Source: a virus
Strand: one strand, 5' to 3'
IMG/VR virus record: IMGVR_UViG_3300013114_000098
DNA length: 64,000 bases
Shown: positions 1-64,000 of the stretch, piece after piece
Layout of the letters: every line of letters starts with the position of its first letter
How positions within the stretch are numbered: the stretch's first letter is position 1
Program-made: the position numbers and the translations under genes
The notes under the pieces: generated by a model
The model's input: the letters and a program-made list of their open reading frames with translations, nothing else
Told to the model about the DNA's origin: nothing
Database searches by the model: none

Positions 1-39
1 AATACCGGTTTTTTGTGATTTTTTCATAAAATACGCTAA

Positions 40-1572
40 TTATGAAGCAGATAACACAATACCACTGTTAAAAGGCGTATATAGCAGTTTATTGGGTGCA
101 TTTAGCAAAGATCTGTTATTATTATAGTCAGTGCCAGATGCAGTACTATATAATGCATCATTTGATGCTAAATTCGTCATTTTTTGCTGTAATTGTGCTG
201 GAGTTAGGTGTGGATTTAATTGTAAAATAGTTGCTCCTAAGCCACAAACCTGTGGACTAGCCATGCTAGTACCTGAAATACTTCCTTGCCTAAATGATGA
301 ATTTAGATAATAAGTAGCGTCATTGTGTCTATTGGTACTGCTAAATGAACTTCTAATGTTACTTCCTGGAGCCCATATCCTAACACCTGGCCCTTTTGTA
401 CTAAAAGAACTAATTCTATCTAAACCACTACCATCTGCAATGGAATCTATACTGCCTACCATAAATGCTCCGTCACTATAAGGCGAACTGCCTCTATGAT
501 AATGATTTGAAGAATTAAAATAATTATCATAATCAAGGCCGCCTGATACATCTGCTTTAAAACGATTATTACCGGCAGCAATACATACATGCACTCCAGC
601 CGCTATCATTTCTTCTACATCAGAATCTACACTTGATATTCTTATTGGATACCTATAAAAACCTTGTACAAGATAAGGATAAATTCCATACGTTTCTGAC
701 ATATATGTATTACTTTCATTCCAACGTGCATCGTTACCAGAATTATATGTTGTTCCCCTATAATTAACACTTGTTATACCGCTATATGGTCCAAGAGAAC
801 CACTATATCCCCAACTCATATTAACTATAGTTGGTCTGTCATTTGTTTTATTATTATGCCATTCTTTAATAACATCAAAACAATTGCTAATAGGAATACC
901 GCCACTATCGCCAGGTCCTTCAAGGCCGCCTACTTTAACTGAATAAACTCTAGCATTTTTTGCCCATCCGTAAGTTAGCCCAGCCGCTGTGCCAGCAACA
1001 TGTGTTCCATGTCCGTCTCTATCTCTATAATGATTACTGCTTTGTGTTCCACTTAATCCGCTTTCAGTATACCAATTTATTTGTTGTACTCTAGTATTAC
1101 CGTCTGCATCATTAAATTCTGGATGGTCTACTTGTAGTCCACTATCTTGTATGACTACATCTACTCCTGTACCATCTAATGTATATGTAAAATCTCCGCC
1201 TGGATCAGCATTACTTGTACCATATGGATTTACGTTTTCCATACATCTACGCATACCCCAATTAAGTTGACTTCCACTATCAGATGTAGTTTTTGTAAAA
1301 TCCCCAGATTGGGATGCAAAAAGTCCAATTTCAATATCATCTCGTTGATCGGGTGGAATTTCTACATCACGTACTCTAGGATCGTTTTTTAATTGTTCTG
1401 CTTCTTGATCTGTTAATGAGTAGTGTGTACTTCGTTGACTACCTGGTCTAGGATTAGCAACGTCGACTGCTCTATTTGGGATAACTCCTGCACCTGTGTT
1501 GTTAATCATTTCTTGATTGAATTGAGCAAAATCTATATCAGGGTTTAAAACAACAATGTATTCTTTTTCCAT
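40..1572 (-). CDS. Subtilisin-like serine protease (peptidase S8) with N-terminal prodomain
   Basis: Catalytic motifs IQDSG, GHGTHVAGT, AAGN and GTSMASP. Probable start MEKEYIVV at 1572, a TAATG overlap with the upstream stop. Confidence 0.92.
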   Translation of the reverse strand: MEKEYIVVLNPDIDFAQFNQEMINNTGAGVIPNRAVDVANPRPGSQRSTHYSLTDQEAEQLKNDPRVRDVEIPPDQRDDIEIGLFASQSGDFTKTTSDSGSQLNWGMRRCMENVNPYGTSNADPGGDFTYTLDGTGVDVVIQDSGLQVDHPEFNDADGNTRVQQINWYTESGLSGTQSSNHYRDRDGHGTHVAGTAAGLTYGWAKNARVYSVKVGGLEGPGDSGGIPISNCFDVIKEWHNNKTNDRPTIVNMSWGYSGSLGPYSGITSVNYRGTTYNSGNDARWNESNTYMSETYGIYPYLVQGFYRYPIRISSVDSDVEEMIAAGVHVCIAAGNNRFKADVSGGLDYDNYFNSSNHYHRGSSPYSDGAFMVGSIDSIADGSGLDRISSFSTKGPGVRIWAPGSNIRSSFSSTNRHNDATYYLNSSFRQGSISGTSMASPQVCGLGATILQLNPHLTPAQLQQKMTNLASNDALYSTASGTDYNNNRSLLNAPNKLLYTPFNSGIVLSAS

Positions 1573-3260
1573 TATGTCATGTGTTCCCATTGAGGAGTAC
1601 CACCAGTAATATCTGTACAACCTTGAAATGTTTTAGTAGTTGAATTATAAATCATATCTCCTACTTCTGTTAACGGAAGTGCATCACGTTCTGCTGTAGT
1701 CATTACAGCAAGTTTAAATGGAGTAAGTCCTGTTACTTTTACTCTATCTGTAGCAGTTAATTCTAAGTCATTTCCACTTGCAAGTGTTACGGTACCTGTA
1801 CCTGTTACTGTTAAGTTTGTTGTTGTAACACTTGTAAATGTTGGATTTAAACCGCCTAGTGTCGCAATAGTAGCTGTATTAGTTGCTATATCGGCTGTAT
1901 TAGTTGCTATATTGGTTGTATTAGTTAATATAGATGATGTATTTGTATTAATGCTTGTTTGAAGTGTTGCATCAGCCGCCGCAAATTCTGTACGAATTAA
2001 TGCTCGGTCTGTTGTTGCTGTAGTATCTGCTGATGTAAATGCTGTTACTATCGCCGCATCTGCAGTCTGCATTTCTGCTGTAGTAGAGTAATTGCTTAAA
2101 TCAACATTAGCACTTGATAAAGTTCCACCGCCACTTCCTAAATTTGTTGTAGTTGCTGGTGGGCTAGTTAATACTATACCACTTTCTTGTAATCCAGTTA
2201 CACCTGGTTGTACTACATTTACTGATTCGCCACCAGTACTAAATTGTTGTACTGTTTGAGTACTACGTTCTGTATAACCTATTACCCTGTCACAATCATC
2301 ATATACTGGTTCTCTTTCTGTTAAAGGTACTGTTGGATCACCGCTGTTTTGTAACTTTGCTAATATTTCTGGTTCTAACAAATAATAAAAAATGTCATTA
2401 CCAGCGGCATCTACTGGATACCCTTTTAAACTATTATACAACGATTGTATACTAGCCGCATATTGTTGACTTTTTGCCAATGTTAAATCTGGATCAACAG
2501 CCATACCAACACCAGTGTTTACTCTATCACTTGGTGCAAATATACTACCACCTGCAATTGTTGTTCCTTTAAAATTATTTTCAAATTTTATAAGATTTTC
2601 TATGTCTGATTTAAATGCTTTTAAGTCATTAGTAATACTTTGTTTTAGTGCTTCAGGCATGCCAAGTAAATTATTAAAATTATCACCTAATTGTTTTAAT
2701 AATCCACCTGTAAATAAATCTGGTTTAAAGTTTCCATCTGTACCAATACATCCACCAATATCACTGTCTGCTATTTTTCCTAGTGTATCTAGTATATCTT
2801 TACCTGCACCTAAGAAACTACCCATCGAATCTTTTATAACATTTGGAATAGCACGTGGTACTACTGGTGTTCCACAAAAATTAATCATATTTGCAATAGC
2901 GGCAAATTCTGCTATTGCGGCATTTAGTCTTCCTAATACATTATCAATATTAGTATGTGCAATAAAATCATCAAGAGCTTTTTCTGCGTCTGCAAGAGCT
3001 TCTTCTAACTCTTCTAAACCTGCAGGAATCTCCGGTATAAGTCTACCTAAGTTTATCTTTAGACATATTTGTAAATTTGGAAGTTTTATGCCATTTCCAG
3101 CTAATAGCATACATATAATTTCTTTTAAACTATATGACTGAGTTTGAGCTATTACGGTACCTGTTTCTGGATCTATCTCAAACTTACCTGTAGGTATATC
3201 TACCTTAGTAGAATTAAGATAATCACTAGCATCTTTTATTTCGTCTACAAAATCACTCAT
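1572..3260 (-). CDS. Putative virion structural (baseplate/fibre-like) protein
   Basis: 562 aa, follows PAAR. C-terminal Thr/Ala-rich coiled coil (NTTNIATNTADIATNT) and fibre-type GDMIYNSTT motif. Confidence 0.55.
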   Translation of the reverse strand: MSDFVDEIKDASDYLNSTKVDIPTGKFEIDPETGTVIAQTQSYSLKEIICMLLAGNGIKLPNLQICLKINLGRLIPEIPAGLEELEEALADAEKALDDFIAHTNIDNVLGRLNAAIAEFAAIANMINFCGTPVVPRAIPNVIKDSMGSFLGAGKDILDTLGKIADSDIGGCIGTDGNFKPDLFTGGLLKQLGDNFNNLLGMPEALKQSITNDLKAFKSDIENLIKFENNFKGTTIAGGSIFAPSDRVNTGVGMAVDPDLTLAKSQQYAASIQSLYNSLKGYPVDAAGNDIFYYLLEPEILAKLQNSGDPTVPLTEREPVYDDCDRVIGYTERSTQTVQQFSTGGESVNVVQPGVTGLQESGIVLTSPPATTTNLGSGGGTLSSANVDLSNYSTTAEMQTADAAIVTAFTSADTTATTDRALIRTEFAAADATLQTSINTNTSSILTNTTNIATNTADIATNTATIATLGGLNPTFTSVTTTNLTVTGTGTVTLASGNDLELTATDRVKVTGLTPFKLAVMTTAERDALPLTEVGDMIYNSTTKTFQGCTDITGGTPQWEHMT

Positions 3261-3261
3261 G

Positions 3262-3546
3262 TTATTGTCCTATGTAAACATCTGGACTGCCCGAAGTAGC
3301 ATCTGGTCCACAGTGTGGTGGAATTGGGCAATAATTGTCTGCATCTGCTGGATTTCCATTTAGTACTACTAATTTTCCACCTACAAATACATTTCTGCAT
3401 TGTGCTTTTAAGGCACCATCGCCATGGTTGTTTGGATCACCATCTACGCTGATTGGTTGTGAATTGACAAACACGTTTTTATGTGCTGATGCTATTGTTG
3501 ATGCACCGCATTTACGTGAGTCTCCGTTTCTATGAACTTGTGGCAC
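3262..3546 (-). CDS. PAAR-domain spike tip protein
   Basis: 94 aa with HRNGD..CG, NVFVN...VDGD...H and terminal GSPDVYIG pattern. Confidence 0.85.
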   Translation of the reverse strand: MPQVHRNGDSRKCGASTIASAHKNVFVNSQPISVDGDPNNHGDGALKAQCRNVFVGGKLVVLNGNPADADNYCPIPPHCGPDATSGSPDVYIGQ

Positions 3547-3835
3547 TTGCTATTGCTATTCCTGTACTTTGTTTAATATACATATCACTAGCATCTTTTG
3601 CTGATTTAACTATGCATATAACATTATTTATCTTCAGCTTTATCTTGGCTTCTGGATTAATTGTAAACATGTACGGTGCAAGTGCAACGCCTTTTTGAGC
3701 CGCGACTAGGATATAAGGCTTGACAACTGTAATGCTATCTCCAGTATCTTCATCTAATCGTGCAATCATTTCTTCTCCTGATGAAAGTTTTATACTTACT
3801 ATATCACCAGTTTTATATTGTTCTTCTATTAACAT
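3530..3835 (-). CDS. Sm-like fold phage protein
   Basis: IVSIKLSSGEEMIARL...KP...LAPY pattern typical of T4-like Sm-fold proteins. Confidence 0.55.
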   Translation of the reverse strand: MLIEEQYKTGDIVSIKLSSGEEMIARLDEDTGDSITVVKPYILVAAQKGVALAPYMFTINPEAKIKLKINNVICIVKSAKDASDMYIKQSTGIAIASATSS

Positions 3836-3838
3836 ATA

Positions 3839-4069
3839 TTATGCTCCTGTATCTTTTATATACTGAACTAATTCGTGGTACCCACCTATCTTATTATCAT
3901 CAATGATGATTTGTGGGAACGTTCTAGCTCCAGGAAATGTTTCTAAAACATCTTCTCTTGTAAAATCTTTATCTAATTGTTTATATTCGTATTTGTATCC
4001 ACGAGCTTCGCATAACTTCTTTGCGGCATCACAAAAACCACAAGATGTTTTTCCATAAATTATAATCAT
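3839..4069 (-). CDS. Glutaredoxin
   Basis: CGFC active site, TFPQI and IGGY motifs; adjacent to nrdB. Confidence 0.93.
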   Translation of the reverse strand: MIIIYGKTSCGFCDAAKKLCEARGYKYEYKQLDKDFTREDVLETFPGARTFPQIIIDDNKIGGYHELVQYIKDTGA

Positions 4070-5193
4070 AAACTTAATCCTGAAAATGTCTCATCTGACA
4101 CATCTTTTTTAACACCACCTATTACATAAGAACTAATTTCTGTTTCTTGTGGTGCTACTTGTACCTCTGCACCGCTAATCCATTTTTGTGTCCATGGTAA
4201 TGGGTTTGCTTGTGAAGTACTAAATGGACATTTTATGCCTAATGCTATCATACGCTTACAACAAATCCATTCAATATAATCACTTAACAACTGTGCATTA
4301 AGACCAATCATTGAGCCATCCTTAAACAAATAATCTGCCCATGCTTTTTCTTGTTCTACAGCATCAACAAACATTTTTGTTACATCATCTTTACATTCTT
4401 CTGCAATCATTGCAAAATCTTTATCTTCTTTAGTTAATACTTTTGATAATAAGTATTGAGTACTTGCTAAATGTACATTTTCATCACGTGCAATAAACTT
4501 AATAATCTTTGCATTACCTTCCATTTTTTTAAGTTCTGCGAATGCCCATGAACATGCAAAACTAACATAAAATCGAATTCCCTCTAGTACATTAACACTA
4601 TTCATACATAACCAAACTTTTTTCTTTAACTCATATTTGCTAATTTTAATTTTTTTACCATTAACTTTATGTGTTCCTTCACCTAGTAATTGATAATACA
4701 TACTATATTCATTTAAATCATCATAGTATTTTGTAATATCATCTGCACAATCTAATATTTCTTTATTATTAGTAAGTTCGTCAAATATTTCTGTAGGATT
4801 TGAATAAATGTTACGAATAATATGTGTGTAACTGCGTGAATGAATTGTTTCACTAAATGTCCAAGTCATAATCCAATTTTCTATTTCTGGTAAACTACAA
4901 ATAGGACCAAACACTTCTACAGGTGCTCTACCTTGAACACTATCAAGCAAAATCTGTCTTTTCAGATTAGATGTAAAAATATGCTGTTCGTGCTCAGTAA
5001 GATTTTTAAAATCTGTAAAATCTTTATGACAATCAACTTCCTCTGGTCGCCAGAAGAAACCTAACTGTTTATCAGTTAGTTTATCAAATTGTTTATATTT
5101 TACAGTATCGAATCGTTGAAATCCTAATTTTTCATCTACAAATGCATTTACTTCTGTATGATATTTTTCATTTTTTACATTTAAAACTGTCAT
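4066..5193 (-). CDS. nrdB: Ribonucleotide reductase class Ia beta subunit
   Basis: FFWRPEEV, LDSVQGR, ETIHSRSY, EGIRFYVSF, RDENVH, VAPQETEISSY. Confidence 0.97.
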   Translation of the reverse strand: MTVLNVKNEKYHTEVNAFVDEKLGFQRFDTVKYKQFDKLTDKQLGFFWRPEEVDCHKDFTDFKNLTEHEQHIFTSNLKRQILLDSVQGRAPVEVFGPICSLPEIENWIMTWTFSETIHSRSYTHIIRNIYSNPTEIFDELTNNKEILDCADDITKYYDDLNEYSMYYQLLGEGTHKVNGKKIKISKYELKKKVWLCMNSVNVLEGIRFYVSFACSWAFAELKKMEGNAKIIKFIARDENVHLASTQYLLSKVLTKEDKDFAMIAEECKDDVTKMFVDAVEQEKAWADYLFKDGSMIGLNAQLLSDYIEWICCKRMIALGIKCPFSTSQANPLPWTQKWISGAEVQVAPQETEISSYVIGGVKKDVSDETFSGLSL

Positions 5194-5205
5194 TTTCTAT
5201 TTCTC

Positions 5206-7527
5206 TTAAATTACGCAACTTTCACAGTAGTCGTCATATTCTTCATCAGAGTCAAAACTTTCTCTACCTAATAACCCTTCTTTATTTTTCTTATCAAAAT
5301 CTATTTCACCTTGCCCATCATATGTATTAAAATAGTATAATTGTTTTCCTCCATATTTATAAAACATAACAAGATGTTGAAGCATAATACTTAATGGAAT
5401 CTTTTCTTCATCATAAAATTCTGGGTTATAACTTGTATTAACACTAATTCCTTGATCTATATACTTTTGTAATACAGCCATAATCTTTAAATAGCCTTCT
5501 GGACTACGTTGCTCCCATAATAAATCATACTTATTCTTTAAACGTGGATATCCGGGTACTACTTGCTTTAAAACACCATGTTTGCTTTGTTTTACACTAA
5601 CAAATGCACGTGGTGGTTCTACTCCATTAGTACTGTTACTTATTTGTGCTGATGTTTCAGCAGGCATAAGTGCCATTAATGTACTGTTGCGGATACCTGT
5701 TTTTTTAAGTTGGTTACGTAAACTTTTCCACGGCATACGTTCTTTATGTGGTGAAAGTTCATCTAATTCTTTTTTATAAGTCATATTTGGAGTAATACCA
5801 TCGCCGTATTTTGTTTCATATACGCCATCTATATTACCTTTCTCAACTGCTAAATCCGCACTTGCTTTAATTAAGTAATAACTCCATGCTTCTGCCCATT
5901 CATCTACTAAGGCTAAACCTTTTGCATCAATGCCTTGATAATTTAAATCATTTTTTGCTAACCAAAATGCAAAATTAATAATTCCAATCCCTAATGGTCG
6001 CCTTCTCATTGTACTAAGTTCTGCCGAAACTACAGGATAATTTTGATAATCAAGTAATTCATCTAATGCACGAACTGACAATCTGCATACACGTTCAAAA
6101 TCACGTGGTGTTTTAACATTACCCCAATTAATAGCACTCAATGTACATAAACTAATTTCACCATTATTATCATTGAAAAAAGATAAAGGTTTAGTAGGTA
6201 AATTAATTTCACAACACAAATTGCTTTGTTTAATAGGTGCTACTTCTGGTTTAAATGCACCATGATCATTAGCATGATCAACGTTCATCAAATATATACG
6301 TCCTGTATTTTTACGTTCTTCCATAAACATACTGAATAGCTCTGCCGCAGGAATAACCCGTTGTCTAGTTACAGTTTCTTCTGCTTCTTCATATAATTCT
6401 TTAAATTTATCTTGATCATCAAAAAAGGCTTCATATAAACCTGGTACATCACTAGGTGAGAACAATGTTATATCTCCTCCTGTAAGTAGTCTTTCATACA
6501 TAAGTTTGTTAAACTGTACACCATAATCCATATGTCGTACACGATTATCTTCTGTACCTTTATTGTTCTTTAATACAAGTAATTCTTCTACTTCGTAATG
6601 CCAAATTGGATAATATAATGTTGCCGCTCCACCACGAACACCACCTTGTGAACAAGATTTTACTGAACTTTGAAATAGTTTATAAAATGGAATAACACCT
6701 GTATGACTAGCATCACCATTTCTGATTGGTGAGCCAATAGCACGAATACTACCAGCACCAATACCAATACCTGCTTTTTGAGAAACATACTTAACAATAG
6801 CACTACTTGTAGCATTAATTGAATCTAAACTATCTTCAGTTTCAATTAATACACAACTACTAAATTGTCTTTGAGGTGTACGCAACCCAGCCATAATAGG
6901 TGTAGGTAAACTAATATCAAAATTACTAATAGCATCGTAGTAATCTTTAACATACCTCATACGTGTTTCTTCTGGATATTTGCTGAATAATGTTGCCGCT
7001 ATCATCATATATGCAACTTGTGGTGTTTCGTAAATTTCTCCTGTTACACGATTTTGTACTAAGTATTTTCCACGAAACTGTTCCATGCCAACATATGTAA
7101 TGTTTTCATCTCTATCGTGTTTAATATAATTGTTTAATTGATCAATTTCGTTTGCTGTATAATCATTAAAAAAGCTCTTATCATAGTATCCTAACTTAAC
7201 ATTCTTTTTAGCAATTTTACTAAGATGAGGGGGGTTGAAAGATTGATAAACTATCTTTCGTAAATGATAGTTAATTAATCTACCTGCTACCCACTGATAG
7301 TTTGGGGTTTCTTCATTTATAAGATCTGCGGCCGCTTTAATTAGTGTTTCTTGAATATTTGAAGTTTCTATGCCATTATAAAACTGTAAGTGACTTTTTA
7401 ATTCTACTTGACTTGCACTTACTCCTGTAACACCTTCACATGCATAAAAGACCACATTATGCATTTTTTCTAGATCCAGTTCTTCGCGAGATCCGTCACG
7501 TTTTACTATTGTAATATCTTTGCTCAT
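5206..7527 (-). CDS. nrdA: Ribonucleotide reductase class Ia alpha subunit
   Basis: N-terminal ATP cone, PTPIM, FSSCVL, SNLCCEI, MPAETS, LYY and C-terminal CESC. Confidence 0.97.
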   Translation of the reverse strand: MSKDITIVKRDGSREELDLEKMHNVVFYACEGVTGVSASQVELKSHLQFYNGIETSNIQETLIKAAADLINEETPNYQWVAGRLINYHLRKIVYQSFNPPHLSKIAKKNVKLGYYDKSFFNDYTANEIDQLNNYIKHDRDENITYVGMEQFRGKYLVQNRVTGEIYETPQVAYMMIAATLFSKYPEETRMRYVKDYYDAISNFDISLPTPIMAGLRTPQRQFSSCVLIETEDSLDSINATSSAIVKYVSQKAGIGIGAGSIRAIGSPIRNGDASHTGVIPFYKLFQSSVKSCSQGGVRGGAATLYYPIWHYEVEELLVLKNNKGTEDNRVRHMDYGVQFNKLMYERLLTGGDITLFSPSDVPGLYEAFFDDQDKFKELYEEAEETVTRQRVIPAAELFSMFMEERKNTGRIYLMNVDHANDHGAFKPEVAPIKQSNLCCEINLPTKPLSFFNDNNGEISLCTLSAINWGNVKTPRDFERVCRLSVRALDELLDYQNYPVVSAELSTMRRRPLGIGIINFAFWLAKNDLNYQGIDAKGLALVDEWAEAWSYYLIKASADLAVEKGNIDGVYETKYGDGITPNMTYKKELDELSPHKERMPWKSLRNQLKKTGIRNSTLMALMPAETSAQISNSTNGVEPPRAFVSVKQSKHGVLKQVVPGYPRLKNKYDLLWEQRSPEGYLKIMAVLQKYIDQGISVNTSYNPEFYDEEKIPLSIMLQHLVMFYKYGGKQLYYFNTYDGQGEIDFDKKNKEGLLGRESFDSDEEYDDYCESCVI

Positions 7528-7627
7528 TTATCATCCAATTTCTTTCGTTTATAGTTTAAAACTATTTTACCAAGGTACTATTAGTACATTGAATTCTTTT
7601 ATTAAATCTTTATATTGATATATCATA

Positions 7628-7656
7628 ATTATAGTTTAGATTTTGCGTATCGTCAA
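7628..7656 (-). promoter_or_regulatory. Sigma70-type promoter for nrdAB
   Basis: TTGACG-N17-TATAAT on the minus strand. Confidence 0.75.
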
Positions 7657-7701
7657 CCAAAACTATTAATTTTCTTTCATTGTTTTCCACAAGTAATTAA
7701 A

Positions 7702-8487
7702 TTACTTAAATGACTTTTGAATATATGTAAATGTGTGTGCGTTAGTAGTGTCAGTTGTTGCAAAATTTAGTATAAATTTATCTGTACTATTATGACTTAA
7801 ACTAAAACTAACTGGTATAGATCCGGTACTAATATCATATGTATCTCTAATAGAACTTGTAGTAGGTACTCCACTATTATTATCTAGTAATATACGTAAT
7901 GTGCCATGCCTAGATGCTGGAGTTGAACCTGCGTGTGATAGTGTGTAATCAATCGTAACACTTTCTTTATTTTCACATAAAAATTCTACTCCTGTTGCTT
8001 GAGGAGTAGCTGATGCTGAGGCGGTAAACGTGAGAGTTTGTGCTGGATTTTGAAATGCTTCTGCTGTATATCCTATTTCTTTATTATACCAAAGAGAAAA
8101 TGTATCTGCACTTACTGGAACTCTTGTAGTAACACCATCAATTGCTTTTAGTGGATGTGTAAAAGTTGCTTTTTGGTCAGAAAATGTAATGTTAGCACCT
8201 AAAATTTCTGTGACAGTGGACGTAACTGAATCAGTTACTGTAATACCATATGCTAAATCGGTAGTTGTAATTTCGTCTAAATCTACTGGTATACCTGCCG
8301 CTGACATAAATTCTACAATTGCTATAGTAGTAGTACTATTAGTTAAATCACATGAACCTGTAACAGGTTCTTGTCCAATAAACGTTTTTTGAAGATCGGT
8401 CGCTAACCCTAATTCACCTGGTAGTAACTGTGGTAAAGCGGTAGACAAACCTTTTCTTGCTGTCATTCGTGCTGTAATTGTTGCCAT
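7702..8487 (-). CDS. Virion structural protein (fibre/baseplate-like)
   Basis: N-terminal RKG..LPQLLPGELGLATD motif and beta-rich C-terminus; late promoter upstream. Confidence 0.6.
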   Translation of the reverse strand: MATITARMTARKGLSTALPQLLPGELGLATDLQKTFIGQEPVTGSCDLTNSTTTIAIVEFMSAAGIPVDLDEITTTDLAYGITVTDSVTSTVTEILGANITFSDQKATFTHPLKAIDGVTTRVPVSADTFSLWYNKEIGYTAEAFQNPAQTLTFTASASATPQATGVEFLCENKESVTIDYTLSHAGSTPASRHGTLRILLDNNSGVPTTSSIRDTYDISTGSIPVSFSLSHNSTDKFILNFATTDTTNAHTFTYIQKSFK

Positions 8488-8513
8488 ATTTGTTCTTCCT
8501 TATAATAAAGTAT

Positions 8514-9203
8514 TTATGATAAATTATAAAATTTCTCTAATCGTTGTGCCCATTTGTTTTCGTATTCTGGAAATTCATCTGGTCCACTTTCAAACAGTTG
8601 CCATTGGCAGTCACCACTACACATAAAAATAGCGATACGGTCAATTGTAGTGCCATACATTTCATTATGTGCATTTGCATAAGCGGCACCTTGTAGGAAA
8701 TAATCTTCAATCCATTCACGTCTTTTGGGTTTATTTGTTTGTTTAAAGTCCATAATAGTAGGCTCTCCTTTATACACACCAACTAAATCTGATGTACCTG
8801 CATATAGCTCTTTTGCTACTAAATTTACTTCTGTACCCCATATTTCATCTATATCATTTTCAATATTCTCAACCACAACTTGTGCCATTGCTTTTGCTTG
8901 TCTATGAACTATATTATTACCTGGATTATAAGTTTCATACTCACCTAATGCCCAGTGTTCTAATATATTATGCATTACTGTTCCCCTATTAGCGGCTATT
9001 GATGTAATACGTTGGGCTTCTGCCTCACCTACACGCTTACGCCAGGCGGCAAGTCCAGCACGTTTTTCTGCTGGTAGAGTATTACTTAATATTGTTGTGA
9101 CACTTGGAACTGGATCGCCCCATGGGTTTTGATATAGACGTTTTCCGTCTACACTAGTTCTTTTAAATTCTTGATAGGGGTAAGGGCTTTTAATGGTTGG
9201 CAT
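8514..9203 (-). CDS. PD-(D/E)XK exonuclease (MGME1/Cas4-like)
   Basis: PSVTTIL, RGTVMH, E, AGTSD, DFK, Q..AY motifs. Confidence 0.85.
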   Translation of the reverse strand: MPTIKSPYPYQEFKRTSVDGKRLYQNPWGDPVPSVTTILSNTLPAEKRAGLAAWRKRVGEAEAQRITSIAANRGTVMHNILEHWALGEYETYNPGNNIVHRQAKAMAQVVVENIENDIDEIWGTEVNLVAKELYAGTSDLVGVYKGEPTIMDFKQTNKPKRREWIEDYFLQGAAYANAHNEMYGTTIDRIAIFMCSGDCQWQLFESGPDEFPEYENKWAQRLEKFYNLS

Positions 9204-9209
9204 AGAACA

Positions 9210-9238
9210 ATTATACTACTATTATGATAAAATGTCAA
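9210..9238 (-). promoter_or_regulatory. Sigma70 promoter, probably giving a leaderless mRNA
   Basis: Perfect TTGACA-N17-TATAAT, 6 nt before the ATG at 9203; no SD. Confidence 0.8.
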
Positions 9239-9980
9239 CGACTCTAGGCAGAATATAATTATCAAATACCCATTTATTAGCTGTTGGACTCCAGTGATCG
9301 TCTTCTGGTGAAATTGTAAGACCTGCTTCAAATAATATCTTGTTTTGCAGAACGACTGGTTCTTGTGGTGACTCGCGATTCTTATTCATCTGTTTATGTA
9401 TTCTTTCAGTAATATTAAATACTTGCCATAATCTCTGGTATGCACTATCTTCACTATCACCTGATAAATTTGGCTTCATTAATAACGAAAATTTTACTAT
9501 ATGCTTAAAATTATAAAGTGAATGCATATTTTCATACCATTTCTCTTTATAATCTATATTTTGTTCTGACGCACCTTTATATTTTAATACGTCATTGAAA
9601 CTATTTTGTACACTAACTGGTATGTCTTTATCATTAAAATGACTAGTACTGATATGCAGTGAACCCCATGCTACATTTTCACAATTTAATGTAAAATAAT
9701 TATCATCAATAGTAGTTACAACAAAAGAATGTGGATCATCACCAGTCAAGTCCAGCACTCTATGAGGGAATGTTTTATTAATTAAGATAACATCTATATT
9801 TCTTATTTTTGCATCAAGCAAACATATCTGATAAAAATCATATCCTCGTCCGCCTATTGCATAATTATAATATTGATGTTGTGGGAAATGTTTTGCTAAA
9901 AGATATGTCCAGTTATTCTTTCCTTGGCCAGCCTGATCATATGATGCGTAACTATCCCCTATGAATGCTACTTTAAGCAT
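9222..9980 (-). CDS. SGNH/GDSL-like hydrolase
   Basis: FIGDSY, NYAIGG and C-terminal DDH motifs. Confidence 0.6.
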   Translation of the reverse strand: MLKVAFIGDSYASYDQAGQGKNNWTYLLAKHFPQHQYYNYAIGGRGYDFYQICLLDAKIRNIDVILINKTFPHRVLDLTGDDPHSFVVTTIDDNYFTLNCENVAWGSLHISTSHFNDKDIPVSVQNSFNDVLKYKGASEQNIDYKEKWYENMHSLYNFKHIVKFSLLMKPNLSGDSEDSAYQRLWQVFNITERIHKQMNKNRESPQEPVVLQNKILFEAGLTISPEDDHWSPTANKWVFDNYILPRVVDILS

Positions 9981-9991
9981 AATTTATAGTC

Positions 9992-10387
9992 CTATCGTAT
10001 TTTATTTTTTGCTTCTATTGTAGTTAAACTTTTTTCTCTATCTAAGAATTTATATTCCAATTTTACTGGTTCAAATTCTTCTTCAAGTAAATCAAATATA
10101 GTTTGGGGATCAAATTCAGCACATGAATAAACGTCCATTTGCAGTAATCCTGGATTAACTTCATCCCATATATGAACAGCAATGTGAGAAGTTTCAATAA
10201 TTACTACACCAGTTAATCCTTTATTTCCTGGTATATTAACGTATGCTGTAATGGGACCTTGGCATATGTCCATTTTTATTTCTTGTACTAATTTTACTAG
10301 CCACGAATGTAACCATTTGGGGTCTGTGGGAGTTTTTCCTGTCTCTGCTCTTATGATGAGATGTTTATGTTTTATTATCTCAGCCAT
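9992..10387 (-). CDS. speD: S-adenosylmethionine decarboxylase proenzyme
   Basis: IETSHIAVHIW self-cleavage motif and DVYSC; probable start MAEIIKH at 10387. Confidence 0.88.
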   Translation of the reverse strand: MAEIIKHKHLIIRAETGKTPTDPKWLHSWLVKLVQEIKMDICQGPITAYVNIPGNKGLTGVVIIETSHIAVHIWDEVNPGLLQMDVYSCAEFDPQTIFDLLEEEFEPVKLEYKFLDREKSLTTIEAKNKIR

Positions 10388-10388
10388 T

Positions 10389-11006
10389 TTACCAATAGAT
10401 GTACCATTTAAACGTTCTATTAGTAGAAGCATTTGTTAATCTTTCGATTTTAAAACCTAAATCTGAAAAGTGTTTCATCACTTGTTCCATTTGGTTTTGA
10501 ATAGCACGGTTTGTACTTGTACCTTGCCATACTGTATAATATTCTAAACTAGTAGGATCTGCTAAAGAGTATACTCCTGCTGTGAATCCTAAAGAAGCAT
10601 TTGCTGTACCGGCCCCTATTTCATATGACCATGTAGGACCTGCACTATCTTCTATTGTTAAAACTAAGTAGCCACCAGCTTTTGATGCTGTTAGTCCGGT
10701 AACAGCGGCATCATTAATATCTGCAATAATTGCATTAAGTGATGTGCCAGTTGTTCCTAATGTTATTGTATTACCATCAAAGATAAATGTTTCGCCTACT
10801 GTTATTGTGGGGTTGCTTACTGTACCAGTTTTAGTAGCACTTGGTGTAGATACAGTCATTGTAGTGCCATCTGCAATTAATGCTTCAAATTTACCTAATC
10901 CGCTTTCTGTGATAACACTCTCCATGATAGTTTGTGTTTCTTTATACACAATCATATCCTGTGATGCTTTTGATCTTGCTTGTGATGCGTTTAATCCTAC
11001 ACTCAT
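10389..11006 (-). CDS. Hypothetical, probably structural protein
   Basis: 205 aa, Thr/Gly-rich, in a late operon. Confidence 0.5.
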   Translation of the reverse strand: MSVGLNASQARSKASQDMIVYKETQTIMESVITESGLGKFEALIADGTTMTVSTPSATKTGTVSNPTITVGETFIFDGNTITLGTTGTSLNAIIADINDAAVTGLTASKAGGYLVLTIEDSAGPTWSYEIGAGTANASLGFTAGVYSLADPTSLEYYTVWQGTSTNRAIQNQMEQVMKHFSDLGFKIERLTNASTNRTFKWYIYW

Positions 11007-11329
11007 TTGTCTAACTCTTTATCAACTTGCTTCTTAGCCATTGTTTTAACTTTTTTCTTCGATTTTTCTGGATCTACTTTATTTAAATTACTAGCATCTA
11101 AACTTGATGTATTAAAATATACTATGCCGTCTTTGATATTATTAACAATTTTAAGATTAGTAATCTCATCAAACAACGATTCGTCGTCAACATCTACACC
11201 CATTGCACTTAGTTCTTTAACTAATGCGTCAAGTGGAATGCTTTCGACTCCTTCACTACTTAATATCGATAATAGATCAATAACCTTTGAATCTACTACT
11301 GAAATTTCGAAAAGATCAGCGTATCTCAT
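11003..11329 (-). CDS. Hypothetical head-associated protein
   Basis: MRYADLFE leader and basic C-terminus. Confidence 0.45.
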   Translation of the reverse strand: MRYADLFEISVVDSKVIDLLSILSSEGVESIPLDALVKELSAMGVDVDDESLFDEITNLKIVNNIKDGIVYFNTSSLDASNLNKVDPEKSKKKVKTMAKKQVDKELDK

Positions 11330-11333
11330 TGCT

Positions 11334-12092
11334 TTACTTCTTTAATACCGCGAATGCTTGTTTTAAAACGTCTTTGTTAATTTTACCTTCAGCCTGTGCT
11401 TCTTTTACCATACTTAATGCTTTGAGATATTTGTCTTCTTTCATCTCTCTGCCTTCTTCGTCTGTTTCTGCACTTGCGGCATCTGCGCCTTCGAAATCAT
11501 CTGCAGGTGCGTCTAATTCAGCGTCCATGTCCATTTCTGGTTCCATTGGAGCATCCATAGGTTCTTCCATACCCATATCTGATTCTGGTGCTTGGCCTTG
11601 AGCTACTAAAACTGCATCGCTTACTTGTGCATTTGCTGATTTAACTGCTTCAAGTGCTGAACCAATTGCCGCTTCTGCTGATGCATTAAATGTATCTGCT
11701 TCTGCTGTACCAACTTCTTCTTTCATTGCGTTAGTAATACTCATTAGTTCTTCTACTTGCATACTAGCTAAATTTTCAGCCATTTTTTGTAGTTCATCTG
11801 CCATATTTTTTGCCGCTAAAAGGACTTCCGCTTGGTCTAATTCGCTTTCATTAACTGAATTCTCTGCCATAACTGTTTTTATACCTTCCAGAACTAGCAA
11901 TAACTTCTGATATTGCTTATCATTTGCTTCTACACCACTTTCACGTAGTGCTTTAATTTTTTGTTCAGTAACTGTTTTTACTTTAGTTAACTTGGCATTG
12001 CCAGCACCAAAATTAAAACTTGTACCGAACACTTCTTTAAGTGTTGAATCTAATTTGTTCAGATTACTTACTTTTAATTGTTTTAATTCCAT
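11334..12092 (-). CDS. Putative prohead core/scaffold-like protein
   Basis: Helical and acidic, with ENSVNE/SELDQAE and REMKE motifs; late promoter upstream. Confidence 0.5.
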   Translation of the reverse strand: MELKQLKVSNLNKLDSTLKEVFGTSFNFGAGNAKLTKVKTVTEQKIKALRESGVEANDKQYQKLLLVLEGIKTVMAENSVNESELDQAEVLLAAKNMADELQKMAENLASMQVEELMSITNAMKEEVGTAEADTFNASAEAAIGSALEAVKSANAQVSDAVLVAQGQAPESDMGMEEPMDAPMEPEMDMDAELDAPADDFEGADAASAETDEEGREMKEDKYLKALSMVKEAQAEGKINKDVLKQAFAVLKK

Positions 12093-12134
12093 ATCATTAC
12101 CCCACTAGAGTTTTATTATATATTGTATTTATGC

Positions 12135-12731
12135 TTAAAGGGCCGATTTTATTTGGTTTTTGATGTCCTTCATCTTAGAAACCGCCGCACCTTGCTTTGC
12201 CATAGCTATATCTATCTTATTTTGTTCATTAAGTGTTCTACATTTTACTTTATAAGTAGCCGCTTCTTGCAATGCACTCACATATCTATTATCTAAATCT
12301 AGTAGTCTTTCAACCTTACTATCATTTTCAAACAATAAGCCTTTTACAACACCCATTGCTGTTTCAAATAATGATAGCTGTTCATGTATGACTTTGTTAC
12401 CTTGCTTAATAGTATAAAATGTCTTTTTTATACCTGGAACAACTTGTGCTTTTTCTAACACAATTTCATAATCTTCTACTCTTACTGAATTACCTTTTTT
12501 ATTCATTGCCGCTAATTCAATGTCGTCACGTGATTCTTTAATTATGTTTTTTGTAACTTTTGTTGTAGCCTCGTCAAGTTTCTGCAAAATCTCTAACATA
12601 CCCTGTGCGTTTTTACTAACACCTGCTAATTTTTTATTAACAGTAGGTTTGCTCTTTTCTTCACTTGGTTTTACTGATTCGTTAAGTTTGTTAATGATAT
12701 CCATCATTCCTTTTACTTCTTTTGTTGGCAT
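12135..12731 (-). CDS. Hypothetical head-region protein
   Basis: 198 aa with duplicated N-terminal MMDIINKLNE / MLEILQKLDE. Confidence 0.5.
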   Translation of the reverse strand: MPTKEVKGMMDIINKLNESVKPSEEKSKPTVNKKLAGVSKNAQGMLEILQKLDEATTKVTKNIIKESRDDIELAAMNKKGNSVRVEDYEIVLEKAQVVPGIKKTFYTIKQGNKVIHEQLSLFETAMGVVKGLLFENDSKVERLLDLDNRYVSALQEAATYKVKCRTLNEQNKIDIAMAKQGAAVSKMKDIKNQIKSAL

Positions 12732-12940
12732 TATATGCTCCCCTTCATTCGTTCAAAATAAACTTTATTATTCTCCACTATTTTTTTAACAATATTTTTG
12801 TTAACTAAGTTTTGAATTAGGTATACTTCACGTTCTGATAAATCATCTTTACATGTACGTTCTAATAAATTTTCGTACATTTTACATTCGTGAAGTGAAA
12901 TAAATGTTGGGATGCCGCCGGGTGTTTCAATACTTCTCAT
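12731..12940 (-). CDS. Small hypothetical protein (possible winged helix)
   Basis: 69 aa, coupled to the downstream gene. Confidence 0.45.
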   Translation of the reverse strand: MRSIETPGGIPTFISLHECKMYENLLERTCKDDLSEREVYLIQNLVNKNIVKKIVENNKVYFERMKGSI

Positions 12941-12942
12941 TG

Positions 12943-15159
12943 TTAACTACCCATCGCTAATTGTTTTAAGCGTTCAATTTCTTGTGCATTTATACTGGCT
13001 TGTTCTGCATTGGCGTTCGCTTGATATGAGTTCTCTGCTCTTTCTATATCATCTGGATCTTCACTTCCAGCTCTTACTGCGCCTTGTCCTGTTGCTTGTA
13101 TATTACTACCAGCTACTGTTTTATTTACTACTTTAGCATCTCTGTTCTGATCTTGTACTGTAATATTGTAGCGTCTATTTGCTACATTTGAATTCTGTTT
13201 GTTTATTGTTGCTCTACTAGGTTGTGCTGTAGATGATGAACCATATCCTAGCTCATTTATTTCATCTCTAAATTTATCATCTAACCATTCATCAAAATCT
13301 TCTGAATTCATAAAGTCTTGCCAAGTTTTAAATCTTTTTTGTATTTCTTTACTTGATGCCCACATACCTCTAGCCGCATCTGCTCTTGCGTCCTGTTTTG
13401 GTTGTTCATTTATTGATTCTTGTGGACCATCATAAAAACCTTTTAAGTCATCTTTCATATTGTCAGGAAGTGAGTCCCAATAAGTATCAACTAATTCTTG
13501 TAATTCTCTTCCTCTTGGACCCCAAGCGTCCTGTTTTGGTTGTTCATAATTATCTTCTTCTGGTCCAAATGCATCAATTGGTCTATTTGGGAATTTTGTA
13601 TCATCATCTTCTTTAACACTTTCACCATAAGGTGGTTGTGGAGCATCTGGGTTTGGATCATGTGCTGTATCTCTACGAACCTTATCTCCTCTAATATCTG
13701 GAATACCATGTCGCTCACTAGGATAATACCAATTAGAAATTACACCATCATACACAGATTCAAGTTTTTTCAACCATTCTTTTTGTTGATATGTTTCTTT
13801 TGATAGTTCATATAATTCTCTTATTGCTTCTAAAGTTTCTTGTGTTTTAGGATGAGCATATTTGCCTCTACCATCGTTCTCTGTTACATTGCCTTCTGAA
13901 AATGATCCTGTGTCGCCTTCAAGTCTTGCTAATACTTTTATTTGATCAGGTGTCATTGTTTTTGATCTTTCTAAATCATCACCTGATAACTTATGTTGGT
14001 ATGGACCTTTTCCTTTACTAATATCTTCTCTTTCTAATTCGTTGTATAAGTCAGATCCTAAATTTTCACCATCTTTATAAATATCAAATTTTTCATTGCC
14101 AATATAAACATGGTCATCACTAATTTGTACATCAAGATTCTCATCTCCAGTCATATAATGATAATAATCTTCAATTTGATCAAGTAGTCCATGCATTGTA
14201 GGCGAAGACATTTCACCATTTGGTCCTGCATCTGTTGTATATACAGCTCCTGGATTTTCTTTAAGTCCTGCTAATTTTCTTATTCTTAATGTTGCTGGAG
14301 TCATTGTTGGATCATCTTCTACTAATGTGTAACCTTTTGCTATTAATTCTTGCCATTTTTTTGGATCAGAAGTTGAGTGACTATGCCAAACTCCATCTTC
14401 ATATTTTCCGTATCTTTTATTACCACGTTTCTTTTCTTCTTTACCCATCCAGTCGCCGGTTTTTGATCCAGTTTTGTATTTCTTATTCTTTGCCCAGCCT
14501 TCTTTTGAAAAAGGATCTACATCGTCTTTACCTTCAAAAGAAGGTCCACGAGTTAATGCTATCATATCTTCGTCAGCTATATACATATCCGTATCTGGAT
14601 CATAATATTTGCCTTCTTTTGGATCGTAATAAACTGTTTTACCACTTCGTGTTGCAATAGGACCTTCTAGCCCATCACGTTCTTGATACTTTTCTGTATC
14701 AATTCGTGGTAACGTATGTTTTTTTGTTTTGTCTTTTGCTATATCTATTATTTCTTTAATTTCAACACCTTTCATTGGCATTTTTTTAGGTAATTGGTTC
14801 AATGGTACACTTCTACCCATTTTTCCTATTATGAAACCTTTTTTTCTAAATTCTTGAGCTCTGTTTTGAAGGTCTTGCATATAGTCTGTATAATAAACCT
14901 TAGCGTCACCACCTGGTTCACCATAAGTTAACATAAGTTTTTGATAATGGCCTACTGCTTCTGAGAAAGAACTTAAATCAATAATTTCTGAAAATGCGTC
15001 ATTGTCATCTGCTTTAATTGAGTTAATAAGTTTTAATGTTTCTGAAAATGATAAATTTTTTAATTGTTCAGAAATTTGATCTCTTGTTACTTCCATACCA
15101 AACTTAACGTTTGCAAAGTCTATAACACTTTCAATTGTACTGTTATTTGTTACTTCCAT
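12943..15159 (-). CDS. Modular acidic head/internal protein (putative polyprotein)
   Basis: 738 aa; segments delimited by hydrophobic-x-E; RIRKLAG and C-terminal RLKQLAMG. Confidence 0.6.
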   Translation of the reverse strand: MEVTNNSTIESVIDFANVKFGMEVTRDQISEQLKNLSFSETLKLINSIKADDNDAFSEIIDLSSFSEAVGHYQKLMLTYGEPGGDAKVYYTDYMQDLQNRAQEFRKKGFIIGKMGRSVPLNQLPKKMPMKGVEIKEIIDIAKDKTKKHTLPRIDTEKYQERDGLEGPIATRSGKTVYYDPKEGKYYDPDTDMYIADEDMIALTRGPSFEGKDDVDPFSKEGWAKNKKYKTGSKTGDWMGKEEKKRGNKRYGKYEDGVWHSHSTSDPKKWQELIAKGYTLVEDDPTMTPATLRIRKLAGLKENPGAVYTTDAGPNGEMSSPTMHGLLDQIEDYYHYMTGDENLDVQISDDHVYIGNEKFDIYKDGENLGSDLYNELEREDISKGKGPYQHKLSGDDLERSKTMTPDQIKVLARLEGDTGSFSEGNVTENDGRGKYAHPKTQETLEAIRELYELSKETYQQKEWLKKLESVYDGVISNWYYPSERHGIPDIRGDKVRRDTAHDPNPDAPQPPYGESVKEDDDTKFPNRPIDAFGPEEDNYEQPKQDAWGPRGRELQELVDTYWDSLPDNMKDDLKGFYDGPQESINEQPKQDARADAARGMWASSKEIQKRFKTWQDFMNSEDFDEWLDDKFRDEINELGYGSSSTAQPSRATINKQNSNVANRRYNITVQDQNRDAKVVNKTVAGSNIQATGQGAVRAGSEDPDDIERAENSYQANANAEQASINAQEIERLKQLAMGS
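13388..13547. repeat. 22-bp exact direct repeat (13388-13409 and 13526-13547) encoding EQPKQDA
   Basis: gcgtcctgttttggttgttcat occurs twice, 138 bp apart and in frame. Confidence 0.9.
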
Positions 15160-15166
15160 AATTACT

Positions 15167-15454
15167 CTACCCTCTAGCTTTATTTAGCCTTGCTACAATA
15201 CGACTTGCTGGACTTAATCGTTTTGTTCTTTGTGCTTTCTTCATCATACGAGCACCTTTTTGTGCTCTTGTTCTTCTCAATACAAATCTCTTTTTTAAGT
15301 TTATAGGAGCCGCACATTGCGATGGATTCTGTACTGGTCTGCCTTTACGTGGGCCTACTGTACAACGAAACGCTCTTATAACTTTCTTACCTCTTTTTCT
15401 AAAAATTACTTTTGCCTCTGAAACAACTGTATTGTATGATTCGTTTAAGAACAT
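15167..15454 (-). CDS. Basic prohead core-like protein
   Basis: Leader MFLNESY...VVSE followed by a very Arg/Lys-rich body. Confidence 0.5.
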   Translation of the reverse strand: MFLNESYNTVVSEAKVIFRKRGKKVIRAFRCTVGPRKGRPVQNPSQCAAPINLKKRFVLRRTRAQKGARMMKKAQRTKRLSPASRIVARLNKARG

Positions 15455-15461
15455 AATGTTA

Positions 15462-15749
15462 TTATCCACCACCAACCAACGTCGTAACTGTATTCTGATT
15501 TATTAGTAATAATACTACAGTTGAAAGCAACCCTGCAATCACTGTAGCCGCGGCGCCAATAACTAGTTTATTACTAGACAATGCACCTGCATGTTGTTTT
15601 TCTGCTAATTTTTTTACTTCATCTGTCAAAGTATCAACCTTATTCTCTAATCTGTTTAATTTTTCTTCTAACACGCGATATCTCTCCGCACATAAATCTA
15701 CATGTGCCTCTAGATTTTCACGCTCAAGTCTTGACTGGTTTATTGCCAT
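15462..15749 (-). CDS. Coiled-coil plus single-TM membrane protein (holin/XhlA-like)
   Basis: LEAHVDLCAERY coiled coil followed by hydrophobic LVIGAAATVIAGLLSTVVLLLI. Confidence 0.5.
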   Translation of the reverse strand: MAINQSRLERENLEAHVDLCAERYRVLEEKLNRLENKVDTLTDEVKKLAEKQHAGALSSNKLVIGAAATVIAGLLSTVVLLLINQNTVTTLVGGG

Positions 15750-15833
15750 ATTTTGTTCTCACAATCTTTGACAGCGTCTTAAAAGAGCTGATTTATAATA
15801 AGTACATCTTTGCACTTATAGTATTTATCGTAT

Positions 15834-16289
15834 TTATATGTTTTCGCTGAATTTAAAGTATGTGTTTTTATTCACTGTCTTTGTATCTATGATTTCAGGA
15901 TTGATAAGTGCTGTTTCATCTAAAGTTATATGAATTGGCATCGTATTAAAATCATTTTCTAACATATAAACACTATTATTCTCTTTTTTCCAAGCATCTG
16001 CTGTTTCACTAGCAAATTTAAGAACCCATATATCATGCAAACCGGTAAAATTACTACCAAATTGATAGTTAGATAAATCTTTTGCACTTAATATATCAAC
16101 ACTGCTTAACACAGGTTGAGATCTTAAACTTATACTTTGAATAAAAGTATTTAAATTTTGGGCTTGAAAAAATCCTTTAGCGTCTACTTTAGGACTAACT
16201 ACACCCGAATCTGTAATATCTATAAGTGTATACACTGTATAAAAATCCGTAGATCCTGTTAAAACTTCTACTGGTCTGCTTGTTCCCAT
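15834..16289 (-). CDS. Hypothetical protein
   Basis: 151-aa ORF in the operon. Confidence 0.55.
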   Translation of the reverse strand: MGTSRPVEVLTGSTDFYTVYTLIDITDSGVVSPKVDAKGFFQAQNLNTFIQSISLRSQPVLSSVDILSAKDLSNYQFGSNFTGLHDIWVLKFASETADAWKKENNSVYMLENDFNTMPIHITLDETALINPEIIDTKTVNKNTYFKFSENI

Positions 16290-16314
16290 TTATTATTCCA
16301 TGCATATTAAAGAC

Positions 16315-17064
16315 CTACTTGAAGCCTCTTTTTTGGTCCATGCCAGTTAATTTACCAGCTGTATAACCTGCCGCAAAAGCTGCCGCTCCACGTGCAATAC
16401 GTTTTCCAATGCTTTTCTTTTCTTGTGCTCCTACTTGTAAATTATTTTCTTCTGAATAGTTTTTAAACAATGGAGTTAAATCACTACGTCTAGCATTTAT
16501 TCTATAATGCTTATTCAATTGTGTAGCCGCTAACTGTTGTTGCATAGTGCTTAAATTATTCCAATCACCAACTAATCGTCTTGCCGCTTTTAATTTCGGA
16601 TCCTGTATTGCTAAATTCTTTTCTAGTTTATAAAAAAATGCTCTTGCTTGACCTGAATTTACTTTTCCAGTTTCCAACATTTTTAAAAATTGTCTCATCT
16701 TAGGCTGATTTATTTTTACTTTAGCAAGTAATAACTTATCTGCTTCAGAATCTACTAACCCTTTAGGTTTTAAAAGTGCATGAAGTGTTTGATATACATC
16801 TGTTCCACTTGGACTAGGTCTACTAAATCCACCATACATACCTGTTCTACGTGCATACTGTTTTGCTACAGGAGCATACTTATAATCATTTGACATAGCA
16901 TAAAGACTCATCAGACCTACAAATAAATGATCTGTAAGAGATCTTGCACCAGCACCTGCTAATTGATGTTTTGTTTTAAACATACGAGCTTCACCGAGAG
17001 TTTGAATAAACTCTAATCCCTTTTTTACACTTTCTTCTGAATATTGTTCTACTATATCATTCAT
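16315..17064 (-). CDS. Hypothetical head/internal protein
   Basis: Acidic leader ending LGE/ARMF, basic body, C-terminal GAAAFAAGYTAG. Confidence 0.5.
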   Translation of the reverse strand: MNDIVEQYSEESVKKGLEFIQTLGEARMFKTKHQLAGAGARSLTDHLFVGLMSLYAMSNDYKYAPVAKQYARRTGMYGGFSRPSPSGTDVYQTLHALLKPKGLVDSEADKLLLAKVKINQPKMRQFLKMLETGKVNSGQARAFFYKLEKNLAIQDPKLKAARRLVGDWNNLSTMQQQLAATQLNKHYRINARRSDLTPLFKNYSEENNLQVGAQEKKSIGKRIARGAAAFAAGYTAGKLTGMDQKRGFK

Positions 17065-17258
17065 ATTTTCTTCTCACTTATAATTTTTTTACATGTATTT
17101 GTAGCAAAATTTTTAAACAATCCTGGCCAAAATGCATGAATAAAAACTGCACTTGCCGCTAGTTCCATACGATATGCAATACTTACCGCATGTTTAAAAT
17201 GTTGCCAACGAGTCATTTCAGCTTCTTCTAGATGCTGTTTACTCGCCTTAGTATACAT
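17061..17258 (-). CDS. Small DUF6356-like protein
   Basis: HL...MT..QHF..A...HA..P.LF pattern. Confidence 0.6.
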   Translation of the reverse strand: MYTKASKQHLEEAEMTRWQHFKHAVSIAYRMELAASAVFIHAFWPGLFKNFATNTCKKIISEKKI

Positions 17259-18451
17259 TATCTTTGATTAGCCATATTAGCCGCTGTAAAGCCTGCTCTA
17301 TTAACTAACTTAACATCTTTGTCTACTACATACCCTTCACCGCCTCTTTGGCCTGCTGTGTATGCTTCTATATCTGCTTTTTGTGAATCCAATGCTCTAA
17401 TAACTTGATTCTTTACTTTTTTAATTCCTTTAATAAAATTAAATGTTGCATTAAATCCATCTATGTTCTTATTTACGTATTCGCCTAAACGTTGTTTTTT
17501 AGGAGCAGATAGTTTACTACCATCTACCCATTTCATAAAATCTGAACCTAGATTATCTAAACCACCTGTCTTAACTGATGAATTAATGTATGCATACAAT
17601 ATTTTACTAAAGTCTGCCATTTTTAATTCAGCAGGTACATTAAACAATTTATCAATTGCTCCTGCATTTTTACTTAGATAATCTTCTAATTCGTCTACGG
17701 CTGGAATATCTACACCTGGAGATTTTGTTACCATTACTGGAGGCATAATATAAGTTTGCCCACCTTGAAACTGGCTCATATCTACATTACTCTTTTCACC
17801 ATCTAGCCCAATAGATTGATGTACTACTACACCTACGTCACTACTAGCTATCTTTTTACCAATATCACTGTCAGCCTTTACTGCATATGTTGTGGTGTTT
17901 GGTGTAAATGTTATTTTATTATCTTTTACCTGAGGTTTTGCTAACCAAAGTAAATCACCATGTACATATCCTCTAAAGTCTGCAGGTACAGTACCTTCTA
18001 CTTTAGACCATATGTTTTTCATATTATTTGCAAATTCTTTACGATCTGGACTTGGTTTTTCAGTACCTCTACTTAACAGCATATTTGCTAACGCATCAGC
18101 ATTTGTAACTCTGCCATCGTATCCTTTTGCACCAAATCCACTTTTATCTGTAAGTACAAATTCACCTTTTTCGTTACGTCCAAAAATAACGGCTGGTGAG
18201 CCGTCCCATTTAATAGTAACTGAATTAGGTTGTTGTTCTATTTGATGTAATGTAGCAATGGCTTTTTTAGCACCTGCACTGCCTGCCTGGCCGTCTTGTC
18301 CCAGAATAAGATCTTCCAGATGCTGAATTCTAGCATTTTCATTTAGGTTTTTTGCTGTTGGAGTAAATAAACTTTTACCTTTTAATCTCCAGTTTCTTAA
18401 GATTCTTGGTTTACGTTTTTTAGTTCCTGCTAAAATATCTTCTATTTTCAT
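17258..18451 (-). CDS. Ligase-like nucleotidyltransferase (DUF6267-like)
   Basis: HLED, motif I KWDG, GDLL, motif IV EGYV and motif V KLV. Confidence 0.65.
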   Translation of the reverse strand: MKIEDILAGTKKRKPRILRNWRLKGKSLFTPTAKNLNENARIQHLEDLILGQDGQAGSAGAKKAIATLHQIEQQPNSVTIKWDGSPAVIFGRNEKGEFVLTDKSGFGAKGYDGRVTNADALANMLLSRGTEKPSPDRKEFANNMKNIWSKVEGTVPADFRGYVHGDLLWLAKPQVKDNKITFTPNTTTYAVKADSDIGKKIASSDVGVVVHQSIGLDGEKSNVDMSQFQGGQTYIMPPVMVTKSPGVDIPAVDELEDYLSKNAGAIDKLFNVPAELKMADFSKILYAYINSSVKTGGLDNLGSDFMKWVDGSKLSAPKKQRLGEYVNKNIDGFNATFNFIKGIKKVKNQVIRALDSQKADIEAYTAGQRGGEGYVVDKDVKLVNRAGFTAANMANQR

Positions 18452-18696
18452 CTAGGTCTCCGAATCTTTTTAACACCTCTGTTAAAACGTTCTGGGTCCC
18501 TATTTTTAATACTTAACATGATACGTTTAGTAAGATCTTGAGCTGTATCGTCGTCATAATTAGATTCTATCATTTCTAATATGTTAATAATACTACTAAT
18601 AGCATTGTTACCTTTGCTTTCTAGTATAGCAGTCTTGTCTTTTTTCGGTGCTAAAGAGTTAATTTCTTCTAATAAGCTACGAGTACGTTTTTTCAT
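18448..18696 (-). CDS. Hypothetical protein
   Basis: 82 aa; SD and late promoter upstream. Confidence 0.55.
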   Translation of the reverse strand: MKKRTRSLLEEINSLAPKKDKTAILESKGNNAISSIINILEMIESNYDDDTAQDLTKRIMLSIKNRDPERFNRGVKKIRRPR

Positions 18697-18735
18697 GTCT
18701 ATATTCTCCGGTAATAGTTACCTATATAGTATTTA

Positions 18736-20139
18736 TCAACTATTACTTCTTTTTAGCATACTGCGTAATTTATCATGTCCCTCTATTGTATTATCTACAA
18801 TACTATTTTCTGCAATATTTTTTTCTTGATGTGTTATTTTGTTCTTTGCTTTAATTTTTTCAAACATAGCACTAGGTCCTTGCATTGAAGTTCCTTTATC
18901 CTCGTCATCTAAATCACTTATACGCAATCCTGATATATCAAATTTAAGATCTACTTTTTGTCCTACACCGCTACTACTACGTGTTTTCATAAATTGTACT
19001 TGATAACGCCCACGTTCACGCATTGCTTGACTTGTAAATATGCCAATTACATTATCTGCTGTTTGTACTTTACTTAAACCACCTGCAATATGAGAATGAT
19101 CAAACTCTACTTCTTCTACTGCTGATCTATTTAATTGAGATGCTGTAGCAAACAATATATCATGTTCCAATGCAAAATTACGCATTTCTTCTGATACAAA
19201 CTTATCTTTAATATATAAATCACTTGGATTTACCCTACTTTGAGCTGGCATCATAAGATCTAAATAGTCAACACATACTGCATCTATTTTAATTTCATTT
19301 TTAACTTCGTATTCACGCAAATAACTAGTAACACTATTAATTGTAATACCATTAGGAAGTTGTACAATTTGCAATTTACCAGCCTTTTTGCCTTTCATTC
19401 GTACTTTTAAATCTACGTCATCTTTATTTTTAAATACTTCACGTGTATTGTATCCAGTAATCATACTATCTAATCGCATACTAGATAATTCTTCACTAAG
19501 TTCTAAAGTAATATAAACAACATTTAATCCAGCAACCGACCAGTTAAGTGCTAAGTTCTGCAAGAATAAACTTTTACCACCACCAGATGGTGCGGCAAAT
19601 ATGTTTAGTTCTCCTCTATTAAATCCACCATATAATTTATTATCAATGTCTCTCCAACCTGTACTTTGTGCTCCTCGTTGATTACGAACACGTTCAATAC
19701 GCTCTGCTGGTGATTCCCAATAATCAGTACCCATATGTTTAGCAAGACCAATTTGAACTGCTTCTTTAATTTTTCGTTCAACTGGCCCGTAGTCACCCTT
19801 TTCAAGCAAATCAGCACTTGCTAAAATTGCCGCTTCTAATGCTTTGTGTTTACAAAATGTTTCAAACTCATCTATAAACCATGTTTGATGCCTATTATCA
19901 ACATCTTTAAGTTTTTGTAACTCTAAACCAGTTGTTGCTTTAATTTGTTCTAATGTAGGTAATGCACTATAACCAGACGCATGTTCTTGTATAAATTCTA
20001 CACCTTTTCGTAATTCTCTATCAAAATACGATGAATCTATAATTCCATTAACTCGAGAAAATAAATCTTTATCTTGAGCTAAAAATTCAACAAACAATCG
20101 TTGTAAGTCTAGGTTATATTCTTTAATTTGTTCTTTCAT
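18736..20139 (-). CDS. dnaB: Replicative DnaB-like helicase (T4 gp41-like)
   Basis: Walker A APSGGGKS, ITLELSE, VDYLDL, ASQLNR, KTR; ATGA overlap with primase. Confidence 0.93.
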   Translation of the reverse strand: MKEQIKEYNLDLQRLFVEFLAQDKDLFSRVNGIIDSSYFDRELRKGVEFIQEHASGYSALPTLEQIKATTGLELQKLKDVDNRHQTWFIDEFETFCKHKALEAAILASADLLEKGDYGPVERKIKEAVQIGLAKHMGTDYWESPAERIERVRNQRGAQSTGWRDIDNKLYGGFNRGELNIFAAPSGGGKSLFLQNLALNWSVAGLNVVYITLELSEELSSMRLDSMITGYNTREVFKNKDDVDLKVRMKGKKAGKLQIVQLPNGITINSVTSYLREYEVKNEIKIDAVCVDYLDLMMPAQSRVNPSDLYIKDKFVSEEMRNFALEHDILFATASQLNRSAVEEVEFDHSHIAGGLSKVQTADNVIGIFTSQAMRERGRYQVQFMKTRSSSGVGQKVDLKFDISGLRISDLDDEDKGTSMQGPSAMFEKIKAKNKITHQEKNIAENSIVDNTIEGHDKLRSMLKRSNS

Positions 20140-21149
20140 TTGCAATACTTTCTCATTAATAATTCGATCTTTGTTGGATTTCGTTCAGCACTATTTATAA
20201 TACTCTTTATTGTATACAATCTTCCGTATTTTGTCAAGGCATCTGATGCATCTTTTGCATCTTTCCATTCTGGAAAAGAAACATTCCATCCATGCTTTAT
20301 TGCCGCCTTGCACATTAACTTACCTGCTTCATCTGCGTCAGGTAATACAATAATACGTTTATTTAAACTATGCAATATGTCTGCTTGATCATCATTTATA
20401 TTGTTACTGCCTATTGCACAACCATCTGTTACTATTGCATCAAGTTGTCCTTCAGACACAATAACAACTTCTTTGTTATGTGTTTGTCTATCTAAGCCAT
20501 ACACAAAATCACTTTTAGGTTGCTGATTATAGTATTTAGGCATTTTTTCAGGAATGTTATCTCCTGCCCATCGTGCTGTATAACCAACTACTTTACTTTT
20601 ATATGTAAAGGGTAATATAAATCTTTTATTAACTCTACCTTGTTGTTTACTTGGACTCCACATAAACCTATCATCAGTAATATCAAACCCACGATCAGTT
20701 AAATATGTTGCCGCCGCTGTCCAATCTGCATCTGGGTTAGTAAATTCCATAAACGGTTTAGCATCTTTTGGTAATTCTTTTTCATCCCAATCAATAACTA
20801 AATTTTTACGCCTTTTAGTTTTTATTAATAACGTTGCTACATCTTGTTCACGTAATAATTCAAGTTGTATACGTTGTATATCAGCTTCATCTGCACCCAA
20901 TGCTGTTAGTAATTGCTTTAATCTTAATGATATTCTACTTTGTGGACTCCAACCTGTTTTAAAATTACAATTAAAACAATTATACTGAAATTTTTCTTCA
21001 TCAAAATGAAAACCACCTCTACCTTTTGTGTCCGGTCTACTTTGACCATTTCTTACACACATTGGACAGTTACCACTAATCCAACCACTAGGATTAGATC
21101 GCCAGTTAGTAGGAACCAGGGCTCTGACGTAATTATTCATTAAAGTCAT
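20136..21149 (-). CDS. dnaG: DNA primase
   Basis: Zn finger CPMC...CFNC; TOPRIM EGQLDA and PDAD; KDASDA. Confidence 0.88.
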   Translation of the reverse strand: MTLMNNYVRALVPTNWRSNPSGWISGNCPMCVRNGQSRPDTKGRGGFHFDEEKFQYNCFNCNFKTGWSPQSRISLRLKQLLTALGADEADIQRIQLELLREQDVATLLIKTKRRKNLVIDWDEKELPKDAKPFMEFTNPDADWTAAATYLTDRGFDITDDRFMWSPSKQQGRVNKRFILPFTYKSKVVGYTARWAGDNIPEKMPKYYNQQPKSDFVYGLDRQTHNKEVVIVSEGQLDAIVTDGCAIGSNNINDDQADILHSLNKRIIVLPDADEAGKLMCKAAIKHGWNVSFPEWKDAKDASDALTKYGRLYTIKSIINSAERNPTKIELLMRKYCK

Positions 21150-21155
21150 GTGTAT

Positions 21156-21184
21156 ATATTACACTCTAACTATGATTTTGTCAA
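21156..21184 (-). promoter_or_regulatory. Sigma70 promoter, probably giving a leaderless primase mRNA
   Basis: TTGACA-N17-TAATAT, 6 nt before the ATG at 21149. Confidence 0.7.
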
Positions 21185-21992
21185 GTGTTCCTGCGGCTTG
21201 TGTATGTTTTGTTCTGATGTGATGAACGTTTGTTCTAAATGTCCAAGGATCAATGCCTGTGTGAGCTGTATATGGATAAAATGGTTGTGTATATGAACCT
21301 AATGTAATAATAAACCAGTCAGATTCTACTGGATTCTCACTTAAAGCACCTTCTACCCAAAAGTTACCCGTATACCCTGTTCCATATACTGCTAATGTAA
21401 CAAGCCCATTTGGTTTATTATAATAGCCTGTTGCTTTTAAGGCACTGCTATAATAGTATGTGTCTGATCCAACTACTTGTGTAGTAAACGTATCATTTAT
21501 TTGTGTGGTAAGTGGCAATGCATCGCCTTCTTCAGAACATTCAACTGTAAAGTTAGGACGCATATTTAAATCACAAAACAACGGTAATACTAATCCTGTA
21601 TCACTTGTATAACTGAATACAAGATCATATAGTCCTTGTGAAAATAATGCACTTTCGCCTACTGTTAATACAACTCTAATACTACCAGTATCATAATCAG
21701 TTATGATTGCTTTTTTACTTACTACTGTTGACCTATCTAATCTACTAATAAAAGATGCATTAACTGTAACACCTTGTAACATTATTGGTTTTCTATCTTG
21801 ATTTTTTACAAAAAAGAAAAACTGAGAATCAAACCCACGAAATAATTTTAAAAATCTGTAATTAAGTGGACTATTTACTGATGTGCCTCTAGCACTGGCG
21901 TATTTTCCTAGTCCAGGTGCTGACCCGTGGTCTTCTAATGTGTATAAATCACCTACTTGGTTGATATTATATGTTGATCCGTAATTTGACAT
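21159..21992 (-). CDS. Beta-rich virion structural protein
   Basis: 277 aa; late promoter and SD upstream. Confidence 0.5.
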   Translation of the reverse strand: MSNYGSTYNINQVGDLYTLEDHGSAPGLGKYASARGTSVNSPLNYRFLKLFRGFDSQFFFFVKNQDRKPIMLQGVTVNASFISRLDRSTVVSKKAIITDYDTGSIRVVLTVGESALFSQGLYDLVFSYTSDTGLVLPLFCDLNMRPNFTVECSEEGDALPLTTQINDTFTTQVVGSDTYYYSSALKATGYYNKPNGLVTLAVYGTGYTGNFWVEGALSENPVESDWFIITLGSYTQPFYPYTAHTGIDPWTFRTNVHHIRTKHTQAAGTLDKIIVRV

Positions 21993-22055
21993 GCGTTACA
22001 CTCCTGTAAAGTATTTATCAAAATTTCCCAAAAATTATTTGGCTAAATAGAAGTA

Positions 22056-22427
22056 ATGCAGACGAAACATCAGAAACTACTAGACGAATATCCATTTTTA
22101 ACCGTTATTGAATATGCAGGCAAAGAGTATCTTGGCGTAGTCCAGAATATAGATAGTCACGTAGCCAGTGTATATATCTACGAGCGTCTTAGACATAAAG
22201 AAGAACGAATTAGATTTTTACAATTAGGTGAAGAATGGTGGTGGGAAACAAATAGAAAATTACCTATTAATATTGCATTAATTAATAGATGGGACTTTGC
22301 TTATTGTGTTATGAGTTTTAATGTAAAACAAATGGAAATAGTAGCAGGACCAGAAGTTAGATTAAGTAACAGCATCACTAAACGTATCAAACGTAGAAGT
22401 ATTAACCTTGTAAAGAAAAACCCTTAG
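22056..22427 (+). CDS. Hypothetical protein (isolated plus-strand gene)
   Basis: 123 aa fills a gap between minus-strand genes; WWWETNR motif; own CTAAATA promoter. Confidence 0.7.
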   Translation: MQTKHQKLLDEYPFLTVIEYAGKEYLGVVQNIDSHVASVYIYERLRHKEERIRFLQLGEEWWWETNRKLPINIALINRWDFAYCVMSFNVKQMEIVAGPEVRLSNSITKRIKRRSINLVKKNP

Positions 22428-22986
22428 CCAACATATTTAACTGCAACACTATAGCCATTGCATAAGCATGGGCGTGTGCTTTCTTAAAGAAATATTCGTC
22501 CTTAACAGGCTTTACCCAAACATCATTATTAATTGTATCCCAATCCTTACCTATTAAATGTCTTTTAGCAGGTCTAATGATTGCTAAAACCGCGGCTAAT
22601 TGTGCTACACTTTTTGGTTTCATTTTACTAACAATATTAAAATGTTTATGTATATGAAAACATTGTTCAACTACTTCTTTATGCTCTAACAATTCCCACA
22701 TAGGTTCTTTATTTAATAATTCAACTAACTGTTTTTTAGATTTAATATGTTTATATAAACTAACATTAAGAACATCTATCTTAAAGTAACCCATGCTTTC
22801 TGCTTCTTTATGATCTATTGTACTAAGTCCTGTGAATGGATTACTTGGAATGTCATGAAAGTAAACACCAGTATTATGTTTTACTTGTTTGTTTTCTCTA
22901 GCAATCATTGCTGGTGTACCTTTAATTATTTTTAATAACTTATCTCTATCTGCTATATCAATATCAATATCTGTGTTTACTATCAT
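22402..22986 (-). CDS. Miniature DNA polymerase III alpha (DnaE)-like catalytic fragment
   Basis: Ordered DnaE motifs DIDID, HNTGV, GYFKIDVL, LAIIRP, FKKAHAHAYA. Confidence 0.8.
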   Translation of the reverse strand: MIVNTDIDIDIADRDKLLKIIKGTPAMIARENKQVKHNTGVYFHDIPSNPFTGLSTIDHKEAESMGYFKIDVLNVSLYKHIKSKKQLVELLNKEPMWELLEHKEVVEQCFHIHKHFNIVSKMKPKSVAQLAAVLAIIRPAKRHLIGKDWDTINNDVWVKPVKDEYFFKKAHAHAYAMAIVLQLNMLAKGFSLQG

Positions 22987-23069
22987 CTTGGATCCTCATC
23001 ATTCATTTTGTGAAGCAAATATAATGGTATAATGTAACAACATAATACAAGAAGTATGGATTCTATCAT
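22983..23069 (-). CDS. 28-aa hydrophobic peptide missing from the ORF track (MIESILLVLCCYIIPLYLLHKMNDEDPR)
   Basis: ATGA overlaps with both neighbouring genes; one TM segment. Confidence 0.65.
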   Translation of the reverse strand: MIESILLVLCCYIIPLYLLHKMNDEDPR

Positions 23070-23737
23070 ATTCCTGCCTGCTCCAATATTCTTTCTACCC
23101 ACTTACTATCCTGTGGATTTACAGTCATTGTACGTTGCCAATAACCTGTTTCCAAATAATCAGTTATCATTTTTAACTGTTCATCATTTAGGCTATCAAT
23201 TAACCTTTGTGCTTCTTTACTATTAAATAAAACCCATGGTGATATTTTTCCACTACATATATGAAACACTGCTAAATTGGCTGGTACATCATTAAAATAC
23301 TGACTGTAGTGTGTATTATTTTCTTCTGCCCATTCTTGTAAAAATATAATTGTACGTTCTACACCTCTATCAACTGATTCTGTTTTTAAACGATCTTTCA
23401 TCCAACTTGCAAACATACTATCCTTACTCCAATTATCAAGTTTTATTTGATTCCTTATAAGCCATGTTGCATAACCCGGTACATCGTCAATACCAATATC
23501 ACGACAATAATAGCCAAATTTACAAAAACTAATGTAATATTGACTCTTCGCAAATTCTTCATACGTTTTGTCATTTTTTGTATTTGTTCCTATCTTATAA
23601 AATAACTGATATGCTCTAAAACCAAGTTGTACATGTCTTTGATCTTTTTGCATAAACCTGCGTTTCTGCTCACACATATGAACTGATAATGTGCTTTCTT
23701 TTTTAAAAATTTTTGAGCAATAATCACACTTATACAT
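23066..23737 (-). CDS. C2H2-like zinc-finger protein in the replication module
   Basis: YKCDYCSKIFKKESTLSVHMC. Confidence 0.65.
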   Translation of the reverse strand: MYKCDYCSKIFKKESTLSVHMCEQKRRFMQKDQRHVQLGFRAYQLFYKIGTNTKNDKTYEEFAKSQYYISFCKFGYYCRDIGIDDVPGYATWLIRNQIKLDNWSKDSMFASWMKDRLKTESVDRGVERTIIFLQEWAEENNTHYSQYFNDVPANLAVFHICSGKISPWVLFNSKEAQRLIDSLNDEQLKMITDYLETGYWQRTMTVNPQDSKWVERILEQAGI

Positions 23738-23738
23738 C

Positions 23739-24197
23739 TTATTTCTTCAACAATTCTTTAATTTGTTTTTTATTCATTCCATGTTCCTCAAATAATTCAA
23801 CAAAGTCATCTTTTGTTTTAGTACTAATGAATATTTCAACTTCATCATCATTTAAATGACTGTAATTCTCTATAACCCACTTCTGTACTTTACTTTGTTT
23901 CATTGCTTTGCCTGGTGCTATCCAAGGATGAAACGTAGTTTTACCTAAACCAACTAACTGCATTAATTGATATTGCAATTGTGGATGTTGACGTAATTTG
24001 TTAAAATGTACATTAACTACCTCATTTGTCCATTCTAAATAATGTTCTGCAAACATTTTACTACCTGCACTACTAGTATAACGCATAAGCAACCAAATTC
24101 CAAGTTTTTTCTTTTCTTCTTCGGTAAGACTATCATACCAACCTCTATCTTTGGTATCAATAGATCTCATCTCTTCTTTAATGTTTAGTTTGCTCAT
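23739..24197 (-). CDS. Putative clamp loader small subunit (gp62-like)
   Basis: Start MSKLNIKEE by ATGA overlap; WLLMRYTS...N..HPQLQY...WI pattern and gene context. Confidence 0.5.
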   Translation of the reverse strand: MSKLNIKEEMRSIDTKDRGWYDSLTEEEKKKLGIWLLMRYTSSAGSKMFAEHYLEWTNEVVNVHFNKLRQHPQLQYQLMQLVGLGKTTFHPWIAPGKAMKQSKVQKWVIENYSHLNDDEVEIFISTKTKDDFVELFEEHGMNKKQIKELLKK

Positions 24198-24412
24198 AAT
24201 ATAATTACTTCTCCTTCGGTCTCGATCCAAACCTTTGCTCCACATGGTAGTGGCTTGTCTGGTCTATATACAACTTTAGAAGGACCTTTAAGAATGACTT
24301 CATGCCCATACGTGTTTTCTTTGTACGTCTTGCAAGTAAGTACAGGTTCTCTTTCACCCGTTTTAGCATTCCTTTTAATAATATGTTGATTGACATGTAT
24401 CTTAGTTTTCAT
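24194..24412 (-). CDS. Small phage hypothetical protein
   Basis: IHVNQH...YRPDKPLPCGAKVWIET; coupled on both sides. Confidence 0.65.
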   Translation of the reverse strand: MKTKIHVNQHIIKRNAKTGEREPVLTCKTYKENTYGHEVILKGPSKVVYRPDKPLPCGAKVWIETEGEVIIL

Positions 24413-24912
24413 TACCAAAGTTCACTAATATCTAATACCTCTGGCAATTTATTAGCCTCTTTTACAAATAATACACAAGGAGGATTTTCTCCACCATGTA
24501 ATGGAACGTTTAATAAATGCCCAAATTTTAATTTAGGTGCATACCATTTTACATCTGTGTATATGTTAGTAATATTAACATCTAAATACTTAGGCGTAAA
24601 CCCTGTCATTGGATTAAATGCAAATACACTAAACCCTCTATCATTTAAACTCATTAAACTTACTACTTCTGGATCACCTACGTCTGGATCACAAATAACT
24701 ACACTCCAATCCAACGGCATAGTAATTGAATGTTTTCCTATTTGTAATACTGCCGCAGGTGCATAAAAACTTTCTAAAAATACCAATGGAATAAAGTAAT
24801 AATCAATGTGTCCTGGATTGCTGTAATCTAAAATACTATATCGCAAGTCTTCTACTGTATCAGGTATATCATCAAGCTCATACGTCTTATTTTCAACGGT
24901 TAATATCTTCAT
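24412..24912 (-). CDS. Hypothetical protein downstream of uvsW
   Basis: 166 aa, beta-rich. Confidence 0.55.
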   Translation of the reverse strand: MKILTVENKTYELDDIPDTVEDLRYSILDYSNPGHIDYYFIPLVFLESFYAPAAVLQIGKHSITMPLDWSVVICDPDVGDPEVVSLMSLNDRGFSVFAFNPMTGFTPKYLDVNITNIYTDVKWYAPKLKFGHLLNVPLHGGENPPCVLFVKEANKLPEVLDISELW

Positions 24913-24921
24913 GTCTTTTCC

Positions 24922-26373
24922 TTATTGCCAATCTACTTTGTCAATAGTAAATGGATAATTCGCTTCTTTGTAAAATTTCTTACGTTGTGTAAGATGTCTT
25001 TTACTAAATTTTGCTGAACTAGTAATATCCCATATTTGAACATTATCTTTATCTTCAGCTCTTCTTATTCCACGACCAATGCTTTGAATAACTCTAACAA
25101 AACTTTTGCCAGGCTCAATGAGCACTAAATTAAAAATACGTGGAATGTTAATACCTACTGCCGCAACTCCATATGTTGCTACAACAATTTGATTAGTTCC
25201 TTCGTTAATATCATCATAATGATCTCTACGATCAGTTGTTTTCATTGACCCACTAACAAAGTTAGCATGTGGTAGATTAGTACAAATTAATCCACCTGCT
25301 TTAATTCTATCTACTAAGACAAGTGTATTACCTGATTGAGATATTTTATCAATTAATCCACTTATATGCTTCATACGTTCTTTATTAGTAGTAAGATACG
25401 TTAACTCACTTTGATAATTATTGTATTCAGCAAATTCTTTTAACTGAATTACATTAACATGACATTGACTAAGTACATCTATTTCTTGTAATTTACTTGC
25501 ACTAAGTTTATTAGTTACTTCACCTAGACATGCCTGTAAACTAACTTTTTCATGATCTGCTTTTGGAATTGTTCCTGTAAGTCCCCAACGAATTGGTACA
25601 TTTGCAAATTCCTTTGTTAATAAGTCTTTGAGTACATCTGCTTTAGCCTGATGTACTTCATCTACTATAACACAAACTACGTCATCTGTAAAGTCCTGTA
25701 AACTAAGATCACTAAGTCCATCTCGGAATCTTTTTCTAATACTGTTTAAACTCTGCCACGTGCAGATAGTATGGGTCCGTCCTATATCTTTCTTGTCGCC
25801 AAAGTAAACGCCGACATCTAGTCCTAAATTCGCGTAATCGTCAGAAGTTTGCCGAACCAAGTCTTTATTTGGTACAATAACAATTGACCTTCCATACTTT
25901 TCTGCACGTTCAGAGAGTGCGGCCGTAATAAGTGTTTTACCTGCTCCTGTAGCAATTTCTTGCAAACAATGAGGTGTATTTAAAAATTTGTTAATACATT
26001 CAATTTGATAATCACGTAATGTAATCTTTTCACCAGCTAATTGGTGTTTTTTCGGCCATACTTTATGTTGAAATGTTGTTTCATCTACATGAGCAAACCG
26101 AAAATCATATACATTTCTAAGGTCATTAACATCTATTTCATAACCTTGATTCATTATAATGGGTAATACTCGATCAAGTAGATTAGTGTAAGTTATCCCG
26201 CCAACTGTAAAATAGCTCGTACACCCATCCCATCTACCTAATTTATATGCTGGTACATGAAATGCATACGGAAGAAAGAACTTTAATTCTTTCTCACATT
26301 TTCTACGGGTGGTGATATCTAAACCTTCTACTTTACAATTTACTTCATCTCTTAAAGTAATTTTACATTTCAT
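24922..26373 (-). CDS. uvsW: SF2 DNA helicase UvsW-like
   Basis: LRDYQ, ATGAGKT, DEVH, GLTGT, QSIGRGIR. Confidence 0.92.
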   Translation of the reverse strand: MKCKITLRDEVNCKVEGLDITTRRKCEKELKFFLPYAFHVPAYKLGRWDGCTSYFTVGGITYTNLLDRVLPIIMNQGYEIDVNDLRNVYDFRFAHVDETTFQHKVWPKKHQLAGEKITLRDYQIECINKFLNTPHCLQEIATGAGKTLITAALSERAEKYGRSIVIVPNKDLVRQTSDDYANLGLDVGVYFGDKKDIGRTHTICTWQSLNSIRKRFRDGLSDLSLQDFTDDVVCVIVDEVHQAKADVLKDLLTKEFANVPIRWGLTGTIPKADHEKVSLQACLGEVTNKLSASKLQEIDVLSQCHVNVIQLKEFAEYNNYQSELTYLTTNKERMKHISGLIDKISQSGNTLVLVDRIKAGGLICTNLPHANFVSGSMKTTDRRDHYDDINEGTNQIVVATYGVAAVGINIPRIFNLVLIEPGKSFVRVIQSIGRGIRRAEDKDNVQIWDITSSAKFSKRHLTQRKKFYKEANYPFTIDKVDWQ

Positions 26374-26399
26374 AAAAGTTTATATCCTTTAGTAGTTAT

Positions 26400-26428
26400 A
26401 TAATACACTATAGTATAAGAAAAGTCAA
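26400..26428 (-). promoter_or_regulatory. Sigma70-type promoter for uvsW
   Basis: TTGACT-N17-TATTAT. Confidence 0.6.
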
Positions 26429-26452
26429 TAGCTATCACAAATATTTAGCCAT

Positions 26453-26477
26453 AAAAAAAGCCCTTTCGGGCTTTTTT
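26453..26477 (-). terminator. Intrinsic terminator
   Basis: AGCCC-GAAA-GGGCT followed by a U-tract. Confidence 0.85.
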
Positions 26478-26494
26478 CTAAAATTTATTTTTTG

Positions 26495-27361
26495 TTATGC
26501 TCTTCGCATACAAGTAACTTCAGCAGTTCGTTTCCACTTACTACCACCAAAACTCTTTTTTAAGTCTGCAAGTTTAGTTACCATACGTAAACTAATTTCT
26601 CTCATCTTATCTTTATTATCAAACATAAAACCTAAAATATCAGCTTCTTCTTCAGAAGTAAATTGATATTCATTAAGCATACCATCTGCAACAATCTGCT
26701 TACATCTTAAAATCTTTTCACGTGTAGTATCTAATGTTAGATCTAAATAATGACATCTTGACATGATTGCCGCTAAGTGATCTTTAATTTTACCACGTAC
26801 ATTGTCAAATTTAAGATTGGTAATAAAAATAACTGAACCATTAAATTCAAATTGATCTGGAATTCCTTCCCTACGTAATAATGAACTATCTGTATTCCAA
26901 CATAATTTTCTTTTCTTACATGAATCAAGTGCCGCTTTAAGTAAGTTAAGCGATGTTTCATCATATAATACTGTATCACAGTCATCTAATACTAGTACAC
27001 TATTTGAATCTGAATTATTAAAAAGTACCTTGTACAAACCAATTGCACTAGAAGCACCTTTAACAGTTTCAAATCTTGTTTTCTTACTAGCAAGAACGTC
27101 AAACAAACTATTTTTTTCTAATACTTGTTCAACACCAAATGATTTACCAACTCCTGGAGGGCCTGTTACAACCATTCCACGAACAACACCATCAATTGAG
27201 GCTTGGGTCATTTCATCTAAAATCATAAAACGCTCTCTCATTCTTTCTATGATCTGAGCGTCTGTTTCGTTTGGATTATCCTTCACATTATTGGGAAGAA
27301 CTTCTACAATTGTCTCGCCTTTACGATTTTTACGAGCTCTTTTTAATTCCATACGTGCCAT
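26495..27361 (-). CDS. AAA+ ATPase
   Basis: Walker A GPPGVGKS, Walker B LVLDDCD, FITN and SRC motifs. Confidence 0.85.
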   Translation of the reverse strand: MARMELKRARKNRKGETIVEVLPNNVKDNPNETDAQIIERMRERFMILDEMTQASIDGVVRGMVVTGPPGVGKSFGVEQVLEKNSLFDVLASKKTRFETVKGASSAIGLYKVLFNNSDSNSVLVLDDCDTVLYDETSLNLLKAALDSCKKRKLCWNTDSSLLRREGIPDQFEFNGSVIFITNLKFDNVRGKIKDHLAAIMSRCHYLDLTLDTTREKILRCKQIVADGMLNEYQFTSEEEADILGFMFDNKDKMREISLRMVTKLADLKKSFGGSKWKRTAEVTCMRRA

Positions 27362-27375
27362 TTATTGACTCCTTC

Positions 27376-27423
27376 TTTTATTAACTATACTTATAGTATA
27401 CAGTAAGACGTCTTACTTGTCAA
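27376..27423 (-). promoter_or_regulatory. Early promoter with palindromic spacer (copy 1 of a 48-bp repeat)
   Basis: TTGACA-AGTAAGACGTCTTACTG-TATACT; identical to 50542-50589. Confidence 0.85.
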
Positions 27424-27460
27424 CCTATTATACCGTCTTTTTTCACTTTTTTTGCTGGTG

Positions 27461-27473
27461 TAAGTCATTGATA
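27461..27473. promoter_or_regulatory. IHF consensus site
   Basis: Reverse complement TATCAATGACTTA matches WATCAANNNNTTR. Confidence 0.5.
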
Positions 27474-27485
27474 TTATTAAGTTTT

Positions 27486-27626
27486 TCATTCATCTGGCGA
27501 ATTATATGAAATAACATACCATTTGATACCTAATTCTTCACAAATTTTAAGTATTTCTGGCAATTCTTCGCTCTGAAAATCATGTGTGATGTAGTTATTA
27601 TATGCTTTGTAACAAATTATTCTCAT
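27486..27626 (-). CDS. Small hypothetical protein
   Basis: Short ORF MRIICYK...; start uncertain. Confidence 0.4.
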   Translation of the reverse strand: MRIICYKAYNNYITHDFQSEELPEILKICEELGIKWYVISYNSPDE

Positions 27627-27645
27627 TATTCCATTATTCATAGAA

Positions 27646-27673
27646 TTGGGCCCAATATAAAATGGGCCCAATA
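27646..27673 (-). terminator. Hairpin after the HTH gene
   Basis: Two tgggcccaata copies forming a stem. Confidence 0.45.
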
Positions 27674-27692
27674 ATGTGCTTTTAACAAGCGA

Positions 27693-27953
27693 TTAGTAAG
27701 TTACTCTTTTTTTAGCAATTGCATACTCGTTAGCATTTCTACCAACACAGCCATCTTCAACTGCTACTGCTTTTACATTAAAACCTTCTTCTCTTAATTC
27801 AGAAAGTCTTGCACCCGGAGATGCAATGTCTAATTTATCTCTTAAATCATCCATTGTAAAAGTTTTGCCGTTTCCCCAAAATTTAGCGAGGATTCTTTGA
27901 TTTTGAGTACCTTCTTTAAAAAATCTAGTACCCACTTTGTTTTTCTTTGGCAT
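27693..27953 (-). CDS. Winged helix-turn-helix DNA-binding protein
   Basis: IASPGARLSELREEGFNV; start MPKKNK with AAGGAG SD. Confidence 0.7.
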   Translation of the reverse strand: MPKKNKVGTRFFKEGTQNQRILAKFWGNGKTFTMDDLRDKLDIASPGARLSELREEGFNVKAVAVEDGCVGRNANEYAIAKKRVTY

Positions 27954-28004
27954 TTTAACTCCTTTATTATTAATTAATAACAATTAATGTTATTCTTAAG
28001 TTAT

Positions 28005-28033
28005 AATATATACTATGAATTAAATATTGTCAA
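28005..28033 (-). promoter_or_regulatory. Sigma70-type promoter
   Basis: TTGACA-N17-TATATT. Confidence 0.65.
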
Positions 28034-28047
28034 CCTTTAAAAAACCC

Positions 28048-28791
28048 TTATATTTCAAGGATTTTTACCCTATTAACCATGGTTTCTTTGGCATTTGTGT
28101 ACTTGGATAGCTCATGTTTATTAACAGTACCACGGATTTTAATGGTTTTATTAGAAATAATATCACTAATATCTGGTTGATCTCTCCACCAAAACTTAAT
28201 AATGTCTTTTTTAGCATAAACTGTAGTAATCATATATATGTCACTAGTTTGAATATACTTAACATCTAGTACTTTTACACTCAGATCGTATCTTTTGCTT
28301 TTTTCACCAAAATATTGACTACTATGCTTTAATGAAGCCATACTATCTTCTACTTCTTCACGTTTTTTATCAATACTTACACTATGAGGCAAACTAGCAA
28401 TAATGCTTATAGCAAATTTATTAACATCTACGTCATTTAATACTTTTGCAACATTTTGCTCAAAATTGTTAAGATTATTAGTCATTTTCTTAAGCATTAA
28501 CTTACCATTAATACTATCAATAAGAGTATTAGCCTCATCATATTGTTCTTGTGTGAATTTATGCTTTGTATCTAAATATTGTGCCATTATGACAGTTTTG
28601 TTGTCAAATGTCTCTATAGGGTCGATATCTGGATTACTGTTATCCGTATATCCTTGCCCAGATCTGATAAAACCTTGTTTATTATATACCGCGATAGCGG
28701 CACACATTACATCAGTAACTGTAGCATTAGGAAAAGGCATTTTTTTAGTCATTTTAGACTCCACTGGTATTATTAAATCACTATCAAACAT
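28048..28791 (-). CDS. Hypothetical protein with C-terminal OB-fold-like domain
   Basis: C-terminal IKIRGTVNKH...ETMVNRVK. Confidence 0.55.
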   Translation of the reverse strand: MFDSDLIIPVESKMTKKMPFPNATVTDVMCAAIAVYNKQGFIRSGQGYTDNSNPDIDPIETFDNKTVIMAQYLDTKHKFTQEQYDEANTLIDSINGKLMLKKMTNNLNNFEQNVAKVLNDVDVNKFAISIIASLPHSVSIDKKREEVEDSMASLKHSSQYFGEKSKRYDLSVKVLDVKYIQTSDIYMITTVYAKKDIIKFWWRDQPDISDIISNKTIKIRGTVNKHELSKYTNAKETMVNRVKILEI

Positions 28792-28805
28792 TTATTTATA
28801 AGTAT

Positions 28806-28834
28806 ATTATATGGTAAGATGTCTTACTTGTCAA
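28806..28834 (-). promoter_or_regulatory. Early promoter with near-palindromic spacer
   Basis: TTGACA-AGTAAGACATCTTACCA-TATAAT. Confidence 0.85.
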
Positions 28835-28839
28835 CCGAT

Positions 28840-29298
28840 TTATAGTGAAATATCTTCTAATCCTGCGGCTCTGAGCTTCACAATGTTGTTTATTTGGAAC
28901 TGTTTTGCTTCTAATGCTTTAATAACCCCTATATATTTGTTTCTTACTAGACTAAAATCATTAATAAGATACTGTAAATCTACAACTTCTTGCTCACCAT
29001 CTACAAATTTATCTGCATCACGTGAACTAAGTGCTTTGTTATAATTTTCTAAAAACTTACGAAATATTTTGGCTCGTAATTTACGCATTTCTATATTAAG
29101 AAACTCAAGTATTGCTTCAACTTCTTGTAGCTGATTAAACCTATGTTCAACGATACCAGGCATATCTCTGCTTTGCTTTTCCAATATGCCTTTCATACTA
29201 CATTCATATCGAGCTTCATCTATTTGTTTCTCATAATGAGCTATAGCGTCAACTATATCTCCCAAATTTGCCGTTACTTTACGATACCAAACACTCAT
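28840..29298 (-). CDS. uvsY: Recombination mediator UvsY-like
   Basis: Helical, 152 aa, downstream of recA; C-terminal FQINNIVKLR. Confidence 0.7.
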   Translation of the reverse strand: MSVWYRKVTANLGDIVDAIAHYEKQIDEARYECSMKGILEKQSRDMPGIVEHRFNQLQEVEAILEFLNIEMRKLRAKIFRKFLENYNKALSSRDADKFVDGEQEVVDLQYLINDFSLVRNKYIGVIKALEAKQFQINNIVKLRAAGLEDISL

Positions 29299-29558
29299 TA
29301 GTAATTCATTTCCTCATTATCTTCGTCATCAAAAAACTCTTCGCCTTCTTCCATTTCAAAGTGTTGATCTATTGCATCACTTAAATATTCACAATGATCT
29401 GCTATTTCTTTATAAGCCAATTTAATATCAAATCCATAGTCAATCATATGATTTAAAGTTTTACGAGCCCATTCGGGCTTGTCTTTTTCTGCCATAAAAT
29501 CTTGGGCTTCATCATATAAATTAAATATAAACTCAAAATCACCATCAGTCAGATTCAT
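29298..29558 (-). CDS. Acidic hypothetical protein
   Basis: Start MNLTDGDF with GGAG SD. Confidence 0.55.
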   Translation of the reverse strand: MNLTDGDFEFIFNLYDEAQDFMAEKDKPEWARKTLNHMIDYGFDIKLAYKEIADHCEYLSDAIDQHFEMEEGEEFFDDEDNEEMNY

Positions 29559-30648
29559 ACATTTCCTCCGTTTCTTTATTGTATTCGGAACCATCTGAAT
29601 CTTGTACATCTTGCGGTTGTTTATCCCATTCCTTCATCATAAGATCTAAACAACTATCTTCATTCTTATCCCATGCTTTGCGAAATTTTGTAATAACATC
29701 ACCTGTTACAGGACTTGTATATTCTAAACGATTACCTGTTTTCTTTAAAACACCTTTTGCTTCAAAGAAAATTGTTAGTCCACTGTATGGACTCATACCT
29801 GTTTCGTACGGTATTTCAACTTGCACACTTTCAAATGGTTTTGAATAACGTGTTTTCATTACTTTACACGCCGCCCTTATACCATGTACTTGTGAAGTTT
29901 TGTTTCCATCTGCATCTACTTTTAATTTAAGTTTCTTCATTGCAATAACAATGCTACTTGCATAGATAAATCCTTGTCCGCCTGATATTTTATCATCTGG
30001 ATCAAACATATCTTGTGATGCATATGTATGATTTGTAGCCATTAATCCTATATTATGCTGTCCAAACATATTAACAGTATTACGAACTAATGCTGTAAGT
30101 GCCTTAGGTTTACGACCCATATCACCTTTTAAATCACCTTTATTAAACTGATCTACATCAGTAGGTGTTAATAACATTCCTAATGAATCAACTACAAATA
30201 ATACTTTAGGACGTTCTTCGTTGTCCTTATCTTCATATTCTGCTCTGTAATCTTTCATAAAGTCACTAATTGTTTTAGCAACATCATCAATCATACTCAT
30301 GTTTAGTTTTAGTATTTTTTCAGGTGAAGTGTCTACATTCAGTGCTTTTAGCCATCTTTCATCAAGTGCATTTTCACTATCAATTAAAATAACGAAAATA
30401 CCTTGATCTTGTGCGGCTTTAACCACGTTGCCAGCGGCAACAAATGATTTACCTGATCCTGATTCACCTGCTAATACTGTTACCTTACCTAGTGGAATGC
30501 CTTTATTAAAGTCATCACTGATAAGTTTATTAAGTGTGTAATTTCCTGTACTGATCCAAGTATCTGGGTCGTTGAATCCAACGCTTAACCCAGGAACACT
30601 TTTAGTAATACTTTTTCGGAATTTACTTACATCAAATGGTCTTGCCAT
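29545..30648 (-). CDS. uvsX: RecA/UvsX recombinase
   Basis: GESGSGKS, DSENA, VVDSLG, TNH, SGG. Confidence 0.93.
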   Translation of the reverse strand: MARPFDVSKFRKSITKSVPGLSVGFNDPDTWISTGNYTLNKLISDDFNKGIPLGKVTVLAGESGSGKSFVAAGNVVKAAQDQGIFVILIDSENALDERWLKALNVDTSPEKILKLNMSMIDDVAKTISDFMKDYRAEYEDKDNEERPKVLFVVDSLGMLLTPTDVDQFNKGDLKGDMGRKPKALTALVRNTVNMFGQHNIGLMATNHTYASQDMFDPDDKISGGQGFIYASSIVIAMKKLKLKVDADGNKTSQVHGIRAACKVMKTRYSKPFESVQVEIPYETGMSPYSGLTIFFEAKGVLKKTGNRLEYTSPVTGDVITKFRKAWDKNEDSCLDLMMKEWDKQPQDVQDSDGSEYNKETEEMYESD

Positions 30649-30664
30649 AGTTTTCTCCTTCTAA

Positions 30665-30689
30665 TAGTGGGGGATTAATTCCCCCACTA
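30665..30689 (-). terminator. Stem-loop between gp32 and uvsX
   Basis: tagtggggga...tcccccacta inverted repeat. Confidence 0.65.
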
Positions 30690-30700
30690 ATTTATATTAC

Positions 30701-31714
30701 TTATTGTTTTCTATTTCTAATAGCTGTCAATATGTCCTGAGCACTCGGTGTGTCAGCAACAGATGCAGGTTGAGCAGTAGCAGTAGCCATTTCTGGTTCT
30801 TTTGCTGGTGCTGTTGTTGCTTCTGCAACAGGTGCCGCCTCAACGGTAGCCTCTGGTGCTGTTGTTGCTTCTGGTGTTGCCGCTTTTGCTACTTTAGATG
30901 CAGGTTTTGCTCCTGTTGTAGCTGGTGCGTCTACACCAAATGGTCTATAGTAAGAACCAAAACGAGCTGGGTCATACAATTGTCCATCAACACTTGCTTC
31001 GAACATTTCAAAAATAGCATTTAGATGTTCTGCATCTGGTTTCTTAGGAAGGAAGTCATTTAGATTATGCAGACCATGTTTTGCAATTGCATCACGTTCT
31101 GCTTGATCTAGACTACGTTCTCTACGAGCCCAATTAGATGTTGAATAGTCAGCATATTGACCTTTGGTAGATTTTTTAATTGTAAAATCTGTACCTGCTT
31201 CATAGTCAGTTGGAATTTCCTGAAATTCAGGATCCATAAGTGCTGAACTTATAATTTTATAAATTTGAGGTGAAATAACAAAACGTCTAATAGGATTTTC
31301 AGGAACTGTGTCCTCCTGTAATTCGCTTTGTGTTACAAAACCCTGGAAGATATAAGAACGTTTCTTCCAATATTTTCGACCCATGTCTTCCATAGTAGGG
31401 TCTTTAAACCAAGGACGAATCTCTGCGTGAACAGGACATTGTTCGCCCCACATTTCAACGCATGGAACTTGTACTGTTACAGGTTTAGTTTCGTCTTGAC
31501 CTTTTACACCTGGAAAACTCAAACGAATCATTTGACGTTCTTTCCAAAAGAACGTATTACCTTCGTCTGCGTCTGGAAGGAAACGTAGTGTTGCACTAGT
31601 TCCTTCTGGAATATTCCAATGTGTGAAAATGGCGTTATCGCCAGTTGTGTTGGAGCTTGAGCTCCTTGATTCCTGTGCTTGTAGTTTTGCACGGATTTCT
31701 GCTAAAGATGCCAT
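30701..31714 (-). CDS. Single-stranded DNA-binding protein (T4 gp32-like)
   Basis: LRFLP, C...CPV, YWKKRSY, G.DFTIKK, YADYSTS; upstream of uvsX. Confidence 0.85.
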   Translation of the reverse strand: MASLAEIRAKLQAQESRSSSSNTTGDNAIFTHWNIPEGTSATLRFLPDADEGNTFFWKERQMIRLSFPGVKGQDETKPVTVQVPCVEMWGEQCPVHAEIRPWFKDPTMEDMGRKYWKKRSYIFQGFVTQSELQEDTVPENPIRRFVISPQIYKIISSALMDPEFQEIPTDYEAGTDFTIKKSTKGQYADYSTSNWARRERSLDQAERDAIAKHGLHNLNDFLPKKPDAEHLNAIFEMFEASVDGQLYDPARFGSYYRPFGVDAPATTGAKPASKVAKAATPEATTAPEATVEAAPVAEATTAPAKEPEMATATAQPASVADTPSAQDILTAIRNRKQ

Positions 31715-31789
31715 AATGTTTCTCCTTTATTAGCCTTTAATAGTTTTTCGTGTAATCTTCTGATTACTTTTGCCTTTAGTTGCCTATAC

Positions 31790-31818
31790 AGTATACAGTT
31801 TATAGTACTTACTGTCAA
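31790..31818 (-). promoter_or_regulatory. Sigma70 promoter for gp32-uvsX
   Basis: TTGACA-N17-TATACT with a GTAAG half-site in the spacer. Confidence 0.75.
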
Positions 31819-31836
31819 GTACTTTTTTGAAGAAAA

Positions 31837-34800
31837 TTATGAAACTTTTCTTCGTAAACCAGTTAATATCGTTTCAGCAATGTTTTCAGTTTCAACTTCT
31901 TTTTCTTTTGCTGGTACTTTATTCTTCTGATCCAAGTATTTTACAATCTTAGCCATCATAATAACATGCTGATTTGGCAAGTTATACAATTCACTAGATA
32001 TTTGACTTAGTAAATTAAATACTTCGTCATTTTTACTATTCATTGCGAGATAAGATAACATTGACACTAACTTAGCCATTGCACCCTGTTCACCTGAGTA
32101 TTTAATTGGATCTTCATTGTCAGGATGTTCAGGATCATTTGGATCAATGTTAAGCTGAAAATCTTCCTTGTCTTTAATCATATCGTATACACGATTGATA
32201 TTAGTTTTAGTTAGATCTGTCATGCTATCTTTCTCTTTTACAATACGGGCTACTGTTTCTAAGACCGCATCCATATTCGCAGTCTTAAATGTATTGTACA
32301 TGAACTTGTCAGTTATGTCAACCGCTTCTTTATCATTTTCTTCTACAATCGCAGTAGATTGAGCCTGATAGGCGTTATAACCTCTAGAAGTTTGTAAACG
32401 TTTAACTGTACTCTTAAATTCTTTTAATTTCTCTTTAATAGTTTCAACGATATTTTCATTTCCTTCGTTAACTAATTTGTGTGAACGCACATGTCTCAAA
32501 AATTGAGTACATTGCGACACTTCTTCAGATAATTTTATAATTGATTCACCAATTGCATCATATGGTGTCCCACCATGGCTTACATGATTGGCCATAGCTC
32601 TTGCACCTTGTAAATATTTAAATGGGAATCTAAATCTTTCACCAGCACTATTTTCTACAAATAATGCTTTAATATTTCTACTTCTTGCACCGCGTTTTTC
32701 TTCATTTACAGCCGCTGAGTGCCTAATAATAAGTTTAGTTGCCTCAGGTAATTGTATATAACTTGTCTTAATACTTCCTGTTGCACGTGAATACCCTTCC
32801 ATAATTATTTTATGGTTTTTATCATTTTTGTCATGAACATCTGCTACAATAGCATCACCAAATCTAGATAAAACTACTATATCACTTGATTCAACTAGAG
32901 TTATTTCACTTGGGTCAAACTCTTCATCTTCTTGTTCTTCTGTTGCACCTTGTACAAGATGACCTGGAACATAACCTGCTCTATCAAGCATATCTTGTGG
33001 AGTATAAGTAACACTACCTTCTCTGTTAATAGTATCAACTGCTTCTTGAGCAAAACCCATATAATCTTCTTCTTGTGAGAAGAACCAACTCATAAAGTCT
33101 TTGAAACTTACTTTTAATTCGCCAGCTTCAGTAACTGTTTCTTCACCATAAAGACCACGCCTCTCATCTCTACGACGCTGTAATTCTTCATATTCTGACT
33201 CGTCTTTGTCTTCTTCGTCATCACCATAAAGACCGTGCTTCACATCTCTACGATGCTGTTCTTTTTCATCTTCGTCTTGTTCTGTTTTATTACTTTCAAA
33301 CATTTTTGAGTAATCTGATGAGTATTCTGCAATATTTTCACCTGGGAATAACACGTTAAATAATGCAGGGTCTTTTGATATTGAAACCTGGAAATAATAT
33401 ATCAAACTATCTCTGTCTTGAGTATCCATATAGTCTGGTTGCATCATATCTACAACATCCATATCGCCAGCATCCATCATATCATCTAGATGATTAACAA
33501 ATTCTTCACCTTCATCTGGATAATCTTCTGGATCATAATCAGTATGTTTTATTATTGCCGCTCTAACATTTTTAATGTGTGGTAAAAGTTGAGCGTGTGT
33601 AACATCATCTCTACCAGCTTCAATAATCTTCTGGCGTTCGCCATCTTTGACTGGCCTTATTTCAAAGGCATTTTCTCTCCATTTACCTGAGTCTCTATAT
33701 TTTTGAACAATTTTCTCTGCATCATCATATGTGACCCATCCTTGATGTACTTTAGCACCAGCAATCCAAACACCGTATTGCTTCTCTTCTTCTACTAACT
33801 TAACACCTGCTAATTCTTTTAATCTTCCAACTGCTTCTTTCATATCATATGCTTCCAAGTGTGCTACACCTGATGCCTGCATACCTTGTTCACTCCATTT
33901 AACATCTCTACCGACAATTTTACTAATACCGGCTTCAAATCCTTTATCTGTATAAATTTCCCAAGGACCATTATGTTCAACGTGTACTTCATACCATCCA
34001 TCATCGTGCTGTTCAACTGTAATATCTCCAACTGTTACATGATCTGCTTCCCACATTTCATCTTCAAGCCAAATACTATCACCTGCTAATTCAACATCTT
34101 TATTTACTTTTATTGTTTTATGGCCTTCGCCTGCTTTTGTATTAAATTCTGTTAATTCTTCTTCTGTTGATTCTGAATTAAAAATATTCTTATCACCTAT
34201 TTCGTTATTAGTTTTGCCATCACGTGGAACTTCAGTAGGTTCACCATCTGGAATTTTACTTACGTCAAACTCACCTGCTGGTGAATCATCACCTCGTTGA
34301 CGTTTAAGATCTGGATCTCTTGGATCCATACGTCTAAACGGATGAGGACCTTGCTCTAGAGCAAAGTCAGGATACATTTCAACTGCTTTAGCATAAATGT
34401 CTGGATGATCATTTTTTAGTTTAGTCTTGTGTTCTGTATTTGCTTCATCAGTTAATCCTGCCATACGAGATTCCATATCGCCTGCCCACATTTCAAGTGA
34501 CCATTGTTCTTTATCTTTATCAAGTTGCGGGTGCATACTTGCAAGACCATATTTTGGAACTGGAGCTGAGCCTTCAATATCTGCACCTTGTGGTGGCATT
34601 TCTGCTTCGTTCCATTCATCATATGTAAGTACTTTGCCTGTATCACCGTCTGAATAGTTTCCTTCTCCTGGATTATAATAAATTACACGACCCGAATGAG
34701 TCGCAATAGGACCATACTGCTTTTTATTTGCTGGATATTTTTTTGGATCTGGCTCTGGCAAACTGCGATCCCAATTTACATTTCGTCTGCTTCGATATTC

Positions 34801-35193
34801 AGTAAGTTCTTTTTCTTCGGTTTTAATACCTGATAGTTCTTTTAATCTAGTTATTAATTCACCTTCTTCGTTTACTACATCGTGAGCAAAGTCTTTTGGT
34901 TCAATATTTTTATCAAATTTTCTAATGTTATATTCTGCCATTGCATTATGTCCTGCTTTCTTAATACTATCTAATAAATCTTTATGTTCATTAAAGTTAA
35001 AACTAGCTCCTGCCTGTACAACTAGTTCAGTTAGATCATCCTCTTCTCTTATTGTAACTAAAAAATCCTTATCGTAAGCATAAAATCTAGCTGAACGCTC
35101 AGGATCTAGTGTTTTGTTTCCTGCTGGATCAAACAATTTTAATTTAATGTTTGCTCCTTTGAGAATGTTAAAAATTTCTTGCGATAGTTGCAT
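31837..35193 (-). CDS. Large modular head/internal protein (putative polyprotein)
   Basis: 1118 aa; globular-looking ends with about 690 aa of acidic modules between; two RLKELxG motifs; late promoter. Confidence 0.6.
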   Translation of the reverse strand: MQLSQEIFNILKGANIKLKLFDPAGNKTLDPERSARFYAYDKDFLVTIREEDDLTELVVQAGASFNFNEHKDLLDSIKKAGHNAMAEYNIRKFDKNIEPKDFAHDVVNEEGELITRLKELSGIKTEEKELTEYRSRRNVNWDRSLPEPDPKKYPANKKQYGPIATHSGRVIYYNPGEGNYSDGDTGKVLTYDEWNEAEMPPQGADIEGSAPVPKYGLASMHPQLDKDKEQWSLEMWAGDMESRMAGLTDEANTEHKTKLKNDHPDIYAKAVEMYPDFALEQGPHPFRRMDPRDPDLKRQRGDDSPAGEFDVSKIPDGEPTEVPRDGKTNNEIGDKNIFNSESTEEELTEFNTKAGEGHKTIKVNKDVELAGDSIWLEDEMWEADHVTVGDITVEQHDDGWYEVHVEHNGPWEIYTDKGFEAGISKIVGRDVKWSEQGMQASGVAHLEAYDMKEAVGRLKELAGVKLVEEEKQYGVWIAGAKVHQGWVTYDDAEKIVQKYRDSGKWRENAFEIRPVKDGERQKIIEAGRDDVTHAQLLPHIKNVRAAIIKHTDYDPEDYPDEGEEFVNHLDDMMDAGDMDVVDMMQPDYMDTQDRDSLIYYFQVSISKDPALFNVLFPGENIAEYSSDYSKMFESNKTEQDEDEKEQHRRDVKHGLYGDDEEDKDESEYEELQRRRDERRGLYGEETVTEAGELKVSFKDFMSWFFSQEEDYMGFAQEAVDTINREGSVTYTPQDMLDRAGYVPGHLVQGATEEQEDEEFDPSEITLVESSDIVVLSRFGDAIVADVHDKNDKNHKIIMEGYSRATGSIKTSYIQLPEATKLIIRHSAAVNEEKRGARSRNIKALFVENSAGERFRFPFKYLQGARAMANHVSHGGTPYDAIGESIIKLSEEVSQCTQFLRHVRSHKLVNEGNENIVETIKEKLKEFKSTVKRLQTSRGYNAYQAQSTAIVEENDKEAVDITDKFMYNTFKTANMDAVLETVARIVKEKDSMTDLTKTNINRVYDMIKDKEDFQLNIDPNDPEHPDNEDPIKYSGEQGAMAKLVSMLSYLAMNSKNDEVFNLLSQISSELYNLPNQHVIMMAKIVKYLDQKNKVPAKEKEVETENIAETILTGLRRKVS

Positions 35194-35234
35194 TATAGTA
35201 TTCCTTTAATGTATTTATCAAGATGCATTGAAAA

Positions 35235-35450
35235 TTACTTTCTTTTGAAGCCTTTATACCGCTTATGAAACTGCTCTACACGACCTTCAGTATCCATAAT
35301 TCTAGTTTTACCTGTAAAAAACGGATGACATTTTGAACATACATCTAATTTCATTGTTTCTTTATTAAGAGTTGACCGAGTTTCGAACGTAGCACCGCAT
35401 TGGCATACAACAGCAATGGTCTTGTATTGAGGATGGATATTCTTCTGCAC
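35235..35450 (-). CDS. rpmE: Ribosomal protein bL31, Zn-binding type A
   Basis: KNIHPQY..CQCG...RST...LDVCSKCHPFFTGK....GRVEQF. Confidence 0.95.
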   Translation of the reverse strand: MQKNIHPQYKTIAVVCQCGATFETRSTLNKETMKLDVCSKCHPFFTGKTRIMDTEGRVEQFHKRYKGFKRK

Positions 35451-35478
35451 TCATCTTGTCTCCGATATACACTATTTA

Positions 35479-37035
35479 TTATAATAAACTAAAAGGCATT
35501 GGTTCCATGCCATCGGAATCTTCAAAATCATCATTTAAATAATCAAATGCTTCTTCTTCATATTTAGATACTTCCATACTCATACGTACAATTAAATTAA
35601 CTGCCATTACAAGGTCATCTGTTTCACCAGATTTTGCAGAATAACTATTACCTTTTGCTATAAATGTTTTTAATTCTCTTAATAATGGTTTACTTGCTAC
35701 TTCTAATTTTTCTGTTTCTACCCAATGTTTTAACTTTGCACAAGCAGATATTTTGGCTTTGTGTGTAGTAGTAAACCCTCTTCTATAGCGTTTAGCATTA
35801 CCATGTTGCCTTGTTTCAGTTAAAAATGTTCCTGGAAAATTTTCTTCGCCTTGTTCTTCTACAACAACTAATGCGGCTTCACCTAAGGTATTGTTCTCTA
35901 CACTGTAGTAAATTTCACAATCACCGTTAGATTCAGTATCAATATGTTGTGCTATTTCTCGCAAAATTTTTATCTGTCCTTGTACAGTTGTTCTATTGTG
36001 CATCCATTCTGCTATTTGTTTCATACCTGGCATACTATATACTTGTATAGCACTATTATCTCCACCTGTACCTAAACTAGGATCAAGTCCTATCATATAC
36101 AATTTACCTTTAGCAACTGGCGAATACCAGCGTACCTGTCCAGATATAGCGTATGGATCACGTGCTTTCATATTAGCAAGTTTAATACTATCAATTAATG
36201 TTTCATCATACGCAATAAATTCACATTTATGTTCACGTCTAAATCTTTCTTCACCTATTTTACCATATTCAAGATCTGCCCATTCTTGATCTCTTTCTGG
36301 ATGTCTTTCCCATGTAGCTAGATAATGTGCAAATCCATTTACGCCAGTATCTGTTTCAATACCATATTCATCAATGTTTTTATTCGCATCTCGCCAAATT
36401 TGTGCAAACTGATCATCATCCATATTAGGTGTGCTTGTAATAATACATTTACCACCTGTTGCTAATGTGGGAGACAGTGAAGTCCAAAATTCTTTTGCTA
36501 CATTTGGACGGACAAATGCAAACTCGTCTAAATATGCTAATGAGATACTTAAACCTCTTCCTGTATTTTCTGTTGTACTTTGTGCAATAATACGTGAACC
36601 ATTATCAAACTCTAAACTACCTTTGTTGTATGCTGTTACACCAGCACGTATATAATCTGGTAATGTTTCGTATGAGAATCGTACACGTTGCATAATTTCT
36701 GATGCACCTGCATATTTGTGTGCCGCTACTAATATAGTTTGATCTGGATTAAACATTGCATACCATAGCAAATATCCTGCCGCACAAGTTGACTTACCCA
36801 TTTGTCGTGCCAGCATATTAATACTGTATCTATTGTTGTGATATACGTCAACTAATTCGTCTTGAAAGTCATATAAATCAAATCTTAACCTGCCTTTTAC
36901 AGGATGTTGAATATAACAATGCTTACTCATAAAGTATTTGGGATCATCTGCACATCTAGCAAGTTCTAAAAGTTGCTCTTCTGTGTACTTTTCTCTTCTA
37001 TACGGAGTTTTTGTTAATTTAGTATCTACTGACAT
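35479..37035 (-). CDS. terL: Terminase large subunit
   Basis: LYDFQ, ARQMGKS, LDEFAF, TSTPN, GLDPS, DDLVMA; start MSVDTK by TAATG overlap. Confidence 0.95.
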   Translation of the reverse strand: MSVDTKLTKTPYRREKYTEEQLLELARCADDPKYFMSKHCYIQHPVKGRLRFDLYDFQDELVDVYHNNRYSINMLARQMGKSTCAAGYLLWYAMFNPDQTILVAAHKYAGASEIMQRVRFSYETLPDYIRAGVTAYNKGSLEFDNGSRIIAQSTTENTGRGLSISLAYLDEFAFVRPNVAKEFWTSLSPTLATGGKCIITSTPNMDDDQFAQIWRDANKNIDEYGIETDTGVNGFAHYLATWERHPERDQEWADLEYGKIGEERFRREHKCEFIAYDETLIDSIKLANMKARDPYAISGQVRWYSPVAKGKLYMIGLDPSLGTGGDNSAIQVYSMPGMKQIAEWMHNRTTVQGQIKILREIAQHIDTESNGDCEIYYSVENNTLGEAALVVVEEQGEENFPGTFLTETRQHGNAKRYRRGFTTTHKAKISACAKLKHWVETEKLEVASKPLLRELKTFIAKGNSYSAKSGETDDLVMAVNLIVRMSMEVSKYEEEAFDYLNDDFEDSDGMEPMPFSLL

Positions 37036-37730
37036 TAATATCTCCCAAACGCCCATTCACGTTCTTTACACCACCAACATTTTTTACAATGTGTAACCAT
37101 TTTATCAGGTTGATCTGTATTTTCTTCAGCATGTTGTTCACAACTTCTTGTATATGGAAATAATTCTTCTATCATATTAAAATGCTCATATAAATGTGCT
37201 ACCATACGTTTATCAACTGCCATAAGTGGCGTCCAACGTGTAATTCCTGGTACATATTCCTTTAATATAAGTCTACCATGTCCTGGATCACGTGGTTTAT
37301 GTCTATTATTTATAGTATCAAACTTAACATCTAACGGAGGATTTTGTGTAGTACCATGTAATGTAAAGGTTATACCATGCAAATCTTGTTGCATTTTTTC
37401 TGTATCATCAAGTTCTGATCTAATTTGATCGGTACTATAAAATGTATAATGACTTTTAATTAGTTTTGTTCCTGTGAGCTGGAGTACTCTATTAAGTACT
37501 CTAGTACTCCAGTTAGCGTTATACCACCCCTTAATAGGGTTAGCAGACGTTATAACATGCAGTTCTGCCTCTGGTATATATTGCTCACAGTATTGGATTA
37601 GCATCAATAATAATATGGCACTATCTGCACCACCTGAGATGTTAATACAAATCTTGTTATGAGGCTTTGGTACTGTAAATTCTATATTCTGACCGAAATT
37701 ATCCGTATATGTTTCAATAGGCCTTTTCAT
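37035..37730 (-). CDS. QueC-like PP-loop ATPase
   Basis: ISGGADS and TRSC...HCKKCWWCKER. Confidence 0.75.
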   Translation of the reverse strand: MKRPIETYTDNFGQNIEFTVPKPHNKICINISGGADSAILLLMLIQYCEQYIPEAELHVITSANPIKGWYNANWSTRVLNRVLQLTGTKLIKSHYTFYSTDQIRSELDDTEKMQQDLHGITFTLHGTTQNPPLDVKFDTINNRHKPRDPGHGRLILKEYVPGITRWTPLMAVDKRMVAHLYEHFNMIEELFPYTRSCEQHAEENTDQPDKMVTHCKKCWWCKEREWAFGRY

Positions 37731-37746
37731 ATTACTATTTATAAAG

Positions 37747-37780
37747 AAAAACGGCGTAGTTAATTAAAACCACACCGTTT
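37747..37780 (-). terminator. Intrinsic terminator
   Basis: 13-bp stem with G-U pairs on the minus strand, then a U-tract. Confidence 0.75.
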
Positions 37781-37809
37781 AATTTTCACCTGGGAGGAAA
37801 CGTGAACTT

Positions 37810-38691
37810 TTATTTTTCTTTTGACTTTTTGTATGCTTCTCTAATTTCTTCAACTGTATGTTCTTTTAAGCCTACTTTGAAATTTTCTGCATCTAAATAC
37901 TTCTTCAAACTTAGGTTAACGCTTTGTGCAAAATTTTCGTATGGTTCACCATGTGATGTAGCTTCATCTTCAGCCGCACCTTCTGGTGTATTTGCCCATT
38001 CATTTAATTTTGTTTGAATTAATTCTTCGCTTAAACCTGCATTTCTAAGTAATGTAATTAATTGAGTTGTGTCCATTGTTGGAGCCTCCTCTATTTTTTC
38101 TTCTGTAACTGCATTGCATCCACAACTGCATTCTGGACCACAATTACAATCTGAACCATGCCCACATGAACAGTCTTCAGTTATAGTTTCTTCTTTCATT
38201 GCTTTTTTAATTGCTTTGTCTTTAGCTGCCATGTAATCATCTGAATCAATATCACCGTCTTTATCGTGATCTTTTTTCTTACCTTCTTCTACTGGCTCTT
38301 CTGCTACCATGTCTACAGGAGTTTTATTTGTTATTTTTTTCTTTTTACTTAACTGTTCTGTTTTAATTTCTTCTTCTGCTGGTGCTTCTTCTGCTGGTGC
38401 TTCTACACTCTCTTCAGCATGTCCGCCTTCTGGCATATCGTGGTTTCTACGGAAATTTTCAACAAATTCTGTTATATCTTGTCCGCTCATCCAACGTGCC
38501 ATTTCATCAACTAAAATATTATCTTCAAGACCTAATTCGTCTTGTAAATCATATAATGGTTGAGAAAATTCACCAACTGCTTCTTTTGTTACTGGTACTT
38601 CTTTTAATTCTCTTTCTGCTGGAACTTGGCTTTGAGCATCATTGTCTATGCCGTGTCTAGCAAGGGTTAATATTCTGTCTAAATCACTCAT
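37810..38691 (-). CDS. Acidic modular head/internal protein
   Basis: EF-hand-like and Cys-rich modules bounded by x-x-E linkers. Confidence 0.55.
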   Translation of the reverse strand: MSDLDRILTLARHGIDNDAQSQVPAERELKEVPVTKEAVGEFSQPLYDLQDELGLEDNILVDEMARWMSGQDITEFVENFRRNHDMPEGGHAEESVEAPAEEAPAEEEIKTEQLSKKKKITNKTPVDMVAEEPVEEGKKKDHDKDGDIDSDDYMAAKDKAIKKAMKEETITEDCSCGHGSDCNCGPECSCGCNAVTEEKIEEAPTMDTTQLITLLRNAGLSEELIQTKLNEWANTPEGAAEDEATSHGEPYENFAQSVNLSLKKYLDAENFKVGLKEHTVEEIREAYKKSKEK

Positions 38692-39184
38692 TGCCTTTTT
38701 CCTTTTCTTTTTCTTTCTTAATTTTCATTAATTCTTTAATGAAACTGTTATTATATTCGTCACCGTAATGATCTTCTGCTTTAACTTTTTCAGCATCTTT
38801 ATACTCACCATCAGCTAAAACGCTTTTTACATCTTCACTTTGTGGTGGAATATTTTCATTTGGTTCGTGAGCGCCGTGTACTTTAAGTACGCCATCTGTT
38901 AATCCAAGCATATTACGGATATCATTTTGTATTTGCCAACCGCTGGCAATTCTATCCGTTTCAAATTCATGTGTATAAACTTCATATCCTTTGTGATTTG
39001 GGAAATCACGTGGAGCACTTTGTAAAATTGTTTTCTTGGCAGCACCGAGTCCTTTTGAGTCGTATTTACCGAGGTGCTTCTCAATGCGATCACATTGTTC
39101 ATCAGTTAAATCGTGTATTGTTTTAATACTAAATTTCCACGACTTATTCGATTCTTTTAAATATTCTGAAAATAGTTTTTTCAT
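38684..39184 (-). CDS. Putative capsid-targeted protein
   Basis: Leader MKKLFSEYLKE resembles the T4 capsid-targeting sequence. Confidence 0.55.
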   Translation of the reverse strand: MKKLFSEYLKESNKSWKFSIKTIHDLTDEQCDRIEKHLGKYDSKGLGAAKKTILQSAPRDFPNHKGYEVYTHEFETDRIASGWQIQNDIRNMLGLTDGVLKVHGAHEPNENIPPQSEDVKSVLADGEYKDAEKVKAEDHYGDEYNNSFIKELMKIKKEKEKEKGNE

Positions 39185-39205
39185 TGCGGTTCTCTCCTAT
39201 TAATA

Positions 39206-39748
39206 CTATTTATCTTTTTCGTCTAAATTTTTCATAATTTCTGCTAACATAGCAGTTCTATCGCCTACAATATGTCCTTCTGTGTCTACTTCATCACCAA
39301 TTTCATGTTTTTTGCCGGCTACATACGCATCAATCTTCTGACTATCCTTTTCAAGTCTAGCTTGACGCATTTGTAATTCAATCATTTTCATCTTTTTATC
39401 CATTTTAGCCTGCTTTGCTTGTAAAGCTGCCGCTATCATTTTTGCCGCACTATCAAATATAGGTGCCGCATGTCGATCTTCTACATTTTTACCCAAATCA
39501 ACTAAATCTTCAAATGTATCCATGGCTTTATTAGCATATGCATCCATTTCTCTATCAAGCTCTGCTAATCCTTCAACTGTTGGTAAAGCCGCTTGAGCTC
39601 TATCTACCATACTCATTTCTTTTTCTATAGTAGCAATTTCCTGTTTTGCTTCTTCAGTTGTGGGTTCTTTTGATTTTTCTTCTTCCTGTTCAGGAAGTAA
39701 TTCTTCTAAATCAGGTAAATTTAATTCTTCTTCTAATTTTTTTGTCAT
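39206..39748 (-). CDS. Putative terminase small subunit
   Basis: Helical, 180 aa, near terL and gp4; C-terminal GDRTAML. Confidence 0.5.
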   Translation of the reverse strand: MTKKLEEELNLPDLEELLPEQEEEKSKEPTTEEAKQEIATIEKEMSMVDRAQAALPTVEGLAELDREMDAYANKAMDTFEDLVDLGKNVEDRHAAPIFDSAAKMIAAALQAKQAKMDKKMKMIELQMRQARLEKDSQKIDAYVAGKKHEIGDEVDTEGHIVGDRTAMLAEIMKNLDEKDK

Positions 39749-40191
39749 TTTCTTTTCTTTTTAGAGTTTTGAGGTTTATTGAATATTTGTTTTTCAGTTA
39801 TAACCCTAAAACTCATGCCTTGTTGTTTACACCATGCATTTGCCGCTGCCCATTTAGCATGATTAACTACTGCTGACGCTTTTTGTTGTTGTGTTCTTGC
39901 TTCATTTAATGTTTGGCTCGCTGGTTTAATCTCAACCATTTCAGCGTGGTTTTGTCCTTTTTTATCCTTATACACTAATAATAAATCAGGAACATAAGTA
40001 GTTTTCCTTCCAGTAAGTGGATTTTTATAAGGTATTCTATGTGTTTCACTACCCCAACCTAATATAGCTGGATGATTATCACACATACGAAATACGGCTA
40101 ATTCCCACCCACTTCTGTAATGTGGTATTCTTTTACCTAAGTATTTATCAGGGTTAGTAAGGGTGTATTTTCCGCTTTGAAATTTAGGCAT
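39745..40191 (-). CDS. Head completion nuclease (T4 gp4-like, TnsA fold)
   Basis: NPDKY.G, YRSGWE, WGSE, YVPD, EIKP, NHAKW, ITE. Confidence 0.88.
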   Translation of the reverse strand: MPKFQSGKYTLTNPDKYLGKRIPHYRSGWELAVFRMCDNHPAILGWGSETHRIPYKNPLTGRKTTYVPDLLLVYKDKKGQNHAEMVEIKPASQTLNEARTQQQKASAVVNHAKWAAANAWCKQQGMSFRVITEKQIFNKPQNSKKKRK

Positions 40192-40193
40192 TT

Positions 40194-41171
40194 TTAATCC
40201 TTAAATAATTCAGGATTGTTTTCTTTTGATACCATATATTGTTGTCCGTCAAGTGTAACAATTTTATTTTCGCCCAATACAAATTTAGCATCTGTCACTT
40301 TATTTGCGTCTATAGCAATTGCGGCCATTTCTGCATCACGAGCCGCGGCATCTGTACTAGTTATACCTTGAGCTCTTATTATTTGTGCATCTTCTAAAAC
40401 TTGATAAGTTGGATATTTTATTAGCTCTGCTTTGTTTGATTCCATTTTTGTTGCACCATTTTCTAAAATATTCAGCATCTTTTCAGAAGTAGTTTCATAA
40501 GTACCAGATGTATCAGAAAACTCTTCTACATGATTTAATTCTTCTAAAGCATTCAGCATCTTTTCAGAAGTAGCTTCACGTTGAGTGATGTCACTAAGTA
40601 TTCTATATCCTTCATAATTAAATGACACTCTGAATACTGTAGGACTACTATCTGAATAGTCTAACGTATCAGCATCTGCGTTTGCAATAAATGGATGGAA
40701 AATTTCAATTTCGTTTGATAAAATGACTTTTTTGCCTTCTTTAGCATCAATTCTTTTAATAATCATTGATTTTATATAATGACCATCAGCTGGAACTTCA
40801 ATACCTTTTGCGCCAAGTAACCAACTAGCATAATCATCGTCATTCATTGGACCGGCAACATAATGCCTTGCGTAATCTTTTAGAAATTTTTCAAATTCAG
40901 CATCTTTATTATCATATGCTGTAAGTGTTATAGGAGTATAATCTATTCCTGTTTGGACTACATGTTTGTGATTATATCTGTTGATTGTTTGTGTTCTATA
41001 CACAAACGATGGCATTTGTACATTGGCTATACGTGTAAGATCAACTGATCCGACTATTGTGTTTAAACTGACTGTAAAGGAAAATTTATTCCTTGGAATA
41101 GCAGTCATCACACCTTTAGTAAGACCCTGTCGATAATTTACATATGCTTGATCACCTAAACCTAAAGACAT
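40194..41171 (-). CDS. Tail tube initiator/tube-like baseplate protein
   Basis: Tube-like N-terminal domain (MPSF...YTPITLT...LDYS); follows the tube gene. Confidence 0.65.
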   Translation of the reverse strand: MSLGLGDQAYVNYRQGLTKGVMTAIPRNKFSFTVSLNTIVGSVDLTRIANVQMPSFVYRTQTINRYNHKHVVQTGIDYTPITLTAYDNKDAEFEKFLKDYARHYVAGPMNDDDYASWLLGAKGIEVPADGHYIKSMIIKRIDAKEGKKVILSNEIEIFHPFIANADADTLDYSDSSPTVFRVSFNYEGYRILSDITQREATSEKMLNALEELNHVEEFSDTSGTYETTSEKMLNILENGATKMESNKAELIKYPTYQVLEDAQIIRAQGITSTDAAARDAEMAAIAIDANKVTDAKFVLGENKIVTLDGQQYMVSKENNPELFKD

Positions 41172-41190
41172 TACTGACCTCCTAGCCTAC

Positions 41191-41802
41191 TTAGCTAGTA
41201 GCACCAGTTTCGCCTGCGTCGCTACTTGCACTTCCGTCTGATAATACATCTTTAGTATCAACTTCGTGTGCCGCGTGATCGTAACGTAATGTTAATGTAA
41301 CTTGAACCATATTACTATCTGCGTAGTTTAAATCACCATATTGTATTCCACTAATAAAGCAACCCATTAGTGACCACTTATCAAATGTAGTTGGAGCATC
41401 TGCCGCTCCATTAGCACCATCTAATGTTTCAATAGTAGTTTCAAATTTATATGCACTTCCAGCAATAGAACTTGCTTGATCTGCATGATCAACTTGTTTA
41501 TTTAATTGTGCTCCTAATTGTTTGATAACATTTGAATTCATATCATCACGGAATACAATTGTTACTGGTTCCCAGGTATGTTTACCTGCTAGATACATTT
41601 TTGAGTTGTAAGAATCAACTACAACTTCTTCATGTGTTAAATTTGGGCGTGAAGCACTAATAACGTTCTGTGTCATTTCAGATTTTAGCGTTCCATCACC
41701 AATATTGTTGAAGCTCACCCTAAAACGATATTGCAGTTTAGGCATCAAAGTCGTGCCAGCTGAACTGTCTGTTGGGACTCCAAAATTTGTAATTACAGCC
41801 AT
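41191..41802 (-). CDS. Tail tube protein (gp19-like)
   Basis: PKLQYRFRV, GKHTWEP, LTLRYD; follows the sheath gene. Confidence 0.88.
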   Translation of the reverse strand: MAVITNFGVPTDSSAGTTLMPKLQYRFRVSFNNIGDGTLKSEMTQNVISASRPNLTHEEVVVDSYNSKMYLAGKHTWEPVTIVFRDDMNSNVIKQLGAQLNKQVDHADQASSIAGSAYKFETTIETLDGANGAADAPTTFDKWSLMGCFISGIQYGDLNYADSNMVQVTLTLRYDHAAHEVDTKDVLSDGSASSDAGETGATS

Positions 41803-41898
41803 TTGTTTTTCTCCTATAATACTATATTGTAGTATTCTGTTATATTGTATTTATCAAATCAATGATGAAAATTAACAATCTCCCAAATTTACCACATT

Positions 41899-41930
41899 AA
41901 AGGCTACTATATCTCTATAGTAGCCCTTTT
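41899..41930 (-). terminator. Terminator after the sheath gene
   Basis: ggctactata...tatagtagcc stem. Confidence 0.7.
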
Positions 41931-41951
41931 ATGTATAATTAAATTAAAATA

Positions 41952-44399
41952 TTAAGCTAATTCGCCAGTATTTACAATTCTAATTGGAATGTAAATGAAT
42001 TCTGCTGATTTAGTTGGCTCAATTGCCACATCAACATAAAATTCATTAGCATCTATTCTTGCCGCTGTATTGTTTGTTTCATCACATACAACTGCAAAGT
42101 CGTAAACACCACGTTGTTGCATAATATTTGATAAAAATCCATCAAATGTTGCTTTAGCGTTTGCACGAGTTCCTGCGTCATTAGTTTCAAATAAGTAAGG
42201 TCTTGCAATAACTGCAAAACGTTCTCTTAAATAAGCCGTAAGTCTTGCAACGTTAACTCTGTCTAATGCTGATGCTGAGGCGTGCATTGACTTTTGTCCA
42301 AATACTACAACGCCATCTGAAGGGAATTTAGCAATTGGATTAAGTTTTTGTGCATACATTGCATCTCTAGATCCTTGAGTTAATGATAGTTTAACAAACT
42401 CATTTTCAGTATTCAAATAACCAACGTTAGTTGCATTTTGTACAACACCACGTGTTAAGCCTGCTGGTGCAAACCATTGGTATGATGCATTATCGCTGTA
42501 AGCATATGTATACAATGCTATGTGTGATGCTGGTGCAACAACATTATCACCCGTTGCTGGGTTAGTTGTTAATGCATGTGGATAATAAACAGCACTATAA
42601 GTATTTGCTGTTACTAGTCCAACTTCACCATTTTCTGTTGCAGTTGTACCTTGTTTCCAAGCTACTGCTTCAGTTGCATTTAAACGGAATGGAGCGTCAA
42701 CAATAATAAATGCTGTTTCGTCTCTGTCTGCGTTTAATGTTACCATTTCATCATATAACTCTGTATAACTTGGAGCCGCAATTAAACGGAATGCTACAGT
42801 ATCTTCACGTAGTTCTGCAACTGCCGCTGATGCCTGCATAGCTGTTGTAACAACTCTACGCTGACCTAATCTACCAAATGAACCTGAGCCATTTGCTTGA
42901 TTACTAGCTTTGTTACGCCATTTCCAAGTTGTTGATAATGTTGAATCATATTCTCTAACAGTTCCGCCTGAACGACACATATTAATACCTGTCATTCCTA
43001 CTGGATGTGTAAGTGGATTTGGAGCACCTGCTAATAGAGTTGCTTCAAACGTGTCTGCAGTTGTATCATTAGCTGTAATATCGCCAAATGTAACACCTGC
43101 CGCTGTAGTTTGATCTGCGTTGTCTTTAACAACCCATGCTGTACCGTTATGTCTGTAAATTACAGGATAACCACTTGCATCTGTATCAACCCAATAGTCG
43201 CCGTCTGCTAATGCCGCACCGCCAGTATCTGTAGTTGGTGCTGTTGTTGTGTATTGTACATCTGCGGCTCTTTTCCATTTTTGTACTCCTGAATCAGCTT
43301 CTACTTCGTAGACTGCTAATTCGTTTACATCTGGATCATACCAAAGTGTACCAGTTACTGGTGCACCAGATGGTTGTGTTGTCGAAACTGACATTACAAA
43401 ACCGCCTGTTGCTACTGTGGCATCTGTTGCAATATTGTCCCAATCAGATTGTACACTATCATAACGTTTTAATACAATTTTACCACTTGTACCGTTTTGT
43501 GCATCATGGTCTAACCAAATGTCTCCATCTGAGAAAGAACGTGCTGTTGCTAATGTTCCGTCAGCAAATACGTCTGCTGTAGTTCCTGCTGGTGTACCGT
43601 TTTGTGCATATACAGGAGCTTTCTTTACGAATGCACCTGCTACGTCTGTAAATAATTGTGGGTCAATTACAAATCCGCCTGGAGTTGTAGTTTTAATCCA
43701 AACATCACCACCTGTTGGTGAAGTTGGTGCTGTATAATGTGCTGACCAGTTAACATCGTCTGAGAACCCATTGTCTAATAGATCCCAAGCACCTGATACA
43801 CCTTTATAATAATAAAATGCTGTTTCAGTTGCACTGTTAACTATTTCAACTAGGTAATTGCCGTTAACTACTGTGGCCGTTGCCGCGCCTGCTGTAGTTA
43901 CAACTTCAACTGTTGGAGTTTTTTCTAACCAAGCACCGTTAGTATATTCGTTTATACCAAATGTAGCACCTGTTGGATTTATCCAATATGTGTTATTTGC
44001 AGGGTCACCTGTTGGTGCCGCTGACTGAGGTCTAAGTTGTGATAAGTTCACGTCAGCACGTACTATGTACGCCGCTGCACTTTGACCTAAAAATGAATAT
44101 GCTGCCAATAATCCGTATTCATTTGTTTCGTCACCTTGTTGAACTGTACCACCTACTTTATGAAAATCGCAATTTCCAAAGTATTGTGTTAGTTCACGTT
44201 GTGAAGTAACTAGAATAGGTTTGTTTGAATTCGCAGACTTCGTATATTTTGCAATGCCGTCTGATTCAGTTAGGGTTGGATCAACCTTGTCCTCACCAGT
44301 AGCAATGAATAACATAGGAACTGTACCCGCTCCGCCAGGACCGTATACTGATTCGTCTGTTACTGAAACCTGTACGCCAGGTGAAGTAAGATTTGCCAT
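41952..44399 (-). CDS. Tail sheath protein (gp18-like)
   Basis: SPGVQV..DES, WFAPAG..RG, LNPI, GQKS, RVNVARL, CDETNN, PTKSAEFI. Confidence 0.95.
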   Translation of the reverse strand: MANLTSPGVQVSVTDESVYGPGGAGTVPMLFIATGEDKVDPTLTESDGIAKYTKSANSNKPILVTSQRELTQYFGNCDFHKVGGTVQQGDETNEYGLLAAYSFLGQSAAAYIVRADVNLSQLRPQSAAPTGDPANNTYWINPTGATFGINEYTNGAWLEKTPTVEVVTTAGAATATVVNGNYLVEIVNSATETAFYYYKGVSGAWDLLDNGFSDDVNWSAHYTAPTSPTGGDVWIKTTTPGGFVIDPQLFTDVAGAFVKKAPVYAQNGTPAGTTADVFADGTLATARSFSDGDIWLDHDAQNGTSGKIVLKRYDSVQSDWDNIATDATVATGGFVMSVSTTQPSGAPVTGTLWYDPDVNELAVYEVEADSGVQKWKRAADVQYTTTAPTTDTGGAALADGDYWVDTDASGYPVIYRHNGTAWVVKDNADQTTAAGVTFGDITANDTTADTFEATLLAGAPNPLTHPVGMTGINMCRSGGTVREYDSTLSTTWKWRNKASNQANGSGSFGRLGQRRVVTTAMQASAAVAELREDTVAFRLIAAPSYTELYDEMVTLNADRDETAFIIVDAPFRLNATEAVAWKQGTTATENGEVGLVTANTYSAVYYPHALTTNPATGDNVVAPASHIALYTYAYSDNASYQWFAPAGLTRGVVQNATNVGYLNTENEFVKLSLTQGSRDAMYAQKLNPIAKFPSDGVVVFGQKSMHASASALDRVNVARLTAYLRERFAVIARPYLFETNDAGTRANAKATFDGFLSNIMQQRGVYDFAVVCDETNNTAARIDANEFYVDVAIEPTKSAEFIYIPIRIVNTGELA

Positions 44400-44491
44400 G
44401 TTAAGCTCCTTTTCTGATATAGACTAATGCCTAAATTTACTATATATGTATTTATTTAGATTTGTTTAAATCAGCGGTTTATAGAGTTAAC

Positions 44492-46711
44492 TTAGTTGTT
44501 AATATGGCCTATATTTATCAAAAGTTGCTCAAAACTTTCAATAATGCACCTTTCGAATCCTTTGCCCCAAAGCCCATGAACAATCATATGAATTCTATTT
44601 TCTGTTCCATTATGAAGCACTGAATGTTTTCTTCCTATATCAATGCCACGTACCTCTCCTGGTTGCCATGGAATTAGTCCAGCATCTTCTAATGCAAACT
44701 GTACTCCTGGTGGATTACTTAACGAAACATTAAAAGCCGCTATGCTTCTTGTGTCAAAATCTTGATGTGGTTTAATATACCCGCCTGGTTCTATTAACAT
44801 AAACCTAACTCTGTGAAATTCATCAAATGGAAATTTATTTTTTAACCAATCTACTGTAACTGGACAATCTTTTGCTATACTTGTCCAATCATATGGAGCA
44901 CTATTTTCTTTGGTATCAATTCCTTCTTCTATATAATAATTTGCAGGTTGTGTTCTATCTACATCTTGTCCATGAATTACAATACTGCTCCAGCCTGGAT
45001 TCCAACCTCCTCTATGTTTAACATATCGTCCTAAAAATTGTTCTGCTTCTGCTGTCATTTCTTTATATGGTACTGGAATATTTAAAAGTAAACTTGGAGT
45101 ATTGCTATGATGAACAATCCAGTCACAATATTGTGGTATTAAACTATTATCTTCTTTCCATTTTTTAAACTTCTCATCAGGAAGTTTTAAATCTTGATAG
45201 TGTGTTTTTTCACAACATTTATTAATAAACTGTTTTACTATCTTTAAATTACGTATATAAAGTTTATTGTCTACTTGTTCTGTTTTAGCATTTTTATTCC
45301 ACTTTAATAGCTTCATTGGATTTGTTTCTGGAATATCAGAAAATTTAACTATTTCACAATCGTCTATCCAATTTAGCATAGGAGTACATTGACCTGCGCC
45401 ACGTGCCGCATATACTAATATATTATTATTTTTTGATACTTCTTTTAATTGAATTAAAATATCATTACACAATTGCCATCTTTGCTGTAGGCTATAATAA
45501 AATGATGTAGGCATATAATGAAATATATTACTTAAATGTAAATAAGTAACTTTATCTTGTGTTAAATCGTTTGTTATGTCTTCAAAATGCTCTGGGTTAA
45601 GAATATCTATATTTCTATAATGAACATTTATATGAGGAAGTATTTCATTTACCCATCTTTGAAATCCTTCTAATTCTTTTATAACTCTATCAGCATCTTC
45701 TATTTTATTATAACCTCTCCATTCAACAGAATTATCCTTTAGCATTTCTTTAGCAAAATTAAAATAATCACTACCGTCCCATTCTTTTATTATCTTTTTT
45801 GTAAATTTAAGGGCAGTTCTTGAACAATCATACGCAACAATAGTATCATTTTTTTGTAAATTTAATTTAAATGCAAATATAAGTGTACTAAGTCCAGCGG
45901 CAGGTGTTATTATTTGCTGAAACTTTTTATCCCATTTAGGAAAAGTATGTTCACTTCTGTAATCAATTAGCTCTTCTAAATTAGGTAATGTTTCAGTATT
46001 AGCAATGAAAAATACATCTGTTTCTAATTGTTCTAAAAGTTCGCCACGATGTCTAGGACCATCATCATCAACTTCTGCATATGCATAATATTTTGTTACT
46101 CTTACTTTTTTAGGCCAAGACATGATTGTTTGACCATCTTCTATTAATGCTCTTACTAAATTCCAGCCTTCTCTTTTTCCTGAATATGTTCTTAATTGTT
46201 TGCCTGGTGCTACCCAATGAGGAGTATATTCATCATGATGATTTTCTTTACTACGAATAGGTTCTATTGTTTCAAATGATTCAGGGTCCCATTCACCCCA
46301 TTCGGGAAATCCAGCATCAGCCCACCAATTAAGATCAATTAAAAATGTTTGTGGATGAATTCTATAATAAGTTTCATTATGATCTAGTATGTGCCCAACA
46401 AACTTAGCATCACTATTATCATTATAAAACTTTATAAATTCAGTGTGAAATTTATCATCACGAGGCATACATCCTTGTTTGAAAACAAGTATTTTTGAAA
46501 ACCCATTATTGTATGCTTGTTTTAATAAATCAGATATAGTATCACTAGCAAAAGATTGCCAAATAAAATTAGACATTTCAACTGACCAATAGTCAGTTAA
46601 ATTTCTTGTATAACCTTTAGCAAAGTCATCTTTAATGTCATTATTATATAACCAACCTAATGTTAATTCTTTTGATTTATTTTTGGATTGCCACCATTCT
46701 TCATTAAACAT
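44492..46711 (-). CDS. Multidomain enzyme with C-terminal Asp/Asn beta-hydroxylase-like 2OG-Fe(II) domain
   Basis: C-terminal RVRFM..PGGYIKPHQD...KHSV...RIH. Central Rossmann-like PAAG/VAYD/HLSNIF region. Confidence 0.65.
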   Translation of the reverse strand: MFNEEWWQSKNKSKELTLGWLYNNDIKDDFAKGYTRNLTDYWSVEMSNFIWQSFASDTISDLLKQAYNNGFSKILVFKQGCMPRDDKFHTEFIKFYNDNSDAKFVGHILDHNETYYRIHPQTFLIDLNWWADAGFPEWGEWDPESFETIEPIRSKENHHDEYTPHWVAPGKQLRTYSGKREGWNLVRALIEDGQTIMSWPKKVRVTKYYAYAEVDDDGPRHRGELLEQLETDVFFIANTETLPNLEELIDYRSEHTFPKWDKKFQQIITPAAGLSTLIFAFKLNLQKNDTIVAYDCSRTALKFTKKIIKEWDGSDYFNFAKEMLKDNSVEWRGYNKIEDADRVIKELEGFQRWVNEILPHINVHYRNIDILNPEHFEDITNDLTQDKVTYLHLSNIFHYMPTSFYYSLQQRWQLCNDILIQLKEVSKNNNILVYAARGAGQCTPMLNWIDDCEIVKFSDIPETNPMKLLKWNKNAKTEQVDNKLYIRNLKIVKQFINKCCEKTHYQDLKLPDEKFKKWKEDNSLIPQYCDWIVHHSNTPSLLLNIPVPYKEMTAEAEQFLGRYVKHRGGWNPGWSSIVIHGQDVDRTQPANYYIEEGIDTKENSAPYDWTSIAKDCPVTVDWLKNKFPFDEFHRVRFMLIEPGGYIKPHQDFDTRSIAAFNVSLSNPPGVQFALEDAGLIPWQPGEVRGIDIGRKHSVLHNGTENRIHMIVHGLWGKGFERCIIESFEQLLINIGHINN

Positions 46712-46739
46712 ATAATGTCCTTTACAACAGTATATATAT

Positions 46740-47381
46740 TTATCTGACTATTTTGTCTAGGGTATGTTTTCTGAGTTCTTCAAGTGTAGATGTGTTTAAA
46801 AGTTCAATATCAAATTTCCAGCCTGCCCAACTCCATTCACTTTTGTGTACTTCTGGATGTCTAGCCTTCATTCCATCTACAATATGCATTGGCTTTTTTG
46901 AAACTTTTGCTTCATTAAGAATAGATGCGTTGTTCCACCATTCTGGTTTATCATATCGCCATACAACTGCTGTTTTTCCGCCGAGATTTTTAATAGCTTG
47001 AAGTTCATTAAAAAATCTGCAATCACTTATAACAACACTTTTTTCTGTACTTACAATTTGACGTTCACAAGCGGCAACCCATATATCAGGATGAAAGTGC
47101 GTTCTTAATGCATCTGTACCTACTTGTTGTAATGCAAGACGTGGAGTAAAATTTGGAATTTTTAAACGAGTGGCCCACCATTCATCAACTGTTTCTCTCC
47201 ATACTCTGCCTTCTGCGGTGTTGCCTTCTAATAGTATTCTATCCCATCCAAATATATTAGCACATGCATCTTTTAATACACCTGCAAAACTAACTCTTTC
47301 AAATCCTTCTTCAATTAAGAATCCTGCCGCTGTATCTTTTCCGTGCCCTATAAGTCCACATATACCAATTATTTGTTTCAT
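46740..47381 (-). CDS. Deoxynucleoside monophosphate kinase (gp1-like)
   Basis: GLIGHGKDT, SFA..LK, TPR..LQ..GT, SDCRF.NE, HKSE. Confidence 0.92.
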   Translation of the reverse strand: MKQIIGICGLIGHGKDTAAGFLIEEGFERVSFAGVLKDACANIFGWDRILLEGNTAEGRVWRETVDEWWATRLKIPNFTPRLALQQVGTDALRTHFHPDIWVAACERQIVSTEKSVVISDCRFFNELQAIKNLGGKTAVVWRYDKPEWWNNASILNEAKVSKKPMHIVDGMKARHPEVHKSEWSWAGWKFDIELLNTSTLEELRKHTLDKIVR

Positions 47382-47387
47382 GTACGT

Positions 47388-47416
47388 ATTATACTAAATT
47401 ATTACTAAAGTGTCAA
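47388..47416 (-). promoter_or_regulatory. Sigma70 promoter, probably giving a leaderless mRNA
   Basis: Perfect TTGACA-N17-TATAAT, 6 nt before the ATG at 47381. Confidence 0.8.
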
Positions 47417-47721
47417 GTTCTTCTTTTGCTTAGATTCTGCATATGTTGTAATAGTTGTTCCCAAGTAACTTCCTTTTTTGGTTTTTTAAAGCCTTCAGGA
47501 TTAATTTTTTTAAACTTAAGATTATAAGTTTTAGGTTTAGGTTGGTCAGGTTGTGTACATTGTTTACATCTACAATGATCACAAACTTTTATTTCTCTAT
47601 ACTCACCGCCATCTACTTCATAGTCTTGTTCTGTAACATAACGAGGATTGCCGCAGTGAGAACCTGTGCCACAATTTTGACAATAGGTGTTAGAAAATGA
47701 GTGAATTGTGTTTGGGTACAT
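47413..47721 (-). CDS. Cys-rich zinc-binding small protein
   Basis: CQNCG..SHCG ... VCDHCRCKQC. Confidence 0.6.
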   Translation of the reverse strand: MYPNTIHSFSNTYCQNCGTGSHCGNPRYVTEQDYEVDGGEYREIKVCDHCRCKQCTQPDQPKPKTYNLKFKKINPEGFKKPKKEVTWEQLLQHMQNLSKRRT

Positions 47722-47722
47722 A

Positions 47723-48460
47723 TTATCCGATTACAAAACCAAGTCCAACACTTCCGTCATTGTATAATGTTAATTCTGTTTCTAAGTTAGTGATGTCGGT
47801 CATAGCGTCTTGACGTAATTGATCTGCATTCATTGTAGTTCCGCCTTGTGGCCCTGCAATTTGTGTAAACTTACCACGTGCTTCTGCCAACATTAATTTA
47901 GCATGTGCGAACGCATAATCCTTTATCCAAGGACCAGCGTAAGTATCTGCTAATAAACTCTCAGTTGGTCTGTAATTATAACAATGCAAAACTGCATTAT
48001 CATCTGCTTTAATTTTTCTTTGTAGGATTAATCTCTTATCTTGTGGGCGCCAAGTAAATAAAAGTTCAGCACCAAATAGTCTACCCATTGCTTCTCTATT
48101 TTGCTGTAAGAAATCAAAAGATGTTAATCCACCAGATCTAGTGCTACCTAAAAGGTATGTATTAAGATATGCGGCTTGAAACGGTTCTATGTCATTTCCT
48201 GTTCCACTACTTACACCAGTTGTACGTCTATAAATATCTCTTACTTCCATTACTTCTTCTGGTAATGTATATTCATTTTGACCTTCTAATATTTCTAAAA
48301 TAATGAAACTTTCTTCTACTGCATTTTCTGCACGTTGTCTATATTTTTGAAGTGCTTTATCAGCGGCAAGTTCATAATGTTCTGGATCGAGTTCGACATC
48401 GATCATTCCGCCGCCTAGGCGTAGTTCTATTTCTTTTTGAAGTTTATTCAATTGAGCCAT
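47723..48460 (-). CDS. Neck protein (gp13-like)
   Basis: LRLGGGMIDVELD, WIKDYA.A..K..L..ARGKF, GPQGG. Confidence 0.85.
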   Translation of the reverse strand: MAQLNKLQKEIELRLGGGMIDVELDPEHYELAADKALQKYRQRAENAVEESFIILEILEGQNEYTLPEEVMEVRDIYRRTTGVSSGTGNDIEPFQAAYLNTYLLGSTRSGGLTSFDFLQQNREAMGRLFGAELLFTWRPQDKRLILQRKIKADDNAVLHCYNYRPTESLLADTYAGPWIKDYAFAHAKLMLAEARGKFTQIAGPQGGTTMNADQLRQDAMTDITNLETELTLYNDGSVGLGFVIG

Positions 48461-48494
48461 TATTTAATTCTCCTACTATGTATTTATCACAGTA

Positions 48495-49787
48495 TCACTT
48501 ATTGAAGGCGGCTATTAGGATGATCTCTCCATTAACACGTCCATTTAGTTTAGTTTCTGTTGTTTTTAACGATTGAAACAACTTTTCTGTTTTAGCTCTT
48601 GTGGCTTTTTTAATTTGAGGTAAGAACTCAGCTGGTTTACGTACTGTTCGTTGTAAACTCTTTCCTTCATCAAATCCTTTTATTGTGGTTCCTTTTACAT
48701 TAAGTCCACTACCTTCACGTTTTAATCCCATAGGGTCAACATTACGAGCATAATACAGCCCGATCTTGCGGTTTTTAGTGTTAAAAACCACCAGTATTCG
48801 CGAGTAAATAATGTCTGCTGGTAAGATGCTAGCCAAACCATATTCGGTGTCTGTTTGCTTAAATTTGAGCTTCTTAACAATGGCTTCTGGGCTTCTAATT
48901 CGTACTTTACGTGGCTTACGATTTGCTTTACTTTCTGCCGCAAGTATATCACATGCATCTACTATTTTTCTATATACTTCAAGACATGCTTTATGTTGTA
49001 CAGGAGTCATATGACTATATCCTTCTTCCAACTGTAAACGCCAATCATCTTTATCTTCTTTTGATACTTTTGTAAGAAGTTCTACAAATTCATTTACATT
49101 ATCTATATATAAATTACGAATAATACGCGAATGTGCTTGTTTTACTCCTGCTTGTCGAAGCATACTAACTGGTTTAAAGTCTTTAACTGTTTTAGGATTA
49201 TACCCATTATCAATCCAATCTTCAAGCCAACATTCAATATCATCAGTCATTTGATATGCGGCACGATGTAGTAATTCTTGAATAGTAGGCTTGCGATTGT
49301 TTTCTTTATTTTTTGCTAATTGTTTTGCAAGTGCTTCTGCTTTTTCTACATGAACTTTGCCATCTTCAATTGCGGCTTTAATATTCTTGTTAATAAATTC
49401 TGTATGAGGCTTCGGAGTTCCCATTGTACCAGCAAGACTCTCCCAATATCTATTATGTGCTTCATGTACATCTGGACATCCCATAGTAAGCATTCTGCAA
49501 TAATATCCTAATGTAGAGCTAATAGAAGATCCTGTAGATGCCTTAGCACATCTTACATCATATTTACTATATCCATTTTCCAACATCCAATCATATGCAT
49601 ATCCATGCAAAATTGCCGCTTTATAATTTCTATAATAATAATCAGTTGCACCTGATAACTTACGATGCATTTCTTCGCCAGACCATTCACTAGCACCTTC
49701 CCAACTAGGATCTTTTAAATCGCCAGCACGAATTCTCCTGGAAGGTCTTGTGGGTTTTTTTCGTTTAATACCTTTAAGTAAGGCCAT
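48495..49787 (-). CDS. Hypothetical protein
   Basis: 430 aa; basic C-terminal FNTKNRK...VKGTT...TVRKP...NGRVN. Confidence 0.6.
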   Translation of the reverse strand: MALLKGIKRKKPTRPSRRIRAGDLKDPSWEGASEWSGEEMHRKLSGATDYYYRNYKAAILHGYAYDWMLENGYSKYDVRCAKASTGSSISSTLGYYCRMLTMGCPDVHEAHNRYWESLAGTMGTPKPHTEFINKNIKAAIEDGKVHVEKAEALAKQLAKNKENNRKPTIQELLHRAAYQMTDDIECWLEDWIDNGYNPKTVKDFKPVSMLRQAGVKQAHSRIIRNLYIDNVNEFVELLTKVSKEDKDDWRLQLEEGYSHMTPVQHKACLEVYRKIVDACDILAAESKANRKPRKVRIRSPEAIVKKLKFKQTDTEYGLASILPADIIYSRILVVFNTKNRKIGLYYARNVDPMGLKREGSGLNVKGTTIKGFDEGKSLQRTVRKPAEFLPQIKKATRAKTEKLFQSLKTTETKLNGRVNGEIILIAAFNK

Positions 49788-49829
49788 TTTTTTCTCCGTG
49801 GTATTTTTGTAGTTATCAATAAGAAGAAA

Positions 49830-49850
49830 AATTCGCTAGTTTAGCGAATT
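49830..49850 (-). terminator. Hairpin terminator
   Basis: aattcgcta-N3-tagcgaatt with a U-tract on the minus strand. Confidence 0.6.
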
Positions 49851-49888
49851 AATCTCAATCAAAAACAAGTTTACAACGAAAATGGATT

Positions 49889-50254
49889 TTAGTCAACCTT
49901 TGCGAAACCACGACTAGCAACAACGTGCTTAATTCCGTCTGGGCCTTCTACAACATCAGCAACACTAAGGCTATGCATTTTAGTTAACCTTTCAATGTTT
50001 TCTTCTGGACCCATGTTTCCAACATGAAACACATCTTCAAGTCCATCAGCAGTGATATTAGCAACGTGTGTGTAATAACCTTTATCAAAAGCATCTTTGG
50101 CTAATGCACCAATGTTATCAGCAAAATTCATATCCAATTTTGCTTTATGATGAGGAACACTGTTATGTCCTTTGTCATTAATCATATCAACATCTGCTTT
50201 TGAAAGTTGTATTTGGTAAATTTTATATGTTTTATTTAATTCGTTACTTCTCAT
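49889..50254 (-). CDS. YodL-like protein
   Basis: YKIYQI...LEDVF..GN...HSLSVADVV...GF; start by TAATG overlap. Confidence 0.7.
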   Translation of the reverse strand: MRSNELNKTYKIYQIQLSKADVDMINDKGHNSVPHHKAKLDMNFADNIGALAKDAFDKGYYTHVANITADGLEDVFHVGNMGPEENIERLTKMHSLSVADVVEGPDGIKHVVASRGFAKVD

Positions 50255-50526
50255 TATAATGCTCCTTGTTTTGATTTCCAAGTTTCCATAACAGTTGTAT
50301 ACCAACTTGGGTTAGTGTCTTTAAGAATTGTTAATGGTGCTTTGCCTTCTTTCATAGCCGCTGTATAACTTTCTACAGTATGACTAGTAAGAAGTTCTTT
50401 AAGGAACTTAGCTTTAGTAAAAGGCCCACCATGTTTAAAACGTGCAATAAAAATGTCACGTTCACCGTTTTCTAGGTTATATGTTAAATACCCACCAAAA
50501 TAACTAAATTTCTCTTTTTTAAACAT
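50254..50526 (-). CDS. Early hypothetical protein
   Basis: 90 aa, directly behind the palindrome promoter, with GGAG SD. Confidence 0.65.
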   Translation of the reverse strand: MFKKEKFSYFGGYLTYNLENGERDIFIARFKHGGPFTKAKFLKELLTSHTVESYTAAMKEGKAPLTILKDTNPSWYTTVMETWKSKQGAL

Positions 50527-50541
50527 ATTTCTAACTCCCTT

Positions 50542-50589
50542 TTTTATTAACTATACTTATAGTATACAGTAAGACGTCTTACTTGTCAA
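50542..50589 (-). promoter_or_regulatory. Early promoter with palindromic spacer (copy 2 of the 48-bp repeat)
   Basis: Identical to 27376-27423. Confidence 0.85.
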
Positions 50590-50601
50590 GTTTTTCTGCC
50601 A

Positions 50602-50641
50602 TAAAAAAATCCTTATAAATCAATGACTTACAAGGATTTTT
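50602..50641 (-). terminator. Hairpin enclosing an IHF consensus (50618-50630)
   Basis: aaaaatcctt...aaggattttt around AATCAATGACTTA. Confidence 0.55.
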
Positions 50642-50657
50642 AATTTTTTTTGAAAAT

Positions 50658-50689
50658 AATACCCGAAAATCGTTAAATTATCGGGTATT
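50658..50689 (-). terminator. Hairpin after sbmA
   Basis: aatacccga...tcgggtatt. Confidence 0.6.
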
Positions 50690-50694
50690 TTTGG

Positions 50695-51669
50695 TTATTC
50701 CATTTTTTTGATCTTGTCTTCAAATTCACGTAAACGTTTGTATACACTAGCCAACTCAATAATAGTAGGCCATGCTTTAAACAAATATTGAAGTGATCCT
50801 TCAACACGTCCGAATGCACGTAAAATCTGTTGCATTACACCTAAAGTCATAACTCCTGCAATAATTGCAGGTGCTAAGAAGATGTATCCTGCTAACACGT
50901 TAGCCTGCAAGTATGCAAGTCGTCCTATGTTAAAATACAAATATCTTAAATAACTCTTATAATGAATTTTTCTTACACCATCAAACAGCTCTTCTAAAGA
51001 CTTTGGTCTTGTAGTTCCATCGTCCTCTGCAATAACAAGTATTTTTCGATAAGCCGCTTCTTTCTTCTGTAGATCATATTCAATGCCTACAAGTCTTAGT
51101 AACCATGCTAGTACAATCATTAAAACTGTACCACCTACAGCCCAAATGAGTGCACCAGATACTAATCCATATTCCCAATCGCCGAACCATAATATTGGAA
51201 TACCAACACTTAGACCCATTAATAGTGGGAAGAATTCTACAAGTACCATGACACTCTCAATTAAAGCAGTGCCGAGTCCTTCCATAATTCTACTGAATTT
51301 TATTGTATCTTCTTGTACACGTTGAGCCGCACCTTCAATAGTACGTGCTTTATCGTATACAGCATGATACCATTCAACCATACTGGCACGCCAACGGAAT
51401 AAAAAGTGTGCAGTTAAGAAGCTGGTAGCTAATCCTAACACAATCCATAACACCGCTAACTTACCGAAACTGGCTAAACTTCCCCAATAGTCGGCCGCTG
51501 TAATAGCATTTGGGGATCCTAATGCTGTTTGAATCATATCATAGAAACCGCCAAACCAATGGTTAATTTGAACATCGATTTGAACTGATAACCATAAAGA
51601 TGATAAAATTACGGCTGAACCAAGATAGGCCCAAAGAGCCCATTTCTTAGATTTGAAAAAATTAAACAT
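50695..51669 (-). CDS. sbmA: SbmA/BacA-family peptide transporter
   Basis: INHWFGGFYDMIQ, FRWR, IEGAAQRVQEDT, QKKEAAYRK.LV.AEDD, W.TIIEL.SVYKRLREFE. Confidence 0.9.
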   Translation of the reverse strand: MFNFFKSKKWALWAYLGSAVILSSLWLSVQIDVQINHWFGGFYDMIQTALGSPNAITAADYWGSLASFGKLAVLWIVLGLATSFLTAHFLFRWRASMVEWYHAVYDKARTIEGAAQRVQEDTIKFSRIMEGLGTALIESVMVLVEFFPLLMGLSVGIPILWFGDWEYGLVSGALIWAVGGTVLMIVLAWLLRLVGIEYDLQKKEAAYRKILVIAEDDGTTRPKSLEELFDGVRKIHYKSYLRYLYFNIGRLAYLQANVLAGYIFLAPAIIAGVMTLGVMQQILRAFGRVEGSLQYLFKAWPTIIELASVYKRLREFEDKIKKME

Positions 51670-51817
51670 AATATTTTCCTTATATAATGCAGAGTTACTA
51701 ATAATGTTATCTCAGTTCGTACTCTATATCAGCGTTAACTGCATACATAACTATTTAGCCTATATAAGAATATATAATGATAAAGAAGGATAAATACAAT
51801 ATAACAAGGAAAACCAC

Positions 51818-52885
51818 ATGCCAAGACTAAGTTTATATAAAGGTTATAAAAGTAACGACTATACATTTATGGATAGAGCTATCCGTGAACAATTTGATAT
51901 AGGCGGAACAGGTGTTCATGTACATAAGTACCTAGGACCTTTACCACAATCAAAAAATACAGATGCAAGTGAACCAAACTATGGCAGTGGTTTAGAAATA
52001 GATAACATAACTGGTGAAGAAATTAATCCAGAAGGATTAATTGATGAAACTAATGTACAAGACCTATTGTTTATGGAAAATAGAGATCGTAAATACGATC
52101 CAGATATTTTTGATTTACGTGGTGTATATAATGTAAGTGATAACGACTTTGATTTAACACAATTTGGTTTGTTTTTAACAAACGATACATTGTTTATTAG
52201 TTTTCATATTAACGATATGGTAGAGAGATTAGGTCGTAGACTTATGCCCGGTGATGTAATAGAATTACCACATTTACGTGATGAGTTATTACTTACTAAT
52301 GACAAAGAAGCTATTAATAAGTTTTATGTAGTACAAGATGCCGCTAGGGGAAGTGAAGGTTTTTCCCAAACATGGTATCCACATATTTGGCGTGTTAAAG
52401 TAGCACCATTAACAGATACACAAGAATACGCAGATATACTTGGTACTGCTAGTGATCCAGATAGTCTTAAAAACGATCTTAGTTCTTATAAAACAGAACT
52501 TAATATTAGTAATGCTATTGTAAGAAGTGCAGAAGAAGCTAATCCAAATAATTTACCGTTAGCAGATCATTTATTTGGTCAAGAAGATACTAGCAAAACA
52601 TATGAACACGGTGAAGTATTACAACAAGGTGATCAGTTTCCTACAGAACCAAACGAAGGTGAGTATTTTGTAAGAACAGATTTTACTCCTAATAGATTAT
52701 TTGTAAGACGTGGAAGTAAATGGCATAGACTATATGATAATATTACTGATCAAACTTGGAGTGATACAACATATAATGCTAGTCAATTTATTAACAATGA
52801 TGCTACAACAATTATTGACAATAAAGAAGTTCCAGAAAAACAACCTCTATCTAAAGTTATTAAACCAAAAAGTGATTTTGAATAA
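51818..52885 (+). CDS. Neck/head-closure protein (gp14-like)
   Basis: MPRLSLY, QDLLFMENRDRKY, GDVIELPH; precedes the gp15-like gene. Confidence 0.7.
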   Translation: MPRLSLYKGYKSNDYTFMDRAIREQFDIGGTGVHVHKYLGPLPQSKNTDASEPNYGSGLEIDNITGEEINPEGLIDETNVQDLLFMENRDRKYDPDIFDLRGVYNVSDNDFDLTQFGLFLTNDTLFISFHINDMVERLGRRLMPGDVIELPHLRDELLLTNDKEAINKFYVVQDAARGSEGFSQTWYPHIWRVKVAPLTDTQEYADILGTASDPDSLKNDLSSYKTELNISNAIVRSAEEANPNNLPLADHLFGQEDTSKTYEHGEVLQQGDQFPTEPNEGEYFVRTDFTPNRLFVRRGSKWHRLYDNITDQTWSDTTYNASQFINNDATTIIDNKEVPEKQPLSKVIKPKSDFE

Positions 52886-54243
52886 TGGCACAACAATATT
52901 TTTACGATAAACAAATTCGCAGATACATTCAACAGTTTATAAGACTGTTTAGTGGATTTAGTGTACAAATGGGAAAGAACGATAATGATCTCCCCATATA
53001 CCAACAAGTACCTGTACGTTATGGTGACATTAATCGTATGGCGGCACACATAACAAGAGAGAACAGTGAGAACATTGTTAATACTGTTCCATTTATAAGT
53101 TGTTATGTAACATCATTAGATATGTTTGCTGAAAGACGAACATATCAAGATCATGTTGATAAAGTACAAGTCAATGAAAAGAAATATGATGAAACTACTG
53201 GAAAATATACTAACGAACTAGGCAACCAATATACTGTTGAAAGATACGCACCTGTTCCTTATATGTTAGTAATGAACTGTGATATTTGGACATCAAATAC
53301 AGATCAAAAGTTACAATTAATGGAACAAATCTTAGTATTGTTTAATCCAACATTAGATATTAGAACTAACAACAGTCCAGTTGATTGGACTGCTTTAAGT
53401 CATGTAGAATTAACAAATACATCATGGAGTACTAGAAGTGTAGGATCAAGCATTGATGATATTATTGATGTAGCCACATTAACTTTTAATATTCCAGTGT
53501 ATATTACTCCTCCTGCAAAATTAAAACAGCAAAAACTTATTCATACTATTATTAGTGAATTATATAGTTTAGATGATGTTGACTTAGAAAACTTTAAAGA
53601 AAATAAAACATTTGATACATCAACATTAAAATATACTGTTGTAACATACAAAGATAAAAAAGCAAAATATCTAAATGGTAATTTACAAATACTAAATGAC
53701 AAGGGAACAAATCTAGACGACGATGGAGTAGTATTAGAATGGGATAAAGTATTGTTACCATTTGGTGTATTAAGAAATGGAATAAGTCAATTAAGACTTA
53801 GAAAAGGTAGTGATATAGATGATGATTCAAACGATATAATTGGAAGACTAGAAGAACACCCATCTGATCCTAACCTTCTTAAAGTTACAATAGACAATTC
53901 AACATTACCAACAAATACACTAACGGCCATTGATGCTGTTGTAGATCCTGCTAAAAATTATCCAGGTGATGGAAGTGTTCCAGCCGCAGTTACAGGGCAA
54001 CGTTATATTATATTAAACAATGCTCCTATAAATGCTTTATGGACTAGCGTAGTTGCTAACAAAAATGATATTATAGAATACAACGGTTCAACTTGGACTG
54101 TTAGTTTTGATAGCTCTACAATAAGTGATACACAATACGTAACAAATGTTTCATCCGATGACCAACTTGAATGGAATAGCAAAGAATGGATTAACAGTTA
54201 TGAAGGCATATATAATTCAGGTTACTGGCGAATATATCTCTAA
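52885..54243 (+). CDS. Tail sheath stabiliser/terminator (gp15-like)
   Basis: YFYDKQIRRY..QF, VPVRYG, PVPY, QLMEQILVLFNP. Confidence 0.8.
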   Translation: MAQQYFYDKQIRRYIQQFIRLFSGFSVQMGKNDNDLPIYQQVPVRYGDINRMAAHITRENSENIVNTVPFISCYVTSLDMFAERRTYQDHVDKVQVNEKKYDETTGKYTNELGNQYTVERYAPVPYMLVMNCDIWTSNTDQKLQLMEQILVLFNPTLDIRTNNSPVDWTALSHVELTNTSWSTRSVGSSIDDIIDVATLTFNIPVYITPPAKLKQQKLIHTIISELYSLDDVDLENFKENKTFDTSTLKYTVVTYKDKKAKYLNGNLQILNDKGTNLDDDGVVLEWDKVLLPFGVLRNGISQLRLRKGSDIDDDSNDIIGRLEEHPSDPNLLKVTIDNSTLPTNTLTAIDAVVDPAKNYPGDGSVPAAVTGQRYIILNNAPINALWTSVVANKNDIIEYNGSTWTVSFDSSTISDTQYVTNVSSDDQLEWNSKEWINSYEGIYNSGYWRIYL

Positions 54244-54252
54244 TTTTTTAAT

Positions 54253-54684
54253 ATGATAATAGCGAGCGGTTGCATTTTTTTAAGCATAGACACTGGCAGA
54301 GTAATGCTACAGCAAAGAAGTGGTGCAGTTAATCATCCTAGAACGTGGGGATTTTTTGGTGGTAAGGGTGAAGAAAATGAACGACCTATTGAAACTTTAT
54401 ATAGAGAAATGGAAGAAGAAATAGGATTAGTACCTTCTATTGATAAAGTTATTCCTATAAACAAATTTACTAGCCCTAATAAAAAATTTATATATAATAG
54501 CTTCGTTGTTACTGTAGATGATGAATTTATTCCTGTACTTAATAACGAAAGCGATGGCTACTGTTGGGTTAAAATAGGAAATTGGCCTAGACCATTACAC
54601 CCTGGTGCAAAAATACAATTTAATTCAAAACAGTTTGTTAAAAAACTTAAAACTGTACACGCACAACAAATAAAGAAAAAATAA
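54253..54684 (+). CDS. Nudix hydrolase
   Basis: Nudix box GG..E..E...ETLYREMEEEIG. Confidence 0.9.
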   Translation: MIIASGCIFLSIDTGRVMLQQRSGAVNHPRTWGFFGGKGEENERPIETLYREMEEEIGLVPSIDKVIPINKFTSPNKKFIYNSFVVTVDDEFIPVLNNESDGYCWVKIGNWPRPLHPGAKIQFNSKQFVKKLKTVHAQQIKKK

Positions 54685-54685
54685 T

Positions 54686-54961
54686 TTAATTATTTTCTTT
54701 CATAAAGACTTTATATTCTTCAACTTTATCTTTGTTTAAACATGCAAGTCTAACTAATGAAACTGGTTTATTTTTAATTACATCTTCAAATTCTTGCAAT
54801 ACTTCTATTTTATGTTCTTTTCCAAACGTTGGATCAGATATCATTGACAAGCACGAAGATGCACTTGGATATAAACTATCCTCATTAATATGATATAAGT
54901 ATTGGTATTTGTTTGTGCTACTGTTGAACATCACTATCATAGCGATAATAAAATAATTCAT
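54686..54961 (-). CDS. Small exported or membrane-anchored protein
   Basis: Hydrophobic N-terminus and two Cys. Confidence 0.5.
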   Translation of the reverse strand: MNYFIIAMIVMFNSSTNKYQYLYHINEDSLYPSASSCLSMISDPTFGKEHKIEVLQEFEDVIKNKPVSLVRLACLNKDKVEEYKVFMKENN

Positions 54962-56050
54962 TTACTCAGTTATTCGCTTTTTCATACTAGCAACAAACTG
55001 TTCACGTAACCATTCATAATCATTAATTTTATTTAATTCTTCTGGGTTATCTTTATGTTCTATACCGTATGCTTTACCTTCTAATGCACCTTTAATACAA
55101 TAACGTCCAAAACGTCCACCATTATCAATTGTACACCATGCTTCTAATCTTGCATCTGTTTCTTCTTGTTTTTGGTTAGGGTTTACAGAACTTGCTAACT
55201 TAACACATTCACGAAATGCACTACGCCATGTTCTATATGGATCTTTATTAAATCGAGTAATATTTGATATATCACTTACTGGTTGATAAAATGCTGAACC
55301 TGTTGTATAATCTGGCAATTCATGTCCTAATGAAAGTAATTGTTCTTTTGGAAATAACTTAACACCACCATAACCATATTCTAAATCGTTAATTGGGTTT
55401 CTTGCACTCCATACAAAAGTTGTATTTTTTCTACTACTCATTGGTGGAATATAATCAAAACTAAAATGTCCTGTTATATCTGCATCAGCGTCAACAATAT
55501 AAACCATTTCTGTTTTTGCTAATTCACCTGCACGTTTATGTGCATTGCCAATACCTTCAACATTTTTTACGTGTTGAGCATCTTTAAATCTATTTCTTAA
55601 TTTTTGGAAATTTTCATCTGCTTCAGCTTCATGAAAACTAATCATGAATACATCAAATTCTGCTACATGATAACTTGATACAAGTTTGTTTTGTACTGTT
55701 CCATGTGACATACTGTTTGTAGGAACTAATTGAATGTCTCCCCAACTAACTGGTCTGTTAGTTCGTTTAACTACTCTAGGAAATGTATGAATAAAATTCT
55801 TACCCATATCACTAGGTCTATATTGCCATGAAAACGTTGGATTTACTTCAATTTCATCAAATACTATCCAAGCCATATCATGTTCATCTTTATATTTAGA
55901 TGCTAACTCTAGTAACGCTTCTTCGTCCGTTAATTTTATAGGTGTTTTAATAATTGGATATGAATCAAACATAAACTTTTTCAATCTATCCCAAGGTGTT
56001 ACAACACTTTGTCCTTGGAAATCTTTTCTTGTATTAATTAAATTAATCAT
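54962..56050 (-). CDS. Glycosyltransferase-like (GT-A) protein
   Basis: FMISFHE...AHK...IVDAD, YGYGGVKLF, WRSAFRE. Confidence 0.65.
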   Translation of the reverse strand: MINLINTRKDFQGQSVVTPWDRLKKFMFDSYPIIKTPIKLTDEEALLELASKYKDEHDMAWIVFDEIEVNPTFSWQYRPSDMGKNFIHTFPRVVKRTNRPVSWGDIQLVPTNSMSHGTVQNKLVSSYHVAEFDVFMISFHEAEADENFQKLRNRFKDAQHVKNVEGIGNAHKRAGELAKTEMVYIVDADADITGHFSFDYIPPMSSRKNTTFVWSARNPINDLEYGYGGVKLFPKEQLLSLGHELPDYTTGSAFYQPVSDISNITRFNKDPYRTWRSAFRECVKLASSVNPNQKQEETDARLEAWCTIDNGGRFGRYCIKGALEGKAYGIEHKDNPEELNKINDYEWLREQFVASMKKRITE

Positions 56051-56693
56051 TGCAATCGTCCTTAATTGTATATGCACGTGTTCCTATGTGTGCAATTCTG
56101 TCACTTAACTCGTGACTAATATTTACTTCGTATCCATTGTCGTTAGCAAGGCTACAAAAGTATATATCTTCTCCTACTAAATTAGTATAATCTTTGCTAT
56201 ACTCAATCTTGTAATGAGGTCGAGAAATATTTTCGTATACTTCTCTTTTAACTAACATCATTCCACTTCCTACTGCCCAAACTTTTTCAATTCCTTTTCC
56301 TGAAAAAACTCTACTATCTAAATCATTTTTACTTTTAAAGGCAACCGGCCTATGTGGTGGAACTCTTGTTGAATAATTTCCTGCTATAATGTCTTTATCA
56401 GCTGCCAATAATATATTTAATGTATCTACTGGAAACTGCATATCTGCATCTATCCACATTATATGTGTGCATTTTGTATCTAGTGCTTGATCAACTAACT
56501 GTTGTCTTTGCATTGCTACTTCACTGCCCATATTAAAATGCAATGAAGTTATGAGTCCAGTTTCACCACACTTTTTTTGAAGCATGGCTAAACTGTACGC
56601 AAAAACCGCTGTAACTTGATTCTGCACAGGAACACAAATTGCTACATCTGCGGAATTATTCTTTTTATAATAATGGTTTGTTGTACTGACCAT
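56043..56693 (-). CDS. Family 2-like glycosyltransferase
   Basis: WIDAD, GSGMMLV, GEDIYFC, HIG. Confidence 0.8.
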   Translation of the reverse strand: MVSTTNHYYKKNNSADVAICVPVQNQVTAVFAYSLAMLQKKCGETGLITSLHFNMGSEVAMQRQQLVDQALDTKCTHIMWIDADMQFPVDTLNILLAADKDIIAGNYSTRVPPHRPVAFKSKNDLDSRVFSGKGIEKVWAVGSGMMLVKREVYENISRPHYKIEYSKDYTNLVGEDIYFCSLANDNGYEVNISHELSDRIAHIGTRAYTIKDDCND

Positions 56694-56696
56694 TAA

Positions 56697-57119
56697 TTAC
56701 TTTTCAGAAGCGAGTTCTGATTGTAGTTCTGCTTCAATTTGCTGAACTTCGTAATTAAGTTGTTTAGCTATTGATGTAGCCGATTTAACACATGCGGCAA
56801 ACGCCTCATCTTCTAAGGCTACCATGTAATTCATGTGTTCTGGTTGTACTTTACCAATTGTTAAAATATCAATCGCCGCTAATTTTGCTAAACGATTTAC
56901 CCAATATTCTTCTTCTGAAGAATCAATATCAGCCAATAATGCGTCTACATCATGTTCTGCACTAAAGTCTTTATAAATATCTTCTAGAATTTGAAGATCA
57001 GGGTGTTTTTGTTCTCGAGCCTGCATAAGCTCTTGGGTTAATACTTGTGCTTTCCTCGCTGGTGTTGGGTGAGCGCCAAGTACAAACGTTTCAATTTCAA
57101 AACGTGTTCTAATACTCAT
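56697..57119 (-). CDS. Hypothetical helical protein
   Basis: 140 aa with a strong SD. Confidence 0.55.
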   Translation of the reverse strand: MSIRTRFEIETFVLGAHPTPARKAQVLTQELMQAREQKHPDLQILEDIYKDFSAEHDVDALLADIDSSEEEYWVNRLAKLAAIDILTIGKVQPEHMNYMVALEDEAFAACVKSATSIAKQLNYEVQQIEAELQSELASEK

Positions 57120-57159
57120 TGTATATTTTCTCCTGTGTCTTTATTTTATTGTATAATAA

Positions 57160-57182
57160 CAACGCTGTCATTGACAGCGTTG
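57160..57182. repeat. Perfect 11-bp inverted repeat
   Basis: caacgctgtca-t-tgacagcgttg. Confidence 0.8.
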
Positions 57183-57210
57183 CTATTTATGTTATTCGTA
57201 TGACTAACTA

Positions 57211-57396
57211 TTAACCGTCTGCTCCAGTCGGATTAGGATTCTGCCATCCACCGAAAGTTGCTGATAATTTAATATTTGTTGTTACTGATGGTGAAATGTA
57301 GTTACCAAGTGTACTCATAGAAATTGTTCCACTAAGTCCAAAGTAGTTACGTACTTGTCCCATTGTAATAGTTGCGCCTGTTGCTGGTAATGCCAT
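57211..57396 (-). CDS. Small fibre-tip/adhesin-adapter-like protein
   Basis: MALPATGATITMGQVRNYFG pattern following an S74 fibre; AAGGAG SD. Confidence 0.55.
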   Translation of the reverse strand: MALPATGATITMGQVRNYFGLSGTISMSTLGNYISPSVTTNIKLSATFGGWQNPNPTGADG

Positions 57397-57490
57397 AATT
57401 TGACTCCTTGCGTGTAATTATCGATAAATGCACTGCATATTGCATTGCAATTATATTTATCTAAATGCCCTCAGAGCATATAGTAGTATA

Positions 57491-58606
57491 TTATTCTTTA
57501 TTTTGGTTTTCTTTTAAGTCTGTTAGTTGTTTTTGTAAACCTTCTATAATTCCTTGTTGCTCTTTAATTGCTTCAATTAATAAACCTGTTATATTTCCAT
57601 ATGCTACAGATTTCATTCCTTCGCTATCAGTATGAACTACTTCTGGAAAAAATTCTTCTACTTCTTGTGCTATAACACCTGTACTATGTCTTCCATCTTT
57701 CTCAAAGTTTACACCTCTTAAACAATTAACTAGATCTATAGGATTATTAATTGTTTCTATATTTCTTTTTAATCTCTTATCTGAGTATGCTGTAATATCA
57801 CCAGTCGCTGTAAAACTACCAGTGTATGAACCACTCATTTCAAATTCTGTAGTATTTAATGTTAGTCCATTACCTGCTGTATATGTTGTGTTGCCTGTGT
57901 CAACATAGTTACTAGCATGAATAGTTCCAGCAGATGCGGCTGTCCAATCTATATGTTCGTTAGCAACAAAATCTGAAAATCCATCATGTGTTAATGCTGA
58001 AATTGCTGATGTACGTGCTGTTGTTTCTGCACCAATTAAATTAGTTATTGTTGTACTGAAATTAGCATCATCGCCTAACGCCGCGGCTAATTCATTTAAT
58101 GTATCCAATGCACCTGGTGCTGAATCTATCAATGCATCAATTTTTAATTGTGCTCTAGCATCTGCTCTAGCATTAGTAAAATATAAATTACTTGCTTCTG
58201 CTATATCATCTGTGTCTAAAGATCCTGTTCCTGATGTTACTGCTGAATTTACATATGCTTCATATGCAGTTGTAATTGAGGCTGTTTGTGCTGTATCTGC
58301 CGCCGCAAATTCTGTACGAATTAACGCACGATCTGTTGTAGCTGCCGCTGTTATAGTTGAAAGTGCTGATACTGCTCTAGCGTCTGTAAAGAATATGTTA
58401 GTTGAGCCTTCTGTTAAGTTATCTGTGTTTATTGATGATTCCATAGCATCTTGTACAACTACATTTTTTAATGTAATCGTGCCGCCACTATGCGTTAACA
58501 CATCTACGCCATTAATTTGTAACTTATCTAGATCACTACTAGTTGAAATACCCGCACCAGCGTCTGTATCTGATATTACTTTATCTGTTCCTATATAGAA
58601 AGCCAT
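57491..58606 (-). CDS. Tail fibre with C-terminal peptidase S74 chaperone
   Basis: SDKRLKRNI...GVIAQEVE..PEVV...VAYGN..GLLIEAIKEQ. Confidence 0.88.
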   Translation of the reverse strand: MAFYIGTDKVISDTDAGAGISTSSDLDKLQINGVDVLTHSGGTITLKNVVVQDAMESSINTDNLTEGSTNIFFTDARAVSALSTITAAATTDRALIRTEFAAADTAQTASITTAYEAYVNSAVTSGTGSLDTDDIAEASNLYFTNARADARAQLKIDALIDSAPGALDTLNELAAALGDDANFSTTITNLIGAETTARTSAISALTHDGFSDFVANEHIDWTAASAGTIHASNYVDTGNTTYTAGNGLTLNTTEFEMSGSYTGSFTATGDITAYSDKRLKRNIETINNPIDLVNCLRGVNFEKDGRHSTGVIAQEVEEFFPEVVHTDSEGMKSVAYGNITGLLIEAIKEQQGIIEGLQKQLTDLKENQNKE

Positions 58607-58648
58607 AACTTTTCTCCATTGTTATTAATGTATTTATCATAAATTATA

Positions 58649-58990
58649 TTAATATCCAGGAGATTCAACCCAGCCTAGACTGTTATCACCTTGATAAACT
58701 GATTCAACCCAAACATAAGTTTTACCATCTGTTGGATATGTTATAGGTGGTTGCCAATCATGATTATCATCTAATGTCCATGAATCATGTGGCTGAGGCC
58801 TAACAAATACTTCATTTGTTTTATCCCAAGTAAAGCCTATATCGGCTTTTTGTTTTCTAAAGTTATTATTATAACTATATTGTACCCAACGAAACTCATC
58901 ACCTCTTACACCAGTGTTAATAAAATCTTTTTCAGCAACGATTAGTTCTGTGACAATATTGTTATTATCTATTTTTGCAAAATGTGACAT
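58649..58990 (-). CDS. Tail fibre accessory protein
   Basis: MSHFAKID.NNIV...SYN.NFRK...PQP..SW; coupled to the Gly-rich fibre. Confidence 0.6.
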   Translation of the reverse strand: MSHFAKIDNNNIVTELIVAEKDFINTGVRGDEFRWVQYSYNNNFRKQKADIGFTWDKTNEVFVRPQPHDSWTLDDNHDWQPPITYPTDGKTYVWVESVYQGDNSLGWVESPGY

Positions 58991-60912
58991 TATGTTTCAT
59001 ACCTTATAATTACAATTCCAGAGCCGCCGGCACCGCCATTACCATTACCGTGAGCGCCACCACCTCCTCCACCGCCAGTATTAGCACCGCCATTACCTGC
59101 TGTAGCAGTACTGCTGGCACCATTACCACCTGCGTTTCTTGCTGTACCACCACCGGTACCACCACTAGAAGATTCAGCAGATCCGCCTCCTCCTCCGCCT
59201 TCGCCGCCGTTGCCGGCCGCGGAACACATACCGCCGCCTCCGCCGCCACCTGCATAAAAGTATCCGTTTCCATCTAAATTCCATAGTTCGCCACCACCGC
59301 CACCGCCAGATGGGCCACCTTGAGCTCCATCTCCACCGACAGCCGCTTTACCGCCACCGCCTCCTGCCGCGTGGCATCCTGTTTGGTTTCCGTTACCACC
59401 ATTATTACCTTGACCTGCTGTACCTTGACCTGGCGTACCAGATGATGCTCCTGTACTATGTCCTTCACCACCACCTGAACCACCAGCGGCGCCTGTACCA
59501 TATCCTGATCCGCCACCGCCTCCACCAATTGCTGTAGCAATGCTTCCAAAAGAAGTGTTGCCACCATTACCTGCTACACCATTTGTATGTGTAGAACCCG
59601 AGCCGCCACCGCCAATAGATATTACGTGAGCTCCTGTACTAATAGTATAATTTGTTGCTGTTAACATACCACCAGCACCACCGCCACCACCAATGTGGCT
59701 TCCTCCGCCACCTCCGCCTGCGACAACTAGGTAATCAATAGGACCTCCTGTTGTAACAGTAAATGTTCCTGATGATGTAAATGTGTGCATAGTATAACTT
59801 CCATATGTTGATGTAGTGCCACCCGATGCTGAACCACCCCATCCGCCATATAAATCTCCTTCGCCCTCTCCTATATTACTCCAAATATTATTATTAGTTG
59901 TAGCATCGGTACAAACATAAGATTCACCAGAAGAAGAATTAATCCAAAGATGTCCTACTGCTGATGGGTTAGCTGTTATAGTTGGGTCTGAAGATGATAC
60001 TGTAGCATCTGTTAAACTAGCAAGTGTTGATGAACCTGATGATATACCTGTTAAGGCAGAACCATCTCCAGTAAATGCTGTTGCACTTACGGTTCCTGAT
60101 ACAGTTACACCAGAAGCAGTTGTTTCAATTTTCTTAGAGTTGTCGTAATATAAATCTACAGAGCCATTTACATCTGCTCTGATAAGAACTTCACTACTAG
60201 CTTCGTTTACTACATAAAAGTTACCATTAGTTCTCAATGCTAAATTACCAGTACCTTTATCTTTTATTATGCTATCAGAACCATCATGATAAATATTAAA
60301 ATCATCACCAGTACCCATTTGTATTATACCATTATCAGCAAGAATAATTTCATTAGCACCCATATTAAGATTGCCTGACATAGTTCCGCCAGTTGTCATT
60401 AATGCACCAGATGATGTTACATTTGCTGTATCAGTTACGTCTGCTAAAGTCTCAATAGTATCTAATTTATTCTTTAATGTATTTGTAAAGTTATTTTGAG
60501 TTAATCCGCCGTCACCTACTGAATATGTAGTATCTGTGTAATTACTAGCATGTATAGTACCTGCTGATGCTTGTGCCCAATCAACAATACCAGAAATATT
60601 AGTTAAAGCAGAACCATCTCCAACAAATGAAGTTGCTGTAACTGTACCTGCTGTAAGATTACCTTTAACAAGACTTAAATCTGTGGCATCAACACTATTA
60701 ACTGAGGTTGATCCTAAACTAATTGAATTTATTAAAAGAAACTCATCTGTACTGCTATCTTTAACAAGACCTGCATATGATGTAGCTCCTATTTTACCTA
60801 AAAATCCAACATCAACCGCAGATGATCCGTCTTTGTTCAGTATAAGAAGTGGGTCAGTAAACCCAACCTCTGTACTTATTATGTTAGTTGATTGTATTCC
60901 TCTAAAAGCCAT
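58990..60912 (-). CDS. Tail fibre/adhesin with glycine-rich C-terminal domain
   Basis: HTFTSSGTF, YLVVAGGGGGG...GGSGIVIIRY. Confidence 0.8.
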   Translation of the reverse strand: MAFRGIQSTNIISTEVGFTDPLLILNKDGSSAVDVGFLGKIGATSYAGLVKDSSTDEFLLINSISLGSTSVNSVDATDLSLVKGNLTAGTVTATSFVGDGSALTNISGIVDWAQASAGTIHASNYTDTTYSVGDGGLTQNNFTNTLKNKLDTIETLADVTDTANVTSSGALMTTGGTMSGNLNMGANEIILADNGIIQMGTGDDFNIYHDGSDSIIKDKGTGNLALRTNGNFYVVNEASSEVLIRADVNGSVDLYYDNSKKIETTASGVTVSGTVSATAFTGDGSALTGISSGSSTLASLTDATVSSSDPTITANPSAVGHLWINSSSGESYVCTDATTNNNIWSNIGEGEGDLYGGWGGSASGGTTSTYGSYTMHTFTSSGTFTVTTGGPIDYLVVAGGGGGGSHIGGGGGAGGMLTATNYTISTGAHVISIGGGGSGSTHTNGVAGNGGNTSFGSIATAIGGGGGGSGYGTGAAGGSGGGEGHSTGASSGTPGQGTAGQGNNGGNGNQTGCHAAGGGGGKAAVGGDGAQGGPSGGGGGGELWNLDGNGYFYAGGGGGGGMCSAAGNGGEGGGGGGSAESSSGGTGGGTARNAGGNGASSTATAGNGGANTGGGGGGGAHGNGNGGAGGSGIVIIRYET

Positions 60913-60954
60913 TTGCTATTCCTTTAATTATAATAGTATTTATCGAATAGCCAT

Positions 60955-60982
60955 AAAAAAGCAGGGTATTTCTACCCTGCTT
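60955..60982 (-). terminator. Intrinsic terminator
   Basis: AAGCAGGGTA-GAAA-TACCCTGCTTTTTT. Confidence 0.85.
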
Positions 60983-61003
60983 GATTATTTTGTAATTAAA
61001 TAA

Positions 61004-62278
61004 TTACTTAGCTTTAAGTTCTGCTACTTGTGCTGAAAGTTCTTTAACAGCTTCAATTAATAGACCTGTAATGTTACCATAAGCAACACTCTTAAGTCCG
61101 TTAACGTCTGTATGAACCGCTTCTGGAAGTACTGCTTCAAGTTCATGAGCCACAACACCTGTTGAGGTTGAACCATCTTCAATACGATCAAAAGTTACAC
61201 CACGGATTGCTTCAACTCTACCTAATGCACCGTCAATTACTTGAATATTAGTTTTCAAGCTCTCATCGGAATAAGCAGTAATGTCACCAGTTGCTGTGAA
61301 GCTACCAGTATATGAACCACTCATTAAGAACTCAGTACCACTTAACGTCATACCGTTGCCGGCTGTGTAAGTTGTATTTGCATCATTTGCATCTGCATAG
61401 TTTTGAGCCGCTGTTTGAGCCGCTGCAATTGCCGCTGTTACTGATGCCGCATAGTTTGCGTCGTCACCTAATGCTGCCGCTAGTTCGTTCAACGTATCCA
61501 GTGTACCTGGAGCTGAATCTACTAGGTTAGCTACTGAAGTATCAGTGTAAGCATTTGCTGTTGTAACTGCGTCTGCTTCAGCTGTATCTGCGTAAGTTTG
61601 TGCAGAAGCTAACGTTGCCGCGTCGCCTGCTGCCCATGCAGTATTTTGTGCTGTAGCAAGAGCTGTATTAGCCGCTGCCGCTGTTGCTTCTGCCGCCGCT
61701 TGTGCCGCATTTGCTTTAGAAGTTGCATCTGCCGCCGCTGTAGCAATTGCGTCTGCTTCTGCAGTATCTGCATAAGACTGTAACGAAGTTGTTTGAGCTG
61801 TATCAGCCGCTAACCACGCCGCATTAACTGCTAGGTCTGCGTTTGTTGCGAATGCCTGAGCATTTGCTTGAGCTGTATCTGCTTTGGTAGTTGCATCTGC
61901 CGCTGCTGTTGTAACAGTTGCCGCATCTCCCGACGTAATAGCTGCCGCATTAACAGCATCCGCCGCATCTACGTATGTAGTTGCCGCTTTTGTGCCAATA
62001 CTTGCAGTGATTGTTGCCGAAAAGTTTGCATCATCGCCTAGTGCTGCCGCAAGTTCGTTGAGTGTATCTAACGTACCTGGAGCTGAATCTACTAAACTTG
62101 CAATCTCAGCATCGACATAACCTTTACTTGCACCATCGCTACTTGCTGTTGCCGCTGCAACATTTAGGATTTTATTACCATCCATATCAATTGTGCCGCC
62201 CATTGTCAAGTTAGCTAATAGCTCAGAAGCATCGTCAGTTTTAAAACCACCGTCAATTATAAATTTTCTTTGTGCCAT
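61004..62278 (-). CDS. Tail fibre with Ala-rich coiled coil and S74 chaperone
   Basis: Two DSAPGTLDTLNELAAALGDD motifs; SDESLKTNI...LLIEAVKEL. Confidence 0.88.
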   Translation of the reverse strand: MAQRKFIIDGGFKTDDASELLANLTMGGTIDMDGNKILNVAAATASSDGASKGYVDAEIASLVDSAPGTLDTLNELAAALGDDANFSATITASIGTKAATTYVDAADAVNAAAITSGDAATVTTAAADATTKADTAQANAQAFATNADLAVNAAWLAADTAQTTSLQSYADTAEADAIATAAADATSKANAAQAAAEATAAAANTALATAQNTAWAAGDAATLASAQTYADTAEADAVTTANAYTDTSVANLVDSAPGTLDTLNELAAALGDDANYAASVTAAIAAAQTAAQNYADANDANTTYTAGNGMTLSGTEFLMSGSYTGSFTATGDITAYSDESLKTNIQVIDGALGRVEAIRGVTFDRIEDGSTSTGVVAHELEAVLPEAVHTDVNGLKSVAYGNITGLLIEAVKELSAQVAELKAK

Positions 62279-62303
62279 TTTATTGACTCCTTCTTAATTT
62301 AGA

Positions 62304-63998
62304 TTACACATCAATGTAAGTTGCGATAACTTTCACTGTTGCTGATCCTGTTGTTGGTGTATACTGTAGTAGAACATCACTGCCCGACATAGTAACACTT
62401 GCATCACCAATTAAGTCTGCTCCGGTATAAACCATTGCGTACTCAGTGATGTATGCAGTCGTACCATCGTGTACAACTAATGCTTCTCTTGATTCGTAGT
62501 TACCTGCACCGTCGTCAACTTGCATGATATATTTTGCTGAACGGTATGTACCGCCTGCAAAAGTATCAATTGTAGTTGCACCTGTTACTGCAACGTCAGA
62601 TCCTTGTACATACGCCTTAACGTCTGTGCCCGCGATTTGAGTTGATGTTACAGAACCTGCCTGTAATACTGGTACTGAAGCTACTGCTGGGTTAATTACA
62701 ACCGCCTGCGTTCCTGTTGGAATGTTTGACGTAAATGTAATTGATGAACCAGTAATAGTATAGTGAGTTGTTGGATCTTGAATAACACCACCTACAAACA
62801 CATAAGCATGGCTTTGTGAGCCTGTGAAGCCTAGTGCGTAAGTTGCTACTCCTGAACCGTTTATTACTACACGATTCTGACTGCCCCAAACAACTACTGC
62901 TGGATCTACAAGTTCCATCGCTGTTGCGCCGGAATTAACTTGTAAAACGTAATCAGCTTTTGCTGTAAATGTATTATCAGTTACGTCAGTTAGCTCTAAT
63001 AGAGCTGCCGCCGCATCACCAACTATCCATTCGCTGCCATCATGCTTTAAGAACTTACCTGAAGCTGCACCTGTTGTGTCAACATCTGCAAGATCTCCAA
63101 CGCCTGCTAAAGCAATACGTGCATCTGCTACTGTGATTCCACGTGCAGTTGTCCAATATAAATTTGAAGCTTCTGCAACGTCGTCAGTATCTAATGCTGA
63201 GATTGTGTTGTTAATTGTTGTAACTTGACCATCTACGTATGTTTTGTTAGCCGCATCACCGCCTGCTGCCGGAGCTGCAAGACCTGTAATTGAGTTTGAA
63301 CCCATTGCAATGTTGCCAGTCATTGTACCACCAGCTAAAGCTAGTTTCGTTGCTAGATTTGTTGTCATTGTACCTGCGAAGTTAGCGTCATCATTTAATG
63401 ATGCGGCTAGTTCGTTCAATGTATCTAGAGCCGCTGGTGCCGCGTCAATAACCGCTGCAACTTGAGCATCTACATATGTTTCTGTAGCATATGAGTTTGT
63501 ACCTAAGTACGATGCAACACGTGCATCTGTGTAGTATAAGTTACCTGAACCTTCTGTTAGGTCATCAGTATCTTTTGTAGCAAGACGTGCATCAAAGTTA
63601 GCGTCTTTGTATGTTACTACACCGAACGCACCAGTAGTTGAGTTATAAGTTAAATCACCTGTTGCCGAAAGGGCACCACGTGCTAACGCCTCAATTGCTG
63701 AGTTTGTACGCTCTGTATAAGACATAACACCAGTTGTTGCATTATATGCCAACGAACCGGATGCACTTATTGAGCTACGTGCTCTTGCTGTTGTAAAGTA
63801 CAAGTTTGTACCTTCACTTAAATCATCAGTATCTAATGCCGCAATACCCGCATTAAAGTCTGCTGTATCAAAGTGATCAGCTGTTGTAAATGATGAGCTT
63901 CCACCATCCCAAACGATTGTGTTACCGCCTGCGATTCCTGAAATATCAACATCTGAAAGATCACCAACCGATGCTCCAGCAATAACTGCGTTTGCACG
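62304..63998 (-). CDS. Tail fibre-like structural protein, 5' end outside the window
   Basis: Frame stays open past 63803 to the window edge; repeated TDDL.EG.NLYYT.AR; C-terminal YRSAKY domain. Confidence 0.8.
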   Translation of the reverse strand, partial: RANAVIAGASVGDLSDVDISGIAGGNTIVWDGGSSSFTTADHFDTADFNAGIAALDTDDLSEGTNLYFTTARARSSISASGSLAYNATTGVMSYTERTNSAIEALARGALSATGDLTYNSTTGAFGVVTYKDANFDARLATKDTDDLTEGSGNLYYTDARVASYLGTNSYATETYVDAQVAAVIDAAPAALDTLNELAASLNDDANFAGTMTTNLATKLALAGGTMTGNIAMGSNSITGLAAPAAGGDAANKTYVDGQVTTINNTISALDTDDVAEASNLYWTTARGITVADARIALAGVGDLADVDTTGAASGKFLKHDGSEWIVGDAAAALLELTDVTDNTFTAKADYVLQVNSGATAMELVDPAVVVWGSQNRVVINGSGVATYALGFTGSQSHAYVFVGGVIQDPTTHYTITGSSITFTSNIPTGTQAVVINPAVASVPVLQAGSVTSTQIAGTDVKAYVQGSDVAVTGATTIDTFAGGTYRSAKYIMQVDDGAGNYESREALVVHDGTTAYITEYAMVYTGADLIGDASVTMSGSDVLLQYTPTTGSATVKVIATYIDV

Positions 63999-64000
63999 AG

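Follow-up and report, generated by a model that had tools for sequence, protein, structure and literature searches.

A marine jumbo-phage protein with scaffold-tail copies and prohead protease-type sites as a putative carrier of exchangeable head modules

We think it rather probable that gene X, from an uncultured marine jumbo phage of the Rak2/PA5oct-like clade, encodes a virion carrier, i.e., a polyprotein of exchangeable modules for the phage head that would be docked by copies of the scaffold tail and cut by a gp21-like protease. The gene lies in a 64,000-nucleotide stretch of IMG/VR record IMGVR_UViG_3300013114_000098, referred to here as the window. As an earlier sequence-only reading had reported, the open reading frame (31837-35193, minus strand) is uninterrupted and its product is 1118 aa long. 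The gene and the conserved parts of its product are as follows.

31837..35193, minus strand: carrier gene X (P0001), 1118 aa, between terL/bL31 and the gp32-like SSB gene
34882..35193, minus strand: conserved N-domain, residues 1-104, alpha/beta fold, with 88-94% identity in orthologues and an HMM match over 1-104
34867..34875, minus strand: left candidate protease site, V107-N108-E109↓E110 (the arrow marks the candidate cut), conserved in basic-form homologues
31840..32796, minus strand: conserved C-domain, residues 800-1118, a member of phrog_13484 'virion structural protein'

By sequence homology, X belongs to the phrog_13484 / GAP32_270-PA5oct gp278 family of virion structural proteins, with a PHROG match to phrog_13484 ('virion structural protein') at an E value of 1.5e-20, HMM matches to its N, C1, and C2 segments, and tblastn matches in 86 phage records. 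A protein identical to X (P0272) is recorded in ENA, and a nucleotide search of phages with the window gave no near match. In cultured relatives, X is 429-496 aa long and is annotated or listed as virion-associated: the homologue PA5oct gp278 is flagged ESI-MS/MS, GAP32_270 and CBB gp276 carry the annotation 'virion structural protein', and phAPEC6 gp205c, equated with X by size and position only, stands in the virion MS table of phAPEC6 (PMC7247149). PA5oct, GAP32, CBB, Vibrio phage 2.275.O, and Phosso all retain the genes terL-X-gp32-uvsX in this order, as do 19 IMG/VR loci. X had been called a late-expressed protein; this is not established, because the exact T4 late promoter TATAAATA is not enriched in the window and only a 7-of-8 ATAAATA box lies upstream of the gene.

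This neighborhood could also fit a tail, neck, or DNA-associated protein that never meets the prohead protease and whose sites resemble protease sites by coincidence. The X gene lies between terL and gp32/uvsX/uvsY, outside the head module; the neighboring SSB of phAPEC6 is also in the virion list, so MS lists may include DNA-bound passengers; and no fold match assigns a location. We nevertheless regard such a protein as improbable here, given the scaffold-tail motif in many family members, the conserved protease-type site, both described below, and the virion-associated annotation or listing of family members in several independent phages. As for the fold searches themselves, Pfam gave nothing in X and nothing above the curated cut-off in 52 family members, with six weak Pfam families each matching only one of the 52. 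A sequence search of PDB returned only a chance-level match. Comparing the core with PDB structures by Foldseek yielded nothing beyond weak gelsolin-like rows (E of at least 0.013), the wide VIA-align search stayed at Z scores of at most 6.9, which is noise level, and the ESM Atlas had no usable matches.

The basic form of the family, 416-430 aa, consists of the N-domain, a disordered linker with a near-invariant V-x-E↓G/S/A site, and the C-domain. In the AF2 model of homologue P0020, the N-domain has a pLDDT of about 86, and the left site falls within a linker of pLDDT <50 that separates two confident domains. Across 49 aligned basic-form homologues (46-78% identity), the Glu of this site (E109 in X) never varies, and conservation of the Val (V107) reaches 90% or more. 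The pattern phi-x-E-[GSA], with phi hydrophobic, is found 4-9 aa before the GSxKTSY anchor in 56/56 distinct short linkers, and there are mini-inserts with a duplicated site, e.g., SVKE↓GTIQE↓GFS. In X, VVNE corresponds to residues 106-109 (E109 codon, 34867-34869) and IIME to residues 796-799 (E799 codon, 32797-32799), with V107-x-E109 and I797-x-E799↓G800 lying in low-confidence linkers and conserved family-wide. As judged from alignments and models, X offers an accessible hydrophobic-x-Glu sequence followed by a small residue, a candidate site for an S77 protease.

The X protein of the window carries an insert of 690 residues (110-799), which starts directly after E109 and ends with a second phi-x-E site, the next residue being Gly. 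Its parts, in order from the N terminus, are listed below.

34822..34857, minus strand: first scaffold-tail-like (LAG) helix, LITRLKELSGIK, residues 113-124, predicted helical
34600..34722, minus strand: module M1, a mini beta-domain (GPIATHSGRVIYYNPGEGNY), residues 158-198, pLDDT 73-86
34360..34497, minus strand: helical module, residues 233-278, then a disordered stretch (279-353), both from the AF2 model of the insert
33835..34122, minus strand: module M2, an alpha/beta domain of ~95 aa, residues 358-453, pLDDT 91-97
33799..33834, minus strand: second LAG helix, AVGRLKELAGVK, residues 454-465, between DMKE453 and KLVE468
33652..33777, minus strand: module M3, residues 473-514, pLDDT 62-83
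33295..33645, minus strand: module M4 (DVTHAQLLPHIKN...DYSKMFE), residues 517-633, recurring elsewhere
33127..33294, minus strand: module M5, acidic HRRDVKHGLYG repeats, residues 634-689, ending TVTE689, with matches to P0173 and P0244
32890..33117, minus strand: module M6, residues 693-768, ending TLVE768, pLDDT 87-97
32797..32889, minus strand: disordered insert tail, residues 769-799, with the right candidate site I797-M798-E799↓G800, pLDDT <50

AF2 predicts each module of the insert to fold on its own and gives low confidence to the stretches that join them, in line with the sequence-only reading. Most module junctions in X have further phi-x-E sites. The same modules recur in other contexts. 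M1 is common to the 738-aa protein P0390 of the window (E 2e-8), stand-alone proteins, and KVP40.0154; M2, a widespread domain with the pattern LAGDSxW...EQGMQ...HLEA, is present in 114 representative proteins, alone or fused; M3 has a homologue in a different context in P0171 and is absent from orthologues L005 and L007; and M4 is a stand-alone gene starting MNYKDLSRLRELSGIKE in loci L025-L027 and lies inside the other carrier family in L024. Stand-alone M6 homologues (77-106 aa) stop at the end of the module without Glu, whereas fused forms read LVE↓S/T. One module is also an ordinary small protein in the early region of KVP40. The suggestion that the modules are effectors is unsupported, as the insert modules had no match in Pfam, PHROG, or PDB; tblastn of the insert alone against cultured phages gave nothing, and Foldseek found no match for the insert.

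Close relatives with 78-99% identical ends and 79-97% identical flanking genes have 130-713 aa of reshuffled modules, drawn from a common pool, in the middle of X. The orthologues are thus non-collinear between conserved termini, which is what a cassette-type carrier had led the sequence-only reading to expect. All 52 distinct long inserts (52/52) begin just after the conserved E109-type site, and 48/52 end with phi-x-E-[GSA] within 8 aa of the GSxKTSY anchor. Inserts of ~300 aa occupy the same spot in a distant clade with ~32% identity in the C-domain, each opening with E-INLLKRLSGIE. Altogether, the alignments and structural models indicate that the linker of X is an insertion hot spot in the window's marine lineage, holding horizontally exchanged modules that are predicted to fold independently.

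The eight motifs proposed as module ends are all present (8/8) where they had been placed, with Glu at residues 132, 349, 453, 468, 525, 633, 689, and 768, and the next residue is A, G, or S in 6/10 cases when VVNE and IIME are counted with them. Breakpoints are enriched at Glu and phi-x-E, as had been anticipated. Both boundaries fall right after Glu in 13/53 presence/absence events among orthologues (random expectation, 1.96 ± 1.4; maximum, 8 in 2000), and at least one boundary is phi-x-E in 15/53 (3.5 random), with strict phi-x-E at both exactly resolved boundaries in only 1/53 indel events. This indel-event test replaced the use of raw BLAST HSP end points as breakpoints, which gave a noisy enrichment of ~2-fold. 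The flanks of M2 in unrelated proteins show the same tendency, with phi-x-E no more than 12 aa upstream in 37/64 (20.8 ± 3.2 in composition-matched shuffles) and no more than 12 aa downstream in 32/61 (18.7 ± 3.2 in shuffles of the same kind). Within X alone, phi-x-E is modestly enriched in low-pLDDT linkers by a block-level comparison that is too coarse and weakly positive. Glu-rich linkers are common.

One could suppose from such data that X remains whole in virions, perhaps as a protein that is flexible or exposed at the surface, its middle being an uncleaved hypervariable multi-domain linker that is tolerated or diversifying and its phi-x-E sequences being kept for linker structure or domain contacts. 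A disordered inter-domain linker tolerates insertions, acidic linkers naturally contain many Glu residues, and the strict two-sided phi-x-E test is weak (1/53 events). Still, an invariant Glu and a near-invariant Val in a disordered linker are hard to explain structurally, phi-x-E-[GSA] is regenerated at the ends of 48/52 distinct long inserts, and LVE↓S is gained by fused modules, whose stand-alone copies end without Glu. Maturation positions in the clade's MCP and scaffold bear the phi-x-E type of motif as well, and the scaffold-tail motif on modules points inside the prohead. For these reasons we consider an uncleaved X unlikely and favor a polyprotein that would be processed between its modules.

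RLKELSG at residues 116-122 (34828-34848) and RLKELAG at residues 457-463 (33805-33825) had been taken for spacers. They are instead copies of the scaffold's C-terminal end: on sequence comparison, RLKELSGI reproduces the conserved C-terminal tail of the clade's scaffolding protein. Two junctions in X carry a helix of 10-12 residues, LxRLKEL[S/A]G[I/V], and X residues 113-124 and 454-465 match terminal scaffold tails such as AEIINLKKLAGIN and VEELRRLAGIK. The ending (E/D)I(I/V)xL(K/R)KLAGI(x0-3), directly before the stop, is found in 115/116 scaffold homologues. The scaffolds of PA5oct, 121Q, RaK2, Atu_ph07, RsoM2USA, and Phosso end alike, and each of these six has a phi-x-E↓S-type site 22-33 aa upstream of the tail (phi-x-E↓N in RaK2; about 18 aa in RsoM2USA). 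The motif of the first LAG helix ends scaffolding proteins and also opens the inserts of the distant clade.

Among the ORFs of the window, the strict RLKELAG-type motif occurs 3 times versus 0.08 in shuffles (maximum, 2 in 1000), and all 3 occurrences fall in two modular proteins. The LAG motif is also found at the N or C termini of stand-alone module proteins, and it ends 24/47 distinct X homologues with C-terminal extensions (strict pattern; more by eye). A protease-type site can follow the LAG peptide directly, as in LSGIKE↓A, LSGIKE↓D, LAGVKLVE↓E, and SGIKTEEKELTE↓Y. From these resemblances, the RLKEL(S/A)G copies are probably docking signals. The carrier's own incorporation does not need LAG, because the basic form without LAG is still a virion protein. 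Among the other identities considered for the motif, LAGLIDADG was dropped as the D-A-D-G part is missing, and double-glycine leaders or AG↓X viral protease sites were dropped as the motif is often at the very C terminus, which fits docking over cleavage; an intein or homing element was dropped as no such domains are present.

It is also conceivable that the RLKELAG and phi-x-E-S strings are only short DNA homologies for module recombination, with no role as protein signals, since these strings reappear at the junctions of different modules and in different genes, and modules are evidently exchanged among the three carrier families and stand-alone genes. Against this, the amino-acid sequence of the motif persists among scaffolds that are only 31-43% identical overall, from Pseudomonas, Escherichia, Klebsiella, Agrobacterium, Ralstonia, and marine phages, where DNA homology is lost, and it sits at the extreme C terminus of the scaffold, which is essential and non-modular. 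We give little credence to recombination as the sole role of these strings; a part in recombination is compatible with docking and cleavage, not exclusive of them.

The proposed docking and processing draw on head proteins whose genes lie outside the window, and the protease, scaffold, and MCP were accordingly read in relatives. A Peptidase_S77 (T4 gp21-type) match of 88 bits was obtained in two related records, and the protease is also encoded in cultured relatives. Relative G001 encodes, in this order, a portal, an acidic core protein, a protease, a scaffold, and an MCP; its scaffold contains 11 phi-x-E↓[SAG] sites, and its MCP contains LSE41↓S. L-x-E is present at this MCP position in the 40 commonest distinct MCP N termini from 80 related loci. 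Cleavage of the 121Q MCP after LTE43 would yield a product of ~37 kDa, equal to the published SDS-PAGE size, and the known T4 sites gp23 FLTE65↓A and gp24 LLRE10↓S are of the same form. The bubblegram of 121Q is consistent with an inner body (PMC5646251). Complex prediction with the MCP and the last 50 scaffold residues scored 0.01, giving no answer either way.

According to the favored model, the polyprotein would be docked in the assembling prohead by its scaffold-tail-like helices, perhaps with help from the domains of the carrier itself, at the receptor that holds the scaffold tail. The gp21-like protease would then cut at phi-x-E sites and separate the N-domain, modules, and C-domain, and the freed small proteins would stay beside the DNA inside the head, from where they may pass into the host like T4 IPI-III and Alt. 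Features of the same kind are seen in two further proteins of the window.

37810..38691, minus strand: second carrier P0391, 293 aa, with a LAG-like N terminus (DLDRILTLARHGI)
12943..15159, minus strand: third carrier-like protein P0390, 738 aa, with internal LRIRKLAGL, a C-terminal EIERLKQLAMGS tail, and M1

The variable middle of P0391 contains a Cys-rich peptide between TITE and VTEE, with the conserved C-part starting from QLITLLRNAGL; orthologues of 415 and 522 aa differ in their middles, and one contains M4. More tentatively, as a possibility to which we lean less than to the carrier role of X, the scaffold tail LxRLKxLAGI may serve the whole Rak2/PA5oct/Atu_ph07 clade as a portable capsid-loading tag, the tagged proteins being the ejected pool. 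Such a tag would work by scaffold mimicry, at either end or between protease sites, and X would join P0391, P0390, and numerous small stand-alone genes in a combinatorial, packaged, and protease-released pool that turns over between near-identical phages.

In T4, IPI, IPII, IPIII, and Alt are small, variable, and non-essential proteins that a short capsid targeting sequence (CTS) brings into the prohead core and that the gp21 protease, which cuts after (L/I)-x-E, sets free. It has been suggested that the CTS gives T4-like phages an evolutionary route to packaging diverse proteins (PMC9026906). The X system would be a new variant of this internal-protein/CTS principle, sharing with it a protease of the S77 family and, as proposed for X, loading by a short peptide and phi-x-E-type sites. 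By direct reading of the sequences, LxRLKEL[SA]G[IV] is unlike the T4 CTS, which is MKTYQEFIAE. The tag described here copies the C-terminal tail of the scaffold and is N-terminal, internal, or C-terminal, whereas T4 gp22 has no LAG-like tail; moreover, the cargo of X is concatenated in a conserved two-domain carrier, while that of T4 is encoded by separate genes.

Many internal proteins in the heads of the phiKZ-like phage SPN3US, among them inner-body and ejection proteins with propeptides, are cleaved by gp245 after x-E (PMC10052503), and a phiKZ-like propeptide, like X, can have several sites. Unlike X, these phages belong to a different lineage with an A-x-E site, their N-terminal propeptides are lost with no exchangeable module strings, and no scaffold-tail-derived tag has been described for them. 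Polyvalent proteins and MuF-effector fusions are long, multi-domain, mosaic, and quickly reshuffled, and Iyer et al. (2017, PMC5512222) propose that they enter the virion and are injected along with the DNA. X shares with them its encoding among virion genes and its mosaic architecture, and BFVD gives one homologue of X the name 'Large polyvalent protein-associated domain-containing protein'. However, scanning 52 X family members gave no Pfam domain of a known enzymatic or LPD type, the modules of X are tiny (30-120 aa), and the processing proposed for X is by the head protease between modules rather than by a built-in metallopeptidase.

The C-terminal coat-binding tails of the P22 gp8 and herpesvirus pre-VP22a scaffolds are examples of a short terminal peptide docking a protein inside an HK97-fold shell, and encapsulins use one portable peptide common to many kinds of cargo. 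The herpesvirus protease clips the scaffold tail from the body, and the phi-x-E↓S-type site 22-33 aa before the LAG tail suggests similar clipping of the scaffold here. A limited literature search did not find reuse of a scaffold tail by non-scaffold cargo proteins. If true, our model extends the T4 principle of a targeting peptide plus gp21 sites to a large, globally distributed clade of jumbo phages and explains how it scales up, with cargo strung together in a carrier and the tag taken from the scaffold itself. It would offer a sequence rule for predicting which unknown proteins of jumbo phages travel inside the head, point to fast-evolving proteins that likely act at the onset of infection and are candidates for anti-defense functions, and supply a simple candidate tag for loading foreign proteins into jumbo-phage capsids, e.g., those of PA5oct or 121Q. 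The position of scaffold clipping relative to the docking tail would be predicted from sequence as well.

The DNA of the window is AT-rich (about 33% G+C), and PHROG and Pfam scans detected tail fibres, adaptor, sheath, tube, head closure, terL, gp32-like SSB, UvsX, UvsY and helicases; the virus is an uncultured jumbo myophage with T4-type core genes. The carrier gene, here called X, is preceded by terL and an inserted bL31 gene and followed by the gene for SSB, and its product, P0001, consists of an N-domain, an insert and a C-domain. All motifs that the sequence-only reading had listed for this protein were found at the coordinates claimed, including the following:

Gene X, 31837-35193, minus strand: intact ORF of 1118 aa (P0001)
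P0001 residues 106-109: VVNE
P0001 residues 116-122: RLKELSG
P0001 residues 457-463: RLKELAG
P0001 residues 796-799: IIME

X may be late-expressed, as suggested only by the place of the gene and by an ATAAATA box matching at 7 of 8 positions. The bL31 ribosomal protein gene between terL and X (35235-35450, minus strand) is intact (Pfam E 1e-31); of the relatives, just the closest ones (L005, L007, L008 and L021) share it, and the other loci lack it. Just upstream of terL, a 231-aa ORF (37035-37730, minus strand) gave a weak QueC-like match at its C-terminal part, and GAP32_268, which occupies the equivalent position, carries an annotation as a portion of the large terminase.

Using tblastn, we detected X homologues in 86 cultured phages, including PA5oct-like and Rak2-like phages (the GAP32, CBB and 121Q group), Vibrio phage 2.275.O and Sinorhizobium phage Phosso, and the gene order terL-X-SSB-UvsX is kept across cultured relatives. 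The record of the PA5oct homologue, gp278, carries an ESI-MS/MS flag, and the annotation given to GAP32_270 and to CBB gp276 is virion structural protein. The virion mass spectrometry table of phAPEC6 contains a 48.5-kDa protein adjoining SSB (PMC7247149); this protein, gp205c, is the putative X homologue, matched by size and position only. The gp32-like SSB beside it (gp204c) is also among the listed virion proteins (PMC7247149), either as a co-purified DNA-bound passenger or as a packaged SSB.

The X proteins of cultured relatives are 429-496 aa long and align to residues 1 to ~105 and ~800-1118 of P0001, with nothing between. A database search with the C-domain yielded more than 200 homologues, mostly of 416-430 aa. 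The N-domain of every one of the 56 distinct short forms ends in PKDF(A/S)Hxx-V-x-E-(G/S/A)-(F/Y)-S-K-x-x-G-S-x-K-T-S-Y, and across a 49-sequence alignment (46-78% identity) the linker Glu never varies and the Val is conserved to at least 90%. This linker (residues 101-116) falls in the lowest-confidence stretch of the AlphaFold2 model (pLDDT <50), flanked by two confident domains. Strict conservation of a hydrophobic-x-Glu (phi-x-E) and of a small residue after it, within a linker that is disordered, is the hallmark of a linear motif, and the motif matches the form of T4 gp21 sites, whose specificity has been reviewed (PMC9026906); of the known sites read directly from the T4 record, gp23 has FLTE65↓A and gp24 has LLRE10↓S (arrows mark these cut positions and, outside T4, candidate ones). 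The linker site reads SVSE↓S in PA5oct and KIQE↓S in GAP32.

It is at this site that the insert is placed. The 690-aa insert of P0001 (residues 110-799) starts directly after E109 and ends with I-M-E799, followed by G800-Y-S-R-A-T-G-S-I-K-T-S-Y. The linker phi-x-E site was the insert start in 52/52 distinct long forms recovered, and in 48 of the 52 a new phi-x-E-[GSA] lies no more than 8 residues from the anchor at the insert end. Some short forms have mini-duplications of the linker site, e.g., SVKE↓GTIQE↓GFS. In a second clade, whose C-domain is only ~32% identical, this same position holds inserts of ~300 aa; other distant members carry extra sequence at the C-terminus instead of the linker. 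At residues ~140-240, the distant-clade inserts of P0374, P0379 and P0385 contain two long hydrophobic stretches, e.g., LAPLAYGAWIIGTRIVAGVARYAL, that look like membrane helices, an uncommon feature if the protein is packaged.

The insert itself is assembled from exchangeable blocks. In 19 IMG/VR loci, X is kept together with terL, uvsX and the gene for SSB at 79-97% amino acid identity, and the X proteins have N-domains 88-94% and C-domains 78-99% identical, with lengths of 590, 753, 800, 882, 917, 940 and 988 aa compared to 1118 aa in the window. Since the orthologue middles are different combinations of blocks out of one common pool, they are not collinear, in agreement with the cassette carrier that the sequence-only reading had proposed. 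An exhaustive HMMER search with the insert found separate homologues for its blocks, either as stand-alone proteins of 77-150 aa or as parts of other multi-module proteins, and AlphaFold2 predicted separate folded units with low-confidence stretches between them, residues 358-453 (module M2) and 693-768 (module M6) exceeding pLDDT 90. The modules had no match in Pfam, PHROGs or PDB. The mini-domain M1 (residues 158-198) also occurs as the untagged 83-aa KVP40.0154 (L030:2911-3162), encoded among early genes of KVP40, a T4-like Vibrio phage; therefore, modules are not intrinsically head proteins. Orthologue inserts elsewhere bear CxxC..CxxC zinc-ribbon-like modules. At L023:5956-8787, the N-domain and left site of the X orthologue are normal, and the 929-aa ORF continues via other modules to a basic Lys/Gly-rich end with no C-domain and no SSB gene within the next 4 kb; this carrier may have been rearranged or replaced. 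At L013:38-2314, the X orthologue is split: a 437-aa ORF comes first and the C-domain lies after it in a different frame, reflecting either a frameshift or an assembly error.

Module boundaries were examined relative to Glu residues. Both boundaries could be placed directly after Glu in 13 of 53 distinct presence/absence events between orthologues, compared to 1.96 ± 1.4 (maximum 8) under random placement in 2000 trials, and at least one boundary was phi-x-E in 15/53 events versus 3.5 expected. Among representative proteins, X orthologues excluded, phi-x-E occurred within 12 residues of M2 upstream in 37/64 and downstream in 32/61, compared to 20.8 ± 3.2 and 18.7 ± 3.2, respectively, in composition-preserving shuffles of these flanks. 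M6 ends in LMTKD, LID or LVSD when it stands alone and in LVE↓S or LVE↓T when fused. In P0001 taken by itself, phi-x-E is modestly associated with low-confidence regions, and among the presence/absence events strict sites at both exactly resolved boundaries are rare (1/53); therefore, the two outer sites are more certain candidates for cleavage than the full set of internal junctions. The internal candidate positions in P0001 are Glu residues 132, 349, 453, 468, 525, 633, 689 and 768.

A protease of the appropriate family is encoded by relatives: a Peptidase_S77 gene (88 bits) is present in two related records, and a relative's protease of 209 aa is encoded at L031:10471-11100. In relative G001, the head module reads portal, 303-aa acidic protein, protease, 365-aa coiled-coil protein and major capsid protein (MCP). 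The 365-aa protein is homologous to a 121Q protein annotated "scaffolding (T4 gp22-like)" and contains 11 phi-x-E↓[SAG] sites. In several GenBank records, L035 (Atu_ph07), L037 (Phosso) and PAC2, the scaffold of this clade is annotated "DNA double-strand break repair Rad50 ATPase," probably a coiled-coil artefact. The G001 MCP has LSE41↓S, and the 40 commonest distinct MCP N-termini from 80 related loci have L/M/I-x-E followed by S, T or A at this position. The 121Q MCP has LTE43↓S, and trimming at this point, by 43 residues, matches the published reduction in mass from 42.2 to about 37 kDa (PMC5646251). The bubblegram pattern of 121Q is consistent with an inner body, i.e., protein within the head (PMC5646251).

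The RLKEL(S/A)G peptides, taken for spacers in the sequence-only reading, instead copy the scaffold C-terminal tail. The tail motif (LAG motif; LxRLKEL[S/A]G[I/V] in its P0001 copies) ends 115 of 116 full-length scaffold homologues; T4 gp22 is without a LAG-type tail. The scaffold ends are as follows:

G001: AEIINLKKLAGIN
PA5oct: EELRRLAGIK
121Q: LKELDVLSGINKK
RaK2: LEELSILSGIIKK
Atu_ph07: INDLKRLAGIKK
RsoM2USA: LARLKELGGVN
Phosso: IHELRRLAGIEK

Each scaffold of the cultured relatives has a site of the phi-x-E↓S type (phi-x-E↓N for RaK2) 22-33 residues upstream of the tail, or about 18 in RsoM2USA. The tail peptide is present twice within P0001, opens distant-clade X inserts (DMNE↓EINLLKRLSGIE), forms the N-terminus encoded by genes for stand-alone modules (MNYKDLSRLRELSGIKE↓A) and closes many module proteins (ILKRNAGV, RLKMLAGTTSI). 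A LAG end was detected by the strict pattern in 24/47 distinct X homologues with C-terminal extensions, Phosso among them, and in more by eye. Three matches to the strict RLKELAG-type pattern lie in ORFs of the window, versus 0.08 expected from shuffles, and all are within two modular proteins. In other tailed phages and herpesviruses, the scaffold C-terminus is the shell-binding part, which the herpesvirus protease cuts away. By analogy, the best reading of the LAG motif would be a peptide for docking in the prohead, copied by cargo proteins.

The most economical model would be that the protease-site linker of X turned into a landing pad for cargo cassettes; each cassette would be flanked by protease-type sites, and some cassettes would carry in or acquire the scaffold-tail tag. 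We infer that X is cleaved, most probably at the two outer sites; it would reside in the head, dock via the tag and be ejected into the host. Such a system would work similarly to T4 IP/Alt-CTS-gp21, phiKZ-like propeptide-bearing internal proteins and polyvalent or MuF-fusion proteins. The X tag is not a homologue of the T4 CTS because the peptide differs and its position is not restricted, and X falls outside the definition of polyvalent proteins because known activity domains were not found. A limited search of comparative and review literature on jumbo phages and T4 heads found no mention of the X family or the scaffold-tail motif.

Two further carrier-like proteins are encoded in the window:

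37810-38691, minus strand: P0391, with a LAG-like N-terminus, variable middle and conserved C-part
12943-15159: P0390, sharing M1 with X (E 2e-8) and ending in EIERLKQLAMGS

P0391 and its relatives are 293, 415 and 522 aa long owing to the variable middle, which in one of them includes module M4 (P0001 residues 517-633), and stand-alone tagged module genes lie directly downstream of P0391. Between TITE and VTEE, P0391 contains a Cys-rich peptide, DCSCGHGSDCNCGPECSCGCN, at 38110-38175 of the window.

Follow-up and report, generated by a model that had tools for sequence, protein, structure and literature searches.

What a gene for ribosomal protein bL31 is doing beside the terminase gene of a marine virus, and how its product could act in the infected cell, are the questions raised by a short ORF in IMG/VR virus record IMGVR_UViG_3300013114_000098. 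In the 64,000-nucleotide stretch that we analyzed (the window), the rpmE-like ORF occupies positions 35235..35450 on the minus strand and encodes 71 amino acids between a GTG start and a TAA stop codon. The Pfam Ribosomal_L31 profile (PF01197) matched it with 109.3 bits (E 1e-31; cut-off 27) and aligned end to end, residues 1-66 of the protein spanning positions 1-65 of the 65 in the profile. The zinc-ligand cysteines Cys16, Cys18, Cys38 and Cys41 (CxC ... CxxC) are kept in 19/19 phage copies of the protein. These four cysteines characterize type A bL31, and type B lacks them. The ORF itself, the Pfam score and the four cysteines bear out the description of an intact four-Cys bL31 after terL given in the initial annotation, and confirm 35235-35450 as a real, intact type-A gene within the late/structural module of the phage. 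An out-of-frame ATG sits four bases 5' of the GTG, and among the bL31 genes of relatives the homologous start codon is GTG, TTG or ATG.

Structural comparisons led to the same protein class. In a search of solved structures, the best matches covered residues 1-70 and were to type-A bL31 chains (E 3e-26 to 1e-20), and type-B chains matched much more weakly (E 1e-5 to 6e-12). An AF2 model built from a 47-sequence alignment (pLDDT 72.7) has a three-stranded N-terminal ribbon (strands 10-16, 21-26 and 32-35) and a C-terminal helix (58-65); the moderate confidence is as expected for a protein that would lie extended on the ribosome. Foldseek searches of the PDB with this model returned 49 matches at E<=0.001, by title chains in ribosome structures, with TMq values of 0.47-0.65. 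Further, the core of the protein is unchanged in all 19 phage copies, including H6, P7, Y9, C16, C18, G19, C38 and C41 and, beyond the last cysteine, H42, P43, F44, G47, D53, G56, R57 and F61.

Database records of phage-borne bL31 call for caution. Searching 50,697 phage records with tblastn gave 27 hits, 28-60% identical, none of them from the genome of a named isolate in this lineage or usable as a relative. Many of the matching records were short unannotated contigs, and some bore bacterial organism names or carried both rpmE and rpmE2. The 'phage' records CAKLQF020000018.1, CAKLQH020000005.1 and AFYI01000005.1, for example, carry rpmE (one also rpmE2) and resemble mislabelled bacterial contigs; 'phage bL31' database hits therefore need context checks. 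Two IMG/VR hits (L005 and L006; 53-62% G+C) likewise look like host DNA and group with Bifidobacterium and Oscillospiraceae. Such records raise the question of whether the locus in the window could itself be chimeric, or come from bacterial DNA that contaminated a viral bin. The locus differs from them, however, in having phage hallmark genes within 30-45 nt of either end, an even G+C content (0.31-0.37 near the gene, ~0.35) and a bL31 that belongs to a clade of its own, apart from every bacterial sequence. The terL-bL31 junction, with a spacer of 28-32 nt, also recurs in nine further contigs, all from different samples and independently assembled (L001/L131, L002, L090, L091, L092 from a Tara sample, L093, L132, L133 and L134), and marine or seawater metagenome contigs from at least eight studies contain 39-100% of the sampled words of window positions 34000-38000. 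On these grounds (uniform G+C, flanking hallmark genes, nine independent junctions) we rejected chimerism and contamination, which we regard as extremely improbable; the initial annotation had named a chimeric assembly as the finding that would overturn it.

The surroundings of the gene are those of a large tailed phage. Nearly all window genes are on the minus strand, as is bL31. Immediately upstream (28 nt) lies terL (35479..37056, minus strand), which encodes the large terminase subunit and matches Pfam Terminase_6N and Terminase_6C. A gene for a protein of 1118 amino acids (31837..35193, minus strand) starts 41 nt downstream of bL31; the initial annotation called its product a polyprotein, and its PHROG family (phrog_13484, E 1.5e-20) carries the label virion structural protein. 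Homologues with the same N-terminus (MQLSQEIFNILKG...) were found downstream of terL in all inspected relatives, and span 418-810 amino acids where complete (sizes noted in L136, L145, L150, L154, L157, L170, L175, L188, L189, L193, L207). Given the shared N-terminus and a size range from 418 to 1118 amino acids, the version in the window is a much-expanded form. The tail sheath gene (41952-44399, minus strand) and genes for two tail-tube proteins, head closure, a head-tail adaptor, and several tail-fibre and virion structural proteins indicate by their homologies that the window encodes a myovirus. Interleaved with these are replication and nucleotide metabolism genes (gp32-like, UvsX/RecA-like, DnaB-like helicase, primase, NrdA/B). 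No tRNA genes were found in the window.

Among isolates, the closest TerL proteins are those of the Pseudomonas jumbo phage PA5oct (53% identical), Atu_ph07 (48%) and Rak2-like phages (45%). PA5oct shares the local gene order (tail tube, tail tube, structural, head closure, ..., terL, structural proteins verified by mass spectrometry) yet lacks bL31. CheckV completeness estimates for long related contigs translate into genomes of ~360 kb. From these TerL matches and size estimates, the carriers appear to be marine jumbo-type myoviruses to which PA5oct (Arenbergviridae) is related. Several other ORFs of the window deserve mention. A 231-aa ORF upstream of and overlapping terL (37035-37730, minus strand) has a weak C-terminal match to QueC (PP-loop); it is kept in close relatives and missing from that position in PA5oct. 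Two genes upstream of bL31, an acidic 293-aa ORF (37810-38691, minus strand) contains a Cys-rich stretch (CSCGHGSDCNCGPECSCGCN, ~38110-38175) and matched no family. Beside the NrdA/NrdB genes, a 94-aa ORF (3262-3546, minus strand) has a PAAR-motif match of 27.3 bits, at the threshold. A 324-aa ORF (50695-51669, minus strand) has a full-length match to SbmA/BacA-like proteins of the inner-membrane transporter type (PF05992, E 1.5e-129); examined as a second host-like gene, it had no match in five Thioglobaceae-like genomes.

The region in front of bL31 carries its own expression signals. A GGAG Shine-Dalgarno sequence (35460..35463, minus strand) was read from the sequence 9 nt before the GTG and is invariant in four aligned terL-context sequences and also in L131-L134. 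A promoter-like ATAAATA of the T4-late type (35473..35479, minus strand) lies 29 nt before the start codon; its first base is the last base of the terL stop codon, and it is invariant across the terL-context relatives. The stretch TTATAATAAATAGTGTATA(T)CGGAGA(C/T)AAGATG(A/C)GTG is nearly invariant at the terL-bL31 junctions, whereas the coding region has accumulated many synonymous changes, so that the upstream region is better conserved than the coding sequence. The presence of an ATAAATA (35473) and a GGAG sequence dedicated to bL31, already pointed out in the initial annotation, is thus upheld by the sequence and by its conservation in relatives. A perfect TATAAT (35478-35483) overlaps the promoter motif. 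Within the last codons of terL, a consensus scan identified a putative terminator-like hairpin and T-run (35495..35511, minus strand) before the bL31 motif; its stem is preserved in L001 by a C-to-T (G-U) change. No terminator was identified after bL31.

Whether ATAAATA means more than AT-rich DNA depends on where it is found. The window-wide total is not above chance (30 copies found, 45 expected), but 25 copies are on the coding strand and 5 on the other, and 18 of the 25 are concentrated 8-74 nt upstream of ORF starts, in regions that make up 6.6% of positions (binomial P ~2e-16). No other 7-mer is as frequent in these upstream regions, and those of the same composition occur there six times at most. 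In its extended form, approximately (T/G)ATAAATA(C/G), the motif dominates among the upstream elements of the phage and is found 25-55 nt before many coding-strand ORF starts (for example at 8517, 12132, 22018, 39213, 46743, 48487, 58637 and 60943). This highly non-random placement argues for a genuine T4-late-promoter-like element. The genes behind it include those for the sheath, adaptor, tail-fibre and virion proteins and bL31. The initial annotation had spoken of a late promoter. The enrichment upstream of structural genes agrees with that designation; the octamer at bL31, by contrast, is AATAAATA and departs from the T4 consensus TATAAATA, and the motif also precedes a gene for a DnaB-like helicase. 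Late timing would follow by analogy with T4 and from the association of the motif with structural genes. T4-type late transcription uses a dedicated late sigma factor and co-activator (gp55/gp33). None of the window ORFs, which represent part of a ~360 kb genome, was annotated as a gp55- or gp33-like factor in PHROG and Pfam scans. Contigs from four marine metatranscriptome runs, 90-99% identical to the region and possibly including DNA carry-over, cover the structural gene and portions of terL; bL31 is covered only in places.

The distribution of bL31 among related phages identifies it as an accessory gene. A TerL-based scan recovered 80 related viral contigs (TerL 65-97% identical), and bL31 followed terL in four of them, each time at a distance of 31-32 nt and all with TerL at least 92% identical. 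The other 76 had no bL31 within 2.5 kb of terL; in a few of these, the sequence past terL is shorter than 1 kb. Long fragments from relatives (10 sequences of 70-205 kb, 19-56% complete) gave no PF01197 match either. Synteny in related phages, which the initial annotation had suggested as a check, is therefore not conserved, and bL31 is an optional insert in a narrow subclade. In one type of relative without the gene, terL is followed directly by GATAAATAC and the structural gene; in two others, an ORF of 341-359 amino acids or a pair of ORFs (344 and 271 amino acids) is inserted. The terL junction (window 35194-35478; L131-L134, L197, L209) can thus be empty or can hold bL31, a 341-359-aa ORF or a 247-271-aa ORF, alone or in combination. 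The 341-359-aa ORF has the motif MNN.Y.SWCKW.PLKT..., and Pfam searches found nothing significant in either class of alternative insert (341-359 and 247-271 amino acids). Such varied contents mark the junction between terL and the structural gene as an insertion hot spot, with bL31 as one of several optional cassettes. The same GATAAATAC provides a second ATAAATA in the window (35212..35218, minus strand), 25 nt before the virion-protein gene, and (G)ATAAATA(C) is found just 3' of terL in many inspected relatives without bL31; by this comparison, the downstream copy is the ancestral promoter-like element of the junction.

Together, the presence/absence polymorphism and the dedicated ATAAATA and GGAG sequences characterize bL31 as a moron-like accessory cassette. 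As in lambdoid morons, one small gene that brings along a promoter-like element and a ribosome binding site is located between genes that are adjacent in relatives, and its presence is polymorphic. Unlike in lambdoid morons, no terminator was found after bL31, and the motif is of a phage late type rather than host sigma-70, albeit overlapped by the TATAAT.

The gene also occurs in a second genomic context. A second bL31 group of the same phage clade, 74% identical (L003/L004, L087-L089, P0011, P0016), follows a small ORF and has no ATAAATA in front. The neighbours there (L087 1-16216; L088; L089; L003) include genes for radical-SAM/SPASM, NifU and IscA-like (Fe-S_biosyn) proteins, the aspartate decarboxylase PanD and a carbamoyltransferase; Pfam searches of the small neighbours returned nothing significant. 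The phages of this second group also have estimated genomes of ~360 kb. One of their contigs (127 kb, estimated to be 35% complete) has, besides bL31, only one detectable gene in common with the window, and no terL or sheath homologues were found on L003/L004, fragments that are 35% and 17% complete. Persistence of bL31 through relocation or exchange argues for selection rather than hitch-hiking.

We traced the origin of the gene by comparison with bacterial rpmE. A protein search retrieved about 16 clusters 66-86% identical to the phage protein, all metagenomic, followed by bacterial bL31 at no more than 66%. In a tree of 164 sequences, the phage proteins grouped together next to metagenome-assembled genomes (MAGs) of small-genome Gammaproteobacteria. 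A focused tree that added bL31 from 30 relatives of one such MAG (1.0-2.2 Mb; local G+C mostly 0.27-0.42) recovered the phage proteins as monophyletic (UFBoot/SH-aLRT 98/89) within a clade shared with the donor bacterial family (100/97). When the bL31 proteins of named Thioglobus and Ruthturnera were included, they fell within this phage-plus-family clade, then supported at 83/98. The alignment has only 71 columns and leaves the branching order inside the clade without resolution. We assigned a name to the donor family by indirect means, using the adjacent hemE gene and bL31 homologues. In one family member, the hemE beside rpmE is 72-75% identical to those of Ca. Pseudothioglobus singularis, Ca. 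Ruthia and a clam symbiont, and the bL31 is 67-70% identical to those of Ca. Thioglobus sp. NP1 and Ca. Ruthturnera. A single phage clade nested in the Thioglobaceae (SUP05/ARCTIC96BD-19) indicates one old capture and also provides a host clue, as the initial annotation had anticipated of a phylogeny against bacterial rpmE; the trees, hemE and the bL31 homologues all lead to this family. The G+C content of the phage (0.345) fits Thioglobaceae-type hosts. These comparisons point to the Thioglobaceae as hosts, as a clue and not as proof.

Since its capture, the protein has evolved under purifying selection. Pairwise dN/dS values (NG86) for five phage copies were 0.04-0.23; between the genomic contexts, dS was close to saturation or past it. 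Some changes are nonetheless shared by all 19 phage copies relative to the donor family. Residues 49-51, which lie in the inter-domain segment that follows the zinc ribbon and precedes the C-terminal helix, are Ser, Arg and Val instead of Gln, Lys and Ile (Q49S, K50R, I51V). The phage proteins also carry Lys3, Lys10, Lys66 and Met33 and are extended by one Lys at the C terminus. Because the phage copies share these differences from the donor family, the protein could have a modified function and not be a simple replacement. Several of the clade-specific states are, however, also found in ordinary bacterial bL31 and therefore give no evidence of a new function.

Replacement of bL31 by a zinc-free paralogue under zinc limitation, which the initial annotation brought into its interpretation, found no support here, because five genomes of the donor family contain a single PF01197 match each. 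All donor-family bL31 proteins examined are of the four-Cys type. Nothing suggests a switch between C+ and C- paralogues in these hosts, and the phage supplies the type of bL31 that the host itself has. A search for the Rfam L31 leader found none in the window region, nor at the phage or donor-family loci.

In bacteria, bL31 is a small, basic, loosely bound and non-essential protein that joins uL5 in the central protuberance to uS13, uS14, uS19 and h42 of the 30S head, forming bridges B1b/c (PMC7297116). The explanation we favour, and consider probable, is that the locus encodes a functional bL31 that was captured once from a Thioglobaceae-type bacterium, kept by selection and carried as a late cassette whose product replaces or tops up the host protein. 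The donor would have been a marine gammaproteobacterium of the SUP05/ARCTIC96BD-19 type, with purifying selection acting afterwards in marine jumbo-type myoviruses. The position of the cassette between terL and a virion gene and its own ATAAATA make transcription with the late genes most likely. Host bL31 can be exchanged and is only loosely attached; the phage copy could enter the 50S central protuberance by its N-terminal zinc ribbon and reach the 30S head (bridges B1b/B1c) with its basic C-terminal tail. By topping up or replacing host bL31, it would prevent 70S ribosomes from dissociating and keep them working during the synthesis of structural proteins. The sequence comparisons establish what the gene is, that it is intact and phage-borne, its origin, the selection on it, its accessory status and the promoter-like motif; late timing, incorporation into ribosomes and a benefit to the phage we infer. 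Remodelling or stabilization of 70S ribosomes, proposed in the initial annotation, is a reasonable expectation. Counting against this explanation is that the lineage can dispense with the gene, as shown by the 76/80 contigs without bL31 near terL.

A nearly neutral passenger, acquired from a host by recombination at a hot spot and of no use to the phage, would suit the restriction of bL31 at this site to a narrow subclade and the unrelated inserts, or none, that the junction holds elsewhere. Against this, the clade is old enough for dS to be saturated between contexts, yet dN/dS stays at 0.04-0.23 and the frame is intact in all 19 clusters; the gene is also found in at least two unrelated genomic contexts and behind a nearly invariant upstream control region. 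We consider neutrality quite improbable for these reasons. Nor do we think it probable that the protein works outside the ribosome, as an RNA-binding repressor or zinc handler that, for example, shuts off host rpmE or buffers zinc. The E. coli protein does repress its own translation through a Lys-rich N-terminus (PMC7297116), and the phage copies have Lys fixed at positions 3 and 10. Metal-related neighbours are also present in both contexts (the QueC-like gene and the Cys-rich stretch in the window; NifU, IscA-like and radical-SAM genes in the other). However, a role in repression or zinc buffering alone needs neither the ribosome-contact core nor the C-terminal tail, both of which are conserved, and the L31 leader of Rfam was unmatched in donor-family and phage loci.

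An effect on the ribosome other than replacement is somewhat easier to entertain, though still unlikely. A variant bL31 could compete with that of the host and alter bridge B1b/c, and in doing so block 100S formation in slow-growing hosts or bias ribosomes to phage mRNAs. The clade-wide substitutions in the inter-domain segment and the terminal Lys would suit such an anti-hibernation or specialized ribosome, and viral bL31 and HPF homologues have been proposed to interfere with ribosome dimerization (PMC6375957). The jumbo phage PhiKZ also targets the central protuberance, by means of an unrelated protein (PMC10914614). On the other hand, F45 and R50 are present in ordinary bacterial bL31 as well, and every core position is unchanged. 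A related and rather doubtful scenario is that of a mobile, late-expressed variant (S49/R50/V51 and terminal Lys) that moves between jumbo phages and re-tunes the B1b/B1c bridge of Thioglobaceae ribosomes. If true, one possible effect would be that slow-growing or hibernating ribosomes are held as active 70S for late synthesis. Capture of a functional bL31 that replaces or supplements that of the host is the reading that we carry forward.

How does this locus compare with known systems? Mizuno et al. (2019; Nat Commun 10:752) reported bL31 on 15 viral contigs, all aquatic, with a pN/pS of 0.14, and at least two host-to-virus transfers were inferred (PMC6375957). The suggestion in the initial annotation that bL31 is uncommon in phages is fair for isolates, given the 27 tblastn hits, but less so for the aquatic viruses catalogued in 2019. 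A search of full-text literature found no phage-bL31 paper after that report. The viral bL31 proteins of that study resemble ours in family, aquatic or marine habitat, purifying selection, and inferred acquisition from a host and replacement of an exchangeable protein. Theirs is a catalogue entry of 15 contigs, and the present lineage may be among them. With that reservation, what the sequences add to the catalogue is a jumbo myovirus related to the Arenbergviridae as carrier, the Thioglobaceae as donor family, and a moron-like terL hot-spot cassette with a late-type motif, presence/absence in relatives and a second context. Compared with bacterial type A bL31 (RpmE), the phage protein is alike in full-length homology, four cysteines, length, basic C-terminal tail and predicted fold; it differs in lacking the host gene surroundings, in residues 49-51 and in the extra C-terminal Lys.

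Other phage products that act on ribosomes offer partial parallels. The bS21 and bL12 proteins of phages (HTVC008M and others) are likewise small, peripheral and exchangeable ribosomal proteins; their sites are the 30S platform and the stalk, whereas that of bL31 is an intersubunit bridge at the central protuberance. In huge phages, bS21 expression is tied to late replication (PMC9723584). Incorporation into ribosomes has been demonstrated only for viral bS21 and bL12 (PMC6375957). The PhiKZ014 protein of PhiKZ is a jumbo-phage product at the 50S central protuberance (PMC10914614), and its likeness to bL31 is one of functional analogy only: PhiKZ014 is made immediately on infection, clamps the 5S rRNA end and has no homology to ribosomal proteins (PMC10914614).

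Phage-borne bL31 has itself been known since 2019, and the locus is a well-documented further example; as the phenomenon is already published, its surprise value is modest. Phage ribosomal proteins indicate that viruses tinker with the core of translation, and only bS21 and bL12 have been tested experimentally. The bL31 locus brings together a likely host family, the Thioglobaceae, with cultured members, a defined cassette, near-isogenic relatives with and without the gene, and clade-specific substitutions. These four assets would make the action of a viral bL31 on the ribosome directly testable.
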